Positions 1 through 64,000 of a stretch of DNA of 64,000 nt are shown here, piece after piece. This DNA is from Curvularia clavata (taxonomy: Eukaryota): NCBI GenBank assembly GCA_023920165.1, contig CP089274.1:5146001-5210000 (forward strand), in the 5' to 3' direction. Position numbers and translations under genes: made by a program. The notes beneath the pieces were generated by a model, which was not told where the DNA came from, made no database searches, and saw only the letters and a list, made by a program, of their open reading frames with translations. Positions within the stretch are counted from its first letter, which is position 1; every line of letters starts with the position of its first letter.

Positions 1-139
1 AAAGAACCAAAGAAATAGACCATCACAGGCCATGCTTTATCATAAATAGCGCCAGTCCATGCAGATTGAACCCAGACAAAGGATGCATGCCAAACCACGA
101 GAATCCCCAAAACAACTGTCTTCGGCATTTGCACATTTT

Positions 140-1828
140 CTAGTCCAGGGAAAAGTTCTCTCTCTTCCAATTTTCGTGTAGAACAGCAATGGTGCCTGCA
201 GCGTCTTTGCAACGAGGAGGTGCACGAGCAGGGAGATCGACAATAGCGCGGCGTAACACAGCGCGGGCAGGGACGCCGTAGAAGGCAATGAACTTTTTGT
301 GGTAGTCGCGGACCAGGCCGCCGAGAATGGCAAAGTGGCCGGGCCAGAGCTGGTCGGGTGGCGTGTTGCAGATGGAGACGATTGCTCGCCAGTACTCGGA
401 AATGGCTATCGCTGGGGTCTTTGACGCGAACGAGCGGAGAGACATGGACGCATAACCAGCGCTGATACCACGCATGCGCTGAGCATATGATTCCGGGGTA
501 GAGTCCGCCCTCCAGCCTAATTGCAACCGTCCTTCCTTTGTCTCCATTGTGCCACGGATGCCGAACAAAGGTGGGCAGGACTTGTGGAACTTGGCCATCG
601 CAACGTCGATCAGAGGGAGGCCGTTCCACATGTATTTTTGGTCACCAAACAGACTGGCTGCGATGAGACCAATCTCTTGGATGATGCGACCGTCTGAATT
701 TGCGGCCTCCTTTTCGAATTGCCTGATCAAAAACTTTTCGAAGCAAATCCAAACATAGAGTAGGAAGGCAGGGTATGCGGCGTCGCTTTCGTTGGCTAAT
801 TGCGGGATTTGATGCGAGACAACGTATGGTCGGATATCAATCATGGGGCCTGGGGTTGTTAGGGCGACGTCGAAGCACTCCGTTCGGAGGCGCTTGATCG
901 CCGCGACACTGTCCTTTCGTTCAGTGTTGATCTGCCCAAGTCGAGTACGTAGGGCGCGTCGAGCGTCGCCAACAGGGGCCTTGAGGGGCGAGGATGGCTT
1001 TTTGTGTTCTTCGAAAAATGCCTTGCGGAATTCCTTCATCCGTTGGTGGAGTTGGAGATATTGATTGTGTATTTGTTCGAAATCACCGGTGGGCGCTGGT
1101 GCACTGGTCGCTGGTTTGGGCGCAGCTTGTTGACTCGGAGCTGCTGTGGGCTGTGGCGCTGGTGGTTGCGCAGCTTGCTGGCGGGCTTTCTCGTCGGCAG
1201 CGGCAGCGGCTGCTGCTGCTGCTTCCGCAGACTTGCGATCGGCAGCTTCCTTTTCTTTCTTTTGGCGCTCCGCTGCGGCTTCCTGTTCTTTTTGCGCTTT
1301 GATCCTCGCCTCTGCCTCCTGAAGCTTCTTCTGGTGTTCAGCAGCCTGGCGAGCGGCCTCTTCCTCGCGCTGCTTTGCTTCTAGCGCTCTCCTTTGTGCC
1401 AGTTGCTCCTCGCGAGCCTTTTCTTCTCTGAGCCGCTCAATCTCCCTCCGCTGCTGTTCCTCGCGGCGAAGACGGGCCTGTTCCTCCTCCAAGGCCAGGC
1501 GCTCAATCTCGAGCTTAGCGGAGCGAAAGACGCGCTCATGTTCCTCGGCCGCGTAGGCGAGTTGTTCGGCATGTCGCTTTGCCCGCTGTGCTGCATCTTG
1601 GTCGAGCTTCTCGTTGAATTGACTGTCGGAGATGCTGAGCCTCAGATTGAACTCGAGGGCAAGTTTTCGATTCGGGCTCTCGTAGGGGTCGCGGGTAAGA
1701 GACTCGCGGTGAGGGCGAAGCGTGCTTCGGTTGGGTGATTGACGTGTCGGAGAGGCATCCATGAAACTCGACCCAAATGACGTCGCGGTATGCATACTGG
1801 AGGACGAGGTACCCGATCTTGCGGGCAT
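140..1828 (-). CDS. GLE1: mRNA export factor Gle1
   Basis: Single 562-aa ORF with a central coiled coil (E/K/R/Q/A-rich) and a C-terminal GLE1-like domain (MAKFHKSCPPLFG, GRLQLGW, YAQRMRGISAGYAS). Confidence 0.85.
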   Translation of the reverse strand: MPARSGTSSSSMHTATSFGSSFMDASPTRQSPNRSTLRPHRESLTRDPYESPNRKLALEFNLRLSISDSQFNEKLDQDAAQRAKRHAEQLAYAAEEHERVFRSAKLEIERLALEEEQARLRREEQQRREIERLREEKAREEQLAQRRALEAKQREEEAARQAAEHQKKLQEAEARIKAQKEQEAAAERQKKEKEAADRKSAEAAAAAAAAADEKARQQAAQPPAPQPTAAPSQQAAPKPATSAPAPTGDFEQIHNQYLQLHQRMKEFRKAFFEEHKKPSSPLKAPVGDARRALRTRLGQINTERKDSVAAIKRLRTECFDVALTTPGPMIDIRPYVVSHQIPQLANESDAAYPAFLLYVWICFEKFLIRQFEKEAANSDGRIIQEIGLIAASLFGDQKYMWNGLPLIDVAMAKFHKSCPPLFGIRGTMETKEGRLQLGWRADSTPESYAQRMRGISAGYASMSLRSFASKTPAIAISEYWRAIVSICNTPPDQLWPGHFAILGGLVRDYHKKFIAFYGVPARAVLRRAIVDLPARAPPRCKDAAGTIAVLHENWKRENFSLD

Positions 1829-1950
1829 TGTGGCGACGTAGGGAAGGTCGGGCAGGGGAAAGCGATTGGGAAAGGGTGGTTGGTGAAAAGAGGTGAGAGC
1901 GGTCGATCGGGGAGCTAGTACAATAGTTTGGCGTACACTTCAGCACCGGC

Positions 1951-2218
1951 GTCACGTGATGGCGCATATCTCTCCGCACATCCCTGTCGTAGCTGTCACC
2001 TCGCCGCGTTGCCGACACGCTCAAGCATCCTGTGCGTTACTGGCTGTCACCATGTGCAGCAATACCTGTCCGTCGTCCGCTGCACCCATGGGCTCGTGGG
2101 CGCACATGTGCTGCGAATGTACTACGCACGTCATATGCATCTGCAATGATTGCCGAAGCCAGCGCGCTGTCCATGTTTCAAAGCTTGGGCGGATCGAGGG
2201 ACGGCAGCATCACGTGAC
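1951..2218. promoter_or_regulatory. Two RTCACGTGAY bHLH E-box (Cbf1/SREBP-type) sites in the divergent GLE1/SSD1 intergenic region
   Basis: GTCACGTGAT at 1951-1960 and its reverse complement ATCACGTGAC at 2209-2218. Confidence 0.4.
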
Positions 2219-3630
2219 CCTATCCACCCACTGTGATGCGCCATGCAGCCAGAAATAAGATGACAAGGAGGATCACAGGATGTGCCCGAGTCACGCCGCG
2301 GGCATACAGAGTGTGTCACGAATCTGATAAAGTTCGACAGACGCGTCGGGTGGGCGCGTGTTATATGTATGTGGCAGCAGAATATGTGCGTGCTGCCGCC
2401 GCAAGCTGGTGGGACCGGCCAAAGCTGCGACCGCAACGGCTCTAGCTGACCCTGAAGGCGCTCGTTTCACTGACAAACGTCGCCTGGTGTGACACTGTGG
2501 TCGGCAGCTCCCCTCGTGCCCCAGCGAACTCGACAGGTCTAGGCGGGAGCCGTCCTTTGCTCCTTGCGCTGCGCGGCGGGCCACGTCGTCGCTCTCCAAA
2601 CCGCAGCGCCCCAGACTCGTATTTGGGCGCTGCCAACGGCGGGCCTGGGACCGCCTCTGGCCTAGCCTTTGGGATATCAGAAACGGCCGCGGGTCTGCCC
2701 AGCCTTGAAACGTAGAAACCAAAACGTGATGCTTCACCTGGGGGCGCGCTGAGACAGGCACCTGGGGCAGACGGGCGGCGTATATAGGCTGTCGGAGCCT
2801 GCAAGAGCCTCAGTCCTCATAGCCCGGCGCTCTTCCCGTGTCCCTTCTCTTGTCCCTTCATCCTTGCTGGCGGCGGGTGCTGTGCATTTGGCCCTCCTCT
2901 TCTTCTCAAGTGACGTACGCGAGCGAGCTCAGGCCTCGTCTGCGGCGGAGAAAGTACATGCCGATCGCTTCCCAATTCAGCCATTAGGCCAAGTCCCGCC
3001 ATCGCCCATCACCACCTTCATCGCCCGTCGACGCTGCTGGCCGCCCGCTCTCTCGCCTCTCCCTCCTCCAGCCCTCTGTGCCTCCTTCTTCCTTCCCCTC
3101 CTCCCTTGTCCTCAATCGCTCCCTCCTTCGAAGCACTCTCTCCGCCCGTTATTTTGTGTTGGCACTGCCCACAACAACCCGCTCCAGGGAATCCGCGCTC
3201 CTTGACCAGCTCAACCCTCCTTATCACGCCTCCCCGGTCTCCTCGATACTCATCCCTCCAGACACGCGACGACCTGCACCCCGCTCGCCTCGACCCATTG
3301 TCTAGAAAAGTATCCTCTTTACTCGTCGGCCCTGCCTTACTCCCAAGCTTGCTCTTACGTGAGTTCGTCCCCCCTCCCCACTAGCTCCGTCTGGAGCATG
3401 CCAGCTGCCGACCCTGCGTCGACAAGCTGCCAGCCCATCTGCTTTCTTCACTCTCGTCTGGTGCATTGCTTCATTTTCTCACTCGCTGCTTGCATGCATT
3501 CGACAGCCCTCGCTAATCAACAACAGACCACACGAGCCTCTTTCTGACCATTCCGTGTCCAACCGTCACTCCACCACCGGTACATACACTTTACAAGTGG
3601 GCATAGAATCCACCTTACATCTCATCCGCA

Positions 3631-6600
3631 ATGGATCAACAACAAGGCCAGCAGGGCCCCATGGGCCCCGCCGGCCGTCGCCTGCACATTGCGCACCGCC
3701 GCAGTCCGTCAGAGCTTACGCCGTTGATGAGTACGTTTCCTGAACGCCCCCTCTCTTGTAAGCTTAGCAGCTGCTGACATACTCGCCATAGTGGAACAAC
3801 TAGCCATTGCACAGCAGATTGAGGTGCTCCAGCAGCAACAGCAGCAGATTGCCGCAACACACCAGCAATATGTGAACATGGGTATGATCCAGCCTCAGCA
3901 GCAGCTTGGCAACTTTCAGATGCCCGGCCAGATACCCAATGTCTCGCCTCAGGTCAACAACTACCAATTCGCTCAACAGATGCCCCAGCAGCAACAGCAT
4001 CTGGCTGTTCCCATGAACGCTCCTGGCCAGCCCACCGCCCACCGCCGCAACCAGTCCGCCCTGCCCAACGTTGGCATGGGCCCTCCCCCCGCTCCTTCCA
4101 CTGGAGCCTCTGGATTCGGCGAATTCGGTGGACAACAAGGTGGTCAGGGTAGGGAAAACGTAAACCCCCGTGGCCGAGGTGGCGGCGGCGCTGGCTCCGG
4201 CCATACTCGTCGTCACTCACTAGCTCTCGCAGACGCAAAGAAGGCTGCCGAGCAAGCTGAGTCCAAGAGGAAGACCTCGGGCTTCCAGTTCCCCATCCCG
4301 GGCTCGAACGAGGGCAGCTCCAACCGTGATGCAAGCCCTGGCGCCCCAAGTGCCTCTAACGACACTTCCTCCGCCCGCGGTGGACGAGGCGCTCACGGCC
4401 GTAGCCAGAGCATGGCTGTCGGACGTGGTGGTGGAAGCGCCGGCCGAGGCGGACCCTCATTCTCATTCCCAGCTACCAGTGAGAACCCTACAAACCAGGC
4501 CACTCAGCAGGCCGACTTCCAGCGCCGTGGCAGCCAGGGTCATGGCCGCAGCCAGTCGCGCAATTTCGAGGGTAACTGGAGACAGCCTCAGAACAACAAC
4601 AACCAGCAACAGTCTAGCCAGGACAACCAGTCCCAGAGCATGGGCAACTTCAATATGAACCAAACCGCCAATGCCGCTCCTTTCCAGCCTGGCCACCGCA
4701 GTCGCGGATCGGTCAACCAGTCTATTGGTGCTCTTGGCAACTTCCAGTATGCAGGCCAGCCTCAGATGCAGATGCAATCACCTCAAGCGCAGCTCCTGCT
4801 GCAACAGCAGATGTTTGGCCAGCCCCTGAACCCTATGCAGATCGCTCATTTGCAGGCCCTCCAGGCTGCTCAGATGCAAGGTGGTCTCGGCGGCAGCCAG
4901 CACGCTCCGCAGATGAATATGCAGCAGCAACAGCAGCAGCAGCGCAAGACTTTATTCACTCCTTACCTCCCCCAGGCGACCCTGCCTGCCCTTCTCGGCG
5001 ACGGCCAACTCGTTGCCGGTATCCTCCGCGTTAACAAGAAGAACCGCAGCGATGCCTATGTCACCACTACTGATTTGGACGCTGACATTTTCATCTGTGG
5101 TAGCAAAGACAGGAACCGAGCCCTCGAAGGAGATCTCGTCGCTGTCGAGCTTCTTGATGTTGACGAAGTATGGGGCCAGAAACGCGAAAAGGAAGAGAAG
5201 AAGAAGCGAAAGGACAACGCGGACCCTCGCGGCACTAGCATTGCCGTCAACGATGCCACCACGCAACCTGAAACCGGCTCTGAGGGTGGTATTCGTCGAC
5301 GTGGCAGTCTTCGCCAGCGACCCGCACAGAAGAAGAACGACGACGTTGAAGTCGAGGGACAGAGCCTGCTCCTCATGGAAGAGGAGGAGATCAACGACGA
5401 GCTCAAGCCTCTGTACGCAGGTCACATTGTCGCTGTCATCGAGCGTGTTGCTGGACAAATGTTCTCTGGGTAAGCACTCACAATTCACGCACGGTCACAC
5501 TGTTACTAACAATCTACACTAGCTCCCTCGGACTCCTCCGTCCTAGCAGCCAAGCTACAAAGGAGAAGCAGGAAGCTGAACGACAAGCTCGTGAGGGGAA
5601 CACGGGCCGGACGCAGCCAGAGCGCCAGGAAAAGCCCAAGATTGTGTGGTTCAAGCCTACAGACAAGCGCGTGCCCCTGATTGCTATCCCTACCGAGCAG
5701 GCGCCGCGCGATTTTGTTGAGAAGCACCAAGAATATGCCGACCGCATTTTCGTAGCATGCATCAAACGATGGCCCATTACGTCACTGCATCCCTTCGGTA
5801 CCCTTGTTGAGCAGCTTGGAGTCATGGGCGACCTTAAGGTGGAAACCGATGCTCTCCTGCGCGACAACAACTTTGGTCCGGACGACTTCTCTGATGCCGT
5901 TATCAAGAACGTCGGCTTTGAGGACTGGTCGGTCGCCAACGACGGTGAGGAGGCCCTGAAAGACCGTCGCGACTTCAGGACCGAGGAGACCTTCACCATC
6001 GACCCCAATGGTAGCAAAGAGCTCGATGATGCTATCCACTTCAAGTACCTCGATGATGGCCGTGTCGAGATCGGTGTCCACGTCACCGACATTGCTCACT
6101 TCATCAAGGCAAACTCACTTGTTGATCGTGAGGCCAAGAAACGCGGAACTGCCGTCTACCTCATGAACCGCACCGTCAACATGCTGCCTCCCAAGCTCTC
6201 CAACGACATTTGCTGCCTCAACCCAGGTGAGGAACGCTACACTGTCAGTGTTGTCTTCAAGGCCGACCCGGCCTCCGGTAAGGTCTTTGAGGATGAGACC
6301 TGGATTGGCAAGTCTGTGATTAAGAGCTCTGGAAAGTTGTCGTACGAGGAGGTCGACTCCGTTATCAACGGCAACGACTCCTCAGTCTCGGCGGCCCGTG
6401 CTAAGGACATCAAGATGCTGCATCACATCTCGCAGAAGTTCCGCCAGGCTCGCTTTGGAGATAGGGTCTCCGACGTCAAGGCCCTGCGCCTGTTCTACCA
6501 ACTGGACGATGAGAACGTTCCCGTCGAGCAGAACATTTTCAACTCCTCTCCCGCGCACGAGTGCATTGAGGAGCTTAGCCACCTCGTAAATGCCTTTGTC

Positions 6601-7879
6601 GCCAAGAAGCTTGCCGCAGGCCTGCCAGAGAAAGCCCTTCTCCGCCGTCAAGCCCCACCCAACCCTCGCCGCCTGATGACAATCGCGGAGCGCATGGGCG
6701 CCATTGGCTATGACATCAACACCGAGAGCAGTGGTTCTCTTCAGAACAGCTTGTTCGAGGTCGAGGATGATGATATCCGAAAGGGTATGGAGACGTTGGT
6801 CATCAAGTCGATGCCTCGTGCCAAGTACTTTGTCGCAGGCAAGCTGCCTGAGGAGCAGTACCCCCACTATGCCCTCAACCTCCCCAGGTATACTCACTTT
6901 ACCAACCCATCCCGTCGCTATGCCGACATTGTCGTCCACCGCCAATTGGAGGCTGTCTTATCGAACGGGGCCATCGAGTTCACTGAGGACATCGAGGCGC
7001 TTGCTAAGACGGCTGAGATGTGCAACACTAAGAAGGACTCTGCTCACTCTGCCCAGGAGCAGAGTGTCCACATCGAAGCTTGCCGCAAGATGGACAAGGT
7101 CAGGCAGGAGAGTGGCGGCGATCTGATCGCGGAAGGTATTGTCCTCTGTGTGTACGAGTCAGCCTTTGATGTACTCATCCCTGAGTGGGGTTTCGAGAAG
7201 CGCGTCCACTGTGACCAGCTTCCTCTCAAGAAGGCCGAGTTCGACAAGAACAAGCGCCTGCTTGAGCTCTACTGGGAGAAGGGCGTGCCATCGTCCAACT
7301 ACATCCCAGAGGACGAAAGGCCCAAGCACGGCTCAGTGCGCTCGGCCAATGCTGCTGCCGCTGCGCGTGAGGCGGAGGCGGCTAAGCAACGTGCAAGGGA
7401 GCAGGAAGAGGCTCAGCGCAGGCAAATGGATACAGGAACCATGTCGACGAACGAGGAGGCTGCGTTGTTTGACGATGACGATGATGACGATGACTCCAAC
7501 GACCTCAACTCGAACATGGCTGGCGTGTCACTGAACCCCGACCGCCCCACGCAGAGCATGCCCCCGTCGCCCACCAGGCGCGATCTTCCTGGCGCTCCTC
7601 ACCGCGTCAACTCGGATTCGAAGATTGCACAGAGTGCTGGCGAGGCTGCCGAGACCAAGCTGACCAACAAGGAGAAGTATCTCAGCTGGTTCACTCTTCG
7701 CGAGGAGAACGGCGACTATATCCAGGATGTGCGGGAGATGACGAGGGTTCCTGTTATTCTTAAGACGGATCTGACCAAGAGTCCTCCGTAAGTTTGAAGT
7801 CCTAGCTCATGTTTTGACGTCTGCTAACCAATTACTCAGTTGCCTGACTATCCGTTCTCTCAACCCCTATGCCCTCTAG
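3631..7879 (+). CDS. SSD1: RNA-binding pseudonuclease Ssd1/GUL-1 (RNB family); exons 3631-3730, 3792-5469, 5523-7787, 7840-7879
   Basis: Starts MDQQQ...RRLHIAHRRSPSELTPLM. Q-rich N-terminus with HxRxxS Cbk1-type sites and FQFP/FSFP docking-like motifs; cold-shock motif DIFICGSKDRNRALEGD; RNB motif YTHFTNPSRRYAD. Three GT-AG introns splice in frame. Confidence 0.95.
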
Positions 7880-9521
7880 GCGGATTGCATCGTTCTGCCT
7901 GATGCATGCATCTGCTGGCTAGGACCCAAGAGTGTATCTGGCGATTCCAGCGGGTCCGTCAGTTGTTTTCTTGGTATAGAAAATTGAAAGATAGGTATTT
8001 ACTAGGTTGTGGGGCTAAAAGAAATGCACGGAAATCTGTGTATTGTTCATGTGCATGTAGCCAAGTATGCCGAGTCGCGATGTACATGGTTGCAGGTCTT
8101 ATACGGAGCAGTAGTCATAGTCCTTAGTACATTTAATGTGTTGTTGTCATTACAAAAGCATGTTTTTCTAGGCGGGAATTGATCTTGTTTAACCATGATA
8201 GCCGTCCGCATTGATGCCGAGCCCACAAATTTCGTTGATGCCTGGGTCTGTAAGGCTGCTAAGATCGGACGGAGTGAACCCCGAAGCCGCTGCTGGCAGC
8301 ACCAGGCTCGACAATGGGCAGACATTGGCTGTATGAGGTGGAAACATGCTCCTGCATTGCGCAAGTGCCGGTCGTTGTTTATCCCGGTCTGGTCAATTGC
8401 AACAAGCTACCGGCATCCGGCATCATAGCTGATACTCACAGGGAAGCTCCACCACGGATCTGCGACTTCCCAGCCCCTGTGCAGCCTTGGTCGACTAGTC
8501 TTGGTGTACCTGCATTCGTTTCTCGTCCCGACCAAGAGCCTTGTGGCCTAAGGTGTCAGACTGTGTCCAACCGAAATGGCAGTGCTCCTACATAAGACTT
8601 GGCAGCGTACTCGATGTTTTGGGTGGCGCAGCCACACCTATAGTGACTCCCTCTTAACCTCTCAACTCATCCAAAGTATCGCCGAAGCTACACCCTAAGC
8701 GCTGCCCATGGAGGGCCTTGTTGACTCCTCAGGACACACGTGTGCTATGAGGCTGCGGCCTTGGTGTTGAAACAAACGCGATTGTCAGTAGCACCACCAG
8801 AAACAGTCTACTGATGGTGTGAAGAGCTGTTTGCTTCAAGCCTCATGTCATGAGCCACATCACCGTTCCGCCCGGGAACTTTGAATACCGCCATGATTGT
8901 TCCATGCATTATTGCTGGTATTCGAGTTTTCTCGAGGGCGGCTCTGCTGTCTCCGCGTCGACGGTGGTACTCTTGGTGTTTCAGCGCATCCTATTCGCGT
9001 CACAGGGCCCTGGACCTGCTACACCACGCGCCTCCACCACCAAGCCCATCACAACGTGCGGGGCTTGTCCAGCGGTTGCAGCCCTGCTAGTGGACAGTTC
9101 ACCGACAATCAATGGGCAGATTTGCCAAGCTGCAAAGCTCGAACGGTCACGAAAATGGTAAGGAGCCGGCGGGAACCCAGGTGTCCGCTGCGAACGCGAC
9201 ATCCGTCCTCCGGATCTAGTGTGGCGTCTCAGATGCAATCCGGGAGGTGCTGCAGTCTCTCTATAAGGTCCATTGGCTGCCCACCTTGTTTCCATACTCG
9301 TTTTCAGTTGGTTCATCATCAGCGAGCATCTTCTCTTCTCCCCCTCCGTACCTAATAATCAACCACATTCCTTAGGGCATTTTTACCTTGATCAGTCCCT
9401 GGTTGGACTTTTTTAGACAATTTCTAATAATCGAATTCAAAGCGAGGCTTTGCTGGCGGTCCCTCATTCCAACAACCCGGTCTATCTTACCAACGAAACC
9501 AACAAACTTTAATTCATCAAC

Positions 9522-10594
9522 ATGCCTAGCATAGCAACCGTACTCAAGGGCCTCGTGGCTTTGGCCCCTCTAGTCTCTGCTATTCCCGCCGACTATGTGC
9601 GTCGAGAGTCTGCCCCAGCTACCATCACTGAGAAGGCTGAGGCCGCTTCTGCGTCACCGTCGGCGGCCGCAGCAGCTTCACCAGCCGCAGCAGCAGGTAA
9701 ATTGACCGATGTTGACATCCTCAACTTGTAAGTGCCTGAGCAGATTCGAGCATAACGATCAGAGCCTAACAGCAACAGTGCCCTGACTGCCGAGCACCTC
9801 GAGTCCAACTTCTACAAGCAGGGTTTCGCCAAGTTCCCCATGAGTGACTTCATGGCTCTTGGTCTCAGCGAGACCCAAGTCAAGAGTCTTATGGGCGTTG
9901 GCCAGACCGAGGCCACTCACGTTACCACCCTTCAATCCGCCATCACTGGAGCTGGAGCCAAGCCCGTCGAGCCCTGCGAGTACAACTTCGACGCCGCCCT
10001 CCAGAGCGCCGACTCCATGGTCAAGACCGCGCGTGTCCTCGAAGCCGTCGGTGTCTCCGCCTACCTCGGTGCCGCTCCTCTCGTCAACTCCTCCGATGTC
10101 CTCGCCGCCGCCGGCTCGATTGTCACCGTTGAGGCCCGTCACCAGGCTTTCATCCGCGTTGCCTCCGGCGCTGAGCCCGTCCCCGCTGCCTTCGATACCG
10201 CTCTCGGTCCCCGCGCTGTCTTCACCCTCGCCGCCCAGTTCATCAAGTCCTGCCCCCAAGGCTCCAACCTCAACATCCAGCCTTTCCCGTCCATTGCCCT
10301 ACAGAACCCGGCCCAGGCTACCATTGGCCAGAACCTCAAGCTTTCGGACCCTGCTCAGCCTGCTGGCGCTATGTTCTGTGCTTTCGTTGCTCCGTAAGTT
10401 GTTCACTTTCGATTCTGGTATAAGACCAAAGCTAATATTTTGATAGCACTGGCCCCCAATTCACAGACATCACCAGCGGCAACTGCAAGGTCCCCGACGG
10501 CATCTCCGGTGAAGTCTACATGATGATTACCAAGACCAAGTCTGTTGCCGACTCAGAGGTGCTTGCCGGCCCTGCTGTTCTCCAGCCCTCGTAA
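9522..10594 (+). CDS. Secreted ferritin-like domain protein (Rds1-like); exons 9522-9727, 9779-10393, 10447-10594
   Basis: Signal peptide; TDVDILNFALTAEHLESNFY, E..H and GVSAYLGAA...VEARH ferritin-like motifs; canonical introns restore the frame. Confidence 0.85.
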
Positions 10595-12091
10595 ATGTCT
10601 CTCTGAGGCAGAACCTGAGCGCACACACACGGTCCACTTTTCCCCTTTTCCTTTTTTTCTCTCTAAAGGCAAAAACGTGTGTGACGACGAATCAAAAGAG
10701 CAGGAACATAAAAGCTGGCAAAAATTCACAGAAGCGAAGGGCTAACGCGACTGTTCAACAGCGAAAGAAGAGAAGGCATGTGTATATGGAAACGATTTTT
10801 TATCTTTCTCCACAGTCGTTGGCAAGCAAAATGCAAATGTTGATGTACTATCTTCAGCAGAGAAACGTTTTTTTATACTATATTTTACTTTGTTTTATTT
10901 TCCTATTCCCTTTATTCTTTTTGTTTTTTCCTTTTTAACGATGAGTCTGTGGTTGTTCTTGGTTGATGGGTGGAGGAAAAAGAACATTCAGATACCCCCC
11001 TCTCCCTTAGCATGTACGTAAGTTAGTCAGTGAGCGTTTTGTATGTCAGACCGGCAGAGCGAGATTCCGTGAATCCTCCCTTTTATGCCTGGTGTTTGAA
11101 TAATAATAGTTGTTTGAAAAAAAAAAGCAAGGGTGGTTGCTGGTGGAGTATATAACACGAATACATAAGTATTGAAAAAACGCATTATGATTTGAGAATT
11201 TGAGAATCTTTTTGTTCGATGACGACTTCTGAGACGCGTAAATGGGTGGGCTTGGTGGCGATACGAAGAGGAGATGCTAAGGACACGACTTGTGTGTGTG
11301 CCAGCGTGTGACATACAGACAAGGGTGAGATTAGGGAATGAAATGGTGCGTGTGGGCCTTGTAACAAGTGGGGTTTCAAGCCTCGCAGTTTTTCGATGCA
11401 TCGAGTTAGGGCATTGGCAGCTGCGCGTCGTGGCGGATGTACTCGTGTCCGGCGCATACACACACGACTACCTTTTTGTCTCCGCTGACTTTCCAGTACA
11501 GTAATTTGTCATCGATGCCGTGCGCACTTGACACCACTGTCAATTTGTCACTGGGCTTCTCTCTCTGCTCGCAGCGAGGTCGAAGTGTGGCGCGTATGTC
11601 TGCCATCTGAACAAGACAAGCCCCATTTGCAGCAAGTCGGGCCGGACAGCCGAAAAGCTGGGGAACACCCAAATTCTCCGCCGTTCTCCGCTATCCTTGG
11701 CCATTGTACCGAACATCACCCGAAGGGCGTTGCCTCTAGAGATGCACTGTGGGTTCGAGTGCCGCCTGATTGGTTGGAAATAGGCCATCTTGCGTTGTGG
11801 AGATCTACACGACATGTCGTTGAGTCGATGGCACACGAGGATGCCTAAGAAACTATCTAGAGGAGATAAAAAGGGCGGTGGAATGCGAAGTTGGTTCGCA
11901 TTTTCCTTTTCCCCACCCCACATACGTTGAGAAGCGGAGACCATCCGACGTCATCGCGTAGTAGGTGATTTGGGGATTTTAGAAGCTGCGGCTCGCACAC
12001 CGTATAAATCCTTCTACCTTTTCTATCAGAATTGCCATCAGCTGGCGATCTTTCGGGGACACAAACAAGCAGCTGGAGTTACAGCGTCGAG

Positions 12092-13891
12092 ATGGCTACC
12101 TCTTTCCAGCAAAATGGCAGCGCCTCAACCTGCCTCGAGCAACCTGTCGAACTCACCGACGTCTCCAACTTCCTCGCCAAGCCTCAGAACGCAAAGATAG
12201 CAGGTCAACAACATACCACTGGCCTGCGGCTCTCAGATACAAAGGGCATCCAGAGCAGCGATGATCCCGTGGAAAATCTTCCCTCGCCAACGACACAAGC
12301 TGCCGAGAAGCTCGAACGATGGAACCATCCTCGTTCCAATCTTTTCCGCACTATGGCGGCTTTTTGGAGCTTTGTGGTCATGGGAAGCAACGATGCTGCG
12401 TACGGAGCGCTGATCCCTTATGTACGTTGTGTTCCCCAGATTCTTATTTTCTTTTCTGTCTTCTGAACGTTGCCACGTGCAATTCCTGTGAAACAGCCCG
12501 CCACAAGCAATCTGAAAACCAAAAAAAGTAGTATGACATGCTAACTAGAACGAAAATTCATAGTTACAAGATTATTACAATCTCACCTTCGTGGTCATTT
12601 CGCTCGTCTTTTTATCTCCGCTTGCAGGCTACACGGCCTCTGCGCTGCTGAACAATACGATTCATCTCAAGTTTGGGCAGCGAGGCGTTGCCGTGATTGC
12701 GCCCAGCTGCCATTTGATCGCGTACATTGTTATTGCGGTGCACCCGCCGTATCCTGTTTTGGTGGTCATTTTCATGCTCGCGGGATTTGGGAATGGGCTG
12801 GCGGACGCGGCGTGGAGTAAGTGAACAGTCCCTTGGTTCTTTCTCGGGAGAAAAAGAAAAAACGAGGAACGGAAATTAGGTTTATGAAAAGAGAGGGGTT
12901 GATATGCTGACAACGAATACAGATGCCTGGATTGGCAACATGGCGAATCCAAACGAGGTTTTGGGTTTCTTGCACGCATTCTACGGTGCAGGTGCAGTGC
13001 TTTCGCCTCTAATCGCCACGACCATGATCACAAAGGGAGACAGGCTGCCGTGGTATACCTTCTACTACGTTATGGTACGTTCCTTCTATAAACAAACCCC
13101 ATCTAATCTGTTCATCTGACTAAAAAAAAAATCTCAGATCGGCATGGCCGTCCTTGAACTCGGCACCTCAACCGCCGCCTTCTGGCGCGAGACGGGCGCA
13201 AAATACCGAGCTGCTAATCCGCGCACCACCGACACCAAGGACAACCGGATGAAAGAGGCTCTGATCCGCTTTCCCCAGGCGAGAGTGACTTGGCTTTGTG
13301 CTCTTTTCCTTCTCGGCTATGTAGGCATTGAAGTTGCCCTCGGTGGCTGGATCGTCAAGTTCATGCTCGAAGTGCGTGACGGTGAGGAATTCGCCAGCGG
13401 TATGACGGCCACGGGGTTTTGGATGGGTATTACGGTGGGACGGATTGTGCTCGGGTTTGTGACGCCACGATTAGGAGAGAAGTTGGCGATTTGTGTGAGT
13501 ATTTTGCCATTCGCCATTGTTCAAATATTCAACTGACACACATGTGTAGATATACCTCCCCATCACCATGGCCCTCGAACTCATCTTCTGGCTCGTCCCG
13601 CAATTCTACGTTTCAGCCGTCGCAGTCAGTTTTCAGGGATTCTTCCTTGGACCCCTTTTCCCAGCTGTGGTCGTGGCCGCGACGAAGCTGCTTCCACGAC
13701 ACCTGCATGTCAGCGCGATAGGTTTTGCAGCGGCTTTTGGTGGTAGCGGAGCGGCTATTTTCCCTTTTGCGGTCGGAGCTATTGCTCAGGCAAAGGGCGT
13801 GCAGGTGTTGCAGCCCATTATTTTGGCGCTGTTGGGCGTGATTCTGGGCTTGTGGCTGTGTTTGCCAAAGATTCATAGGAAACAAGAGTGA
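12092..13891 (+). CDS. MFS transporter (Bsc6/fucose-permease-like); exons 12092-12421, 12564-12816, 12923-13074, 13138-13494, 13550-13891
   Basis: Multiple hydrophobic helices; GSNDAAYGALIPY, LGFLHAFYGAGAVLSP, YVGIEVALGGW, GGSGAAIFPFAVG; four GT-AG introns join in frame. Confidence 0.9.
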
Positions 13892-14117
13892 GGGGATAGT
13901 GCTGGTAGAGTTACCTGGGTAGGCATGTTTGAGAGAGCAAAGTAGTGGTGGGAAAGGAGACGTTCAGTGTAGTATATGGATAGGAGACGAATGGTTCGTA
14001 CAAGTGTCTCGGATTATTGTTCTGCGTGCGAATGCCCTTCATTCTTTAGCCACCCTCTGATTATGTCCACAACTGACTCATAAAAGAAGGAAACCCTCAG
14101 TCATTACAGACACCTAG

Positions 14118-15209
14118 CTACGAATACGACACCACTTTCACCTTCTCTCCATCCGCCATCTTCTCCACCTCACTATCCCGCAACCTTCCCTCTTCCTCCA
14201 ACCTCTCCATCACTCCTCTCGCTTTCTCCTGCCCAATCTGCATTCCTGCCCCCGCCGCAGCCTTGAGTCCCTCCGCCATGGCAATGACCACCTGCTTCAT
14301 CGCGCCCATTGTATCTCCCGCGGCAAACACACCTCTTACACTCGTCTCATTAAACATCTGGTTCGTAATCTTTATATGCCCACCCATTGCTTGCTCCACT
14401 GTCTCAACACCCAACTGCTCAATCAAGTGCTGTGCGCGATTCACAGTCGCAGGTTTATGCACGATGAAGCCCAGCGTAAGTGGGTCGCCCTGTTCAAACT
14501 CCACCGTCACGCCATCTATGTGACTCGGTCCGTTATTCACCAGCCGACGTATGCGGCGCTCATCGAGCGTAGCTCCAAACGCTTTTGCCAATTTAACTGC
14601 GTCAAGGATAGCAGCGTCCTGCTTGATGGGCCCGTTGCTCAGGATAGTCATGGAGCTGGGATCCAGTGAAGCCGCCATTTGCACAAAATGGCCGTACATG
14701 GGGCTGTCGAAGTCGAGAATGCCAATGGCACTGCCACGTTGCTCGTAGCCGTCGCAGCCAAGGCACTGGTAGATGTGTGAAGGCCAGTTTTCGCGGTAGC
14801 CCTCGAGCAGGGGCAGGATGTCGCTAGAACCAGTGGCTAGAATGAGCTTTTTACCAGAGTACGACAGGCCTGAGTTGGATGTCACTTGGAAGCCGTCGTA
14901 GGGAGCTTTTTCAGAGGCTATGGACAATTGTGTTTTGGTTGCATGTGTGATGGTGGCTTGCTCGAACCAGACGGTATCGTAGCGGGATTCGATTTGTGAA
15001 CGTGCTATCTGGCCGAATTCTCGGGGGTTGATGTGGTCGCGGGAGGCGACCGTGTGCATATGGGTGACGCCTTCATTGCGGTACTGCTCCGAGTCAAAGA
15101 CGAGGGCTGTAGTGCGTGTCCGGGCGCATGTGAGGGCTGCATTGAGACCTGCTGGGCCGGCACCGACAATGAGGATGTCGAAGATCTGGGGGCGAGAGTG
15201 AAGAGCCAT
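14118..15209 (-). CDS. FAD-dependent thioredoxin-reductase-like dithiol oxidoreductase (GliT-like)
   Basis: Intronless 363 aa with GAGPAG FAD motif, LILATG, redox CxxC (QCLGCDGYE) and TSVRGVFAAGD. Confidence 0.85.
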   Translation of the reverse strand: MALHSRPQIFDILIVGAGPAGLNAALTCARTRTTALVFDSEQYRNEGVTHMHTVASRDHINPREFGQIARSQIESRYDTVWFEQATITHATKTQLSIASEKAPYDGFQVTSNSGLSYSGKKLILATGSSDILPLLEGYRENWPSHIYQCLGCDGYEQRGSAIGILDFDSPMYGHFVQMAASLDPSSMTILSNGPIKQDAAILDAVKLAKAFGATLDERRIRRLVNNGPSHIDGVTVEFEQGDPLTLGFIVHKPATVNRAQHLIEQLGVETVEQAMGGHIKITNQMFNETSVRGVFAAGDTMGAMKQVVIAMAEGLKAAAGAGMQIGQEKARGVMERLEEEGRLRDSEVEKMADGEKVKVVSYS

Positions 15210-16592
15210 TTGGGATGTGAGAACTCAGAGCTCTTGATAGAGATTTGTATCCAAAAGATATATAGTTAAAGAATTTTTTCTTGAATGATGTCTGGAGATA
15301 TTCTTGTATGACCATCGTGTCTCCTGCGTTCCTACGATGCCTTCATATACCAGAGACCTGAGACAGACCCATAGATAGCTCCTATCACAAACGCTCCGGA
15401 AAATAGCCAGCACATCACTAGTATAGAGAATAACACCACACGGTGCTCAGATACGAGATGCGCTAAAGGCAGCGGCGCGCCTCATCTTGATATGCGGAGT
15501 GTAAAGTTACCGATTGGAGTGCTTATCCGCATATGCAAGTGAAATGTGTCCGAGAAGTTTCCGCTCTTACATCAGACGCACGCAAAGTTCTGAGAAACAA
15601 TTTCTTTCTAGTTTACTATTGGAAAGACCGTATAAGTTGTCTCGCTCGAAGAAAACGCGTAAGAAGACATTAAAATGCAGTGGGGTCAGTGGGCGATGCT
15701 ATAGGATACCAGTGAACCGAGAAATGCATAGAGATGCTCCAAACCTACACTGCCTAAATTTATAAACAAATAATCATTGACATCACAAGCCGACTAAATC
15801 TCTACTTAGAGCATTATCAACTCGTGCACAAAAGACTCTCATTGAGGTTATAGATAACCAACCTCCACACACTTCAGCAAAGGCGAGGACAATAGTGAAA
15901 ACAGCGCGCATCCACCACGTCCTGGAGGCGATACTGCGCACCATCTAGTTCCCTAAGCCACATGTCCATCGCGGATGAACTTACGCGAAGATCCGGGGTC
16001 CTATCAATACGAGGTGACGCGTGTCCAGCCCTCTCTTCTACTACGGACCGAGCCGCGTAGCAAATACGAGAGGACCCTGCCTCACATGAATCACATTGCC
16101 TGTGCCCTGCACTACAAAGATTCGTGGGAAAAAGAACCGTTACAGCGTAAAACTGATTAAAGATTAAACTAAACTACGCTACCTACTAGCATTGCATCGC
16201 CTGCTCCCGTCATCCCCTTTACGAACCACCCATACTAGCAAAAAACATTACCACCCCTAAACCTCACACCCACTTCCATCCCATAAAGCCCCTTCATCGT
16301 ATCTCCAAAAAGTCAAAAAGGTATAAAGCGGATCATTTCCCCCAAAAAGAGTAACAACATCGCGGGTCGTGAGAAGCATTGTGGGTACAGAAACAAGGCG
16401 CTGCCCCGTTATTAAAAAGCCCGTAGGGCACAAAAAAAAAGAAAAGGGATAATTTCCCTCTTCGTACCGAAAGATATCCATGTCGTCGCTCGTCGTCATG
16501 AGAAAGTCGGTTGTGGAGAAAGAATTACAGTAAAAAAGAACGCACAGGAGAATGTGAATGTTCACTCAAGGGCGAACAAATGGAGGGGTTCT

Positions 16593-17239
16593 TTACAAGG
16601 CAAGAACACCAACGAGGCCAATGACAGCGCCGAGACCAGCGCTGATGGAGAGCTTGGGTGCTGCACCGGTGAAGGCAGGGGAGCTAGGATTCGCGGGAGT
16701 ACCGCTTGGAGACAGAGTCAGGCTGACGGATCCAGTAGCGCTCAAAGTAGGCTGGGCGACAGTGCTGTTCATTGCAGTGGGGTACGGGGTAGCCTTGGAG
16801 GATGAAGGGGTGGGCGTGGGAGTGGGAGTGGGTGTCGACACGACTTCTTGCGGGTAGATTTGAGGCAGGAGACTCTGCACGTCCGTGGGGAGTGCCTGGT
16901 ACCACGCTGGTGTGCTACTGGCGGACAGACACGAAGCCATTTCCGAGGCGAAAGCGGCAGGGGAGGCGATGGCGTAGGATACGCTCTGTGACGGGATAGC
17001 GTGGGCGAGGACCAGGAGGACTGAGGATTGCACGTCGGGACTAAATTGCAGGGAAGTCATGTTAGCGGAGGGTAATACTACGCAAGATGTGACGTTGGTG
17101 GGGAGAGAACGCGTGGTCGTCGCGCGCGCTGATCATGGCGAATGAAATGTGGAGAGAGAACTTACGCAACAACGGGATTGTCAGCCCTGGTGCTTACAAA
17201 AAGCGCGCTGAGCGCCATTGCAACGGTAGAGAAGCGCAT
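16593..17239 (-). CDS. Small Ser/Thr-rich GPI-anchored cell-wall protein; exons 17239-17166 and 17040-16593
   Basis: MRFSTVAMALSALF signal peptide, intron GTAAG..GCTAAC..TAG, PAWYQALPTDVQS motif, TP repeats, hydrophobic C-terminus FTGAA...GAVIGLVGVLAL. Confidence 0.85.
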
Positions 17240-19211
17240 TTTGGTTTTTGTGTGTTGATTAAGAGAGCGTGAGTGTGGTTACACCGTGTGTATATGGTGC
17301 GCCGAGGTCAAAAAATGAGTGTGGATAAGCAGTTGGATACTGCAGGGCAAAACACCAAGAGGAATGAGCGTAAGGTTTGAGGGAGCAACACGAGAGAAGG
17401 GGAGATTGAGAGGGCGAGGATCCCGGCAGTATTTGAAACTGGGGAGGCGGCTCGTCAACTCACGATAGTTTGCTTGCCCGCCTGCCCATTTGGACAAAGG
17501 GCGGCGGCTAAGGGAGAGACGGGGGGTTGCAAATTTAAGATTGCAGCGCCAGTAGGATATAGCCGCGGCGAACATATTGGACTAGAATTGCGCCCAAGGC
17601 CAAAATGAGTCGCTGATCCAGGACGCTTTCTTTATGCTGTGCTGCTTTGATTGGCAGCTAGATTGGCATGCTTGGTGTTGTGCTTTTGTTGCACTGGCAC
17701 ACTGAGTATGACCATGCGAACGGCTTGAGAAGGAGGCTCTTCGTCAGCGGCGGCAGCCTCGCAGGATTGCAACGCTCTACCATACGGCAGCTCTTGGCTC
17801 TTGTCTCATTTCCCGTTGGCGTGGAGAGAATTGTTTGATAGGCCAATGGTTTGTGAGCGACGTCGCTAGCGCTGGAGTCGAATTTCCACTTTTTAAGCAA
17901 GACAGGGGTTCCCGGTAGCTGTCTCCGGGGCTACAGAGCTCCACCCACGGGAATGCAGGGACAGATGAGGTGCATACGCCGTTCTCTACAGCCTCGCCGT
18001 TGCCTCGGAGAAGTTTTGTAGCCACACGACCACGAGATGGCCTGTTGCGAATCTTTCTGCTCGAGGAGCGATATCGCAAGTGACAATGTTGATATGAAGA
18101 ATCCCGCGACATCCTCTAGTATATTCCCAGCGGCAATCAATGAAACTAACACAGCTTGACAAGTGACAGTGTACGTCGCAATTACACATCGGGAATCCGG
18201 CATTCGCCCAGATACTAGCGGCACCAAGCAACTATTGTTCTTCTTGCATATCAACATCGCGAACTTGGCGACCCGCACGCACGCATTCTCTCAGGCAAGG
18301 CCCTTGCACCAGAGACCGTCTGCTGGCTGCCGGGATAGAAACAGCAGTCAATCTCTTTTCTCCGGACTTCCTCCTTTTGCTCGAAAGTCTCTGGCTCTGA
18401 AGTGTAGGTATACACCGAAGGAGTAAAGGGGCCCTGTTGCTGCTTTGCATTGTCGCATGTAAAGCTCTGGTCATCCTGCGACAAGAAGCAACCAACACTC
18501 CTCTCTCCTGTAGTCTTTTCAAGTGAATACATGCGACTTTGTACGTGAGTTAGAGCTGCAATGGCCGAGCGACTTGAGTGCATCACCTATGCGTACTTTC
18601 GGCCATTATGCCACTGTCGACTGAGGATAAGTAGGACCTATATCCTATCATCGTCGGTCAAATGACTGTAAGGAGTACTTGAACCGTGATGCTGATCCTG
18701 TTCAGAGAGATTGCGTGTTAGGTTCATATTGCGTTAATGCGATGTTACTGTGCATTGATGTTCACTTCTTTGTTTCGTCCTGTGCTTGATTCTTCTCTTG
18801 GGAAAAGGGACTGGATCGAAGATCAACATTCGATGTTATGCAATCATTATATTGACTTAACATCCTGGGTCTTGGTCCAGGGAACCATTGTGGATTATCT
18901 GCATCGGATGTTACCGCCGAGTGTTATCCAAGCAAGAAACACAGAGCCTTGATAGCCAACGTCGCCTTCGGTCAAGAATCTGAAGATGTGCTCATCAAGG
19001 AATTATGGCTCCTTGGGCCGAACACGGTCCAGTTGATTAATCCCCTGACTTCGATTCTCCACCGCTATCAGACGCAAGGGCATGATCTTTCAATAACCCT
19101 GATGGAATGCACGACTACGCCGGTTCATTGTTTGCACCACAAGCCAGTGCAGTTGAAAGCATCATCGTGTTCCTCGTAAACCTTTTTTCGCATCGGTATC
19201 ACCACTGAAGA

Positions 19212-20465
19212 CTATGCCTTTTGCTTGGCCTGTCCGTTGGCTCCCTTTGCAGCGCTCTTGCTCTCTGCCTTCTCCTTCTGCTTCTTCTCAGCCGCCCTCC
19301 TCTTTGCGCCCTCCTTCTCAAGAATCTCGATTGTCTTCTCACTGCTTTCCCATAGTTTCTTCTGCAGCTGCTCGTCATCGATTTCCTTCCTGCTCCACAT
19401 TGACCTTCTGCATTCCTTGAGAAAGTACGAGCCCTCGCCTCTACCCCACTGAGCCTCCATGGCTGCGTATAGGAAGGTTTGTGCGCCTGCGTCGGCGCTC
19501 TTCAGGACGAGCCACCAGAGCGGCCATGTAATCATGTATAATGCCAGGCCCCAGAGAGAACCAAAGGTCAGGTAGCGCCGCATACCGGGTGTCCGTGTCC
19601 AACCTGGATCGACCATGATGACACGCGCATTCATTGGTTTCTTGTCGGGGCGATCATACTTGGAGAGATGCTTCTGAAAGGCAACAGCGAACGTCATGAG
19701 CGCAAGTTTGGAGGTTGCGTACACAGTCGAGGGTGTAAAGTCAAGTTGTCCGGGCTCAGCCTTCTCATTCTTCTTTGACTTGTCGTCAATACCCGGCAGC
19801 TTTCCTCCCATGTATGAAGCGCAGGTACCGAAGATGATTCGGACGTCGCGATCGGGAGGCTGTGCTCGGAGTGCTGGGCTAAGTATGCTGAGCAGATGGA
19901 AGTTGGCAATGTAGTTCAACCCCCAGGTCGATTCCAAGCCATCCTCCGTCTGAATTGCTTTTGCCCCAGGGGGAGTCATTGAATTCGCGCAGAGTACGAT
20001 CATATCAAGACGCCGAGGGGGTGCGTTGTCAACCCATTTCGTCGCAAATTGCCGTATGCTGTGTAGAGATTCGAGATCGACATGCTCCGCAGTGATGAGC
20101 TCGTTGCCGGTTTGGGTTCGCAGGTCTTCAATGTAGTCGACGAGAAAGGGGTCAACAAGTGGCTGACGAACCAGGAGGATGATTTGTGCTCCACGAGACG
20201 CCAGGCCTCTTACCACCTCAGCACCTATGCCAGCTGTCCCGCCCTGTTCACGTTAGTATGGTCATCAAATGACACGCTAGACACTTACCGTAACCATGAC
20301 CACCTTGGAATGCATGTTCCTCTCGGAACCATTGCTGGCGCCATTGAAGTACCATTTCAGGACATATATCACAGCAATTACTGCTGCAGCTTTCAGTATG
20401 GTCCAGCCATAGGGAATAGAATCGATGCCCTGGTCGAGGGCCTGGGCGAGGATGTTGACGGGCAT
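19212..20465 (-). CDS. Short-chain dehydrogenase/reductase (yeast Pbr1/YNL181W-like); intron 20244-20288
   Basis: Spliced VMVTGGTAGIG Rossmann motif, YATSK catalytic motif, DNAPPRRLD and LRAQPPDRDVRI. Confidence 0.88.
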
Positions 20466-20727
20466 TTTCTTGGCAGAAAGTGAGAACGGAAAGGCTTCGG
20501 GGACGCGGATCTACCGTAGCTCGCTAAGCACAAGGGAAGCAGGCACCACCCACGTGGCGTCATAGCATGTGATCGCGCGTTGAGCACCGTCGCTGCCGCT
20601 TCATCAACTATCGCTCACCAACCATTGTTCACGCATCTTCTATAGTCGTGTCCCTTATCCGCCACCAAGAAAGCCAACAGGTTACTCTCTTCATCACACC
20701 TGCACAGTTCCATCTATCGCACGAAAA

Positions 20728-21432
20728 ATGACGGTATCCTCTACGACGCCCGCTCGCAAGCGGCAGCCATTCGAAGACGAGTCGCTCGAAGACGACCCCG
20801 ACGTATCCACGGCACCCTTGACCGAACAACGCGCTTTTGGTCGTGGCTTATGGAAGAACCCAATCCAGTTTGTCTCTTCTACTCCTGAGGCGCAAACTGC
20901 AGCTCCCTCGATCAACGGCAAGACTATGGCTGAGAAATATCTTGCCATCATGTTCCCCAATGGTCAGCCACAACCAACTCCTGACGCATACCCGCGGTGC
21001 GGTATATGTGGCGAGCCCGTCAAGGAAACCGACCAACGTATACACTACCTCAGCCCTGCCCACCAAGCCGCACTTCCCCGCGCACCGATCCCATCAGCCA
21101 TCGACCGAAGGAGGATGGGGCTCAAATATATGGAGAAACACGGGTTTGACGTAGATGCACGGCAAGGTCTAGGGTCGAGCGGTCAGGGTATGCTGTTCCC
21201 GCTTGTACCCAAGGAGAAACGAGATAAACTCGGATTGGGTGTAGACAAGAAAGAGCACGTACAGCAGAAAGCAATGGGTGGCGCAAGCCGTGCAGAGGTC
21301 AAAGAGGGAAGGCTTGACGCCGGCAAGGTCAGGAAACTTGCACAAGCTGAGAAGAAAAAGCATGAAAAACTGCAGGCAATGTTTTATGGCAACGATGAGG
21401 TAGAGAGATATCTGGGGCAGTTGGGCTGTTAG
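20728..21432 (+). CDS. G-patch domain protein with a CxxC..H..H zinc knuckle
   Basis: RMGLKYMEKHGF...GLGSSGQG...K.DKLGLG G-patch; CGIC...HYLSPAH. Confidence 0.85.
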   Translation: MTVSSTTPARKRQPFEDESLEDDPDVSTAPLTEQRAFGRGLWKNPIQFVSSTPEAQTAAPSINGKTMAEKYLAIMFPNGQPQPTPDAYPRCGICGEPVKETDQRIHYLSPAHQAALPRAPIPSAIDRRRMGLKYMEKHGFDVDARQGLGSSGQGMLFPLVPKEKRDKLGLGVDKKEHVQQKAMGGASRAEVKEGRLDAGKVRKLAQAEKKKHEKLQAMFYGNDEVERYLGQLGC

Positions 21433-21990
21433 CCTGAAGAGCGCGTTTTCGACATCGAAACTACGCAATAGCCCAGAGACTATTCGAGCAAGGACTACCC
21501 TTGACGACCCACTGAGGTACACGACCAGTAGCGGTCGGATATACCTCTCAAAGAACCGCGCACGAAGAACACCGGTATACAACAACGAAAACCAAGTACA
21601 AGTTAGCAGTCTAGTATGCACAACGCTGGTGGACATTGGTTTCAGCGCATACTTTCTAAGATACCCATGGTTCGACATTCGAGCCTTCCACAGCCATATT
21701 GTCTTTTCCATGGCAACTCTTTACCAGCATAGGATCCAACTTGAAGAAACAGTCGACAGCTCAACAACGCCAACGTCATGCTTGTGTTAGGGTCGCCACA
21801 ATCCTCGGTTCATTGGCACATTCCGCCGGGTGCCCCACCTTGTCAACTTTGCAACCACCAGAACCAAAAATTTTCACCCCACCACACGACTACCATCACT
21901 ACAGTCGCCAGCAACACCAGAATGACACGATTGAGATGCTGTCATAAAGGGTGCAAGAGAGCTTTCTTCCATCGAAATCATCTAAACAAC

Positions 21991-22075
21991 GGTCGCTTAG
22001 CTCAGTTGGTTAGAGCGTGGTGCTAATACCTTGTATGATACGCCAAGGTCGCGAGTTCGACCCTCGTAGTGACCA
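21991..22075 (+). tRNA. tRNA-Ile(AAT) with 11-nt intron 22029-22039
   Basis: Acceptor stem GGTCGCT/AGTGACC, D arm GCTC/GAGC, anticodon AAT at 22025-22027, T loop TTCGACC, downstream T run. Confidence 0.95.
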
Positions 22076-22509
22076 TTCTTTTTGCGATTCTGGACGTTCT
22101 GGGTGGTATAGATACTGCCCAGACTTTACTATACTTTTTTGTCTCCCAAAGTGCGCCTTATTCGCGAGATTCGGACACCGTGGTGAGGAACTCTTCAGCC
22201 ACAGTTTTTGAGCAAGGACCACCTATCCGGAGCCGTCCCTATCATATTTGGAAACAGCATTCATGCTGATTGATCCAGCTAGTCAATCGAGCCTAGGTTG
22301 TGCATCTTTCAAATCCTACACCCGACCCAGCAACTAGTTCGGTCTCCACCCACCCACCCACACAAGCAAAACTTTTGGCTCTTCCGTCCCATGTCCCACT
22401 GGACGAAAACATCCCCCATAGTAACCGGAATTACTGGTGCTAGAACTCCTCTAATTTTCTAGCTCGCCATCGAAACCCTTTCATCCCAACTCAAGCATTC
22501 GCTTGAAAA

Positions 22510-22615
22510 GTCTCGTTGGTGTAGTTGGTTATCACGTGGGTCTCATATCTTCATGTATGACTACTAAGTAATAGTAGATATCCCAAGGCCGCCAGTTCGA
22601 GTCTGGCACGGGACA
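22510..22615 (+). tRNA. Elongator tRNA-Met(CAT) with 32-nt intron 22548-22579
   Basis: Acceptor stem GTCTCGT/ACGGGAC, anticodon CAT at 22544-22546, U31:U39 pair and TTCGA T loop typical of eukaryotic elongator Met, T-run terminator. Confidence 0.9.
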
Positions 22616-23925
22616 CTGGTCTTTTCTTTTTTGCAGTTCTTGCAACTTAGGTACATTGGGCATGTGGTGGTGATGGGTGGGGCTTTTTTTTTGTTGCGGA
22701 TAGGTGGTGTGGACATGAACGTGAAGGAATAGACAAAAGGGGGGTCTATGAACATCAATATTTGGAAGATTTAGACATAGGTTTCATGATATAGATTTTT
22801 ATAGATTCTAGAGGAATAGATAGTAAATATTGCTACTAATACACACAAACGGTTGGAACTCATGAAAATTTCGTCTAGAGCGAAAAGTCTGGTAATTGTT
22901 GGTCAGCATGCCACCAAGTCCACGTGCACAAGTCGAAAGCGCAAGCAGGACACTAGTATGGCGGAATAAACAGTTGCTTGTACAAACACTCATCACAATC
23001 ATCACCAAGTGCAAGACAGCAGCAACAAAAGATCTAGAGAATGACACAACAACCCACGCTTCCTTTCATTATAATATTAACGTTTCCCAATAACATGACG
23101 TTAATGGGCAGATAGAGGAGAGGATAGCTAAATGCGACAACATCGGGCAGCCCTCAACAGCAGGAGAGATCCAAGCAAAAAAGCCTTGCACACTTCTCCA
23201 GCGCTACACACACCGCCTCCAGCACTCACTTCAGCTGAGCTACACACACGTACAGAGTGGCAAGACAGAGCGATTGAGAGGAAGAAAGAGAGAAAGAGAA
23301 ACACGTCTTTCCTTTCCATCTTGCCATAGTACGCCATTGATAAGAGCAAACAAACAAACAGATAAAAACAAGATATCATCAAAATCCGTGGATCAGACGA
23401 TTGAGGCCAGCAACCAAAGCGAGAGAGGGAGGGGGAAAGGGGTAGAGGAGGTTAGGTTTGGTTGGACACAGACCAATACAAAAAAAGGATATGGACAAAC
23501 GATAAAGAAACGAATGTAGAGAAAGGAAAGAGGTTGGTGTTTTATATACACTAGAGTCCTCGAGATCGGGGTGAGATACATCGACAAGATGGTGATGATG
23601 AGTGGTTGACGCGCTATGATGAGTTTGGCGTCGGGTATCTGTAGCGACTGAATGCGAAAGCACAAGGCCTCCGTGATATGTTTTATGTGAATAGGGGTAT
23701 GTTCCTGCAGAAAAATGGGAAAGACGCCCGGCGCTGAGAATGCTATGATGCTCTAGAAAGAAAGACTGACTGTTGCATACAAGGAGAGAGGCAAGAATCG
23801 GTTCGCTAAAGACGATGATTTTCGAGATGACAGACATGTCTGCAGAGACGAGAGGGGTCCAGAAAGCGTTGAGTGTGGGCTCATTATCGACATGTGTGTT
23901 GACCAGACGAACAGTGAAAAGGGAA

Positions 23926-26403
23926 TTATCGACTCTGGCCGAGGTTCAGCCATGACATGTCAGATTGCTCCTTTTTTCCGTCGTTCAGGTGTGGTGCGGG
24001 ACCAGGGAACATGGTAACTGTGCTGTCGTGTCCAACTCGCGGCGGTGCGTAGAACGAGTTGAACTTGGGACTTGGCAATGCTGCATCGTTTTGTCCCTGG
24101 GCAGGACCAGAGCCACCTGGGAAGAGCGTCGCGACACTCTCACGCTCATGTGAAAAGTCACCAAGACGTGGTGGGGTGGGGTACATGGAGCTGAACTTGG
24201 ACGGAGGCATCTGATCCGTCGGTACAGGAGGCGCGCCGCCAGATGGAAACATGGTCACTGTGCTGTCGCGCAGATCAGGGATGACCGGGGTGGCTCCTTG
24301 TCCAGGGTAGAAAGAGCTGAAGTTGCTCTTGGGATAGAAAGAGTCAGTACCGTCCGGGTAGTATGAACTGGTGCCGTCAAATTTTCCATGGTCAATAGCC
24401 ATACTGCCCGTGTATTGACTGCTGGTTCGTCGGTCATTGCCCACTGGGGTCCAACTGTCTACGGGCTGGCGAGTGTGATGATCGCCATCATGGCTGAAAG
24501 CGGACACTGAGCTGGCGTTCGAGTTAGCACGGGCAAGTTCTGCTTGCATGGGCTGAACTTGGTGTGGCAGGAAGGAGTTGGGTGTGCCGAGCGTAGGACT
24601 TCCACTAGCGACACTGCTCAGCCGTTGCCCATCGCTGAACTTGGGTATCTCCAGCGGCGCAATGTGTTGTGATGGACGTGAGCTGTACATGTGGTGGGAG
24701 TTGGTGTACTGTGACTGGCTAATGGTACTTGTCCTGTCTGACGCAAAGGTGGACCGGTCAGCAGGAGGAGCACTGGCGAGATTGGTAGCCTCGTTGTTTG
24801 CAAAATAACGACTCCAGCCCGAGCTGCGAGCTCTTGGTTCAGTCTTGGGTACCCGGCTCGAGTTTTGACGAACAATGGGCTCGACAGGCTCCGGCTTCAA
24901 GTCAAACTTGGCCAGCTCGTAGGGCTCCGAATATTGCTCGGAATAACCTAGAGGGCTGGTCTTCTTGACAAGGCCTGCTGTGCTGGCATCGCTTGCCATA
25001 TTCTTCTTGTGGCCAGTGCCTCGTCCTTGGATGATGGCAAGCGATGTGGTGGATTCATTGTACTTGGGCTGGTAACTCGCGACAGATCCCCCAGCTTCCT
25101 TCATGAAAGCTGCGCCCCGGTCGGCAAAACTCATGCGGTCGTTCTTCTCCGCCTGAGCATTGCTCTTACTCTTATTCTTCCTGTACTTGAGACAGACTAA
25201 AATCAAGATGAGTAGCACTGCAATACCAAAAATGGTTCCGAGTGTGGCTCCGAGTACGGTTAACATGCGTCCCTTGTTGCTGGGAGGCCCCACGGGTGAC
25301 GCGGCAACTCCTGTACTGGTGGGGCTGCTCGTGGCAGGCGCGGAAACGGATGACGTTGCTGTTGCTGATATGGTCGAGGACGAAACAGAGTTCACAAGCA
25401 CCTGTTGTCCACTAAACACCGCTGTCGCATTCATCCAAGAATTCTTCTGGTCATCGAACAGGGCGATAGGTTCTTGGTCGTTACCTCCAGTTGCGACAGT
25501 AGTGCCATCGGTCCCTTGCGCCAATGAGTAACCTGATCGTGGTACTGTCGGCGCGAATGTTTCGTTATACGGCGACCAAGAGTTCAAGGTTGCGCGTTTT
25601 GACTTGCCCCCGGCTTTGCCACCAACGCGTGTTCCCGGGGCTGCGGGTGATCCGTCCTTATTCAATAGTAGGATTCGCTCCACGGTGTTTGGGGTGGCAC
25701 TCATGTCGAACTTCTGCAGAGCGATGCCTCCGTCCTTGTTGGAGATTATCGAACACTGGACGGCGTCCTGGTTGGTGATGGGTTGCTGCAGAGCAACGTT
25801 GAGGTTCCTCCATCCCTCCGCTTCCGTAAATTTCCAGACGGCCGTGTTTGATGCACCTCCACCCACGAGGAAAGCGGTGTTTGAGTTCACATCCATCAGC
25901 ATGGGCTTCACAGAGGGCGGTGCACCAGCCGATGGCAAGCCCGAAACAGCGTAAGGTGCAACAGTAGACATCAAGAAGGTCTCAGATGATGGACTGGCGC
26001 CGTCCGACTGTGATCCAGAGTAGACGAGGATATTCTGTGAGTCCTGAAGGTAGGCAGCGCCGTGGTTGACCCGGTTCTGCGTGTTCCAGCTTTCTGACCG
26101 TTGCCAGTCCCATTTCTTCTTCGAGAATGTGTAGTGCATCAAGCCAGGATAGTTCCAGTTGGAAGCTGTCTCGTTAACTCTTCCTCCAACAATAAATAGC
26201 TTTGCGTCTTGCGTGTTGCCCTTGGGTACTGCCTTGACACATACTCCTCCTGTCAGCGATACGTCCATGGGCAGCGCCTGCCATTTAGCCCCCTCTTCAA
26301 GTTTCAGCGATTGGAATCCGGCCGGCGAGTATACATAAAGCGTGCCTTCGTAAATGACTGAGCAGTGCTCCTTGAGCGGGTATATGGGTTTCGGGAGAGC
26401 CAT
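23926..26403 (-). CDS. Single-pass membrane protein with kelch/galactose-oxidase-like beta-propeller ectodomain
   Basis: Long intronless ORF: HCSVIYEGTLYVY and propeller-like repeats, S/T stalk, TM helix VLGATLGTIFGIAVLLILILV followed by KYRKNK, long disordered cytoplasmic tail. Confidence 0.8.
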   Translation of the reverse strand: MALPKPIYPLKEHCSVIYEGTLYVYSPAGFQSLKLEEGAKWQALPMDVSLTGGVCVKAVPKGNTQDAKLFIVGGRVNETASNWNYPGLMHYTFSKKKWDWQRSESWNTQNRVNHGAAYLQDSQNILVYSGSQSDGASPSSETFLMSTVAPYAVSGLPSAGAPPSVKPMLMDVNSNTAFLVGGGASNTAVWKFTEAEGWRNLNVALQQPITNQDAVQCSIISNKDGGIALQKFDMSATPNTVERILLLNKDGSPAAPGTRVGGKAGGKSKRATLNSWSPYNETFAPTVPRSGYSLAQGTDGTTVATGGNDQEPIALFDDQKNSWMNATAVFSGQQVLVNSVSSSTISATATSSVSAPATSSPTSTGVAASPVGPPSNKGRMLTVLGATLGTIFGIAVLLILILVCLKYRKNKSKSNAQAEKNDRMSFADRGAAFMKEAGGSVASYQPKYNESTTSLAIIQGRGTGHKKNMASDASTAGLVKKTSPLGYSEQYSEPYELAKFDLKPEPVEPIVRQNSSRVPKTEPRARSSGWSRYFANNEATNLASAPPADRSTFASDRTSTISQSQYTNSHHMYSSRPSQHIAPLEIPKFSDGQRLSSVASGSPTLGTPNSFLPHQVQPMQAELARANSNASSVSAFSHDGDHHTRQPVDSWTPVGNDRRTSSQYTGSMAIDHGKFDGTSSYYPDGTDSFYPKSNFSSFYPGQGATPVIPDLRDSTVTMFPSGGAPPVPTDQMPPSKFSSMYPTPPRLGDFSHERESVATLFPGGSGPAQGQNDAALPSPKFNSFYAPPRVGHDSTVTMFPGPAPHLNDGKKEQSDMSWLNLGQSR

Positions 26404-29400
26404 GACGGTATAGATCCAAGGCAGGGTGAGATGAAAGCGAACGGAACGAGAGTTTAGTGTCGACTCGGGACGGGAAAAGCAATAAACAACCAATTATGTT
26501 TCTACCCAACTGCTCATAGCGATGTGTGAGGGTCAATGTTGATCAGGCGTCGAGCAAGGACCAGGGTCTTGATGCGATACGGGCGACACGACGTGTTGGA
26601 CGGTCGTGGCGATAGAGTGTTTATCTTGCGTCGAGAATCGCAATGACAATCGTCTGCAGGGAAGACGGTGTCAGTATGGTTCAGTAGAGAGTGCGGCCTC
26701 GGGGCTTGTACTCGGATCTGCGGCAAAAAAGCAGTGACTGGGAGCGAGCGCAAACTGAACGTGTGTTCCTAGGAGCAACGGATTGCTACGACCGATACTC
26801 AGAGAGCGACGGGACAACCCTCTCTCAAAGAGGCGTGGGCGTGGGCGGAAAGGTAGGGCGAAATGAGAGGCAGCACAGCGCAGCGGCGTGTGAGAATAGA
26901 GCGAGAGGGGCTGAGAGAGAGAGGGAGAGGCAGGCTAGCAGACCGTCCGGGTGAGGCTGTACAAGCACGCGGCAGCTGAAGCTGGAGAGAAAGGCAGGTG
27001 AGCCTGAGCCTAAGCTGAGCGAGGGGAGAGGGCCAACCGACCGCTGCAAAGGGTCGGTCCACGCTCACAGTTGTGCAAGGGCATGATTCGAGGTGGGCCT
27101 GAGCATGATGCCAAAGGGCCTGAGCGGCGACGGCACGAGCGAGAGCAGGCCTTGCACAGCAGCCCGGTCAGGGGCAAATGGTGCGACGGGCCAATCAGGC
27201 CCGCCTGCCAACATCGTTATTCGCCAGTGCCCCTGGCCTTAACCAAGTATATTTAGCGTTTCTTTTGGCCAAGCCGCATGCCTGCAGCGAGGAAACAGTC
27301 CAGCGTCGGAGCCTGTGCAGGGCCTCTGCTTTTGTCGGCCCTGCAGCAGAACTCTGGGCCATACCATGAGTGCGATGCGAGGCCGGCTGCTGTGCGGGGT
27401 TGCCGGTAAGAAAGTCCCTTGGAGCTATACAAAGTCGATCGTAAGCCCCGAGAGCCATAACTCTAAAGTAGGCGTCGACGGCCAGCAGTGGAGAGAGCAG
27501 ATTGGCGTCGCTGTGGTGATGTGCACTCGCTGCTCTGTTCATCACATCACGTTGTGACCCCACGGGAGGGACAAGGACTCTCATCATTTCCGCACCCTCG
27601 AACCACGGCCACGAATCAAACGGACCCGCGTGCACTTGCTTCTTCCTGTGTGAACAAAAAGCGTCGACCACCTTGCCCGACCGTTCTCATCCGCTTGTGT
27701 TTCCTGGAAAAGACAGGCCGGTGGCAAAGCTCGTGTCCAGGTGTACCGCATGCCTAAAGATACACATGGTCGTATATGCACATTGGCCCCTATCGATAGT
27801 TCGTGTCCGGGCGGGCGAGGGGTGCTATCTCTGGCGGAGACGTCCTCACGGACGGCCGGGCAGGGCATATCTTTGTGCTGCTCGTCCCGTGTGGCTGTGG
27901 GGGGAGGAGAGGGTTTGCGCACGGCGAAGCGCGGTTCTTCGGCAGCCAAGCTCTGCCGTCACACGCTCCGAGCACACGTGCCGGCACAAGTGCGACGGCG
28001 GTTCGCCATTGTCAATGTGATGGCGTGGGCCATGGGAAAACAATAAAAAAGGCGCGCGCTCCAGCAGGCGGCTTGATGTTTCCGCAGTGTGGTGACAGGT
28101 GGAGCTACCCAAACTCGCTCTCGTTGACGTCTGAAACGCATCCCTCGGCGCTCCCTCTCATTGGCGTGTGCATGACTCAGCCGCTAGCCACGCGCTCCAC
28201 GACACACGAATGCACTAGCCGTGGCCTTCACAACACCATCCACCGTCGCCCATGAGGTCATGGCATCGTGGGCTGCTACTCGCGAAGCGCCCTACACGTT
28301 TGCGCCATACAGACTTTGGGTCATGGCTACATTGGTCGCACACCACCATCTTCGCATTCGCCAAATCGTCGGTACACTACCCCCCGCAAACATCGTCCCA
28401 ATCCGGTTCGCTCCCAATGAGCCGTGTGGCCGGCTGCCCTCCCAAGCCTTGCGGTTGGCCCGTCATCAATCTCCTACCACCCAGAGACGATATTCCTTTG
28501 GGCTTCTCATCCGTCGGTTAAACACGTTCTGGGCAGCTAGCGACGCAGCAGGCAATCCTCCTGAACTATGGCGAGCAGGAGCTGAGTCAGATTGATTGCG
28601 TCCACTTCAGCGCCCATCGCCAACGTTCCACTGACCGCAGCCTTCTAGAACACCAGAAAGTCTGGACGCTGAGTATACATAAGACGGGCCATATTTTGTT
28701 TTTCATGCGCCCAGTCTTCGTCATTTGGGTACCCAGGCTCATCTCGGCCCATGTAGTGTTTTGCATTAAACCACGTCCCGCCCCTACCCTTGGCACGTCA
28801 AAGTCGTGGCTGCGCCTGCTAAACTCGCTTTGCTCACTCCGCCTGAAGCCCAAGTGTTTTATCATGCCGTTTTTGGTTCGGAATGAAATAGACGGGACCG
28901 AAAATGGCTTGGTTGACTAACTATCATGCGCTCAAATGAGGCATAATACGAAACCAACGACATATCGGATCTAGACTATCGGCACCCGTGGAAACGCTTA
29001 CGCACGCAGGAACATCAAGGAACATGGTGTTCACAGTTGAACCGCTTTTGTTTTGTGCTGATAACGTTGCTCTGACGGTCAAAAGAAGAGAAATAACGAT
29101 CGTCTTGAGAACTCCTCCAGATCTGCCCAAACGTTATGCTTTTCAGCCGCAACTCCCCGTATATTTCATGCAAAGCGTTTCGATCGCGATCTTGTACCAT
29201 CGTCATTGACGAGAAGCAATTACTGTTCCCCTAGATTCGAGCTGGATTGACCTTGCGCCACTGTTCTCTGTATCTTTTGGCTCTCGTACGTCACTGCTTC
29301 TACGGGTGTTGCTGCTATAGTGTTGTTCCACTTGCGTCCGGTGCTCGTTAGGGCATTCAAGACACCCGTAACTGAGACCAATAGCGTCAACACTATCTTC

Positions 29401-31258
29401 GAAACCGAACCATAGTATTCAGCTGCAGGTAATACTGCGTCAGAGGCGGATATGCTACACACGTAGAATATGCTTGTCATCCTCTTGAAACCGCGACACC
29501 CGCACTCCCAAAGTCTGATTTCCTATTCTGACTACATGGGCGAGTAACCCAAGATTATCATAGGTGCACTAGCACAAGTGCTTTTGAACTCAATTCTCTA
29601 GTGCAACGAGGAATTCTTTTGGATGGATACTGAGACAGAGCCCGATGACGCAACAGGACACACGCGCCTGTCACTTACACTGTGATCTTTAGGTCAATCA
29701 CTCACTGGACGTACACAAAGTAACCAGAGCTCAATAGCCAGCGCGATCAAGACCAAAACTACCCAAGTGTATTCAGCTAGCATTCAACCGTTGGCCGAAC
29801 GAGAGGAAAGCATATCATTGGCTTAGAATTATGCTGATGTACTCAAGTAATCAGTCACTGCAACACTAGGCAATTACCAAATTATTGGACAGCTTCGCTC
29901 TCCAAGAATGCCTCTTCCCAACGTATGCTGATGTACACATTCAGAGGACTGGCCTGGCTTCTTCACTTTTCATACTTAAAAAAATCATTCATATTACCAA
30001 CCTCTACATCAAAAATCAATCAACGTGGAAATCTCCAATGAGTTCTCTCGTAACTCTCCACCCACCCTGGTATCATATCTTGAATTCATCAATTCATCCT
30101 CATGACTATAGATACGGCCCTCTTTCTCCCCACATGCTCAATTCCATAATGTTCGCGACACCCTTTTTCCCTTTATGATTCTAGTCGTTATATTTGGTCC
30201 TGCCAAACCAATCTTCAAACACGAGTCCGAAGATGCAGAAATATATTGGTTCAACAGTCTCCACTTTCCCGTATCGTGTCGTTATACCAACGTCTTTTTA
30301 TAGAAGCACCAAACAGAAGCCAAACATAAACCAATGCCAATAGCTTGAAACAATAGTGTATATGTATTTTTCTATCTATCGATTTCTCTCTTGTTGACAA
30401 GACACAAACCCGAATACGTGGCCTGGAGAAGGTGGCGTTGAATGAGATTTTTTTTCTGTTTGCGCAGAGATATATGATAAGACTACTGCAATCTAGGGGA
30501 GTAGCAAGACTCCAATGCTACGCTAGCATGGCGTAGAGTTGATGCAGTGGCGATGGCGAGAGAATAATTCAAGGAGCTAAGCACTTGTTGAGAACACTTG
30601 AGCTGAATACCGCGCAAGCACATACAATAGAATCTGCAATCAACAAAACATGAATATCCAAAATCAAATCAAAGTTTAGGACATCAGTCTTGACAGTCAA
30701 CGGTGCCATGGATCAGCTAATCATGGGCGCTCATCTACCAAGGTGCAGCCGACAACGGTGTCTTAAAAGTCACACCAAGGTCTGATTCATCTCGAGAGAA
30801 TGTGTCTCACCATCAAACCGTCTCCTTCATAGCAAAGCTCGAAGACGGTCTGCAGGCGAGCAATGACTATTGTCACTTTGCATTAATCTTCGCTAGTCGT
30901 ATAGCTCACGGCAACCATTGCATACGGTCGATGAGTAGATATCCTAGCGTGGACGGGAAGAACTTCACGTGCCTAGTCTCACAGTGACGGCTGGAGTAAC
31001 AAATCTCATTCGTTGCCAAACTCCAAATCCATCGTGGTATCATTTCGAACAGAAAACTTCGACGGGGCCGCATGACGGCAAGTCCATTGTTCGAGCTAGA
31101 AGCCGGTATAACGCCCTGCTTTTTCCATGCGCACATCGCATGCCCAGACCGTGAACCCATGATATGCATTTCATCCACTCAAAGGCAGCGAGACAGCTCG
31201 TGTTGATGTCTCTCGAAGCCGTGGTGTGTCGTCAAACAAAGAAACAAAGGCGAGACGC

Positions 31259-31823
31259 TTAAGCCTCCTGCTTCTTCTTCTTCTCCTCGCGACCGGCGCT
31301 CTTGCGCTCCAGGATGGACTCGCGGTCCTTGTCGAGCTTGAGCTTGGTGATGACGACCTTGGAGGGAGCGATGGGGATAGGGACCGATTGGCCGTTGCTC
31401 TTCTCGCGGACGACTGTATGACAACTTAGTACAAAATTTTCAGTTTCGAGGGGCCGAGGGCTACGCACTGCCGTTGACGTGGATGCAGTACTTGAGGCGG
31501 TAGACGGAGGAGACCTTGCCCTCACGGCCCTTGTTGGAGCCGCGGACAACGGTGATCTCGTCCTTGTAAAAGTCAGCACATTACCAACGCTGATATCGAT
31601 TGTGGGGTACTTACGTCCTTGCGGATGGGAATGCTGCGCACTCCGTGCTTCTCGCGGAGCTCCTTACTCAAAGGCGCCTGAAGGTTGTTAGAACATGTCC
31701 ACTGCAATGTTCCAAGTCTCTTCATACGCTCATGATGACCCGACGCACACTACTCGGCGCACTGAAGTGCGCCTTTCGCGATTTGCGGCGAGAGCTCGCG
31801 ACCATTGACTGGACCTTGGTCAT
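31259..31823 (-). CDS. RPL26: 60S ribosomal protein L26 (uL24); exons 31823-31728, 31677-31615, 31562-31469, 31413-31259
   Basis: Spliced product [61 protein letters not shown]...[15 protein letters not shown]. Confidence 0.97.
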
Positions 31824-32245
31824 TTTTGCTGTGGATGGGCGGGTTGTCGGGTTAGTAGACAAAGTTCGTGATCGCGCTCTCAAAATTGGAGGGAGAGAAT
31901 GTGCAGAGGCCTAACCTGCTTCGCTTCGTTAGCGCCGGAGACGAGGTTTCTCCGACGGCCAGCAACCCCGGCTTCTGCAAGTCGGCAACGCGTGCCTGGG
32001 CATCAGCCACATGTCCGTGCCGCCACTATCCACACGCGTCGCACTCGACGTGCCCTCTAACCAGGCGCACATACTGGGCTTAAAGCGCAGTGCACGGCGG
32101 TCAGCTCTTGCGCAGCCGCTCTGCTTGCCTAACCCAGCCCACAGTTGCAGCATTCGTCTTGCTGCGATTCAGAACCCTCGACCTTACCCTTGCCCTCACC
32201 CGGACAGGGCTCTACCAGCGTCTCCGTCGCCCACCTGGAATCGCA

Positions 32246-35200
32246 ATGTCGGCGAATGCCTACAACCAATACAACCAGCCTTACCAGCAATCCTCCGCCC
32301 AACAGTATGCATCGTATCAAACCGCTTCCGCTTCCGACAACGGCGCCCAGTCCTCCCGCCAATACCAACTACCACCGACCCAAAGTCACGATTACAGATC
32401 CTACACATCGCAGTCATACACACATCGGGGCAACGGATACACAACTTCTCAGGACACCACGTGGAATCAAGGGAGCTATGGTGGAGCGCGTGAAACAACA
32501 AACCAGGCAGCCAAGGTTCTACACGACATGAGCAACCCCTCGTATACAACGAGCATCGCAGCTACGCCGGCCTTCACCTCGCATAGTGCCACGTCCTCAC
32601 ATCCCAGTCGCTATGCGACCGCCAGTCCACTAGCGGGAAACAGCCGTCCTGTTCATGAACAATCTCAAGCACAAAATGCCAACATTGACCGCGCGAAGCT
32701 AGAAATTCATGCTCTACCATCTCCAACCGCGGTCCCAGACAATCTTTCGCATGCGACAAAGCCGATGTACAACCAGCAACCACAGCGCGTCGCTAGCCCT
32801 GCCCAACCTCAGTACAACACTACCACAGTCAGCAATGCGCACGGCGCAACGTCGATTACGGAAAATCAATACGGTAGGCACAGCAGCCAGCAGCTTACTA
32901 GCGCCGAGACTTCCCGACCCTCCACTACACCGTCGAGCACGTACAATTACGGGACCGAGCTAATGCGTCCAGCGGCAGTTGCGCCTCCTGTGACAGATGA
33001 TACATACTATACACAGACAACCACCACTGTAGACCCAATGGCAGTATACGACCCTTGGCCGGAATACCAACGAAAACAGGCTGCGCAAAAAGCGGCTGAG
33101 GATGCGGCACATGCAGAAAGAGAGAGGATTGGAGCGGAGGAGCGTAAAGCAGAAGAACAGAAGAAAGCGGGTGAGCGAAAAAGGCAGGAAGAGATGGACA
33201 GGTTACGACAATCCCAATCAAGTTCCACACTAGAGACAGGCCAAGTAGAACAGCGACCAAGCGGGACCGGCGCCGCTTCAGCACTTTCAGTCAGCGACGG
33301 TGGTTCTGGTGATGCACTAGAGGTCGAGATACGTGCAATGATGGCGAAAATGCGTGAACTCAATAACAAAGATCCGGCTCTGTTAGCACGCATCTGGGAG
33401 GAAGAACGGAAAGCCAAAGCTCCAAGACCATCGATACAAACCAAACCTCCACCTCAAGCCGCCATAGCACGGCCCACACAACCAGCACATGCTAGCAGGC
33501 CACCACCCGCAATTTCGAGGGAGAGCACTACGCCTAGAGAAGTGACGAATGCACATGTATCCAAGCCGGCAACTCCTGCCACCGCTCATGCCGTACCAGT
33601 CAGGCAAGCCCAGATACCAGCCAATCGACCCCCTGGCACCACCATCTGGCCTCAGCAGAAGAGGGCAGAACTAGCAAAGGCAGCCGCACAATATCTCAAT
33701 AGCCAGGAATGCCTTCACAAAGTTACGCCTGGTCGCATTCTGAGCCTGCTTAACGAGAATCCTTCATATATCCAACTGTGCGAGCAGCTTGAGCAGATGA
33801 ATTTGAAGCTAGATCGTGCGGCCTTTGCTAAAAGTTTGCTCACAGCTGTACCCGATGTGAACTCAAGATCCAATCAATCTCCGCCTCTGACTGCTCCAGC
33901 TCCTGTGCAAAGACCACCCATCCCGCCTGCTGTAATGAAGAAGGAAGTTTCAAACTCTGTTGCACCTACCCCACAATATACGCCTGCTGCAGGCCCTCCA
34001 ACCAGTAGAGTTTCTTACTCGCCGTATCCAGAGAATGCTTCGCCCGCAGGCCCCCCAGCACCTGCACCAGTCGCCGAGATGATGCCCATTAAACCTGAGC
34101 TCAGGAGGCCTGCTAACAAAGAAGAAGCTGCCCGAAAGCGCAACTTGAGTGAGCTCGTTGACCTCACGCAGTTATCAGATGAGGATGCGGGCCCGCCATT
34201 CAAAAAGCTCGACACAGGCTTCAAGAATAAACTTGGACCTCCACCTCTCGATTCCCAGGGCGCAATGGATGGCAATGAGCAGCTGTCGACTCCAAACTTC
34301 CCTGTGGCTAACGGTCCTATGCAACCACCACAATCTTTGGCAATGCGACCACCGGTGCCCAGTGAACTTAGAAATACCACTTATGTTCACCCAATAGAGC
34401 GAAACAAAGCACTACGTCGCAATAACTACAACCCTGCAACAATTGCACGCGATGTTCTTCTCGCCTGTGGAAGACATCCATCTCAACGCAGCCTCAATGC
34501 ACATTTGGATGCACTGAGAACAACTTTATCGCAGATAACCTTTGATTCGGACCTCAGCACCATCCGTTGGGATCTAATTGATCCAGGCAACCCCCCTCCG
34601 GACTACTTCAAAGACAAAGTTGAAGATCTTGCCCAAGATGCAGACGACGAGGATGATTCAGATGATGAAGAGAGGCCGCATCCCCGCTCTCCGTCCAATG
34701 TGATTGGCGGCCAAGGTGCGGCTCAAGCAAAGGTCCAAGCTTTACCTGAAGCTGTCAATCCATTTGTCAAACAGAAGCGACGTGGTAGACCTCCGCGAAA
34801 CTCCTTATCTAACAACGTGGAACGACCGAAAAGCCCTGCTCCCATGAGTTCCAGTGCTAAACCCAGTCCAGGGGCTGCCGGAGTGGGCTATTCGGCTTTC
34901 CGGTCCGCCACCCAGTACGCTCCTGACGGTTCACCGATTCCCAAGAAGAGAGGCCGCCCCGTTGGATGGAGGAAGGCTACTCATGGATCTGCTGCTACGC
35001 AGGCTCCACGGAATTTGAGCAAAGCGACAGAAACCACAAAAATGGATCAACCGCCGCAACCAAGTTCCTTGTCCAATGCGCATACAGGTGATTCGGTAAT
35101 TCGGATCGATTCAAGGTCACCGAGTGTCGCAAACCGGGTTTTTCCATCGTACAAGTGCAGGTGGCTAAACTGCAAAGCTGACTTACACAATCTGGACACC

Positions 35201-35779
35201 CTGAAGAAACATGTATTCAAAGTGCACCGCAAAGAAGCACGCGGGAATATGTTGGACTGCCTGTGGGGTGATTGCGGCAAAGAGTCTCAACCGCCTTCTT
35301 TCGATCTGGAGAGCGACTGGCGCCGCCATATACACCAGACACACTTTGATCCGCTGTCATGGGAGCTTGGCGATGGACCGGCCAGTGGTCTCTCTGGTAA
35401 GGAAGATAATCGAATAAAGGCTGAAATTGACATTTTAGAAAGAAAGGATCTAACAGTATGAAATCTAGACTCCCGTGAATCTGATGCTTATTTAAGCGAC
35501 GCTCAAGGTCGACAAGTTACTCCACGTATTACAGTCGACCCTGAGCGGGTGCGGGCACTGAGCACGCGTCCACCAGACATTATATCACGAGGTCGCGGAC
35601 GACCTCCGAAACGTACATTAGAGCAAGACGCTCGTGATGCACATGATAGACTCATGTCACTGAAGAGCCGTATCGGAGGACCAGGCATGGATCGTGGAGG
35701 CGCAACGCTTGTCAGTGACAAACGCCGAAGAGGTCTTATCGACGAGATAGAAGAGGAGATCGTCAATATGGAGGACTGA
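32246..35779 (+). CDS. Large nuclear protein with AT-hooks and C2H2 zinc fingers; intron 35397-35468
   Basis: AT-hooks KRRGRPPR, KKRGRPVG, RGRGRPPK; fingers CRWLNC...HVFKVH and CLWGDC...HIHQTH; conserved-looking YNPATIARDVLLACGRHP block. Confidence 0.8.
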
Positions 35780-36120
35780 ATGGTTCAACAGTGCTTTGCA
35801 TGGTTTATTCAATATTGTTCTTTTGCAGCTCCTTTTCTAAGAGTACGCGTATACCCATTACAAGAATTCGGCTGATTTGGATTGGTTTTGGAAAATAGAA
35901 ATCAGAGACAATCGAGAGCCGTTGCAAGCTCTGTGACAGCCCAATGCAACAAGCATTGCGGCCATGACAGCTGCTTGACAGCTTAAAAGCTTATAACCGT
36001 GTACACCTGAACTCCGTGGCTTTGGTCGATATGCTCCCCTTGTGTAAAAATGGTATCATCTCTGAATCGCCCAACTTGTACACTGCCATCATTGATACAA
36101 TTCGGTGTATCCTGCATTCC

Positions 36121-36273
36121 TCACGCCTTGGCTTTGGCGGCCGCAACCCGTGGCTTCTCCTCAGTCTTATGGTCCTCCGAATTTACTTCGAGGAAATGGT
36201 ATAAGACGATGAGCAGCATCGCAGCGCTTCCGAGGAAGATTGCGAGCGAGTAGAGTTGGGAATCGGTAATCAT
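36121..36273 (-). CDS. OST4: Oligosaccharyltransferase subunit Ost4 (50 aa)
   Basis: MITDSQLYSLAIFLGSAAMLLIVLYHFLEVN matches the Ost4 mini-membrane-protein signature. Confidence 0.93.
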   Translation of the reverse strand: MITDSQLYSLAIFLGSAAMLLIVLYHFLEVNSEDHKTEEKPRVAAAKAKA

Positions 36274-36730
36274 CTTGACTGTGTCGGCGCGTGGAGTGGT
36301 AGCTTGACAACTGGTGGAGGAGCTTCGCAACGCGCTGCGGAGTTGTCAGTAACACAGATCAATTACTTCGACCATGCCGAGACATTACAGAAGCTAATTG
36401 CAAGGGAAGGGTTCACAAGCCGGGAATGTCGAGGCGGTATTGGTTTGGTTGCTCAGTGGTTGACGATTGGGGCTCATGTGAAGGCCACCTTGAAGCTTCG
36501 GGAATGTCGGCGAGGCCCATGGCTGGCTCTAGCGCAAGGTCCTCCGCCACTCGAAAATCCACCCCACACAGCGTCATTCTCACTTTGACACACGCACACA
36601 TACAAAGTCCACATCCCATATCAACCATCGGTTGTCACACCAGACCGGACTCATCCGCAAAACTACGCACCCATCTTCCGTCTCACTGATCCCCCCACCG
36701 TCTTTACCAACCAACACAAACTAAGTCAAC

Positions 36731-37808
36731 ATGGCACCCAAAGGCAAGGGCGATCAGCCCAAGGCGAAGAAGGTCGTCGTCGACAAGACCTTTGGTATGA
36801 AGAATAAGAAGGGAGGAGCCGCTCAGAAACAGATTGCGCAAATCAAAGCCACAGCTGCGTCTGGAGGCACACCTGATGAGAAGCGCAAAGCGGCAGAGAA
36901 GGCACAACGCGAAAAAGAAAAGGCCGCGGCCGAGGCGGCGCGCAAAGAAACCGCTGAGCTCTTCAAGCCAGTGCAAGTCCAGAAGGTCCCATTCGGAACC
37001 GATCCCAAGACGGTGCTATGTCAGTTCTTCAAGAAGGGCAACTGCGAAAAGGGCAAAAAGTGCAAGTTCAGTCACGATCTGGCTATTGAACGTAAGACCG
37101 AGAAGAGGAGCTTGTACACCGACAGCAGAGACCAGGAAAAGACAGAAGAAGAGGAGCGCAAGAAGAAGGACAACATGGATGACTGGGACGAGACCAAGCT
37201 ACGACAAGTGGTCTTGAGCAAGCATGGAAATCCTAAGACCACAACGGACAAAGTATGCAAGTACTTCATCCAGGCCATTGAGGACCAGAAATATGGTTGG
37301 TTCTGGACATGTCCGAACGGCGGAGACAAATGTTTCTATAGGCACTCTCTTCCACCTGGGTAAGTACAACACGCCACTGCCGAGTTCAGAGTATAGACTA
37401 ACATGCCACAGCTTCGTCATCAAGACCAAGGAGCAACGCGCAGCTGAGAAGGCCATGATGGCCAACTCCCCTCTCAACACTCTCACACTCGAGGACTTCC
37501 TCGAGTCCGAACGTCACAAGCTCACTGGAAAACTCACACCCGTCACACCTGAAACATTTGCCAAGTGGAAGAAGGAGCGTGTCGACAAGAAGCAGGCTGA
37601 AGAAGAAGCCAAGAGGATGAAGGAAGCCACTGGTAGGGCAATGTTCGAGAAGGGTGACTGGGCTCAAGACAGTGAAGACGATAGCAGTGATGGCGAGGAC
37701 GATGATGAGTGGAACTTGGAGTCTATGCGGAAAGAAACGGAGGCTGCGCGGGAAAGAAAAGAAGCAGAGCGCATTGCTGCCTCCATGGAGAAGGTGACTG
37801 TCTCTTGA
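36731..37808 (+). CDS. TMA46: Translation machinery-associated protein Tma46 (DFRP1/ZC3H15); intron 37360-37411
   Basis: DKTFGMKNKKG, two CCCH fingers, KYGWFWTCPNGGDKCFYRHSLPPG, TLEDFLESERHKL. Confidence 0.93.
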
Positions 37809-39416
37809 ACACCCACCACCTGTTTGGGTTAGACGCCCCCTGGGAGATTTGAGGAAGAGAACAGGCGGCGAAAGCTTGCCGGCTGCCACACAATGCTGAA
37901 AAAGCTTGCAGGGCAGGTCGAGTATCGCTGTGGGAAGCAACAGATTGAGTGTCCTTGTGGACCTGTCGCTGTGGGTTCGAGATGATCTTAAGCCCTAGCA
38001 TTCTCTATGCCACGTCACATATAATGGCAGATTACGAGGCTCGGGTGGCTTTTGTATCGTCTGGCGCTGGCGTCTCGGTTTGTAGGGGTTCCGGTATGAT
38101 AATTGTACGGGTTACGAAATACAACTGCGCTTGCATGAGCGACATGCTGTCATGTATTGATTGGGATGCATCATTGCGAAGCGAATCTATTCTTGCATGA
38201 CTCAGTGTTTATCTAATACTGACTCAAACGTCTGCCACTATAATGCTCATTCAGTGGATATCAAACCGGGGATTCGAATCTGACATCGTTGTTTTCTTGT
38301 CAAAGTTTGCCTTACATACGAATTGCAGTATGCTTGAAAAGAGTCGACAGATATGTCATGATATCTTGACCAAATCGAAGTGACTCCATCACAAGAACGC
38401 GTATCATGAAGACACTCATAACAAACTCGTCGATCACATGCGATACGGTTATCATTCTATCCAGTGGCGGTGAGCGTATTGTATATGTCAGGAACGTTCT
38501 TCTCGGGCCGAATTGCACGTGGGCATGAACAAAGTACACAACCAACAAAAAGAAAGTTCACGGGAAGGAAATACGGGAGCCGTCATGGTGGTGGTAGGAC
38601 GGGATGTGGAGGCGCTCCTGATCATTACATACTCGCAGATTCGTTCTCTCAACGCCTAGCCTGCCAGGCCGAAGGATTATTGGAGGGTTTTTCTCGGCAG
38701 CCTTGGTCCACTTCTGATTGGCTGTACGCAATCGTCTCGTACAAAGATAAAATAGATGTTGATACTCGTGATAAGACAAACACTTCAAGGAAAGAGGAAA
38801 CGGTAGATAGAGGCTCACCGAATGTGGAGAGGACCCAGTGCTGCTTGTCATCGAAAGACCCCCCCGAGATTTGAGCGAAGACTCTAGCCTGCATCGGGGT
38901 GCACTAGATACAAACGAGGCATAGCCAAAACGTGTCTTGGCAACTCAAATGCCGCGCTGCTGTTCCGCACACACTGCTGGTGATCCCCGCAGCATAACGG
39001 GACGCTGGTTCGGCCGTGTTGCTCTGGTGTACCAAGTCCCAGATTCTGGGGCCCTCTTCTAACCGAGTTTATTGCCGGTCACATTACACTCCCGATATGC
39101 TTTGCCATACTGCCGGCGGGTGACTGACGTCGTCCACTAGTCCAGGCTGGGTGCGGATGGTGTCAGTATAAATGGCAATGGGCTCGTTCATTAAGCCCGC
39201 TGGTCATCGACTTAGAATCCTGGTGTTTGATTAATCTATCCACTACTTTCATATCCTTACGGTACATCCATACAGCTGCATCGGCGATCATTCCTCTGGT
39301 ATAGCTAAGCACAAGGGCCTCTTCCTGGATCGATCATAGATTGTGGGGCTGTTGCGCATTCCCTTTTCTACACCACTATTCTTCCCCCTTCAAAGCGCTG
39401 AGTCGGAAGAAAAGCC

Positions 39417-41360
39417 ATGGTGGAAAACTACGATATTGTCATTGTCGGCGCAGGGCCCGTGGGTCTTTGTCTCTCAACATGCCTGGCAAGATGGGGCTAC
39501 AAGATCAAGCACATCGACAATCGAGCAGAACCTACTCCCACTGGTCGAGCAGACGGCATCCAGCCACGCTCACTGGATCTCCTTAGGAACATGGGTCTCA
39601 AGCGCAAGATTATGGAATATGAGCCAGCAAAGGTGTACGAGGTCGCGTTTTGGGACCCAAACCAGCAGGGTATCTACAGGACAGGCACATGGGCTAGTTG
39701 CCCCAAGTTCATCGACGCTCGATACCCATTCACCACCCTTCTCCACCAGGGAATGATTGAGCGAACCTTCATTGGTGACATTGAGAAGCACGGCGTCAAG
39801 ATCCAAAGACCATGGACCATCAAGGGATTCAAGAACGACGGCAAGGACAAGACTTACCCTATTGAAGTCCAAATGGAGCATGTAGATGGAGATATTCAGG
39901 AGGTTGTCCGAGCAAAGTACCTCTTCAGCGGAGAAGGTGCGAGGAGCTTTGTCCGAGAACAACTCGGAATCAAGATGATCTACAAAGATCCTATTGCCCA
40001 TGTCTGGGGAGTCATGGACGGTGTCGTGAGGACAAATTTCCCTGATATCAAGGTAAATACTCTCTAATTTTGCAAGTATCATTGATATGTGCTAACGAAA
40101 ATTCAGATGAAATGCACAATCCACTCAGACCACGGTTCCATAATGATTATTCCTCGCGAAAACAACCTGGTCCGCCTCTACATTCAAGTCGCCTCTTCAA
40201 CCGACAAGGACTGGAACCCCCGCAAGACTGCTACCGCAGAGGAGGTCCAAGCCCATGCTAAGAAGATTATGAAGCCATACACCATCACTTGGGACCGTGT
40301 GGAATGGTACTCTGTCTACCCCATTGGTCAGGGTATTGCAGAGCGTTACACCCTTGACGAGCGCGTCTTCATGGGTGGTGATGCATGCCACACTCACAGC
40401 CCGAAGGCAGGTCAAGGTATGAACACTGCGTTCCTGGACGCCGTAAACTTTGCCTGGAAGATTCACCATGTGGAGAGCGGGTGGGCACCCCGATCTATTC
40501 TATCCACATACGAATCCGAGCGCAAGCTCATCGCGGAAACCCTTCTCGACTTCGACGCAAAGTACGCTAAGCTCTTCTCCACCCGTATCCCTTCAGCAGG
40601 AGAAGTTGCTGGCGCCTCGGAAAAGGACGCACCAGAAGACAACGAGTTCATCAAGACCTTCAAGGCCAGCTGCGAATTCACTAGCGGATACGGCGTGGCA
40701 TACAAACCCAACATGATCAACTGGGGCCCCGAACACGCTGCCCAGCACCCCCTCGTCCTCTCATACCCCCAAGGCACCACCCAAAGAACCGGCAGAATCC
40801 TCACCCCAGCCACCGTCACGCGCGTCGTCGACGCCAACGTCGTCCACCTCGAGCAAGAAATCCCCCTGAACGGCTCCTACCGCATCTTCATCTTCGGCGG
40901 CAGCCTCGACAAGAGCGCAAAAGCCATCAAGGACCTCGCTACCAACATGTCTTCGCCAAACTCCTTCTTCAACGCCTTCCTCCACCCAGATCTCAAGGAG
41001 AAAGATCGCTACCACGAACACCACAACCCCCACTCCGACTTTTTGTCCCTTGCGCTCGTCTTCTCGCAACCGAGGTCAAGCATCCATATCGACGAGCAAT
41101 TGCCTCAGCCTTTTGCCCGCTACGCAGATCACATCTACGCCGACGACGTGTGGGACCACCGTGTCCCCGATGCCAAAGCCGCGGCGCACGCAAAGATGGG
41201 TCTGGACGAGCAAACGGGCGGTGTTATCGTCGTACGACCTGACGGCTACGTCGGTGTTGTGGTCAAGCTTGAAGAGGGCACGGGAACTTGTGACGCGCTG
41301 AACAGCTGGTTCGGAGTCGTGACGGGGAAGAAGCTGGGTAGTGGACGGGCGAGCTTGTAA
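39417..41360 (+). CDS. FAD-dependent phenol 2-monooxygenase; intron 40053-40106
   Basis: [34 protein letters not shown] and C-terminal VVRPDGYVG. Confidence 0.92.
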
Positions 41361-42067
41361 ATGATGGAATGGTGGCTGGGTCGTGTAAAAAAAAAGATCA
41401 CTGGGTGGTTTTAATCGTTTAGGATGTATTGCATAGCGCTTTCTGGTTGAGTCTTGTAAATATCTTTTCAGTAAAGAAATTCAATGGTCAAACGATATCT
41501 TGTGTTAGTCTTCTTAAAGCCACCGTGATCCAATGATCTTGGAGATTGATTAAAATGTACGTTGGCCATTTTACAATTGCTACGAGCATGGCTCGTTGTT
41601 ACATTTACCTCACGCGAAGCGCACTAGTTGTTCGAAACTTCTTCCAGTATTCTGTGCATGTATGTCGTGCCACCTTGCTCTTACTCTATACCGCTCAGGG
41701 TCTAGTGCATCAGTGCCTACGAGGTTATGCATTCAGTAAAGATACACTGGGATCACGTGCGTAGCATGGATTGCCTCGGCCAGAAATAGTTTGGTATGGG
41801 TACATAGTACAATTGACAGAAAAAAAGACACGGAAAGAACTCTTCTTCTCCACCTCTTGCGTGTACGCACCTTGTCCAAGACCTAGATACACTGATTAGT
41901 ACATATACGGAGACAACACTCATATCAGCGCTCTTCGCACGAACAGACATTGAGACCAAAGTCTAGATTTCTATAGTTACAGAATGTCTATACAGCCATA
42001 CATTACCATCATGGTGGTGATCCCAACGCCATACTATCGCAACACATCCAACCTCTAACCCCCCTAC

Positions 42068-43148
42068 TTAATTCACCACCCTCTTCATCTGCGCCGCCTG
42101 TCTCGGCTCAATAAACAGCGCCTCAGCCTCCGTAAGCACAAGACCATCCTTCTTTCCCTCTTCCCACTCCGCAGCCTTAGGAAGCGTCTCCAACCGGCCC
42201 TTAACCCACGCCTTCCTGCCATCGACCTTTGTTGTCTCAGCATGCAGCACGACAATCTGGCCCGCCATGCACGGCGCCTTGTAGTTGATGGTCAGACTGG
42301 CTGTGACACCGACTTTGTTTGGCAGCGCGGGGAAACAGCAACGTGCGAGGCCCTCATCGAGCAGTGTGGCTAGAAGGCCTCCGTGCACGATGCCTGGGTG
42401 TCCGCATAGCGCACTGCCCAGGTACTGTATCGAAACAAACTGCGAGCCATCGGTTGTTGAGAATTGTAGTGGCGGTACAGCAATCTTGTCTGCGCCAAGG
42501 AGTGTTCCGCCTGTGAGATTCTGTGCGCGGAGTTGCTCTGGAATCTTAAGATGCGGGCGTGAAGCGATGAATTTTGAGTCTTCAAGCAGGCTCTTGGTGA
42601 GGGGGTGCTCAAATATGCTCTTCTCGATTTCTGAGAGTTCTTCGGTGGTGGGAGTGTAGAGTTCGAGCGTCTCGGCGTCGGTCGGTGGGTTGGCGAGTTC
42701 TTGGAGGGACTGGAGTGCGGGTGCGCCTGCCATGATGAAGCCGGTGGTGAAAGTCAAGAACGTAAGGGCGAGCGCAATAGGTAAACGTATGTACACAGGG
42801 CGTTTCGTAGAAGGCTTTGCGTTTGGAGGAGGTACGGAAGTCGCCTGGGAAGTTTGCGATTGTGCGGATGGTGATGCTGTGAAATGGTTTAGTTACGGGC
42901 CCGTATCATATCTGTTGTGCCAACAACGCCGCTCGTTGCTGTCATCCGACCGTCGGGACGGGTATAAGGCTCTTACCTATATCGCTCTGTCGCCTTATCT
43001 GTCTAGCAGCGGATGACCACGTTGCCTGCGAGACGCTTTCATCTTTTATACCAGGTCCGCCGACTCCGCGCCGCACCAATGGCGTCCTGCTACCAATGCC
43101 CCGATAGCGACCCACATGCCTAAATATGGCAGACCTTGCGGAAATCAT
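42068..43148 (-). CDS. Hotdog-fold thioesterase (THEM4/PaaI-like), probably mitochondrial; exons 43148-42977 and 42876-42068
   Basis: LCGHPGIVHGGLLATLLDE motif; upstream exon MISARSAIFRHVGRYRG is Arg-rich and splices in frame; one TM segment. Confidence 0.82.
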
Positions 43149-43870
43149 GGCTATCCCACGCCTAGAAGCAGAGACTTTCCGGCTAGTCGATTGTTGCGAT
43201 CCGAGTCGGTGAGGGTCTGATAGCAACACAGGTTCCGCGCACAGCTCGGACCTTCGGAATGATGTGCCTCGGCTCAAGGAACGCCCGTTTTACGTACGCA
43301 ACCCTTCCAAGGAAATTTCTTGCCTGGTAGGCCAAGACAGAAGACGGAGCGCCAATGTTGGCGACATGAAACCTCCAATGGAACATGTATGGCTCGGCCG
43401 ATGGATTGGTAAGGAGTTTGTGCTTCGCTAGAAAGCCCCTATTTCTCAACAAGATGCCCTCGATACCCAGTCACACTCGGGACTGATGGAACTCGACGCC
43501 ACATACTATATCATGTACAAGTCTGAGTGCAAGTGTTTGGTTCATTTCCCACAGCCTCTGTCATTACATGCTTTGGGCTGTCCATACTCCCTTTGCAACT
43601 TTCCATTCAATCATCATACTATACATACAGAGTAGAGAAGTGTGTCATGTCGAACGCCGTGTTCGTCTGTAACGCTCGTCTATCCACTTCCAGAGAACAA
43701 ATCGAATTACCCGGTGTAAAGACTGGGTTCATAATAAAACAAGACTGCTGAATCTTTTGGACGCCAAAGATGCCGAAAGAACAGAAGCGCCAATATGAAA
43801 ATGCGAACAGAGAGTGTAGTTGTACAGTGGGGGCGCTGATGGAAAAGGGGGATTTGAGTTACTGAGTAGC

Positions 43871-45586
43871 TCAGTAATAGTCCCTGGCACTCTTTTGCAG
43901 CTCGATCAATCTCCAACCTCTTGTTTCGGGGTTGTTGACGTCTTCTGGTATCCTGGTGACACCAATGGCATACGTGACTTGCTGAACCTTGTCATCCATT
44001 CCAGATGCCAACTCTCCACTCTTTGCGTTGCGGTAAACGTGGACTTCTTGAGTTCGGCAGGTGAGAATGAAGACAGGGATCTCTCCTGGCTCCAGAAGCT
44101 TTGCGTTGAGGACATCAACACCGCGGATATCCACAATCTTTCCGTCAGACTTGAGGCCAGCGGCTTGGTATTGTTGCATCAGCGCAGCGTAGACAGAGTA
44201 CTGGGCGGCCGACAGCCACTCTTTCAGGACAGCAACGTCACCCTTGACGTATGCATCCAAAACCTCGGGCAAGATGTACTCGCGCATCTCTGTCAGGAAA
44301 GACTCCATCTGGAAGTTGGGGTCCATTTCTCGGAACTTCTTGATCACCATGGCGGTCTCGTTCTCAGCGAAGAATCCAGTGATGCGGTCCGAGATGCTAC
44401 GAGCAGTCTCAATGAGGGGGTTGTCAGACTCCCTATAGACGGCCTTCATGCTGAAGAAGCCTTGGGCAAGCTTGGAGTTGTCCTTCCACTCCCTCCATAC
44501 CTCCTTGTACTTCGCATCCTTGTGCAATGTTACGTTGGTACCGGCACTGTGCAATGTTAGCCAACATTCATGGAGTTGCTCAAGTTTGTCTTACTTTGGA
44601 TCCTCTTCCATTGGTCCAAGAGTCTTGCCACCAGTTCGCTTGAGTTCGTTGAGTTCACGCAACTCTCGTCTCCTCCTCCGCTCTTCCTTCTCAACCCAGC
44701 CGCCATACCTCGATGAGCTGCCGTCATCAATGGTTTCTTTCACAGCTTGGAAAGCCTTGGTCTGTCGCACTGGTCTGGTTGCATACTCGATACCACTTCC
44801 AGTAACCCTGGCAGCAGCACGAACGCCCTTCACAGGCATAGTATCCCATGTCCAAGCAGCACCCTGGCCCACAGCTGACGCAGTCGCTTTCAATGCCTCA
44901 GTTGTCTTTGTCTTTGCAGCCTCGGAGATTTCACTAGCTTTCTTGACATTGGGGTTTTGCTGGAAGTCATGTAGAGCGCCGCCCAATTGCTTTGTGCCCT
45001 CATTCCAATCTTTGGATGCCTGGAATTCCTGCTTCAGCGTCTCAGTGAAGACTTGCCAGGGAGTCTTGTCGCCGTGGGGCGGAGGTGGGGGTGCATCCTC
45101 TTTCCCTTTTTTCTGACCCTCCTCGCCTTCTTTTTGCTCACCAGACTCCTCCTCGCCCTCTTTCTTCTCCTTTGCCTCTTCACCTTCTTTTGTCGCCTGG
45201 TCACCTGCAGCGTTCTCTGCGTTGCTGCCTTCGGAGGTAGACTTCTTAGCCTCCGACTTCGGCGCAGGTTCTTCGTCCTTTACGCTTTTTTGGTTTTGTG
45301 CTTGCTCGTACAGGGCAGATCGAGAAGAGAAGTGGCGGGCGTATGCGGAAGATGTGCGGAAGACTACATCGTGGGGCAGGAAGTCACTGCGAAGGAATGG
45401 CTGTGACAATTGCGAGGATGCCAATGGCAGAGAGGTCTGTAAAACAGAAGCCTGCGATGTTCGAGGTAACGTCGATATCCGCCTATACGCTGTAGCTCGT
45501 CCGTAGGTGGTTGCTGGTGTTGCAGCGGCGGGTTGTAGGCTCCATCGCGCACTGGCGGCAAATGTGCTTGCGGTCGGCGGTCTCAT
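43871..45586 (-). CDS. TIM44: Mitochondrial import translocase subunit Tim44; intron 44547-44594
   Basis: Presequence, SSRYGGWVEKEERR, FFAENETAMVIKKFREMDPNF, CRTQEVHVYRN. Confidence 0.95.
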
Positions 45587-45828
45587 GCTCTAAAAGTTTA
45601 CAGAATAGAATCTTGAATCTGAAATTTCAAAATATGACTGGCCCAGGAAGGGTGCGTTTGGAGCGTGGCCGCGGCAAATGTTGGGTGAAAACGTCAGGCG
45701 GCATTGCCATCTTTTTCCGCATCGGCCATTCGGCAATGCCAAGCATCGTAACTTCGCAACTTTCTCTGACATTCTAGCTCACCACCGTATCCTCAGTCTT
45801 GATTGGGGCAACTATCACGGTCACCAAC

Positions 45829-46488
45829 ATGGCTCAAAATACAGCGCTACGGACATTCCGGTCCCTCACATGCACAATTGCCGCATCATGTCGGCAGGCG
45901 CAATCGCTGCGACCCTTTACACAGAGCACGCGGATGCTCAATGCAGCGCCCACCGACCGCAATAAACCCGAACAGTCCATGGACTCGCTGCTATCCAACG
46001 TGTCGCAGAACTTTCGTCAAGCGGGAAACGATCAATTCCAATTTTCGTCCATCATTCCGAGCGCAGACGGCCTCCCCACAGTCCGCAACCTAGCCCAGCG
46101 CGAATGGGAAGAAGACGACAAGCACAAACTACATGTCTACGCAACCAAACACAACACACATCTCTGCCTTACCAGACCCAACCGCGATCCCTTGATCTCA
46201 GTATCATGTGGAAACATCGGCTTCAGGAAAGCAGGGAGGGGCACATACGATGCTGCCTATCAACTAGCGGCCTTCCTCATGAACAGAATCCAAGACAAAG
46301 GCCTGTTGCCACAAATCAAGAAATTGGAGCTGATCTATAGAGGATTTGGACCAGGAAGAGAAGCTGTCACAAAGGCGATATTGGGAGCCGAGGGAAAGAG
46401 AATAAGGCCGTTGATTGTCAAACTGGCAGACTCGACAAGATTGAAGTTTGGTGGTGTGAGGAGCAAAAAGCCGAGGAGATTGGGTTAA
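45829..46488 (+). CDS. MRPS18: Mitochondrial ribosomal protein uS11m
   Basis: Presequence; HVYATKHNTH, SCGNIGFRKAGRG, RGFGPGRE, FGGVRSKKPRRLG. Confidence 0.9.
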   Translation: MAQNTALRTFRSLTCTIAASCRQAQSLRPFTQSTRMLNAAPTDRNKPEQSMDSLLSNVSQNFRQAGNDQFQFSSIIPSADGLPTVRNLAQREWEEDDKHKLHVYATKHNTHLCLTRPNRDPLISVSCGNIGFRKAGRGTYDAAYQLAAFLMNRIQDKGLLPQIKKLELIYRGFGPGREAVTKAILGAEGKRIRPLIVKLADSTRLKFGGVRSKKPRRLG

Positions 46489-46656
46489 AGTCTTTGGATT
46501 GTGTCTGTGGACAACACCAGCCGAATGATGGGGACTGTACGATTATAACGCGGGTCTATCAGCCATTCATGAATACAGCCAATTGGTGCCAAACGTGCGA
46601 ACCTCATGAAAAAGTAGTGCATATGCAAGCGACGACGGAGCAAGCCAATTTGAGAG

Positions 46657-47516
46657 TCATGTCAAATTTCTCGGGAGTGGCGCCCTTTCAGCGGGCGGCA
46701 TAGTCCTACCGCTAGAATCTGTTTCCGCGATGTTAACAAGCCTGGGTGCAAGATTTCTGGCCTCATGCCTAATAGACCCTCTTGTGCCTCCCTGATCACC
46801 ACGACTACTTCCAGCAGGATAGTTTGTGTTCTCCCAACCCCTAGTCTCCTGAGCTGTCCGAGCGCGTTCTCGCTCTCGGTCGTGCCGCAGCATTGAGGAA
46901 CCTTCGTCTTCGAACTCTTCGTCTAGTAACTCTCCATCCGCAGTATCATAATCCGGTGGTGCTATCCATTCCCGTGGTACTACGCATGGTAGAGCGACGC
47001 CGATGCTAGCCGCACGGTTCAGATAACCTGGGGCTGGGCGTCCGGTAAGCTTCTCGCAAAGGTATGATGTGAAGTGATTGCAGTTCTTCGTAAGAAGATT
47101 GTACGAAGTTCCTTGGAATTCTTGTGAGGCCTACAAAGAGTCAGTTGAGTGGCTTGCACATTTCCGGTATTCCAGACCTCTTGTATTATAGCATCGAGCT
47201 CTTCGGCAGGGCGAAATGAGAAGCCGTGTAGGATCGCTTGCTTGAACGTGCCACCTGGAGGCTCTAACCCAGGTTTGGTCCAGTACACCCCCGTGAGGTC
47301 CCGCCGGTCGTGTCCTCCGTATGCGTATTCCTTATCGCCAATAACTACACCGGAATGCAAGAGTGAGCTGCCAATTGCCCAGAGGATAGTCGAGATTTTG
47401 CCCGGAGGCAGCAGGTCATAGACATTGATAATGACTTCGGTTCTCTGCATAGACAGTGTGTTCCGGTGTTGGCTGGAACTCACCCGCGCGGGTTTTGGTC
47501 GCGTGGAGGATGCCAT
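46657..47516 (-). CDS. PPPDE/DeSI-family cysteine isopeptidase; intron 47131-47177
   Basis: INVYDL, catalytic His in HSGVVIGDKEYAYG, and YNLLTKNCNHF after splicing. Confidence 0.9.
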
Positions 47517-48176
47517 TCTGTGCGCTTTTCTACGTATTATCTGGGTATAGCATGTACTGCCGTAGGTATTTCTGTTGTAGTACCACAGACGAGGGGTGGG
47601 GTATCATGGACACTGGCAAAGGGACGTTTAGTACTGAGGATGCGGCTCGGTAAAGGCCATAGGGCGGGACAGATGAGGCCAGTGGACCGGGGCCAGCCGG
47701 TGAAGTGATATGCGGAGAACGAGGTGTGGGGACCAGAGATAGAGGATGGGGACGGAGGCCTCATGGCCGTGGATGCGCAACACCGCTGTTTGGCGGTCCG
47801 CGATGCAGCGGCGCGGCTAGCAGCACTCAGGCCTGGTTGCCGCTCTGGGACTAGCGCCGAAGCCATGCCAAGCGAGCTCAGGCGGTCTTAGCACGGAAAT
47901 TTAAGCTGTAAAATTCGATTGGACTCCAGTCAACCAACCAACCCAGCAAACGCAGGAGAGCGGCTGCAAGTCACTCTCCCACCCCTCTATTTCATCACGC
48001 CCCCCACCAAGCTTCTCACATTTTCTTTCTCTTCTTTGATACCCACTTTTTACCGCCCGACAGCAAGTACTGTCTGCCAATTTTCGGCGTCTTTACCCTC
48101 TCATTCTACTCCCGCCAAATTTTTCATCGCCCTCACAGCTACCCGCACCTACGCCTCGGCGCCCAAGAAGAAAAAA

Positions 48177-49660
48177 ATGCCTCCCAAGAAGCAAGCCGAG
48201 GAGAAGAAGATCCCGCTCGGCAGGCCAGGCAACAACTTGAAGAGCGGTATAGTGAGTGAGAGCCCTATCGTCCTGCCTTGTCGCCTTCTCACATTAACAG
48301 TAAACGCCAGGTCGGCCTAGCAAACGTCGGCAAGTCGACTCTCTTCCAAGCCATCACCAAGTGCTCCCTTGGTAACCCCGCCGTAAGTCGCCTGCAACTT
48401 GGAGCTGGGAGCTTGCGCTGATTGATCCAGAACTTCCCATATGCCACCATCGACCCAGAAGAGTCTCGCGTCCTCGTCCCCGATGAGCGCTTTGACTGGT
48501 TGGTGGAGCACTACAAGCCCAAGTCGGTTGTACCTGCCCACTTGACCATCTACGACATTGCTGGTCTGACGCGCGGTGCTTCCACTGGTGCCGGTCTTGG
48601 TAACGCTTTCTTGTCGCACATCCGTGCCGTCGATGCCATCTTCCAGGTCGTCCGATGCTTTGACGATGCCGAGATCATCCACGTTGAGGGTGACGTCGAC
48701 CCCATCCGTGACTTGGATATCATCGCAGAGGAGCTGCGCCTGAAGGACATTGAGTTTGTCGAGAAGGCGCACGCCAACCTTGTCAAGGAGACGCGACGAG
48801 GTGGCCAGAGTCTGGAGATGAAGAAGCTCAAGGAAGAGCAAGCCACCGTTGAGAAGGTTCTTGACATGCTCAAGAATGGCAAGGATGTCCGAAAGGGCAA
48901 CTGGACACCTAAGGAGGTACGCATACATTTTTTCTTTCTCCATTCTTCCCCATTACAAGATGACAAAGAGCGATTGCTCTATAATCCCAGCTCTCTGATG
49001 GCCCATTAACGCTGGGCCGTTTTGAAGTGACGTCCTACTCTGATTTGTAACATATATTCTTGATTGGCATTATATCAACATGTTTGCGAACTCTTGCTTA
49101 CAATTTGTTAGGTCGAGCACATCAACCCTCTCTTCCTTCTCTCCGCTAAGCCCGTTGTCTACCTTGTCAACCTGAGCGAGAAGGACTACATCCGCCAGAA
49201 GAACAAGCATCTTCCCAAGATTGCCGAATGGGTCAAGACCAACGCCCCTGGTGACCCAATCATCCCCATTTCCGTCCAGCTTGAGGAGCGCCTTGCTGTC
49301 ATGTCGGATGCCGAGGCAGCTGAGGAGCTCAAGAACCTGGGCACCAAGTCGGCACTTCCCAAGGCCATTCAGACGATGCGCAAGGCTCTCGAGCTTGGCA
49401 GCTTCTTCACAACTGGTACCGACGAGGTCCGACAATGGACAATAAGGGTCGGCACCAAGGCGCCACAGGCTGCCGGTGTTATTCACGGTGACTTTGAGAA
49501 GACATTTATCCAGGCCATTGTGTACAACTACAAGACACTGAGGGAAGAGGGTGACGAAGCCACTGTCAAGGCAAAGGGCAAGATCATGACCAAGGGCAAG
49601 GATTATGTTGTCGAGGACGGCGACATTCTGCTCATCAAGGCCGGTGCTGCAAAGGCATAG
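48177..49660 (+). CDS. OLA1: Obg-like ATPase Ola1/YchF; exons 48177-48251, 48311-48382, 48431-48916, 49112-49660
   Basis: GIVGLANVGKST P-loop, ANFPYATIDP, DIAGL, GLGNAFLSHIR, TGS domain KAPQAAGVIH...YVVEDGD. Confidence 0.96.
48953..49050 (+). ncRNA. Intronic box C/D snoRNA, snR69-like
   Basis: Terminal stem TTACAA/TTGTAA, box C AAGATGA 48957-48963, D' CTGA 48995-48998, internal hairpin GGCCCA/TGGGCC, box D CTGA 49040-49043. D' guide TAATCCCAGCTC is complementary to the conserved LSU rRNA GAGCUGGGUUUA. Confidence 0.8.
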
Positions 49661-49987
49661 GTGGCTTGATGAGTTGATGCTTGCGCGGCTGTGTTGAGCG
49701 ATTAGAGGCTCCCAGCCATGAGTGTATGTGTTTATGATTTGTATGCGTGTCTTTTAACGAGGCATGTGAAAAGCAGCTAGTCTGTCTATGAACGAATGAG
49801 AACAAATGCACACTAAGCAGAATGATTGAACTTTTGATGTCCAGTGATCGATGTCTCTGTTCATCTGAGTTGGGATATCGATGGGTTGGTACATAGCATG
49901 CAGCTCTGCAGCCTACTCTGTGAATGCTACAAAGGAAGTGAATCTAATGACATACAGTCCAGGCATCTAAGAGGATTTGTCTCATAT

Positions 49988-52900
49988 TCACCTGGCTGAT
50001 GGTTTTGTCTCCACCAACATCCAGCTATTACCACAGACACAGTGCTTGCTCACGCCCACCAGCCACTGATAATGATGTATAGTATACCCGGGCAGACCCG
50101 GCACCACATCCTCCATGCAAGCACCACATCTCACACACTGCCGGAGCATATTCTTGCTCTTCTTTTCAGCACTTGCGTCTCCGTGTGCACCACCGCCGGT
50201 ACCGCTACCACCAGCCGCGCTCTGCAAGCTATCGCTCCGATTACGATTGCTCATGACGTACTGACCCGACGTGGTATTAACAGGATGCACCCAAGTGCCC
50301 AAGCCACGAATGATCATCTTCTGACATACATCGACGACATGCTGATCGTGCCAGATGCGTGCGCGATTTGAGTCCTGAAAGCCGAGCCACGTGGTATCGA
50401 AGAACAAGAGTCTGCCCTCGTCGATTTTGTCAGCCAAACAGCCGTTTTGCTGGTTGCTGTTCCACAGGGTATCGGTGACTAGGCGTTTGGCGACTGGGAA
50501 GAGGATATCTGGGACTTTGCCGAGGAGGATGTCGCGCTCGATGCTGTTTCGTTGGGCCTCGTTCAGATTGCGCTGCTTGTAGATGCCGCGGACGTGGTTG
50601 GTGGTTTCGCTGACGAGGACTTCGAACCAGCGCCATTCAAAGGGGAGCTCAGTCACGGCGGAGAGGAGAGGAGTGTAGAGTCTTTTAGCCTCTGGGGATT
50701 GGACGGGTGCGTTGGGGTTATTGGCATGGGCTTCTGCACTGCGTTTTACCCATTGGATGGGCTGTGCCCACAGTTTCATCATGGCTCGGGGGAAAGCTGA
50801 GAGCAGCATGAGGACAGCGGGCTTGTTCATTTCCTTGATTTTGTTCTCCAAGACTTCGCGTGTAAGGTCTGCGGGTGGCATGTCGGACAAGGCACGGCCG
50901 AGGGTGAAAAGGTCGTCAAGCGTGTATGCCATGAAATGCATTGTCCATCTGATTGTGCCGATCATCTGTGGCACTGCCTCCGGCCTAAGGTTTATTTTCG
51001 ACACGTCGCCGTGCATGCGTACAATGGTTGTCAGTATTTGTGTGACATATTTGATGTTGAGAATCTGCCATGCAATTTTGCTGCTCAAGGTACGGTTGAC
51101 GGTACCTTGGAGTCCCAAGAGATGCATTGCTGAAAGGGTTTTCACAAAGAATGGTGAGCGCCCGAGTAGGATGAAATGATTTGTAGATGAGTCGTCGATC
51201 CCGCAGTCGATATTGACTTGCAGTCCCTCGAATAGCAAGGTGATAAAGTCTTGTTTCCGCTTGTCGCTCATTGGCTCGATGATGGCGAAGATGTCATCGC
51301 TCGAGAAGTATTGATTAGCAGCAGATGAGGACTGAAGGATGAGTGCTGCAAGCGCGGCAGAATGGTGTGGGTCGTTGTCGTCTGTGGCCAATGTACCGTG
51401 TGTGTATTCCATAGAACGAAGCTTTATGGAGCCGTCTAATTGCATTCCAACAGCCATACAGTGGTTTGGGGAGAAAGCGACATGTAGCGAAGGTTCAGCA
51501 TGTTGAAAGACAAAACCAGCCTGGAGAAGCGAGGTTACGTGTTCAGTATTACCATCTGGCATGATTGTTTCCATGGTAGATCGCTTCCTGAACTCAATAG
51601 AACCATCGCTATAGCAGAAGGCCAACAGCATGTTGTACCAGATGGGGTAGAAGTCGAGGACTACTGCGTGAAGTGCAAAGTCTGGTTGCCGTTTCAGCCG
51701 AAAAGTTGTTTGGGCAGGTACTGAGCTGACACTTTTCTTCTTAGATGTGACCTGATCAAGACTATGGTGCAACTGGTTCTGCTGCTCTTGATGAACCTCC
51801 CACTTGACGATGATGCTGTAGCGTGTCTCTTGTGGGTTCATATCATATGAGATGGGATTGGGTGGCTTGGTAAATATAGCCTGGATTGTAGGCATGGAGC
51901 CGTCGTCTTGTTGGGGCGTGATAGGAAGGAAATCAAGATGGGTTAGCTGGGCAGCGACAGGACCTCTTGAGGCTTCCCCATTGCTCAAGTCATCGTTGGC
52001 AGTGTCAACTGGATTGCAAGCATCTTCGAGGGCAAGCAGTGAGACTTGGATTGTCGGCTTTTCAAAAGGGCCTGCATTTTGGCTTCGTTTGTCCGCCGGG
52101 ACATTCCAAATCATCTCCACACGGTAGAGATGCAGGCGCCTCTTGACATCGTAGGCTGCTAGTAGAAGAGTGTTGTCTGTGTCTGTGTGAGTATAGCAGC
52201 AGGATAAAGCAGAAGAGGAACATACCGTTGTTAGAGGCGAAAGCGGCGTGAGTAAACGACTCCTTGGTGGAGAGCATGGGGCCAAGCTGGGTGGATGCTT
52301 CTTGCCAGTTGTTGTCGTTTTGCTGGAAACGAAGTTTGAGTTCGCCATATCGCTTCAGGTATATGAGTGAAGCTTTGCCATCGACTGGATGATGGGCGTT
52401 GTTGAACAAGTGCTGCCTGATGTTCCACTTCCACTTCCACTTGGTGCCTTCTCGTGCAGCTGACCAGGCAATCAGATTCTAGGAGGGTGAGAACGATTTC
52501 ATCCATAACGAGTCAGTGGGGTTGCTACCTTTTGTGCGTATGGTAGAATTGCCAGCCAATGCATGCCAACGACACCATCGATTTCTGATTCTGGATGGGC
52601 AATCTCTGCTCTGGTAAAATGCATACGGTCCAGGGCCATGGCGCAGGAAAAGACCATGACGCGACCTGCTTGGTCCATGACGGCCAGGTCGTTGCCGAGG
52701 TGGCTCCATGACAGATGGGTTAATGGAAATACTTCGCGACCCTGTGGCAGCTCCAGAGGCACTGTTTTGCCCAAATTCCATTTGCCGGTTTCCGGGTTGC
52801 GCGAGAAAGTTTTGAGGTTGATTGAGTATCCATCTGGAGTGATGTAGGCGACACAGCCATTCTTGGACCAAGCAATCTTTCTATGGCGGGTCAGAAAAAG

Positions 52901-53071
52901 GCGTACAGACGATTGAGACTGGACTCACTGGCAACAGCCGCTAGAGCCCAGATCGTCGATGCGAGCATCTAGACCTTTTACAGGTGGTGTTGTGTTTATA
53001 GTCTGGATGTTGACATGCTCGGAGTCGCCAAACAGATCGTCGACGTCTACGTTGTAGCTGGCGCCGTCCAT
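49988..53071 (-). CDS. MED16: Mediator subunit Med16/Sin4; exons 53071-52929, 52880-52529, 52478-52226, 52176-49988
   Basis: GCCQKIAWSKNGCVAYI after splicing, LTHLSWSHLGNDLAVMD, FTHAAFA, C-terminal RQCVRC...HCVCGNSW. Confidence 0.88.
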
Positions 53072-54172
53072 GGCGAGATGGGCCTGGGTGCAGGCGGGCT
53101 AAGTGGGTTGAAAACGAGCGAGGCAGACCAGGGCCGGGTATCACAGACAGCAAAGCTAAGAAAAGAAAAACGGGGAATGATTTCCAAGAACGGGTGGCAG
53201 AGGATGTGTCTGGTAGAGGCGGCCCACGGAGCTTGCTGAGGCGGCGCCTGCTCTGGTTGGCAAACAAGGCAAGCATGGATGGCGGCAGTAAGCGACGCGC
53301 TAACGGCGACTAGCGTGGCTTCTAGTCTGAGTGCGGTGCGCTGGAGCTTGGTGCGCAATCGTCATGTCGCACTTTGATCTTTCAAAGAAGGCTGGCTAGG
53401 CGTGCAACAGCAGCACCCCCGCTGGAAACGCGGTGCGCAAATTCAGAGGCACTGGCACGGCTCATACCAACTCGCTGGCTTGTGTGTAGTACGTGTCGTC
53501 CAGGCGGGGGGTCGAGGGGAGCGACGGAGGGCAAAACAGCCAAAACCGGGCTGGCGCACACAGCCAAACACATTGTGCAAAAGCAGCCCAATGAGATTTG
53601 CTTGTGCTGTGCATTGTGCCCGTTCGGCACAGACTGGGACTCGAGGCAGTGGTAAACAGACCGAGTGTTTAGGTGCTTCTTGGCGTCCTTCTGCGGCGGA
53701 GCCCATGGTTGTCAAGGTGAACGGCCGCAACCTCCGCCAAACCTCTTCAAACTTGGCTGCTCACCTCACCCTCACCCACACCCACCTCACTCCCATCGCC
53801 GCTGCCCCCCAGCGCCCACGACGCGTCTAATCCCGACGCGCACCTTCCGTCTGTCTGTCGCGCCTTTCTCGCCTGCCGCAATGGCCTAGCGCGCCTTCTG
53901 CCACTCGCACGCATCTCCTCGACGGGGAAGCAACGGCCAGCAGTGACAGCAACCACGACCCACACGCAGCCCGGCTCAATCTGCGCTTCCTACTCTGCTG
54001 CCCCCTCCGCCACGCCCTCTGTACCCAGCACGTCTCGCCAGACTGCGGCATCCCTTTCGCTTTCTCTTATGAGCGCCTCCAGCGCGACTTTCAAAGCTAC
54101 GACTCTCGTTGTGGTAGCCCCAGACGCGGCCAGTCCCTGAAGCCGCCGAGTCGCTGCCCATTGTTGCACTCT

Positions 54173-54215
54173 CCACCGCACCACCACAACCACCACCACC
54201 ACCAACACCACTACT
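54173..54215 (+). repeat. Imperfect (CCA)n microsatellite in the sirtuin 5' leader
   Basis: ccaccgcaccaccacaaccaccaccaccaccaacaccactact. Confidence 0.6.
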
Positions 54216-54245
54216 CGCGCCGCCTTCGCCCATCGTTCCTTCACA

Positions 54246-56255
54246 ATGGCGTCCGACACGCTCAACAACGTGCCAAGCTCGCCCTTGACTGAAATGTCCG
54301 ATTCAGAAATATCCCTCCTCTCTCGATCACCCACGCCTCCCTCAGAGCTCAGCTCCTTCGCCCAGCGACGCGCCTACATGTCTCCGTCCTCGTCCCAGCG
54401 GTCGTCCGCCAAGACCACACCTGTCCCCGAAGATATGCCCTCACCACCCTGCAGTAGCAACGACGACAATCCGCGTCCAGTAAAGAGGAGGAAGACCATG
54501 GAGCCCAAGGAGCGCACCGCTGCATATCTCGATCTTTCCAAGCCCACAGTCCCCGACGAACACCTGCCCCAGTTGCAGCGCTTGCTATCCGTTCTGCACA
54601 AAAAGCGCAAGATTGTCGTCATTGCCGGTGCAGGCATTTCCGTCTCCGCTGGCATCCCCGACTTCCGCTCGGCCACAGGCTTGTTCAACACGCTCAAAAA
54701 GGAGCACAAGCTCAAATCCTCTGGCAAAGACCTCTTTGACGCTTCTGTTTACCAGGATGACACGTCGACATCCACGTTCCACGACATGGTTCGTACGCTT
54801 TCCCACCATACCAAATCCGCGCAGCCCACTGCCTTCCACCATCTTCTCGCGACGCTGGCTCACGAAGGCCGCTTGATGCGCCTCTACACCCAAAACGTCG
54901 ACGGCATAGACACGTCGCTGCCGCCTCTCAGCACCCAGGTCCCACTTCCTAAGAAAGGACCTTGGCCCAAGACCGTGCAGGTGCACGGCGGCCTTGACTA
55001 CATGTCGTGCTCCAAATGCCACGCGATAACCCCCTTTGATGCCGAGCAATTCAACGGCCCTAGCCCCCCTCCCTGCCCAAGCTGCGTGCAGAATGACGAG
55101 ATTCGCCAAGTTGCAGACAAGCGAAGCCATGGCATCGGCCGCCTGCGTCCACGCATGGTCCTCTACAACGAGCACAACCCCGACGATGAGTCAATCGGTT
55201 CCTGCGCGTCGTACGACATGCGCATGCGTCCTGACGCTGTTATCGTAGCTGGTACCACGTTAAAGGTCCCAGGCGTACGACGTATAGCTCGTGAAATGTG
55301 CAACATTGTCCGAGACCGAAAGGACGGTGTCACCATATGGCTCAACAATGACCCTGAGCCTGTTGGAAAAGACCTCGAGGATAAGTGGGACTTGGTAGTC
55401 AGGGGCCCTTGTGATGAAGTAGCTCGCCACGCTAACATGCGCCGGTGGGACGACCCGATAGAATACAAAACAGTCACCGAGGAGCACATCAACAAGGTCA
55501 AGGAAAAGCAAAAGGCAGAGGTTGTCATTGGCACTCCTCGCAAGCCGGGTGTACTTCGCAATGCTGGACAGCTGACACCAGGTCAAAGCCCACGCATTCT
55601 TCCTCAGTCTTTTGACAAAGAAGAGCCAGACACACCCTCGAAGAAGGGCACAAAGAGAAAGGCAGATATTCAAAACAGCCAATTGGATTTGTTTGGCAAG
55701 GTTGCAGGAAAGGCTCCTGGGAGAAAGACCAAGGCGCAGCCAAAGAAGGCGACAGCAACGACTAAGACAAAGACAAAGAAGGAGACCAAGAAGGATGCTC
55801 CTGCCATCAACAACGTATTCAAGGCCACCAAGGGCACTACAAAGACCAACAAATCATTGACCAAGAAGTCCGATACTGCTTTCAAACCCATCGAATCCGA
55901 CTTCAACCCAGAGCTCAAGCCCAAAGAAAATCTTGCCAGCGTGGCCAACGTTGGAAAAACACAAGCCCCAGTGACTCCTAGGAAAGCGTCCAGGCTGACG
56001 AGGATTAAGTCGGACTACGTCTTTCAGCCAGTATCAAACGTAGACGGTCGCAACAACCACTCACCCAAGCGGCCAGCCATTGAAAGCTTCACACCCACCA
56101 AAGACCGGACACCCAACGCTCAGATTGAGGAAGAGATGGCCTTTGCCAAGTGTACGAGTGAATCTCGTCCCTCATCATCGGGTAGTGCGCAGCGTCACGT
56201 CATCGAGAGCCCTACCGGTGCCGTTCCCAAGAACATGAATCACCTTCTCTGCTAG
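54246..56255 (+). CDS. HST4: NAD-dependent sirtuin deacetylase, Hst3/Hst4 class
   Basis: GAGISVSAGIPDFRS, LYTQNVDG, QVHGG, zinc CxxC pairs, RSHGIGRLRPRMVLYNE. Confidence 0.85.
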   Translation: MASDTLNNVPSSPLTEMSDSEISLLSRSPTPPSELSSFAQRRAYMSPSSSQRSSAKTTPVPEDMPSPPCSSNDDNPRPVKRRKTMEPKERTAAYLDLSKPTVPDEHLPQLQRLLSVLHKKRKIVVIAGAGISVSAGIPDFRSATGLFNTLKKEHKLKSSGKDLFDASVYQDDTSTSTFHDMVRTLSHHTKSAQPTAFHHLLATLAHEGRLMRLYTQNVDGIDTSLPPLSTQVPLPKKGPWPKTVQVHGGLDYMSCSKCHAITPFDAEQFNGPSPPPCPSCVQNDEIRQVADKRSHGIGRLRPRMVLYNEHNPDDESIGSCASYDMRMRPDAVIVAGTTLKVPGVRRIAREMCNIVRDRKDGVTIWLNNDPEPVGKDLEDKWDLVVRGPCDEVARHANMRRWDDPIEYKTVTEEHINKVKEKQKAEVVIGTPRKPGVLRNAGQLTPGQSPRILPQSFDKEEPDTPSKKGTKRKADIQNSQLDLFGKVAGKAPGRKTKAQPKKATATTKTKTKKETKKDAPAINNVFKATKGTTKTNKSLTKKSDTAFKPIESDFNPELKPKENLASVANVGKTQAPVTPRKASRLTRIKSDYVFQPVSNVDGRNNHSPKRPAIESFTPTKDRTPNAQIEEEMAFAKCTSESRPSSSGSAQRHVIESPTGAVPKNMNHLLC

Positions 56256-56977
56256 CTTTTATTGCATTTTACCGGCGACACGGTATGACTTTTTCTTTTC
56301 GCATTCTTGGCGCGTGTGTTATGACAGGACGGAGGCGTTTGTTTGTGTGTGTAGATGATACCAACTGTATCAGTGCCTTCTTTTTCTTGTTGGCCATGCA
56401 TATCCTACCTTGTTTTTCGGCTGCATGATACCCAGGCAAACCCCTGGCGGAGGCAGGTATAGCCTCTGAGTCTCTTTGGTTGTAGAACAGCGTTAAGGAG
56501 ATAGGATAGGGCTCTCGCCGCAATCAATGTTAGTTGTATTACGCTCTTAACTAGGTCATCTCATAGCGATGTTTAGATGATAGTTGCCAAATTTACTACT
56601 ACTTCCTATCTGTTAACATTTTCGCCCTCCGTCTCTCAATACGTGACTGTTGTTATGAGTTACGCGTCTCGGACGCGCCTTCGGAGACTGTGGCGCCTTG
56701 GCGCTTTGTCCACCCAGACTACCTAGCCAACCTTTTGACCCTTGTACTCAACCCGCTACACAATATAGACGCATCCCTCTCATCTACTTACAATAGTCTA
56801 ATTGCTAATCTCTAGTCGTAGCTTTCGTCAATCTCAGCAAGCTATTGTGTATAGTGTTGCAAGGCAGATTGATAAACTTGTAGCTAAGCAATTAGAAGGC
56901 AGATTGTGGGCATATATCTCTATTCGCTTTCAGAAACTCTACGAAAAGACTTTGGAAAAGAGTTGGGTGTCGATAGG

Positions 56978-58540
56978 ATGTCGTCTCCGCTTACAGTGCG
57001 TAACCTGACTTCCACTGCTATATGCCTGCAGCGTGTTGAGCGGTTTGAAGATCCAAACACACTTCAATCCAAAGCTCACGGATACTTTTTCAATTCCAGA
57101 AACACTACGTCTGCAGTACCTACATCGCCAGAGCTCAGTGAACATGCACAGAGATTCAACAATCAGGACCTGGAAGTCACACTCCAGCCCTTTGAATCAT
57201 ACACGCTGAGTTTCCCAACTCCAGCTCAGTCTAGCAATGCAGCTACACTTTCATCTCCAATGCTGCGTATCACGATTCAAGTAGCAGGCACTGAACGACA
57301 TCGTATCGACACCAACCCTTCATACACGCAAAAGTCCACGCAAGCTTTTACCGCACTCTGTGTGAATCCGTCGGCGACCTACAAGGCTATCTTCCACCCA
57401 TCCAAGCCTATCCCCCACTTGGCAATTCACAACCACCACTCTCCTAGCTATTCATCCTGGATGGCCGCGCTCCCCGACAACCTCCCTCTCTCAGCCATCA
57501 GCATACCCGGAACACACAACTCTCACACCCACTACCGCGCCCTGCCTTCCGTCCGGTGTCAAGTCCACGACATAAAAACGCAGCTGGAGAACGGAATCCG
57601 CTTTCTGGATATACGCGTGCAACCGACACATGCTACAGACTTGTCTAAAAAAGACCTATATCTCGTCCACGGCGCATTCCCCATCAGCCTCTCAGGCCCA
57701 AAGTACCTTGAGCCCATCCTGCAAACATGTTACGACTTCCTCTCTACGAACCCAAGCGAAACCGTCCTCATCAGTTTGAAAAGAGAAGGCGTCGGCAGCG
57801 CAACCGACGAGCACCTCGCCCAACTCCTGGAAAAACACTATATCACCCCCAACCCCTCCCTCTGGTACACTCAAAACAGCATTCCCTACTTGCACAGCGT
57901 CCGCGGCAAGCTTGTTCTCATCCGTCGCTACACCACGAGCACCTCCCCCTCCCCCGAAAAAGCAGGCCTCGACGCCACCGCCTGGCCACACAACGCACAC
58001 CACGCCCTCTTCCCCTCCCCTTCTCCCTCCATATCCCCACTAACACCCACCTTCTGCCTCCAAGACTACTGCGAAGTCCTCGTCCCCACCCTCATCCCCA
58101 CAAAACTGCAACACTGCAACGACCACCTCGTGCGCTCCGCCCGCGCCCTACACCCCATCCCCGGCTTGACTACCGATGCTGCAAACCCCGTGCCGCCAGG
58201 CCCACTGTACCTGAATTTTCTTTCAGGAAGCAATTTTTGGAAGAAGGCGTGCTGGCCAAGTGCCATTGCGAAGGTGGTGAATCGGGGCATGGAGATGTGG
58301 TTGTGTAGCGGTCATCATTTGGAGGAGGCGGTAGCGGGGAGGACGAGGGACCCGGGTGAGAGTCAGGGAGGCGGAGAAGGAGATGTTGGGCTTGTGAAGA
58401 GGGTAGGGAGCGGAGATGGGAGTACGGGGGTGGTGATTATGGATTGTGTAGGAGAGAATGGGGATTGGGATTTGGTGAGGTTGGTGGTGGGGATGAATAT
58501 GGGGGTGTTGAGCAAGTGTCATAGTTCAACGGACTGCTAA
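56978..58540 (+). CDS. Phosphatidylinositol-specific phospholipase C (bacterial-type X domain)
   Basis: LSAISIPGTHNS, QLENGIRFLDIR, LVHG, SLKREG, RGKLVLIRR, GVVIMD. Confidence 0.9.
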   Translation: MSSPLTVRNLTSTAICLQRVERFEDPNTLQSKAHGYFFNSRNTTSAVPTSPELSEHAQRFNNQDLEVTLQPFESYTLSFPTPAQSSNAATLSSPMLRITIQVAGTERHRIDTNPSYTQKSTQAFTALCVNPSATYKAIFHPSKPIPHLAIHNHHSPSYSSWMAALPDNLPLSAISIPGTHNSHTHYRALPSVRCQVHDIKTQLENGIRFLDIRVQPTHATDLSKKDLYLVHGAFPISLSGPKYLEPILQTCYDFLSTNPSETVLISLKREGVGSATDEHLAQLLEKHYITPNPSLWYTQNSIPYLHSVRGKLVLIRRYTTSTSPSPEKAGLDATAWPHNAHHALFPSPSPSISPLTPTFCLQDYCEVLVPTLIPTKLQHCNDHLVRSARALHPIPGLTTDAANPVPPGPLYLNFLSGSNFWKKACWPSAIAKVVNRGMEMWLCSGHHLEEAVAGRTRDPGESQGGGEGDVGLVKRVGSGDGSTGVVIMDCVGENGDWDLVRLVVGMNMGVLSKCHSSTDC

Positions 58541-58652
58541 AAGGGACTAGAGGTGTGGGATAGACGGATAGATGTGTATATACTACATTTGTTGAGAAGA
58601 AAAGAAGAGAGACTAATCGACCTCATCATATACAAACACATGTGCTCTCTCT

Positions 58653-60502
58653 CTACTTGGAGCCCCTCGTAATACTCTCCCTAACCTCCTTGATGCTCTC
58701 CTTAGCCACAGCACCCACATCCACCGTCTTATCCGGCGTACCAGCCCTCTCTTGTACGCCCTTCTTCACGCTTACACCGAGCCTCTTCTCATTCCACCCA
58801 CTAGCCCTCAAGTACCCCGCCGTACCCATACCAATAATCATACCACCAAAATGACTCGCATGATCCATACTCGTACGCTTCCTCAGCGCACTGTGTATCT
58901 CGAGCACCACAAACGCGGCAAACAGCATCTTTGGCCAAAACGCCACCTCCGCATCCTTCAGTAGCGGAATCTTAATCTTCTCCTGGTCAGTAAGAAGACA
59001 GTACAGCGCCGAGATACCCCAGATAGCAGCTGAAGCGCCCACCGAATGCGCGGTGATATTTCCACGGCCGAGGTTAGCCCAGTACAGCGATGCGAGGGTG
59101 CCAACAGCACCGGCACTGATGTACGTGCCCATGAAGATGCCGCGGCCGACGAGGTCGCAGCATACGGGGCCGACAAGAGCCAGCATCATCATGTTTGCAA
59201 GGAGGTGCTCGTATTGGATGTGGCTGAAGACGTTCAAGACGCTTTGTACGGCGCGCGGGTAGCCTGGTACGTGCATGAAGTAGCGGGTCATGAGAGGCCA
59301 CAGCGGCATGATGCGCCAGCCGATGGCGATGACACAGTTGGTAACGACCAGAGCGCCGATGGTGGCGGTTGTAGGCGATAGATCAGGGAACAGACGGTAC
59401 TCAGGCGAAGGAGGCATGTAGTAGTGTGCAAAGGCCCAGCAGAGGGCGAGAGTAACGGCGACGAAGACAGTCATGGGGACGAGACGTTCAGTCTGGAATA
59501 CTTGGTTAGCAAAAGTTGTTCCGGATAGATTGTATGGCAGGCTGGATGACATACAAGAGTAGTTTGCGCCAGCAATTCCTCAGGCGTCTTCGCATCCGTC
59601 ACTTGAGCAGCCTTGTTGTACTTTTCCATTTCTTCTTTCCTTCGGCTGACCTGCTCGCGCCCAAAGACATCAATGTACGTCGTCTGTCCAGGTTTCATGA
59701 GCTGCGTCCCAGTCGGTGTCCGCACCCACTCTCCGCTGGCCAGTTTTTCCTCCATCTCCCGCTCCTTCTGCTCCTTTTCCTCTGCTATCCGTGTAATTTC
59801 CTCCAACCGCGCTCGCCTCTTCTCCTCGATGTTGAGCTCAAATTGACTCTTGCCCGCGTGCAATATGCCAATCTTCTGGTCCTCCGCTTCTTGGCGTATC
59901 CTCTCTTGCTCCTCTTTTTCCATTTGTTCGCGAAAGGCGCGGGCAGGGTCTTTGTACTTGGACTCGGTTTCGGGGTCTGCGAGCCATAGCTCATATGCTA
60001 TGCGGTTTGCTTCCTTCTCTGCCCACTCTTCTGCTGCGCGTGCTTCGTCGATTGGGTATTTTGCTCGCAACCACTCCAGTCCTTTGAGTGCTGTCTCCCG
60101 GCTTACGTGGGTATATTGCTTCCCGAGGTTGTCCACGCCGTAGTCGGCCAGAGAGCCTACTGTCCGCCGGTGGTGCAGGATTCGCAAGACATTGTTACCG
60201 TCTTGAGGGGATAGTTTTCGGCCGAAGATACGCTGAATTGTAGCTTCACTGACTGGTCCTTCTGGTAGTGGCCCTATGCGTACGGTGCGCTTGCGAGACT
60301 GTGGGATGGTGGGGTTTTGCGGCGTGTCGATGACTCTGGCGCGGTACCGGGGTGTACAGGCAAAGAAGCGGCATTGCGGTCGTGAAGCTCGGTGTCTTTG
60401 AATGAGAGCTAGTAAAGGGGATCGTGACGAATGCTCAATGTGTGGTTGCGTAGTGCAGAGTCGGCGCGCGAGTGAGGCGCATGTCGGCCGTAGAAGAGAC
60501 AT
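58653..60502 (-). CDS. PCP1: Mitochondrial rhomboid protease Pcp1/PARL; intron 59493-59554
   Basis: Presequence; FSH...HLLANM, catalytic GAS (VGASAA), DHASHFGG. Confidence 0.85.
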
Positions 60503-60872
60503 GGCGTGATCTGGGCTGGCTTAACCCAGGTCTTTTCGTAGAGACTAGGTCGTCTCAGACTACAAGCCTACAGTTGTCTGGCGCTTGCGAATGTGCCGGG
60601 CAGACATTGCATGGTTGTTGGGCTGTGAATATCGGCGCACTCGATGTATGATGCATATTCCTCAAAATGTTCGCACCTCCGAAGTCTGTGCTCAGCCCTA
60701 CCTTGTGGCATTCCCCCCACATGCGCCACCTACACAAGAATACCATCTTTCTATGTTTTGACGAGCAACAATTTTCCATGGTATTTCGTGCAGATTTCTG
60801 TGACTATACACACTGTAATATGTACATGATACTTTTTTCGTTTTCTCCTTCGAGATCATGATGACATGCCCC

Positions 60873-61649
60873 CTAGATCTCTGGGAACACATACTCTCCC
60901 TGCTCTAATGCTTCTGCAATACTCGGCACAGGCTTTACATACTTCTTCAGTTCCGGCACTTCGTCATCAATAAGCATCGCCACCAGATTCCCAAACACAA
61001 TGCTTCCTTCAGAGTTGAGATGCGTGTTATCCGTAGGATCCAGGTTGTACGTATGAGCCTTGTCTGCGCCAATAGCATTCAGATAATCTGTGCTCGCTGC
61101 GTTAAGATCGATGATATCCGCACCAGTCTGCTCAGCTGCCTTCTTGGTTGCAGCCACCACGTCGGCGAGGCTCAGTACAACTTGGCCTGAGGAATTGTAA
61201 TTGCGTCTGCTGAGCGAAGTCACGAGGATGGGTGTGGCCGGTACAGCGCGTACCTCCTCAACAAATGCAACGAGATTGTTCGTGAAGACTTCCATCGAAA
61301 TGTTCTTGGCCGGCTTCTGGTCATTGTGGCCGAACTGAATCGTCACATATGGTTTGTGGTCCTTGGACGCGTCCTTGGCTGCTGTGAGAACATTGGCCCA
61401 GTCTCCTCCTTGCCGAAACGACACGGTGGTTGCGCCATTATGGCCGAAGTTCTTTCCTGAGGCACCCCGGTGGAGAGTTGTGTTGAGAAAGCCGTCGCCC
61501 CAGCCACCGCCGCCGGTGGATTGCACCGCTGTCGTGGAGTCGCCGGCCAAAGCGAAATACGGCGGTTTAGCCTTGACCTCTCGGGATGGAAGAGCCATGG
61601 CGAGCGAAGTAAATAATGTAAGATACGACAAATTAGAATAGAGATACAT
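60873..61649 (-). CDS. Secreted SGNH esterase, rhamnogalacturonan acetylesterase (CE12)
   Basis: Signal peptide; LAGDST, GGGGWG, QFGHND, DNTH. Confidence 0.9.
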   Translation of the reverse strand: MYLYSNLSYLTLFTSLAMALPSREVKAKPPYFALAGDSTTAVQSTGGGGWGDGFLNTTLHRGASGKNFGHNGATTVSFRQGGDWANVLTAAKDASKDHKPYVTIQFGHNDQKPAKNISMEVFTNNLVAFVEEVRAVPATPILVTSLSRRNYNSSGQVVLSLADVVAATKKAAEQTGADIIDLNAASTDYLNAIGADKAHTYNLDPTDNTHLNSEGSIVFGNLVAMLIDDEVPELKKYVKPVPSIAEALEQGEYVFPEI

Positions 61650-62123
61650 CTTGGCTTGCTGTGTAGTCCAATCGAGTACTAGCTGGTCGATACTCCGTCG
61701 TTACAACACGAGAATCTTACACATTATATACTACACACAAGCTTGGGCTACCTGGTATTACATTTCAAGGTTGGTACTAGTACGACTCCACCATATTTCT
61801 TGAACAACTTGAGTGGAGAAAGGGGAGTTCTGGATAAGGCCGAATTAATCTACCATTTCCACCAATCGGTTCCAATGCTGATGTCAAGGCTCAATGCTCG
61901 CGGAGAAACTACGACATCTGTGGCGACCTTTACAACATCCTTCTACCCGTCGACTAGTGCTGCAGTGATGGGCATGCTGCTCGAGTGCGCAGCTGAATCA
62001 GTATATCTAAAAGTCTACATATGCAGAGGTGCCATCTAGAATGACGGAAGGAAACCAACAACGGCACCTTTTGCAGCACTAGGAAACCCGCGCTAGATAG
62101 CGGCCTAAACACACAAAAGGTGC

Positions 62124-63737
62124 TCACGCACCAGCATGTTCCTTGGTCCCAGACTGGTCCGCCTCCTGATCCGCCTTCGTCTCCATCTTCATTCTTACAA
62201 ACTCCTTCTTCATGCTCTCAAACTCCTTAAATCCCTGGAAATACTTTCTACGAAAGTCATTCAGTTCGCTAGCTCTCGTGCCCTTCTCATACTCTCTTTT
62301 GACAGACTCCAACGCGCCCTCTGGTATTTCCGACTCACGGCGACGCCTGTACGTGAGGAGCCGGCGTGACCATTTGTTGAACGCTTGCACGCACACCGAA
62401 GTCAGCTCCAGGCCTGGATGCGAGGGTATGATGAGCTCAATGTCCTCGTCGTTGGCAGTCGGCATCCACATGCTGATGCGGCCATCTTCTACCAACGTGA
62501 CAAAGGCAAAGGCGAGTATGTCGTCGAGTAGTGCAGTGAAGGAGTATGGTCGCTTTGGTGGAATGTAGCCTGGCTCCTTGAACTGGTCTTGGTGTGACTT
62601 TCGCTCATTTTCCAGAAGTTCTTGACGAGATCCAAGTACTTTGAGCCCTTCGCGAATACCATAAGGTGGATCACAGACGATACCATCAAGGTAGCCTCTG
62701 GGGTGCTTGGTACTGGTCGGCAAGAGCCTCAGCGGCGTATTGGTGAGATCGGAGACGAATGCGCCTAGATATCTCGACTCTATACCGTACTGTTTGAAGT
62801 TGCCGACCACGTCGTACTTTCCGGTTTGCCCTCTCCTGGCACTTCCTCCTGTGCCCCGAATAGTGCGACCATCAATGTCGCTCCCAAACACTACGGCTCC
62901 AAAATGAGCGCATGCAATTGGAAACCCGCCCGTACCCATGAAAGGGTCATAGAACAGCTTGCCTGGAGCCACCTGTGCGATGTTGGCCGTGACGAGCGTA
63001 AGCTCCGCATCCATGGAAGTAGTGCTGATGTAGTGTCTCTTTTTGAGATCAAATGTCTTTTTCGCCTCATTGCGGCAAGAGTCTGCTAAGAAGCGACCAA
63101 AGTACAGATACTTTGGCTTTTTGGCGTCAAGTTCGTAGTCTTCAAAGACGCGAAAGGCGACGTCAGGATCGCGCATTCGTGGTGTTCCCTTGAACGCCAT
63201 GTACGAGAAACTGTCGATGATCTCACGCTGTTCGTCGCTCGATCTTCCGCCACGATAACCTTCTATGGTGAAGCGGAAGGAGGCTGTCTCATACTGAGGC
63301 CATTTCGCAGTAGTCAAGCTGCGGACGGACTCGTGGAGAGCATCGTAATCCGTACCCTGGCCCCATAGCTCGTAGATGCCTTGTGATAGAATGCTACGGG
63401 CGATGAGTTTTCGTGCCGCAGCGTCTGATGGTAGTTCCACTATGCAATAAGGAGACTTGAAATGTCAGGACGGGAGGCCTTTTCATGCGCTGGGATATGA
63501 TTTTTTTCTTGATACCAAATCTTAAACAGAACGACAAAATCTACTACAGAAAAAAAGAAAGGCTGGACAAAAAAATTAAAGCGTAGCAAGATAGGCTGTG
63601 AGAAACAAGAGTGCACTCACATCTTCTTCGTACTTGACAAAATGCAGTACTATGCCCGCAACGTCTGCCAAGGCCTGCAGCTCAACCTTGCGAAAGCTTT
63701 CGTGTGCTTGCGCAAGCCTAACCAGATACTGAGGCAT
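62124..63737 (-). CDS. TRM11: tRNA m2G10 methyltransferase Trm11; exons 63737-63621 and 63455-62124
   Basis: YLVRLAQAHESFRKVEL, YISTTSMDAEL, YDPFMGTG, GSDIDGR, CDPPYGIRE. Confidence 0.93.
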
Positions 63738-64000
63738 GGTTACTGGGGCGGTCCAGAAAAATCCGAGGCTGAAATGTCTACGTCAAGTACAATTTCTCAA
63801 TCAGGTATCGGCATGACAAAGCCGCACGATCACCGAAATGTTTGCTTTATTCTTGCCCACAGTCCCTCTCCAAATGTGGAGGAGTCACGAGCCGCGCCAG
63901 CAAATTGGGATGAGTAGGTAGCGAAAAACGAAAAAAAAAAATAGGTGGGGAGGTTCATAGTGTGCCATTGGTTCGTTTGCAGAGGCTTTAGACTACATCT

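Follow-up and report, generated by a model that had tools for sequence, protein, structure and literature searches.

The question raised by this locus is whether a single fungal OLA1 gene can supply both the cytosol and the mitochondria, with the mitochondrial form started at a near-cognate codon upstream of the main AUG. Few ATPases are shared by organisms as distant as bacteria and humans, and OLA1/YchF is one of them. It is a ribosome-binding protein with a role in the stress response and is regarded as cytosolic in eukaryotes. The locus lies in a stretch of 64,000 nucleotides of Curvularia clavata (contig CP089274.1, positions 5,146,001 to 5,210,000), which is called the window here and to which all positions refer. 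A sequence-only reading of the window had proposed that one gene makes both forms by leaky scanning. The comparison with relatives supports this proposal: an ACG-initiated mitochondrial presequence on OLA1, with the choice of isoform made by leaky scanning, is probable.

The gene downstream of the leader was identified from its domains and structural matches as OLA1/YchF, an Obg-like ATPase. Its exons are as follows.

48177..48251, + strand: exon 1 with the main AUG (context aaaaaaATGc; MPPKKQAEEKKIPLGRPGNNLKSGI), splice joint 48251/48311
48311..48382, + strand: exon 2 with the P-loop GLANVGKST inside, joints 48251/48311 and 48382/48431
48431..48916, + strand: exon 3, the G domain, from spliced RNA contigs and an MMR_HSR1 match
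49112..49660, + strand: exon 4 including the stop codon, with the coiled-coil and the TGS/YchF C-terminal domain, from RNA contigs, Pfam and a structure match

All three introns were confirmed by spliced RNA contigs. The G domain was of the Obg/MMR_HSR1 type (PF01926 against exon 3: 24.3 bits, cut-off 21.9), and the C-terminal YchF-specific domain was matched by PF06071 (YchF-GTPase_C, E = 6e-34). The closest solved structure was 1ni3_A (named YchF, E = 5.7e-62); further solved relatives were 2ohf_A (GTP-binding protein 9) and 7y9i_A (Obg-like ATPase 1).

The following features were distinguished upstream of the main AUG.

47889..47891, + strand: TAG closing the OLA1 frame on the upstream side, read from the sequence, upstream of the RNA-supported leader
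47944..48176, + strand: OLA1 5' leader at its minimum extent (233 nt), from the spliced RNA contigs X3 and X1; no intron, ATG-free, G-poor and C-rich
47997..47999, + strand: proposed near-cognate start ACG (ttcatcACGc, A at -3), located 60 codons upstream of the main AUG
47997..48176, + strand: N-terminal extension of 60 codons, predicted to be a mitochondrial presequence followed by a short linker, based on frame conservation, composition, codon-position pattern and relatives
48036..48038, + strand: in-frame TTG (tcttctTTGa, T at -3), an alternative start less likely than the ACG

The OLA1 frame had been described as open and AUG-free from 47919 onwards. It is open and AUG-free, but the limit was an underestimate: with the in-frame TAG at 47889-47891, the frame upstream of the ATG at 48177 stays open back to 47892. 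From 47866 to 48176, none of the three frames contains an ATG.

RNA contigs from two studies reach into the leader, X1 up to 47967 and X3 up to 47944, and each is contiguous into exon 1. They represent RNA because they are spliced. They extend 30–53 nt upstream of the ACG at 47997. The ACG is transcribed. As the spliced contigs reach 47967 and 47944, the transcript starts upstream of the ACG and not downstream of 48100, which had been named as a position that would speak against the long form. Two low-depth metatranscriptome contigs (X9 and X13) start downstream of the ACG, at 48053 and 48063, from which many transcripts might lack it. The stretch 47780-47943 was uncovered in X1 and X3. Since a contig may end where its transcript does not, this gap and the starts at 48053 and 48063 count as no more than hints.

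Within the window alone, the excess over chance was barely visible. The leader contains 12–14% G and 38% C. Over 47912..48176, a single stop was found in the three frames together (TGA at 48037, outside the OLA1 frame), and two of the three frames were open. In 5000 dinucleotide-preserving shuffles of 47944-48176, which served as the null model, the last 60 codons were stop-free in 25% of cases and ATG was absent in 55%; 2.2% combined an open frame with the absence of both ATG and Asp/Glu. The low G content of the leader makes for a weak signal in the window alone, and only the comparison with relatives makes it strong. No unusual folding was found in the leader or in the ACG region (z = -1.6 and -1.3), and no start-enhancing hairpin was predicted directly 3' of the ACG.

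A total of 334 relatives were found, and the best 80 loci were taken, 75 of which contained exon 1. Together with the window, these gave 76 sequences with 67 distinct upstream regions. Sixty-one of these had at least 240 nt upstream, namely the window and 60 fungal metagenome loci; L012, L013, L021, L046, L050 and L052 were too short and were left out. Counts over the 61 sequences are not independent events, since the loci, all of them unlabelled metagenome contigs, are related by phylogeny. The loci are not near-duplicates: their identity to the window over the extension and exon 1 ranged from 30 to 78%.

Over the last 48 codons upstream of the AUG, the OLA1 frame (frame 0) contained no stop in any of the 61 sequences, in contrast to 50 stops in frame +1 (31 sequences) and 52 in frame +2 (41 sequences). 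Going upstream in bins of 16 codons, the number of frame-0 stops was 0, 0, 0, 3, 23, 19 and 28 (49 sequences with 600 nt). The exclusion of stops thus ended sharply at about -60 to -65 codons, and from -65 the frame resembled the other two. The nucleotide element RYVGCNRGNNCYRY was present in 60 of the 61 sequences at 19 different distances from the AUG (60–138 nt), each a multiple of three. One additional second match to this element lay 211 nt from the AUG and was out of frame. The last 150 nt upstream of the AUG were free of ATG in all three frames in each of the 61 sequences, where base composition would predict ~88 in total. The main AUG itself had A at -3 in 58 of the 61.

Substitutions were analysed in 13 close sequences (78 pairs), using an alignment that was guided by the frame-0 protein and hence favours frame 0. 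Differences at codon positions 1, 2 and 3 were 0.353, 0.265 and 0.413. In this frame-0-guided alignment, the median dN/dS was 0.55 in frame 0 and 0.82 and 1.23 in the shifted frames; a value of 0.55 points to only modest constraint. Judged by the comparative counts, the OLA1 frame is kept stop-free by selection and not by composition. The sequences indicate that, in many fungi, selection keeps stops, AUGs and most acidic residues out of it, starting at a conserved near-cognate codon.

This codon is the ACG in most cases. The sequence-only reading had placed the start at the ACG at 47997 in a good context, which could be read directly from the window, and the same codon was the conserved one in the relatives. 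In the zone from -210 to -130, A..ACG occurred 49 times in frame 0 (39 of the 61 sequences) and twice and once in the other frames. When an ACG (35), CTG (10) or ATA (5) with A at -3 was sought 19–23 codons before the stem element described below, 50 of the 61 sequences had one; under the same spacing rule, the control frames gave 2 and 9 of 61. The codon aligned with the ACG was ATG in L005 (weak context, C at -3) and ATA in L043. The rule did not hold in 11 of the 61 sequences, and L018, L038 and L041 had no convincing near-cognate codon.

Two other codons were considered as starts in the window. The TTG at 48036, earlier suggested as an alternative, is indeed in frame; it is the poorer start and was ruled out as the main one, with T at -3 and a frame conservation and stop exclusion that continue past it further upstream. 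The in-frame CTG at 47964 was also ruled out: it has C at -3, and L001 and L004 have an in-frame stop between the CTG and the ACG.

Read from the ACG, the 60 residues are TPPTKLLTFSFSSLIPTFYRPTASTVCQFSASLPSHSTPAKFFIALTATRTYASAPKKKK. Two parts of this peptide are of interest.

48021..48044, + strand: block F-S-F-S-S-L-I-P (F.SSL in distant relatives), a hydrophobic/hydroxylated core from the alignments, with TTGATACCC nearly invariant in the close group
48144..48155, + strand: R-T-Y-A, a predicted processing site conserved in frame 0, followed by S-A-P-K-K-K-K and then the main Met

Matrix presequences are characterised by a near-absence of acidic residues, a net positive charge and richness in Ala, Arg and Ser. 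The 60 residues of the window had been described as free of Asp and Glu, and the count was indeed 0, with 8 Lys/Arg, 19 Ser/Thr and 7 Pro. Over 48 codons in the 61 sequences, Asp and Glu together numbered 29 in frame 0 (0.9%) versus 186 and 126 in the other frames (4.3–6.3%), and 40 of the 61 extensions had neither residue. The mean net charge was +7.25 in frame 0, compared with +2.3 and +3.2. The composition of the extension across the 61 sequences was 12.7% Ala, 9.4% Arg, 15.9% Ser and 8.7% Leu. The highest 11-residue hydrophobic moment was that of SFSSLIPTFYR within the 48021..48044 block (muH 0.60). Outside this one window, the moment of the proline-rich extension was unremarkable; the best 18-residue value was 0.40, and all of these are raw values without a reference set of known presequences. 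No long hydrophobic core of the signal-peptide type was found in the alignment of the extension.

Under the R-3-type rule, MPP cuts and Icp55 then trims one residue, with the motif R-x-[YFL]-[AS]. At R-T-Y-A, MPP would presumably cut after R-T, and Icp55 would take off Y. The conservation of an R-T-[YF]-A-S motif had been proposed as a check, and it was borne out: R.[YF][ASTV][SKTRA] was located among the last 22 residues of frame 0 in 52 of the 61 sequences, compared with 1 and 0 for the other frames. In these 52, the motif lay 7–16 residues before the main Met. The nine sequences without it include the near variants TRFAS, TRYAS and RSFAN.

The best-conserved block of the extension is of a different kind.

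48060..48073, + strand: small stem-loop ACAG-CAAGUA-CUGU (family consensus GCAG-CARGNN-CUGC), encoding T-A-S-T-V and in relatives A-A-G/S-S/T-A

This stem-loop was present in 60 of the 61 sequences. In the alignment, 98.2% of the cells were paired, with compensatory changes at three of the four pairs, and the stem-loop keeps a fixed spacing to the start codon. A stem longer than 4 bp was rejected, as the fifth and further pairs formed in only 26, 10 and 22 of 57 distinct sequences. At motif codon 4, the third base was T in 57 of the 61 sequences, while the encoded residue varied between T, S and P. From this pattern, the block is constrained as nucleotides and not as amino acids, and hence a part of the apparent peptide conservation is not at the protein level. 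A covarying stem-loop may coexist with coding, and we judge that it does so here.

A profile of the extension plus exon 1 matched 435 cluster representatives at E <= 0.001 and 179 at E <= 1e-10. Among the 150 matches listed, 117 span from profile position 12 or lower through 89 (manual count). No full-length annotated OLA1 bearing the extension was present among the 150 best profile matches (44–349 aa). Fifteen of the 150 were inspected and were genomic ORF calls running into intron 1 (P0005, P0007, P0011, P0014, P0017, P0021, P0041, P0051, P0062, P0068, P0088, P0107, P0111, P0132 and P0144). Since the leading M of such calls may be a non-AUG start chosen by the caller, it was not counted as evidence of an AUG start. 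When longer proteins were searched by word index with only the extension as query, two of 85 candidates matched. Both were long spurious ORFs in relatives that read through the extension, i.e. sequences and not annotated isoforms.

Three other explanations have to be weighed against an ACG-initiated presequence. The leader could be a plain untranslated pyrimidine-rich one, with the open frame and the look of the peptide as by-products of low G and of selection against upstream AUGs. The window taken by itself would suit this: two of its three frames are open with one stop over all frames, a quarter of the shuffles are open for 60 codons, 55% lack ATG, and the folding is not unusual (z = -1.3 and -1.6). 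However, composition affects all frames equally, and the comparative counts contradict it in loci of 30 to 78% identity. Stops numbered 0 versus 50 and 52, with a sharp boundary ~65 codons upstream; the spacing of the element shifted by multiples of three only, over 19 spacings; and both the ACG (49 versus 2 and 1) and the depletion of Asp/Glu (29 versus 186 and 126) were specific to the frame. We therefore regard a purely untranslated leader as hardly credible. It is also very unlikely that the conservation comes from RNA or DNA elements, for example the GCAG-N6-CUGC stem-loop or another proximal promoter or start site, and not from a protein. Such elements would agree with the fixed third base T of motif codon 4 (57 of 61) beside a varying residue, with the three compensated pairs of four and 98.2% paired cells, and with the starts of X9 and X13 (48053 and 48063) adjoining the stem-loop. 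Yet an element of 14 nt cannot account for the exclusion of stops, ATG and acidic residues or for the triplet-only indels over the ~55 codons flanking it.

It is harder to set aside an extension that is translated from a near-cognate codon and that, instead of being a presequence, would adjust the output of OLA1 as an in-frame initiation sink, change stability or bring the protein to another destination. The frame and start-codon evidence points to a translation-type constraint and is silent on the destination, and the nucleotide-level stem-loop at a fixed spacing to the start hints at initiation control. On the other hand, the exclusion of acidic residues (0.9% versus 4.3–6.3%), the charge of about +7 and the richness in Ala, Arg and Ser would be unexpected in a merely regulatory extension. 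The same applies to the R-x-[YF]-[AS] that 52 of 61 sequences have 7–16 residues ahead of the mature N-terminus, and a long hydrophobic core like that of a signal peptide was absent from the alignment. We consider this alternative unlikely, although it deserves some weight.

The presequence thus remains the preferred explanation, and most likely a minor share of OLA1 is sent into mitochondria via the predicted extension. The following course of events would fit the sequences. The 5' end of the mRNA would lie at 47944 or further upstream. Of the scanning 43S complexes, a minority would initiate at the near-cognate ACG at 47997 with its A at -3, giving a precursor with a basic, acid-free extension of 60 residues rich in Ser, Thr, Ala, Phe and Leu. 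This extension would act as a matrix-targeting presequence and would be cut after import at R-T|Y-A-S, by MPP and then by Icp55. The mature mitochondrial OLA1 would keep about eight added residues (ASAPKKKK) before MPPKK. The majority of ribosomes would bypass the ACG. Because the leader has no AUG in any frame, they would go on to the AUG at 48177 with its strong context, and the product would be cytosolic OLA1. A single gene would in this way provide a ribosome-associated YchF ATPase for the cytosol and for the mitochondria. Initiation at the ACG, import, cleavage and the mitochondrial role are what we infer from the comparison. Of the findings that were named as speaking against one gene with two products, a transcript start downstream of about 48100 and a frame broken by stops or frameshifts in relatives were looked for, and neither was found; the proposed check on the R-T-[YF]-A-S motif also came out in favour.

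The proposed arrangement has known counterparts. In yeast, ALA1 (ACG ACG) and GRS1 (UUG) yield mitochondrial isoforms from upstream near-cognate codons. As in these genes, one OLA1 mRNA with an AUG-less in-frame leader would give a minor presequence isoform from a near-cognate start and the cytosolic form from the downstream AUG by leaky scanning. Unlike them, the client is a YchF ATPase and not an aminoacyl-tRNA synthetase, and the extension is longer (60 codons), is conserved across many filamentous-fungus-like contigs and contains a covarying small stem-loop at a fixed spacing to the start. Saccharomyces cerevisiae has a separate mitochondrial YchF-like gene, YLF2. Like the proposed long OLA1, YLF2 would supply a YchF-type protein within mitochondria; unlike it, the YLF2 protein comes from a gene and an AUG of its own.

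PMC7049704 describes dual near-cognate use for fungal AlaRS and GlyRS, and near-cognate mitochondrial extensions for Cryptococcus ArgRS (AUU) and LeuRS (ACG AUU). The Cryptococcus cases draw on ribosome profiling and start-site mapping, whereas the OLA1 case draws on RNA contigs and comparative sequence only. In Neurospora cpc-1, an N-terminal extension is made from conserved near-cognate codons (PMC5487733). It resembles OLA1 in its Pezizomycotina-wide, stop-free extension of the main frame, in its conserved near-cognate codons with A at -3 and in the type of comparative test; it differs in that its extension has ~180 residues, overlaps uORFs and is not a targeting signal. Aspergillus fumigatus Bol3 shows dual localisation by alternative initiation (PMC11285713). 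Bol3 is also a case of one gene in a filamentous fungus with mitochondrial and cytosolic forms and leaky scanning past a weak first start, as is proposed for OLA1. The Bol3 starts are two AUGs, whereas OLA1 would use an ACG and then an AUG; with such a pair, the long form is missed by AUG-only annotation.

Searches for literature joining OLA1 with a non-AUG start and mitochondrial targeting found none, and those for a 'mitochondrial isoform' of OLA1 gave unrelated papers only. OLA1 was absent from the best-matching papers on near-cognate N-terminal extensions. OLA1/YchF did not occur in the main texts of PMC6582344, PMC7049704, PMC11974929 and PMC5487733; yeast OLA1 may be touched on in the genome-wide yeast list that supplements PMC6582344. 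In the YchF reviews PMC8779481 and PMC10144078, a word search of the main text gave no passage on a mitochondrial form. In these searches, no printed description of a mitochondrial OLA1 extension was found, while the near-cognate dual-isoform mechanism itself is known.

If the presequence is real, a YchF-type factor would be added to the mitochondrial translation or stress machinery of filamentous fungi, a large group to which many pathogens of plants and humans as well as industrial moulds belong. A conserved proteoform would have been missed by AUG-only gene models. OLA1 knock-out phenotypes in filamentous fungi would then reflect the loss of both pools. As it combines one ACG and a leader without AUG with a covarying stem-loop at a fixed distance, the gene would also be a clean natural test case for the effect of start-codon stringency on the balance between cytosol and mitochondria. 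A bolder version is conceivable, although we hold it to be doubtful: in most filamentous ascomycetes, one OLA1 gene would be the sole source of mitochondrial YchF via the conserved unannotated ACG, and the covarying stem-loop 20–21 codons further on would be a cis-element that sets the mitochondrial/cytosolic ratio, through initiation or through a second transcription start that skips the presequence. If this were true, a universally conserved ribosome-binding ATPase would act on fungal mitoribosomes under translational control.

The OLA1/YchF gene has four exons on the + strand (48177–49660), and all three of its introns were confirmed by spliced RNA contigs. The RNA data were four public runs from four studies; 20 of the 24 listed runs contain part of the stretch. 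The best solved relative of OLA1 was chain 1ni3_A, named YchF GTP-binding protein (E = 5.7e-62), followed by 2ohf_A (GTP-binding protein 9) and 7y9i_A (Obg-like ATPase 1).

Features of the OLA1 locus (window positions)
46657–47603, − strand: gene with a PPPDE/Peptidase_C97 (deSUMOylating-type) domain, divergent upstream neighbour of OLA1
48060–48073, + strand: stem-loop element with covariation, in the peptide block T-A-S-T-V (48060–48074)
48177–48251, + strand: OLA1 exon 1
48311–48382, + strand: OLA1 exon 2
48431–48916, + strand: OLA1 exon 3, Pfam MMR_HSR1 match
49112–49660, + strand: OLA1 exon 4, YchF-GTPase_C match (E = 6e-34)
49988–52354, − strand: long open reading frame of Med16 (Mediator subunit 16; Med16_N and Med16_C), converging on OLA1

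The RNA contig X1 (3969 nt) extends from OLA1 beyond 49900, so the 3' ends of OLA1 and Med16 may overlap. In intron 1 (48252–48310), a single metatranscriptome contig (X9) used an alternative acceptor at 48300/48301, splicing 48251 to 48301 and not to 48311. This removes 49 nt instead of 59. The 10 bases kept open with TAA, a stop straight after exon 1, and the form is probably unproductive.

A sequence-only reading had proposed that an ACG at 47997 starts a mitochondrial presequence of 60 codons (47997–48176) on OLA1, both isoforms being made by leaky scanning. In the deep runs, spliced contigs were unbroken into exon 1 from 47967 (X1, depth 251) and 47944 (X3, depth 118). This places the ACG on the mRNA, 30–53 nt or more from its 5' end, and the leader is intronless. 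The contigs did not point to transcription beginning past about 48100, an outcome that would have spoken against the proposal. Two shallow metatranscriptome contigs begin at 48053 and 48063. They may hint at a proximal start site besides the distal one, and only hint, because contig ends are not transcript ends.

The RNA contigs differed from the window at two extension positions: 48020 A>C (ACA>ACC, synonymous) and 48108 A>T (ACT>TCT, Thr>Ser). The strain behind X1 showed 2 differences in the 210 nt of leader covered (47967–48176), 2 in the 1182-nt coding sequence and 10 in the 3' UTR (49714–49869); the 3' UTR is thus far less conserved than the leader. Both deep runs show the upstream divergent gene's contig stopping at 47779 and that of OLA1 starting at 47944–47967. 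The ~165 nt without RNA coverage (47780–47943), as delimited by contig ends only, are consistent with a short bidirectional promoter.

Direct reading of the window confirmed the ACG with A at −3 and the complete lack of Asp and Glu in the 60 residues. The OLA1 frame is open and AUG-free upstream as proposed, but from 47892 (bounded by a TAG at 47889–47891) and not from 47919; no ATG occurs in any frame between 47866 and 48176. The suggested alternative, the TTG at 48036, shares the frame but carries T at −3. The leader contains 12–14% G and 38% C, and only one stop codon was found in all three frames of 47912–48176. In 5000 dinucleotide-preserving shuffles of 47944–48176, the last 60 codons stayed open in 25% and ATG was absent in 55%. 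An open frame with neither ATG nor Asp/Glu was obtained jointly in 2.2%. Judged on the window alone, the significance of the open frame is weak. With so G-poor a leader, the original observation by itself could therefore be explained by a pyrimidine-rich 5' UTR.

Relatives were collected by scanning metagenome contigs (without taxonomic labels) for the exon-3 peptide, and the best 80 of 334 loci (81–96% identity) were used. The exon 1 pattern M[PA]PKK...GRPGN.L[KN].G[IV] was present in 75 of these 80; L026, L028, L030, L034 and L053 begin inside or after exon 1. Together with the window this gave 76 sequences with 67 distinct upstream regions. The main set comprised 61 distinct sequences with at least 240 nt upstream, 49 of them with 600 nt; L012, L013, L021, L046, L050 and L052 were omitted as too short upstream. 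Identity to the window over the extension and exon 1 was just 30–78%, which makes for a diverse set.

None of the 61 sequences had a stop in frame 0 (the frame of the main AUG) within the last 48 codons ahead of the AUG, while frame +1 had 50 stops in 31 sequences and frame +2 had 52 in 41. Per 16-codon bin going upstream (49 sequences), the stops numbered 0, 0, 0, 3, 23, 19 and 28 in frame 0; 23, 19, 5, 11, 16, 20 and 35 in +1; and 8, 13, 26, 12, 23, 16 and 28 in +2. Hence, the protection of frame 0 stops sharply 50–64 codons upstream. L022 had the shortest complete open frame, of 50 codons. A frame-blind test gave the same picture: the nucleotide element RYVGCNRGNNCYRY was present in 60 of 61 sequences (absent from L077), at 19 different distances of 60–138 nt from the AUG, all multiples of three. 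Indels here are thus limited to whole codons. One extra match, the second in its locus, was out of frame at 211 nt. Among 13 close sequences (78 pairs), differences followed codon positions 3 > 1 > 2 (0.413, 0.353 and 0.265). The median dN/dS was 0.55 in frame 0, and shifting the frame gave 0.82 and 1.23; there is some bias, since the frame-0 protein was used to guide the alignment.

Between −210 and −130, ACG with A at −3 occurred 49 times in frame 0 (39 of 61 sequences), as against 2 and 1 occurrences out of frame; A was at −3 in 49 of the 66 in-frame ACG codons of this zone. A fixed rule (in-frame ATG or near-cognate codon, A at −3, 19–23 codons before the stem element) was satisfied in 50 of 61 sequences (ACG 35, CTG 10, ATA 5), against 2 and 9 of 61 in the control frames. 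In 41 of the 50, the codon lay 20–21 codons before the stem element. Six of the eleven failures carried ACG, ATT or GTG with A at −3 at 15–17 or 25–26 codons, L049 had ACG with G at −3, and L005 had ATG with C at −3. No convincing start candidate was found in L018, L038 and L041. In the nucleotide alignment of the 13 close sequences, the column of the window's ACG held ACG in 11, ATG in L005 and ATA in L043. In L022, L064, L075, L011 and L001, an in-frame stop just 2–9 codons upstream of the start codon excludes starts further upstream. All 61 sequences lacked ATG, whatever the frame, over the 150 nt leading up to the AUG, where base composition predicts about 88; ATGs return from about −150 nt and then climb steadily. 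The main AUG itself had A at −3 in 58 of 61.

L018 (1–576) is very GC-rich upstream of OLA1, and neither frame 0 nor frame +2 meets a stop over the more than 160 codons up to the edge of the contig. It lacks a near-cognate candidate at the usual spacing, yet has the stem element and R-S-Y-A-S.

Over the same 48 codons, Asp and Glu made up 0.9% of frame-0 residues (29 residues; none in 40 of 61 sequences), and the other frames contained 186 and 126. The mean net charge was +7.25, versus +2.3 and +3.2. The frame-0 composition was Ser 15.9%, Ala 12.7%, Arg 9.4%, Thr 9.3%, Leu 8.7% and Phe 8.3%. The predicted processing motif, searched as R.[YF][ASTV][SKTRA], recurred in 52 of 61 sequences, 7–16 residues before the main Met, and 1 and 0 times in the other frames. 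The nine sequences without it mostly had near variants, e.g. TRFAS, TRYAS and RSFAN. R-x-[YFL]-[AS] is an R-3 type site: MPP cleaves two residues after Arg, and Icp55 then takes off the next residue. FSSLI is an example of a phi-x-x-phi-phi motif, a Tom20 recognition pattern.

The best-conserved "peptide" block (48060–48074; A-A-G/S-S/T-A in relatives, nucleotide consensus GCAGCARGNNCTGC) is constrained as nucleotides. Its fourth codon is ACT, TCT or CCT: the amino acid varies, yet the third base is T in 57 of 61. GCA encodes its two Ala residues in 47 and 48 of 61. The relatives' stem-loop consensus is GCAG-CARGNN-CUGC. Under a model of four base pairs closing a loop of 6 nt, 98.2% of cells were paired (slid controls 17–52%). 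Three of the four pairs showed compensatory changes (A-U in the window, U-A in L031/L032, G-C in L054/L060), and neither the observed double changes nor the covariation score was reached in 500 shuffles. Base pairs beyond the four were unsupported, and no unusual folding of the leader as a whole was found. In most sequences the start codon precedes the element by 20–21 codons, while the distance from the element to the main AUG ranges over 20–46 codons. A classical start-enhancing hairpin sits ~14 nt downstream of the start; the element is too far from the ACG for this role. Candidate roles for the element are a weak RNA hairpin, a binding site for a protein or a component of a proximal start site.

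Positions 48030–48046 (TCTTTGATACCCAC, S-L-I-P-T) were near-invariant in the 13 closest sequences, including synonymous sites, and TGATACCC was exact in 12 of them. This conservation exceeds what the amino acids call for. The segment includes the in-frame TTG, an in-frame ATA and an out-of-frame TGA.

A profile of the extension and exon 1 (60 sequences), searched against 1.84 billion representatives, had 435 protein matches with E ≤ 0.001; 179 of them reached E ≤ 1e-10, and none reached E ≤ 1e-30. Of the 150 matches listed, 117 span profile position 12 or earlier through 89, and none was a full-length annotated OLA1 bearing the extension. The 15 matches inspected were ORF calls from genomic DNA that continue past the extension and exon 1 into the first intron, as were the proteins P0003 and P0004. 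Such calls are open by construction, so they show the spread of a homologous in-frame extension and not its openness.

Taken together, the extension is very probably translated from a conserved near-cognate codon. The finding is real, and the comparisons of frame, start codon and peptide speak for the near-cognate-started presequence first proposed: the conserved extension at the N-terminus of OLA1 has the features expected of a mitochondrial presequence that is cleaved off. The full reading, with mitochondrial targeting included, is probable. The same near-cognate mechanism is described for Cryptococcus ArgRS and LeuRS in PMC7049704. In the portions of the literature searched, no prior description of OLA1/YchF as a client, or of the depth of conservation, was found. 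Yeast ALA1 and GRS1 are the well-known examples. The mechanism is alike in all of these and the client here is OLA1/YchF; as it is already established in ALA1, GRS1, ArgRS and LeuRS, OLA1 would add a case and not a mechanism.
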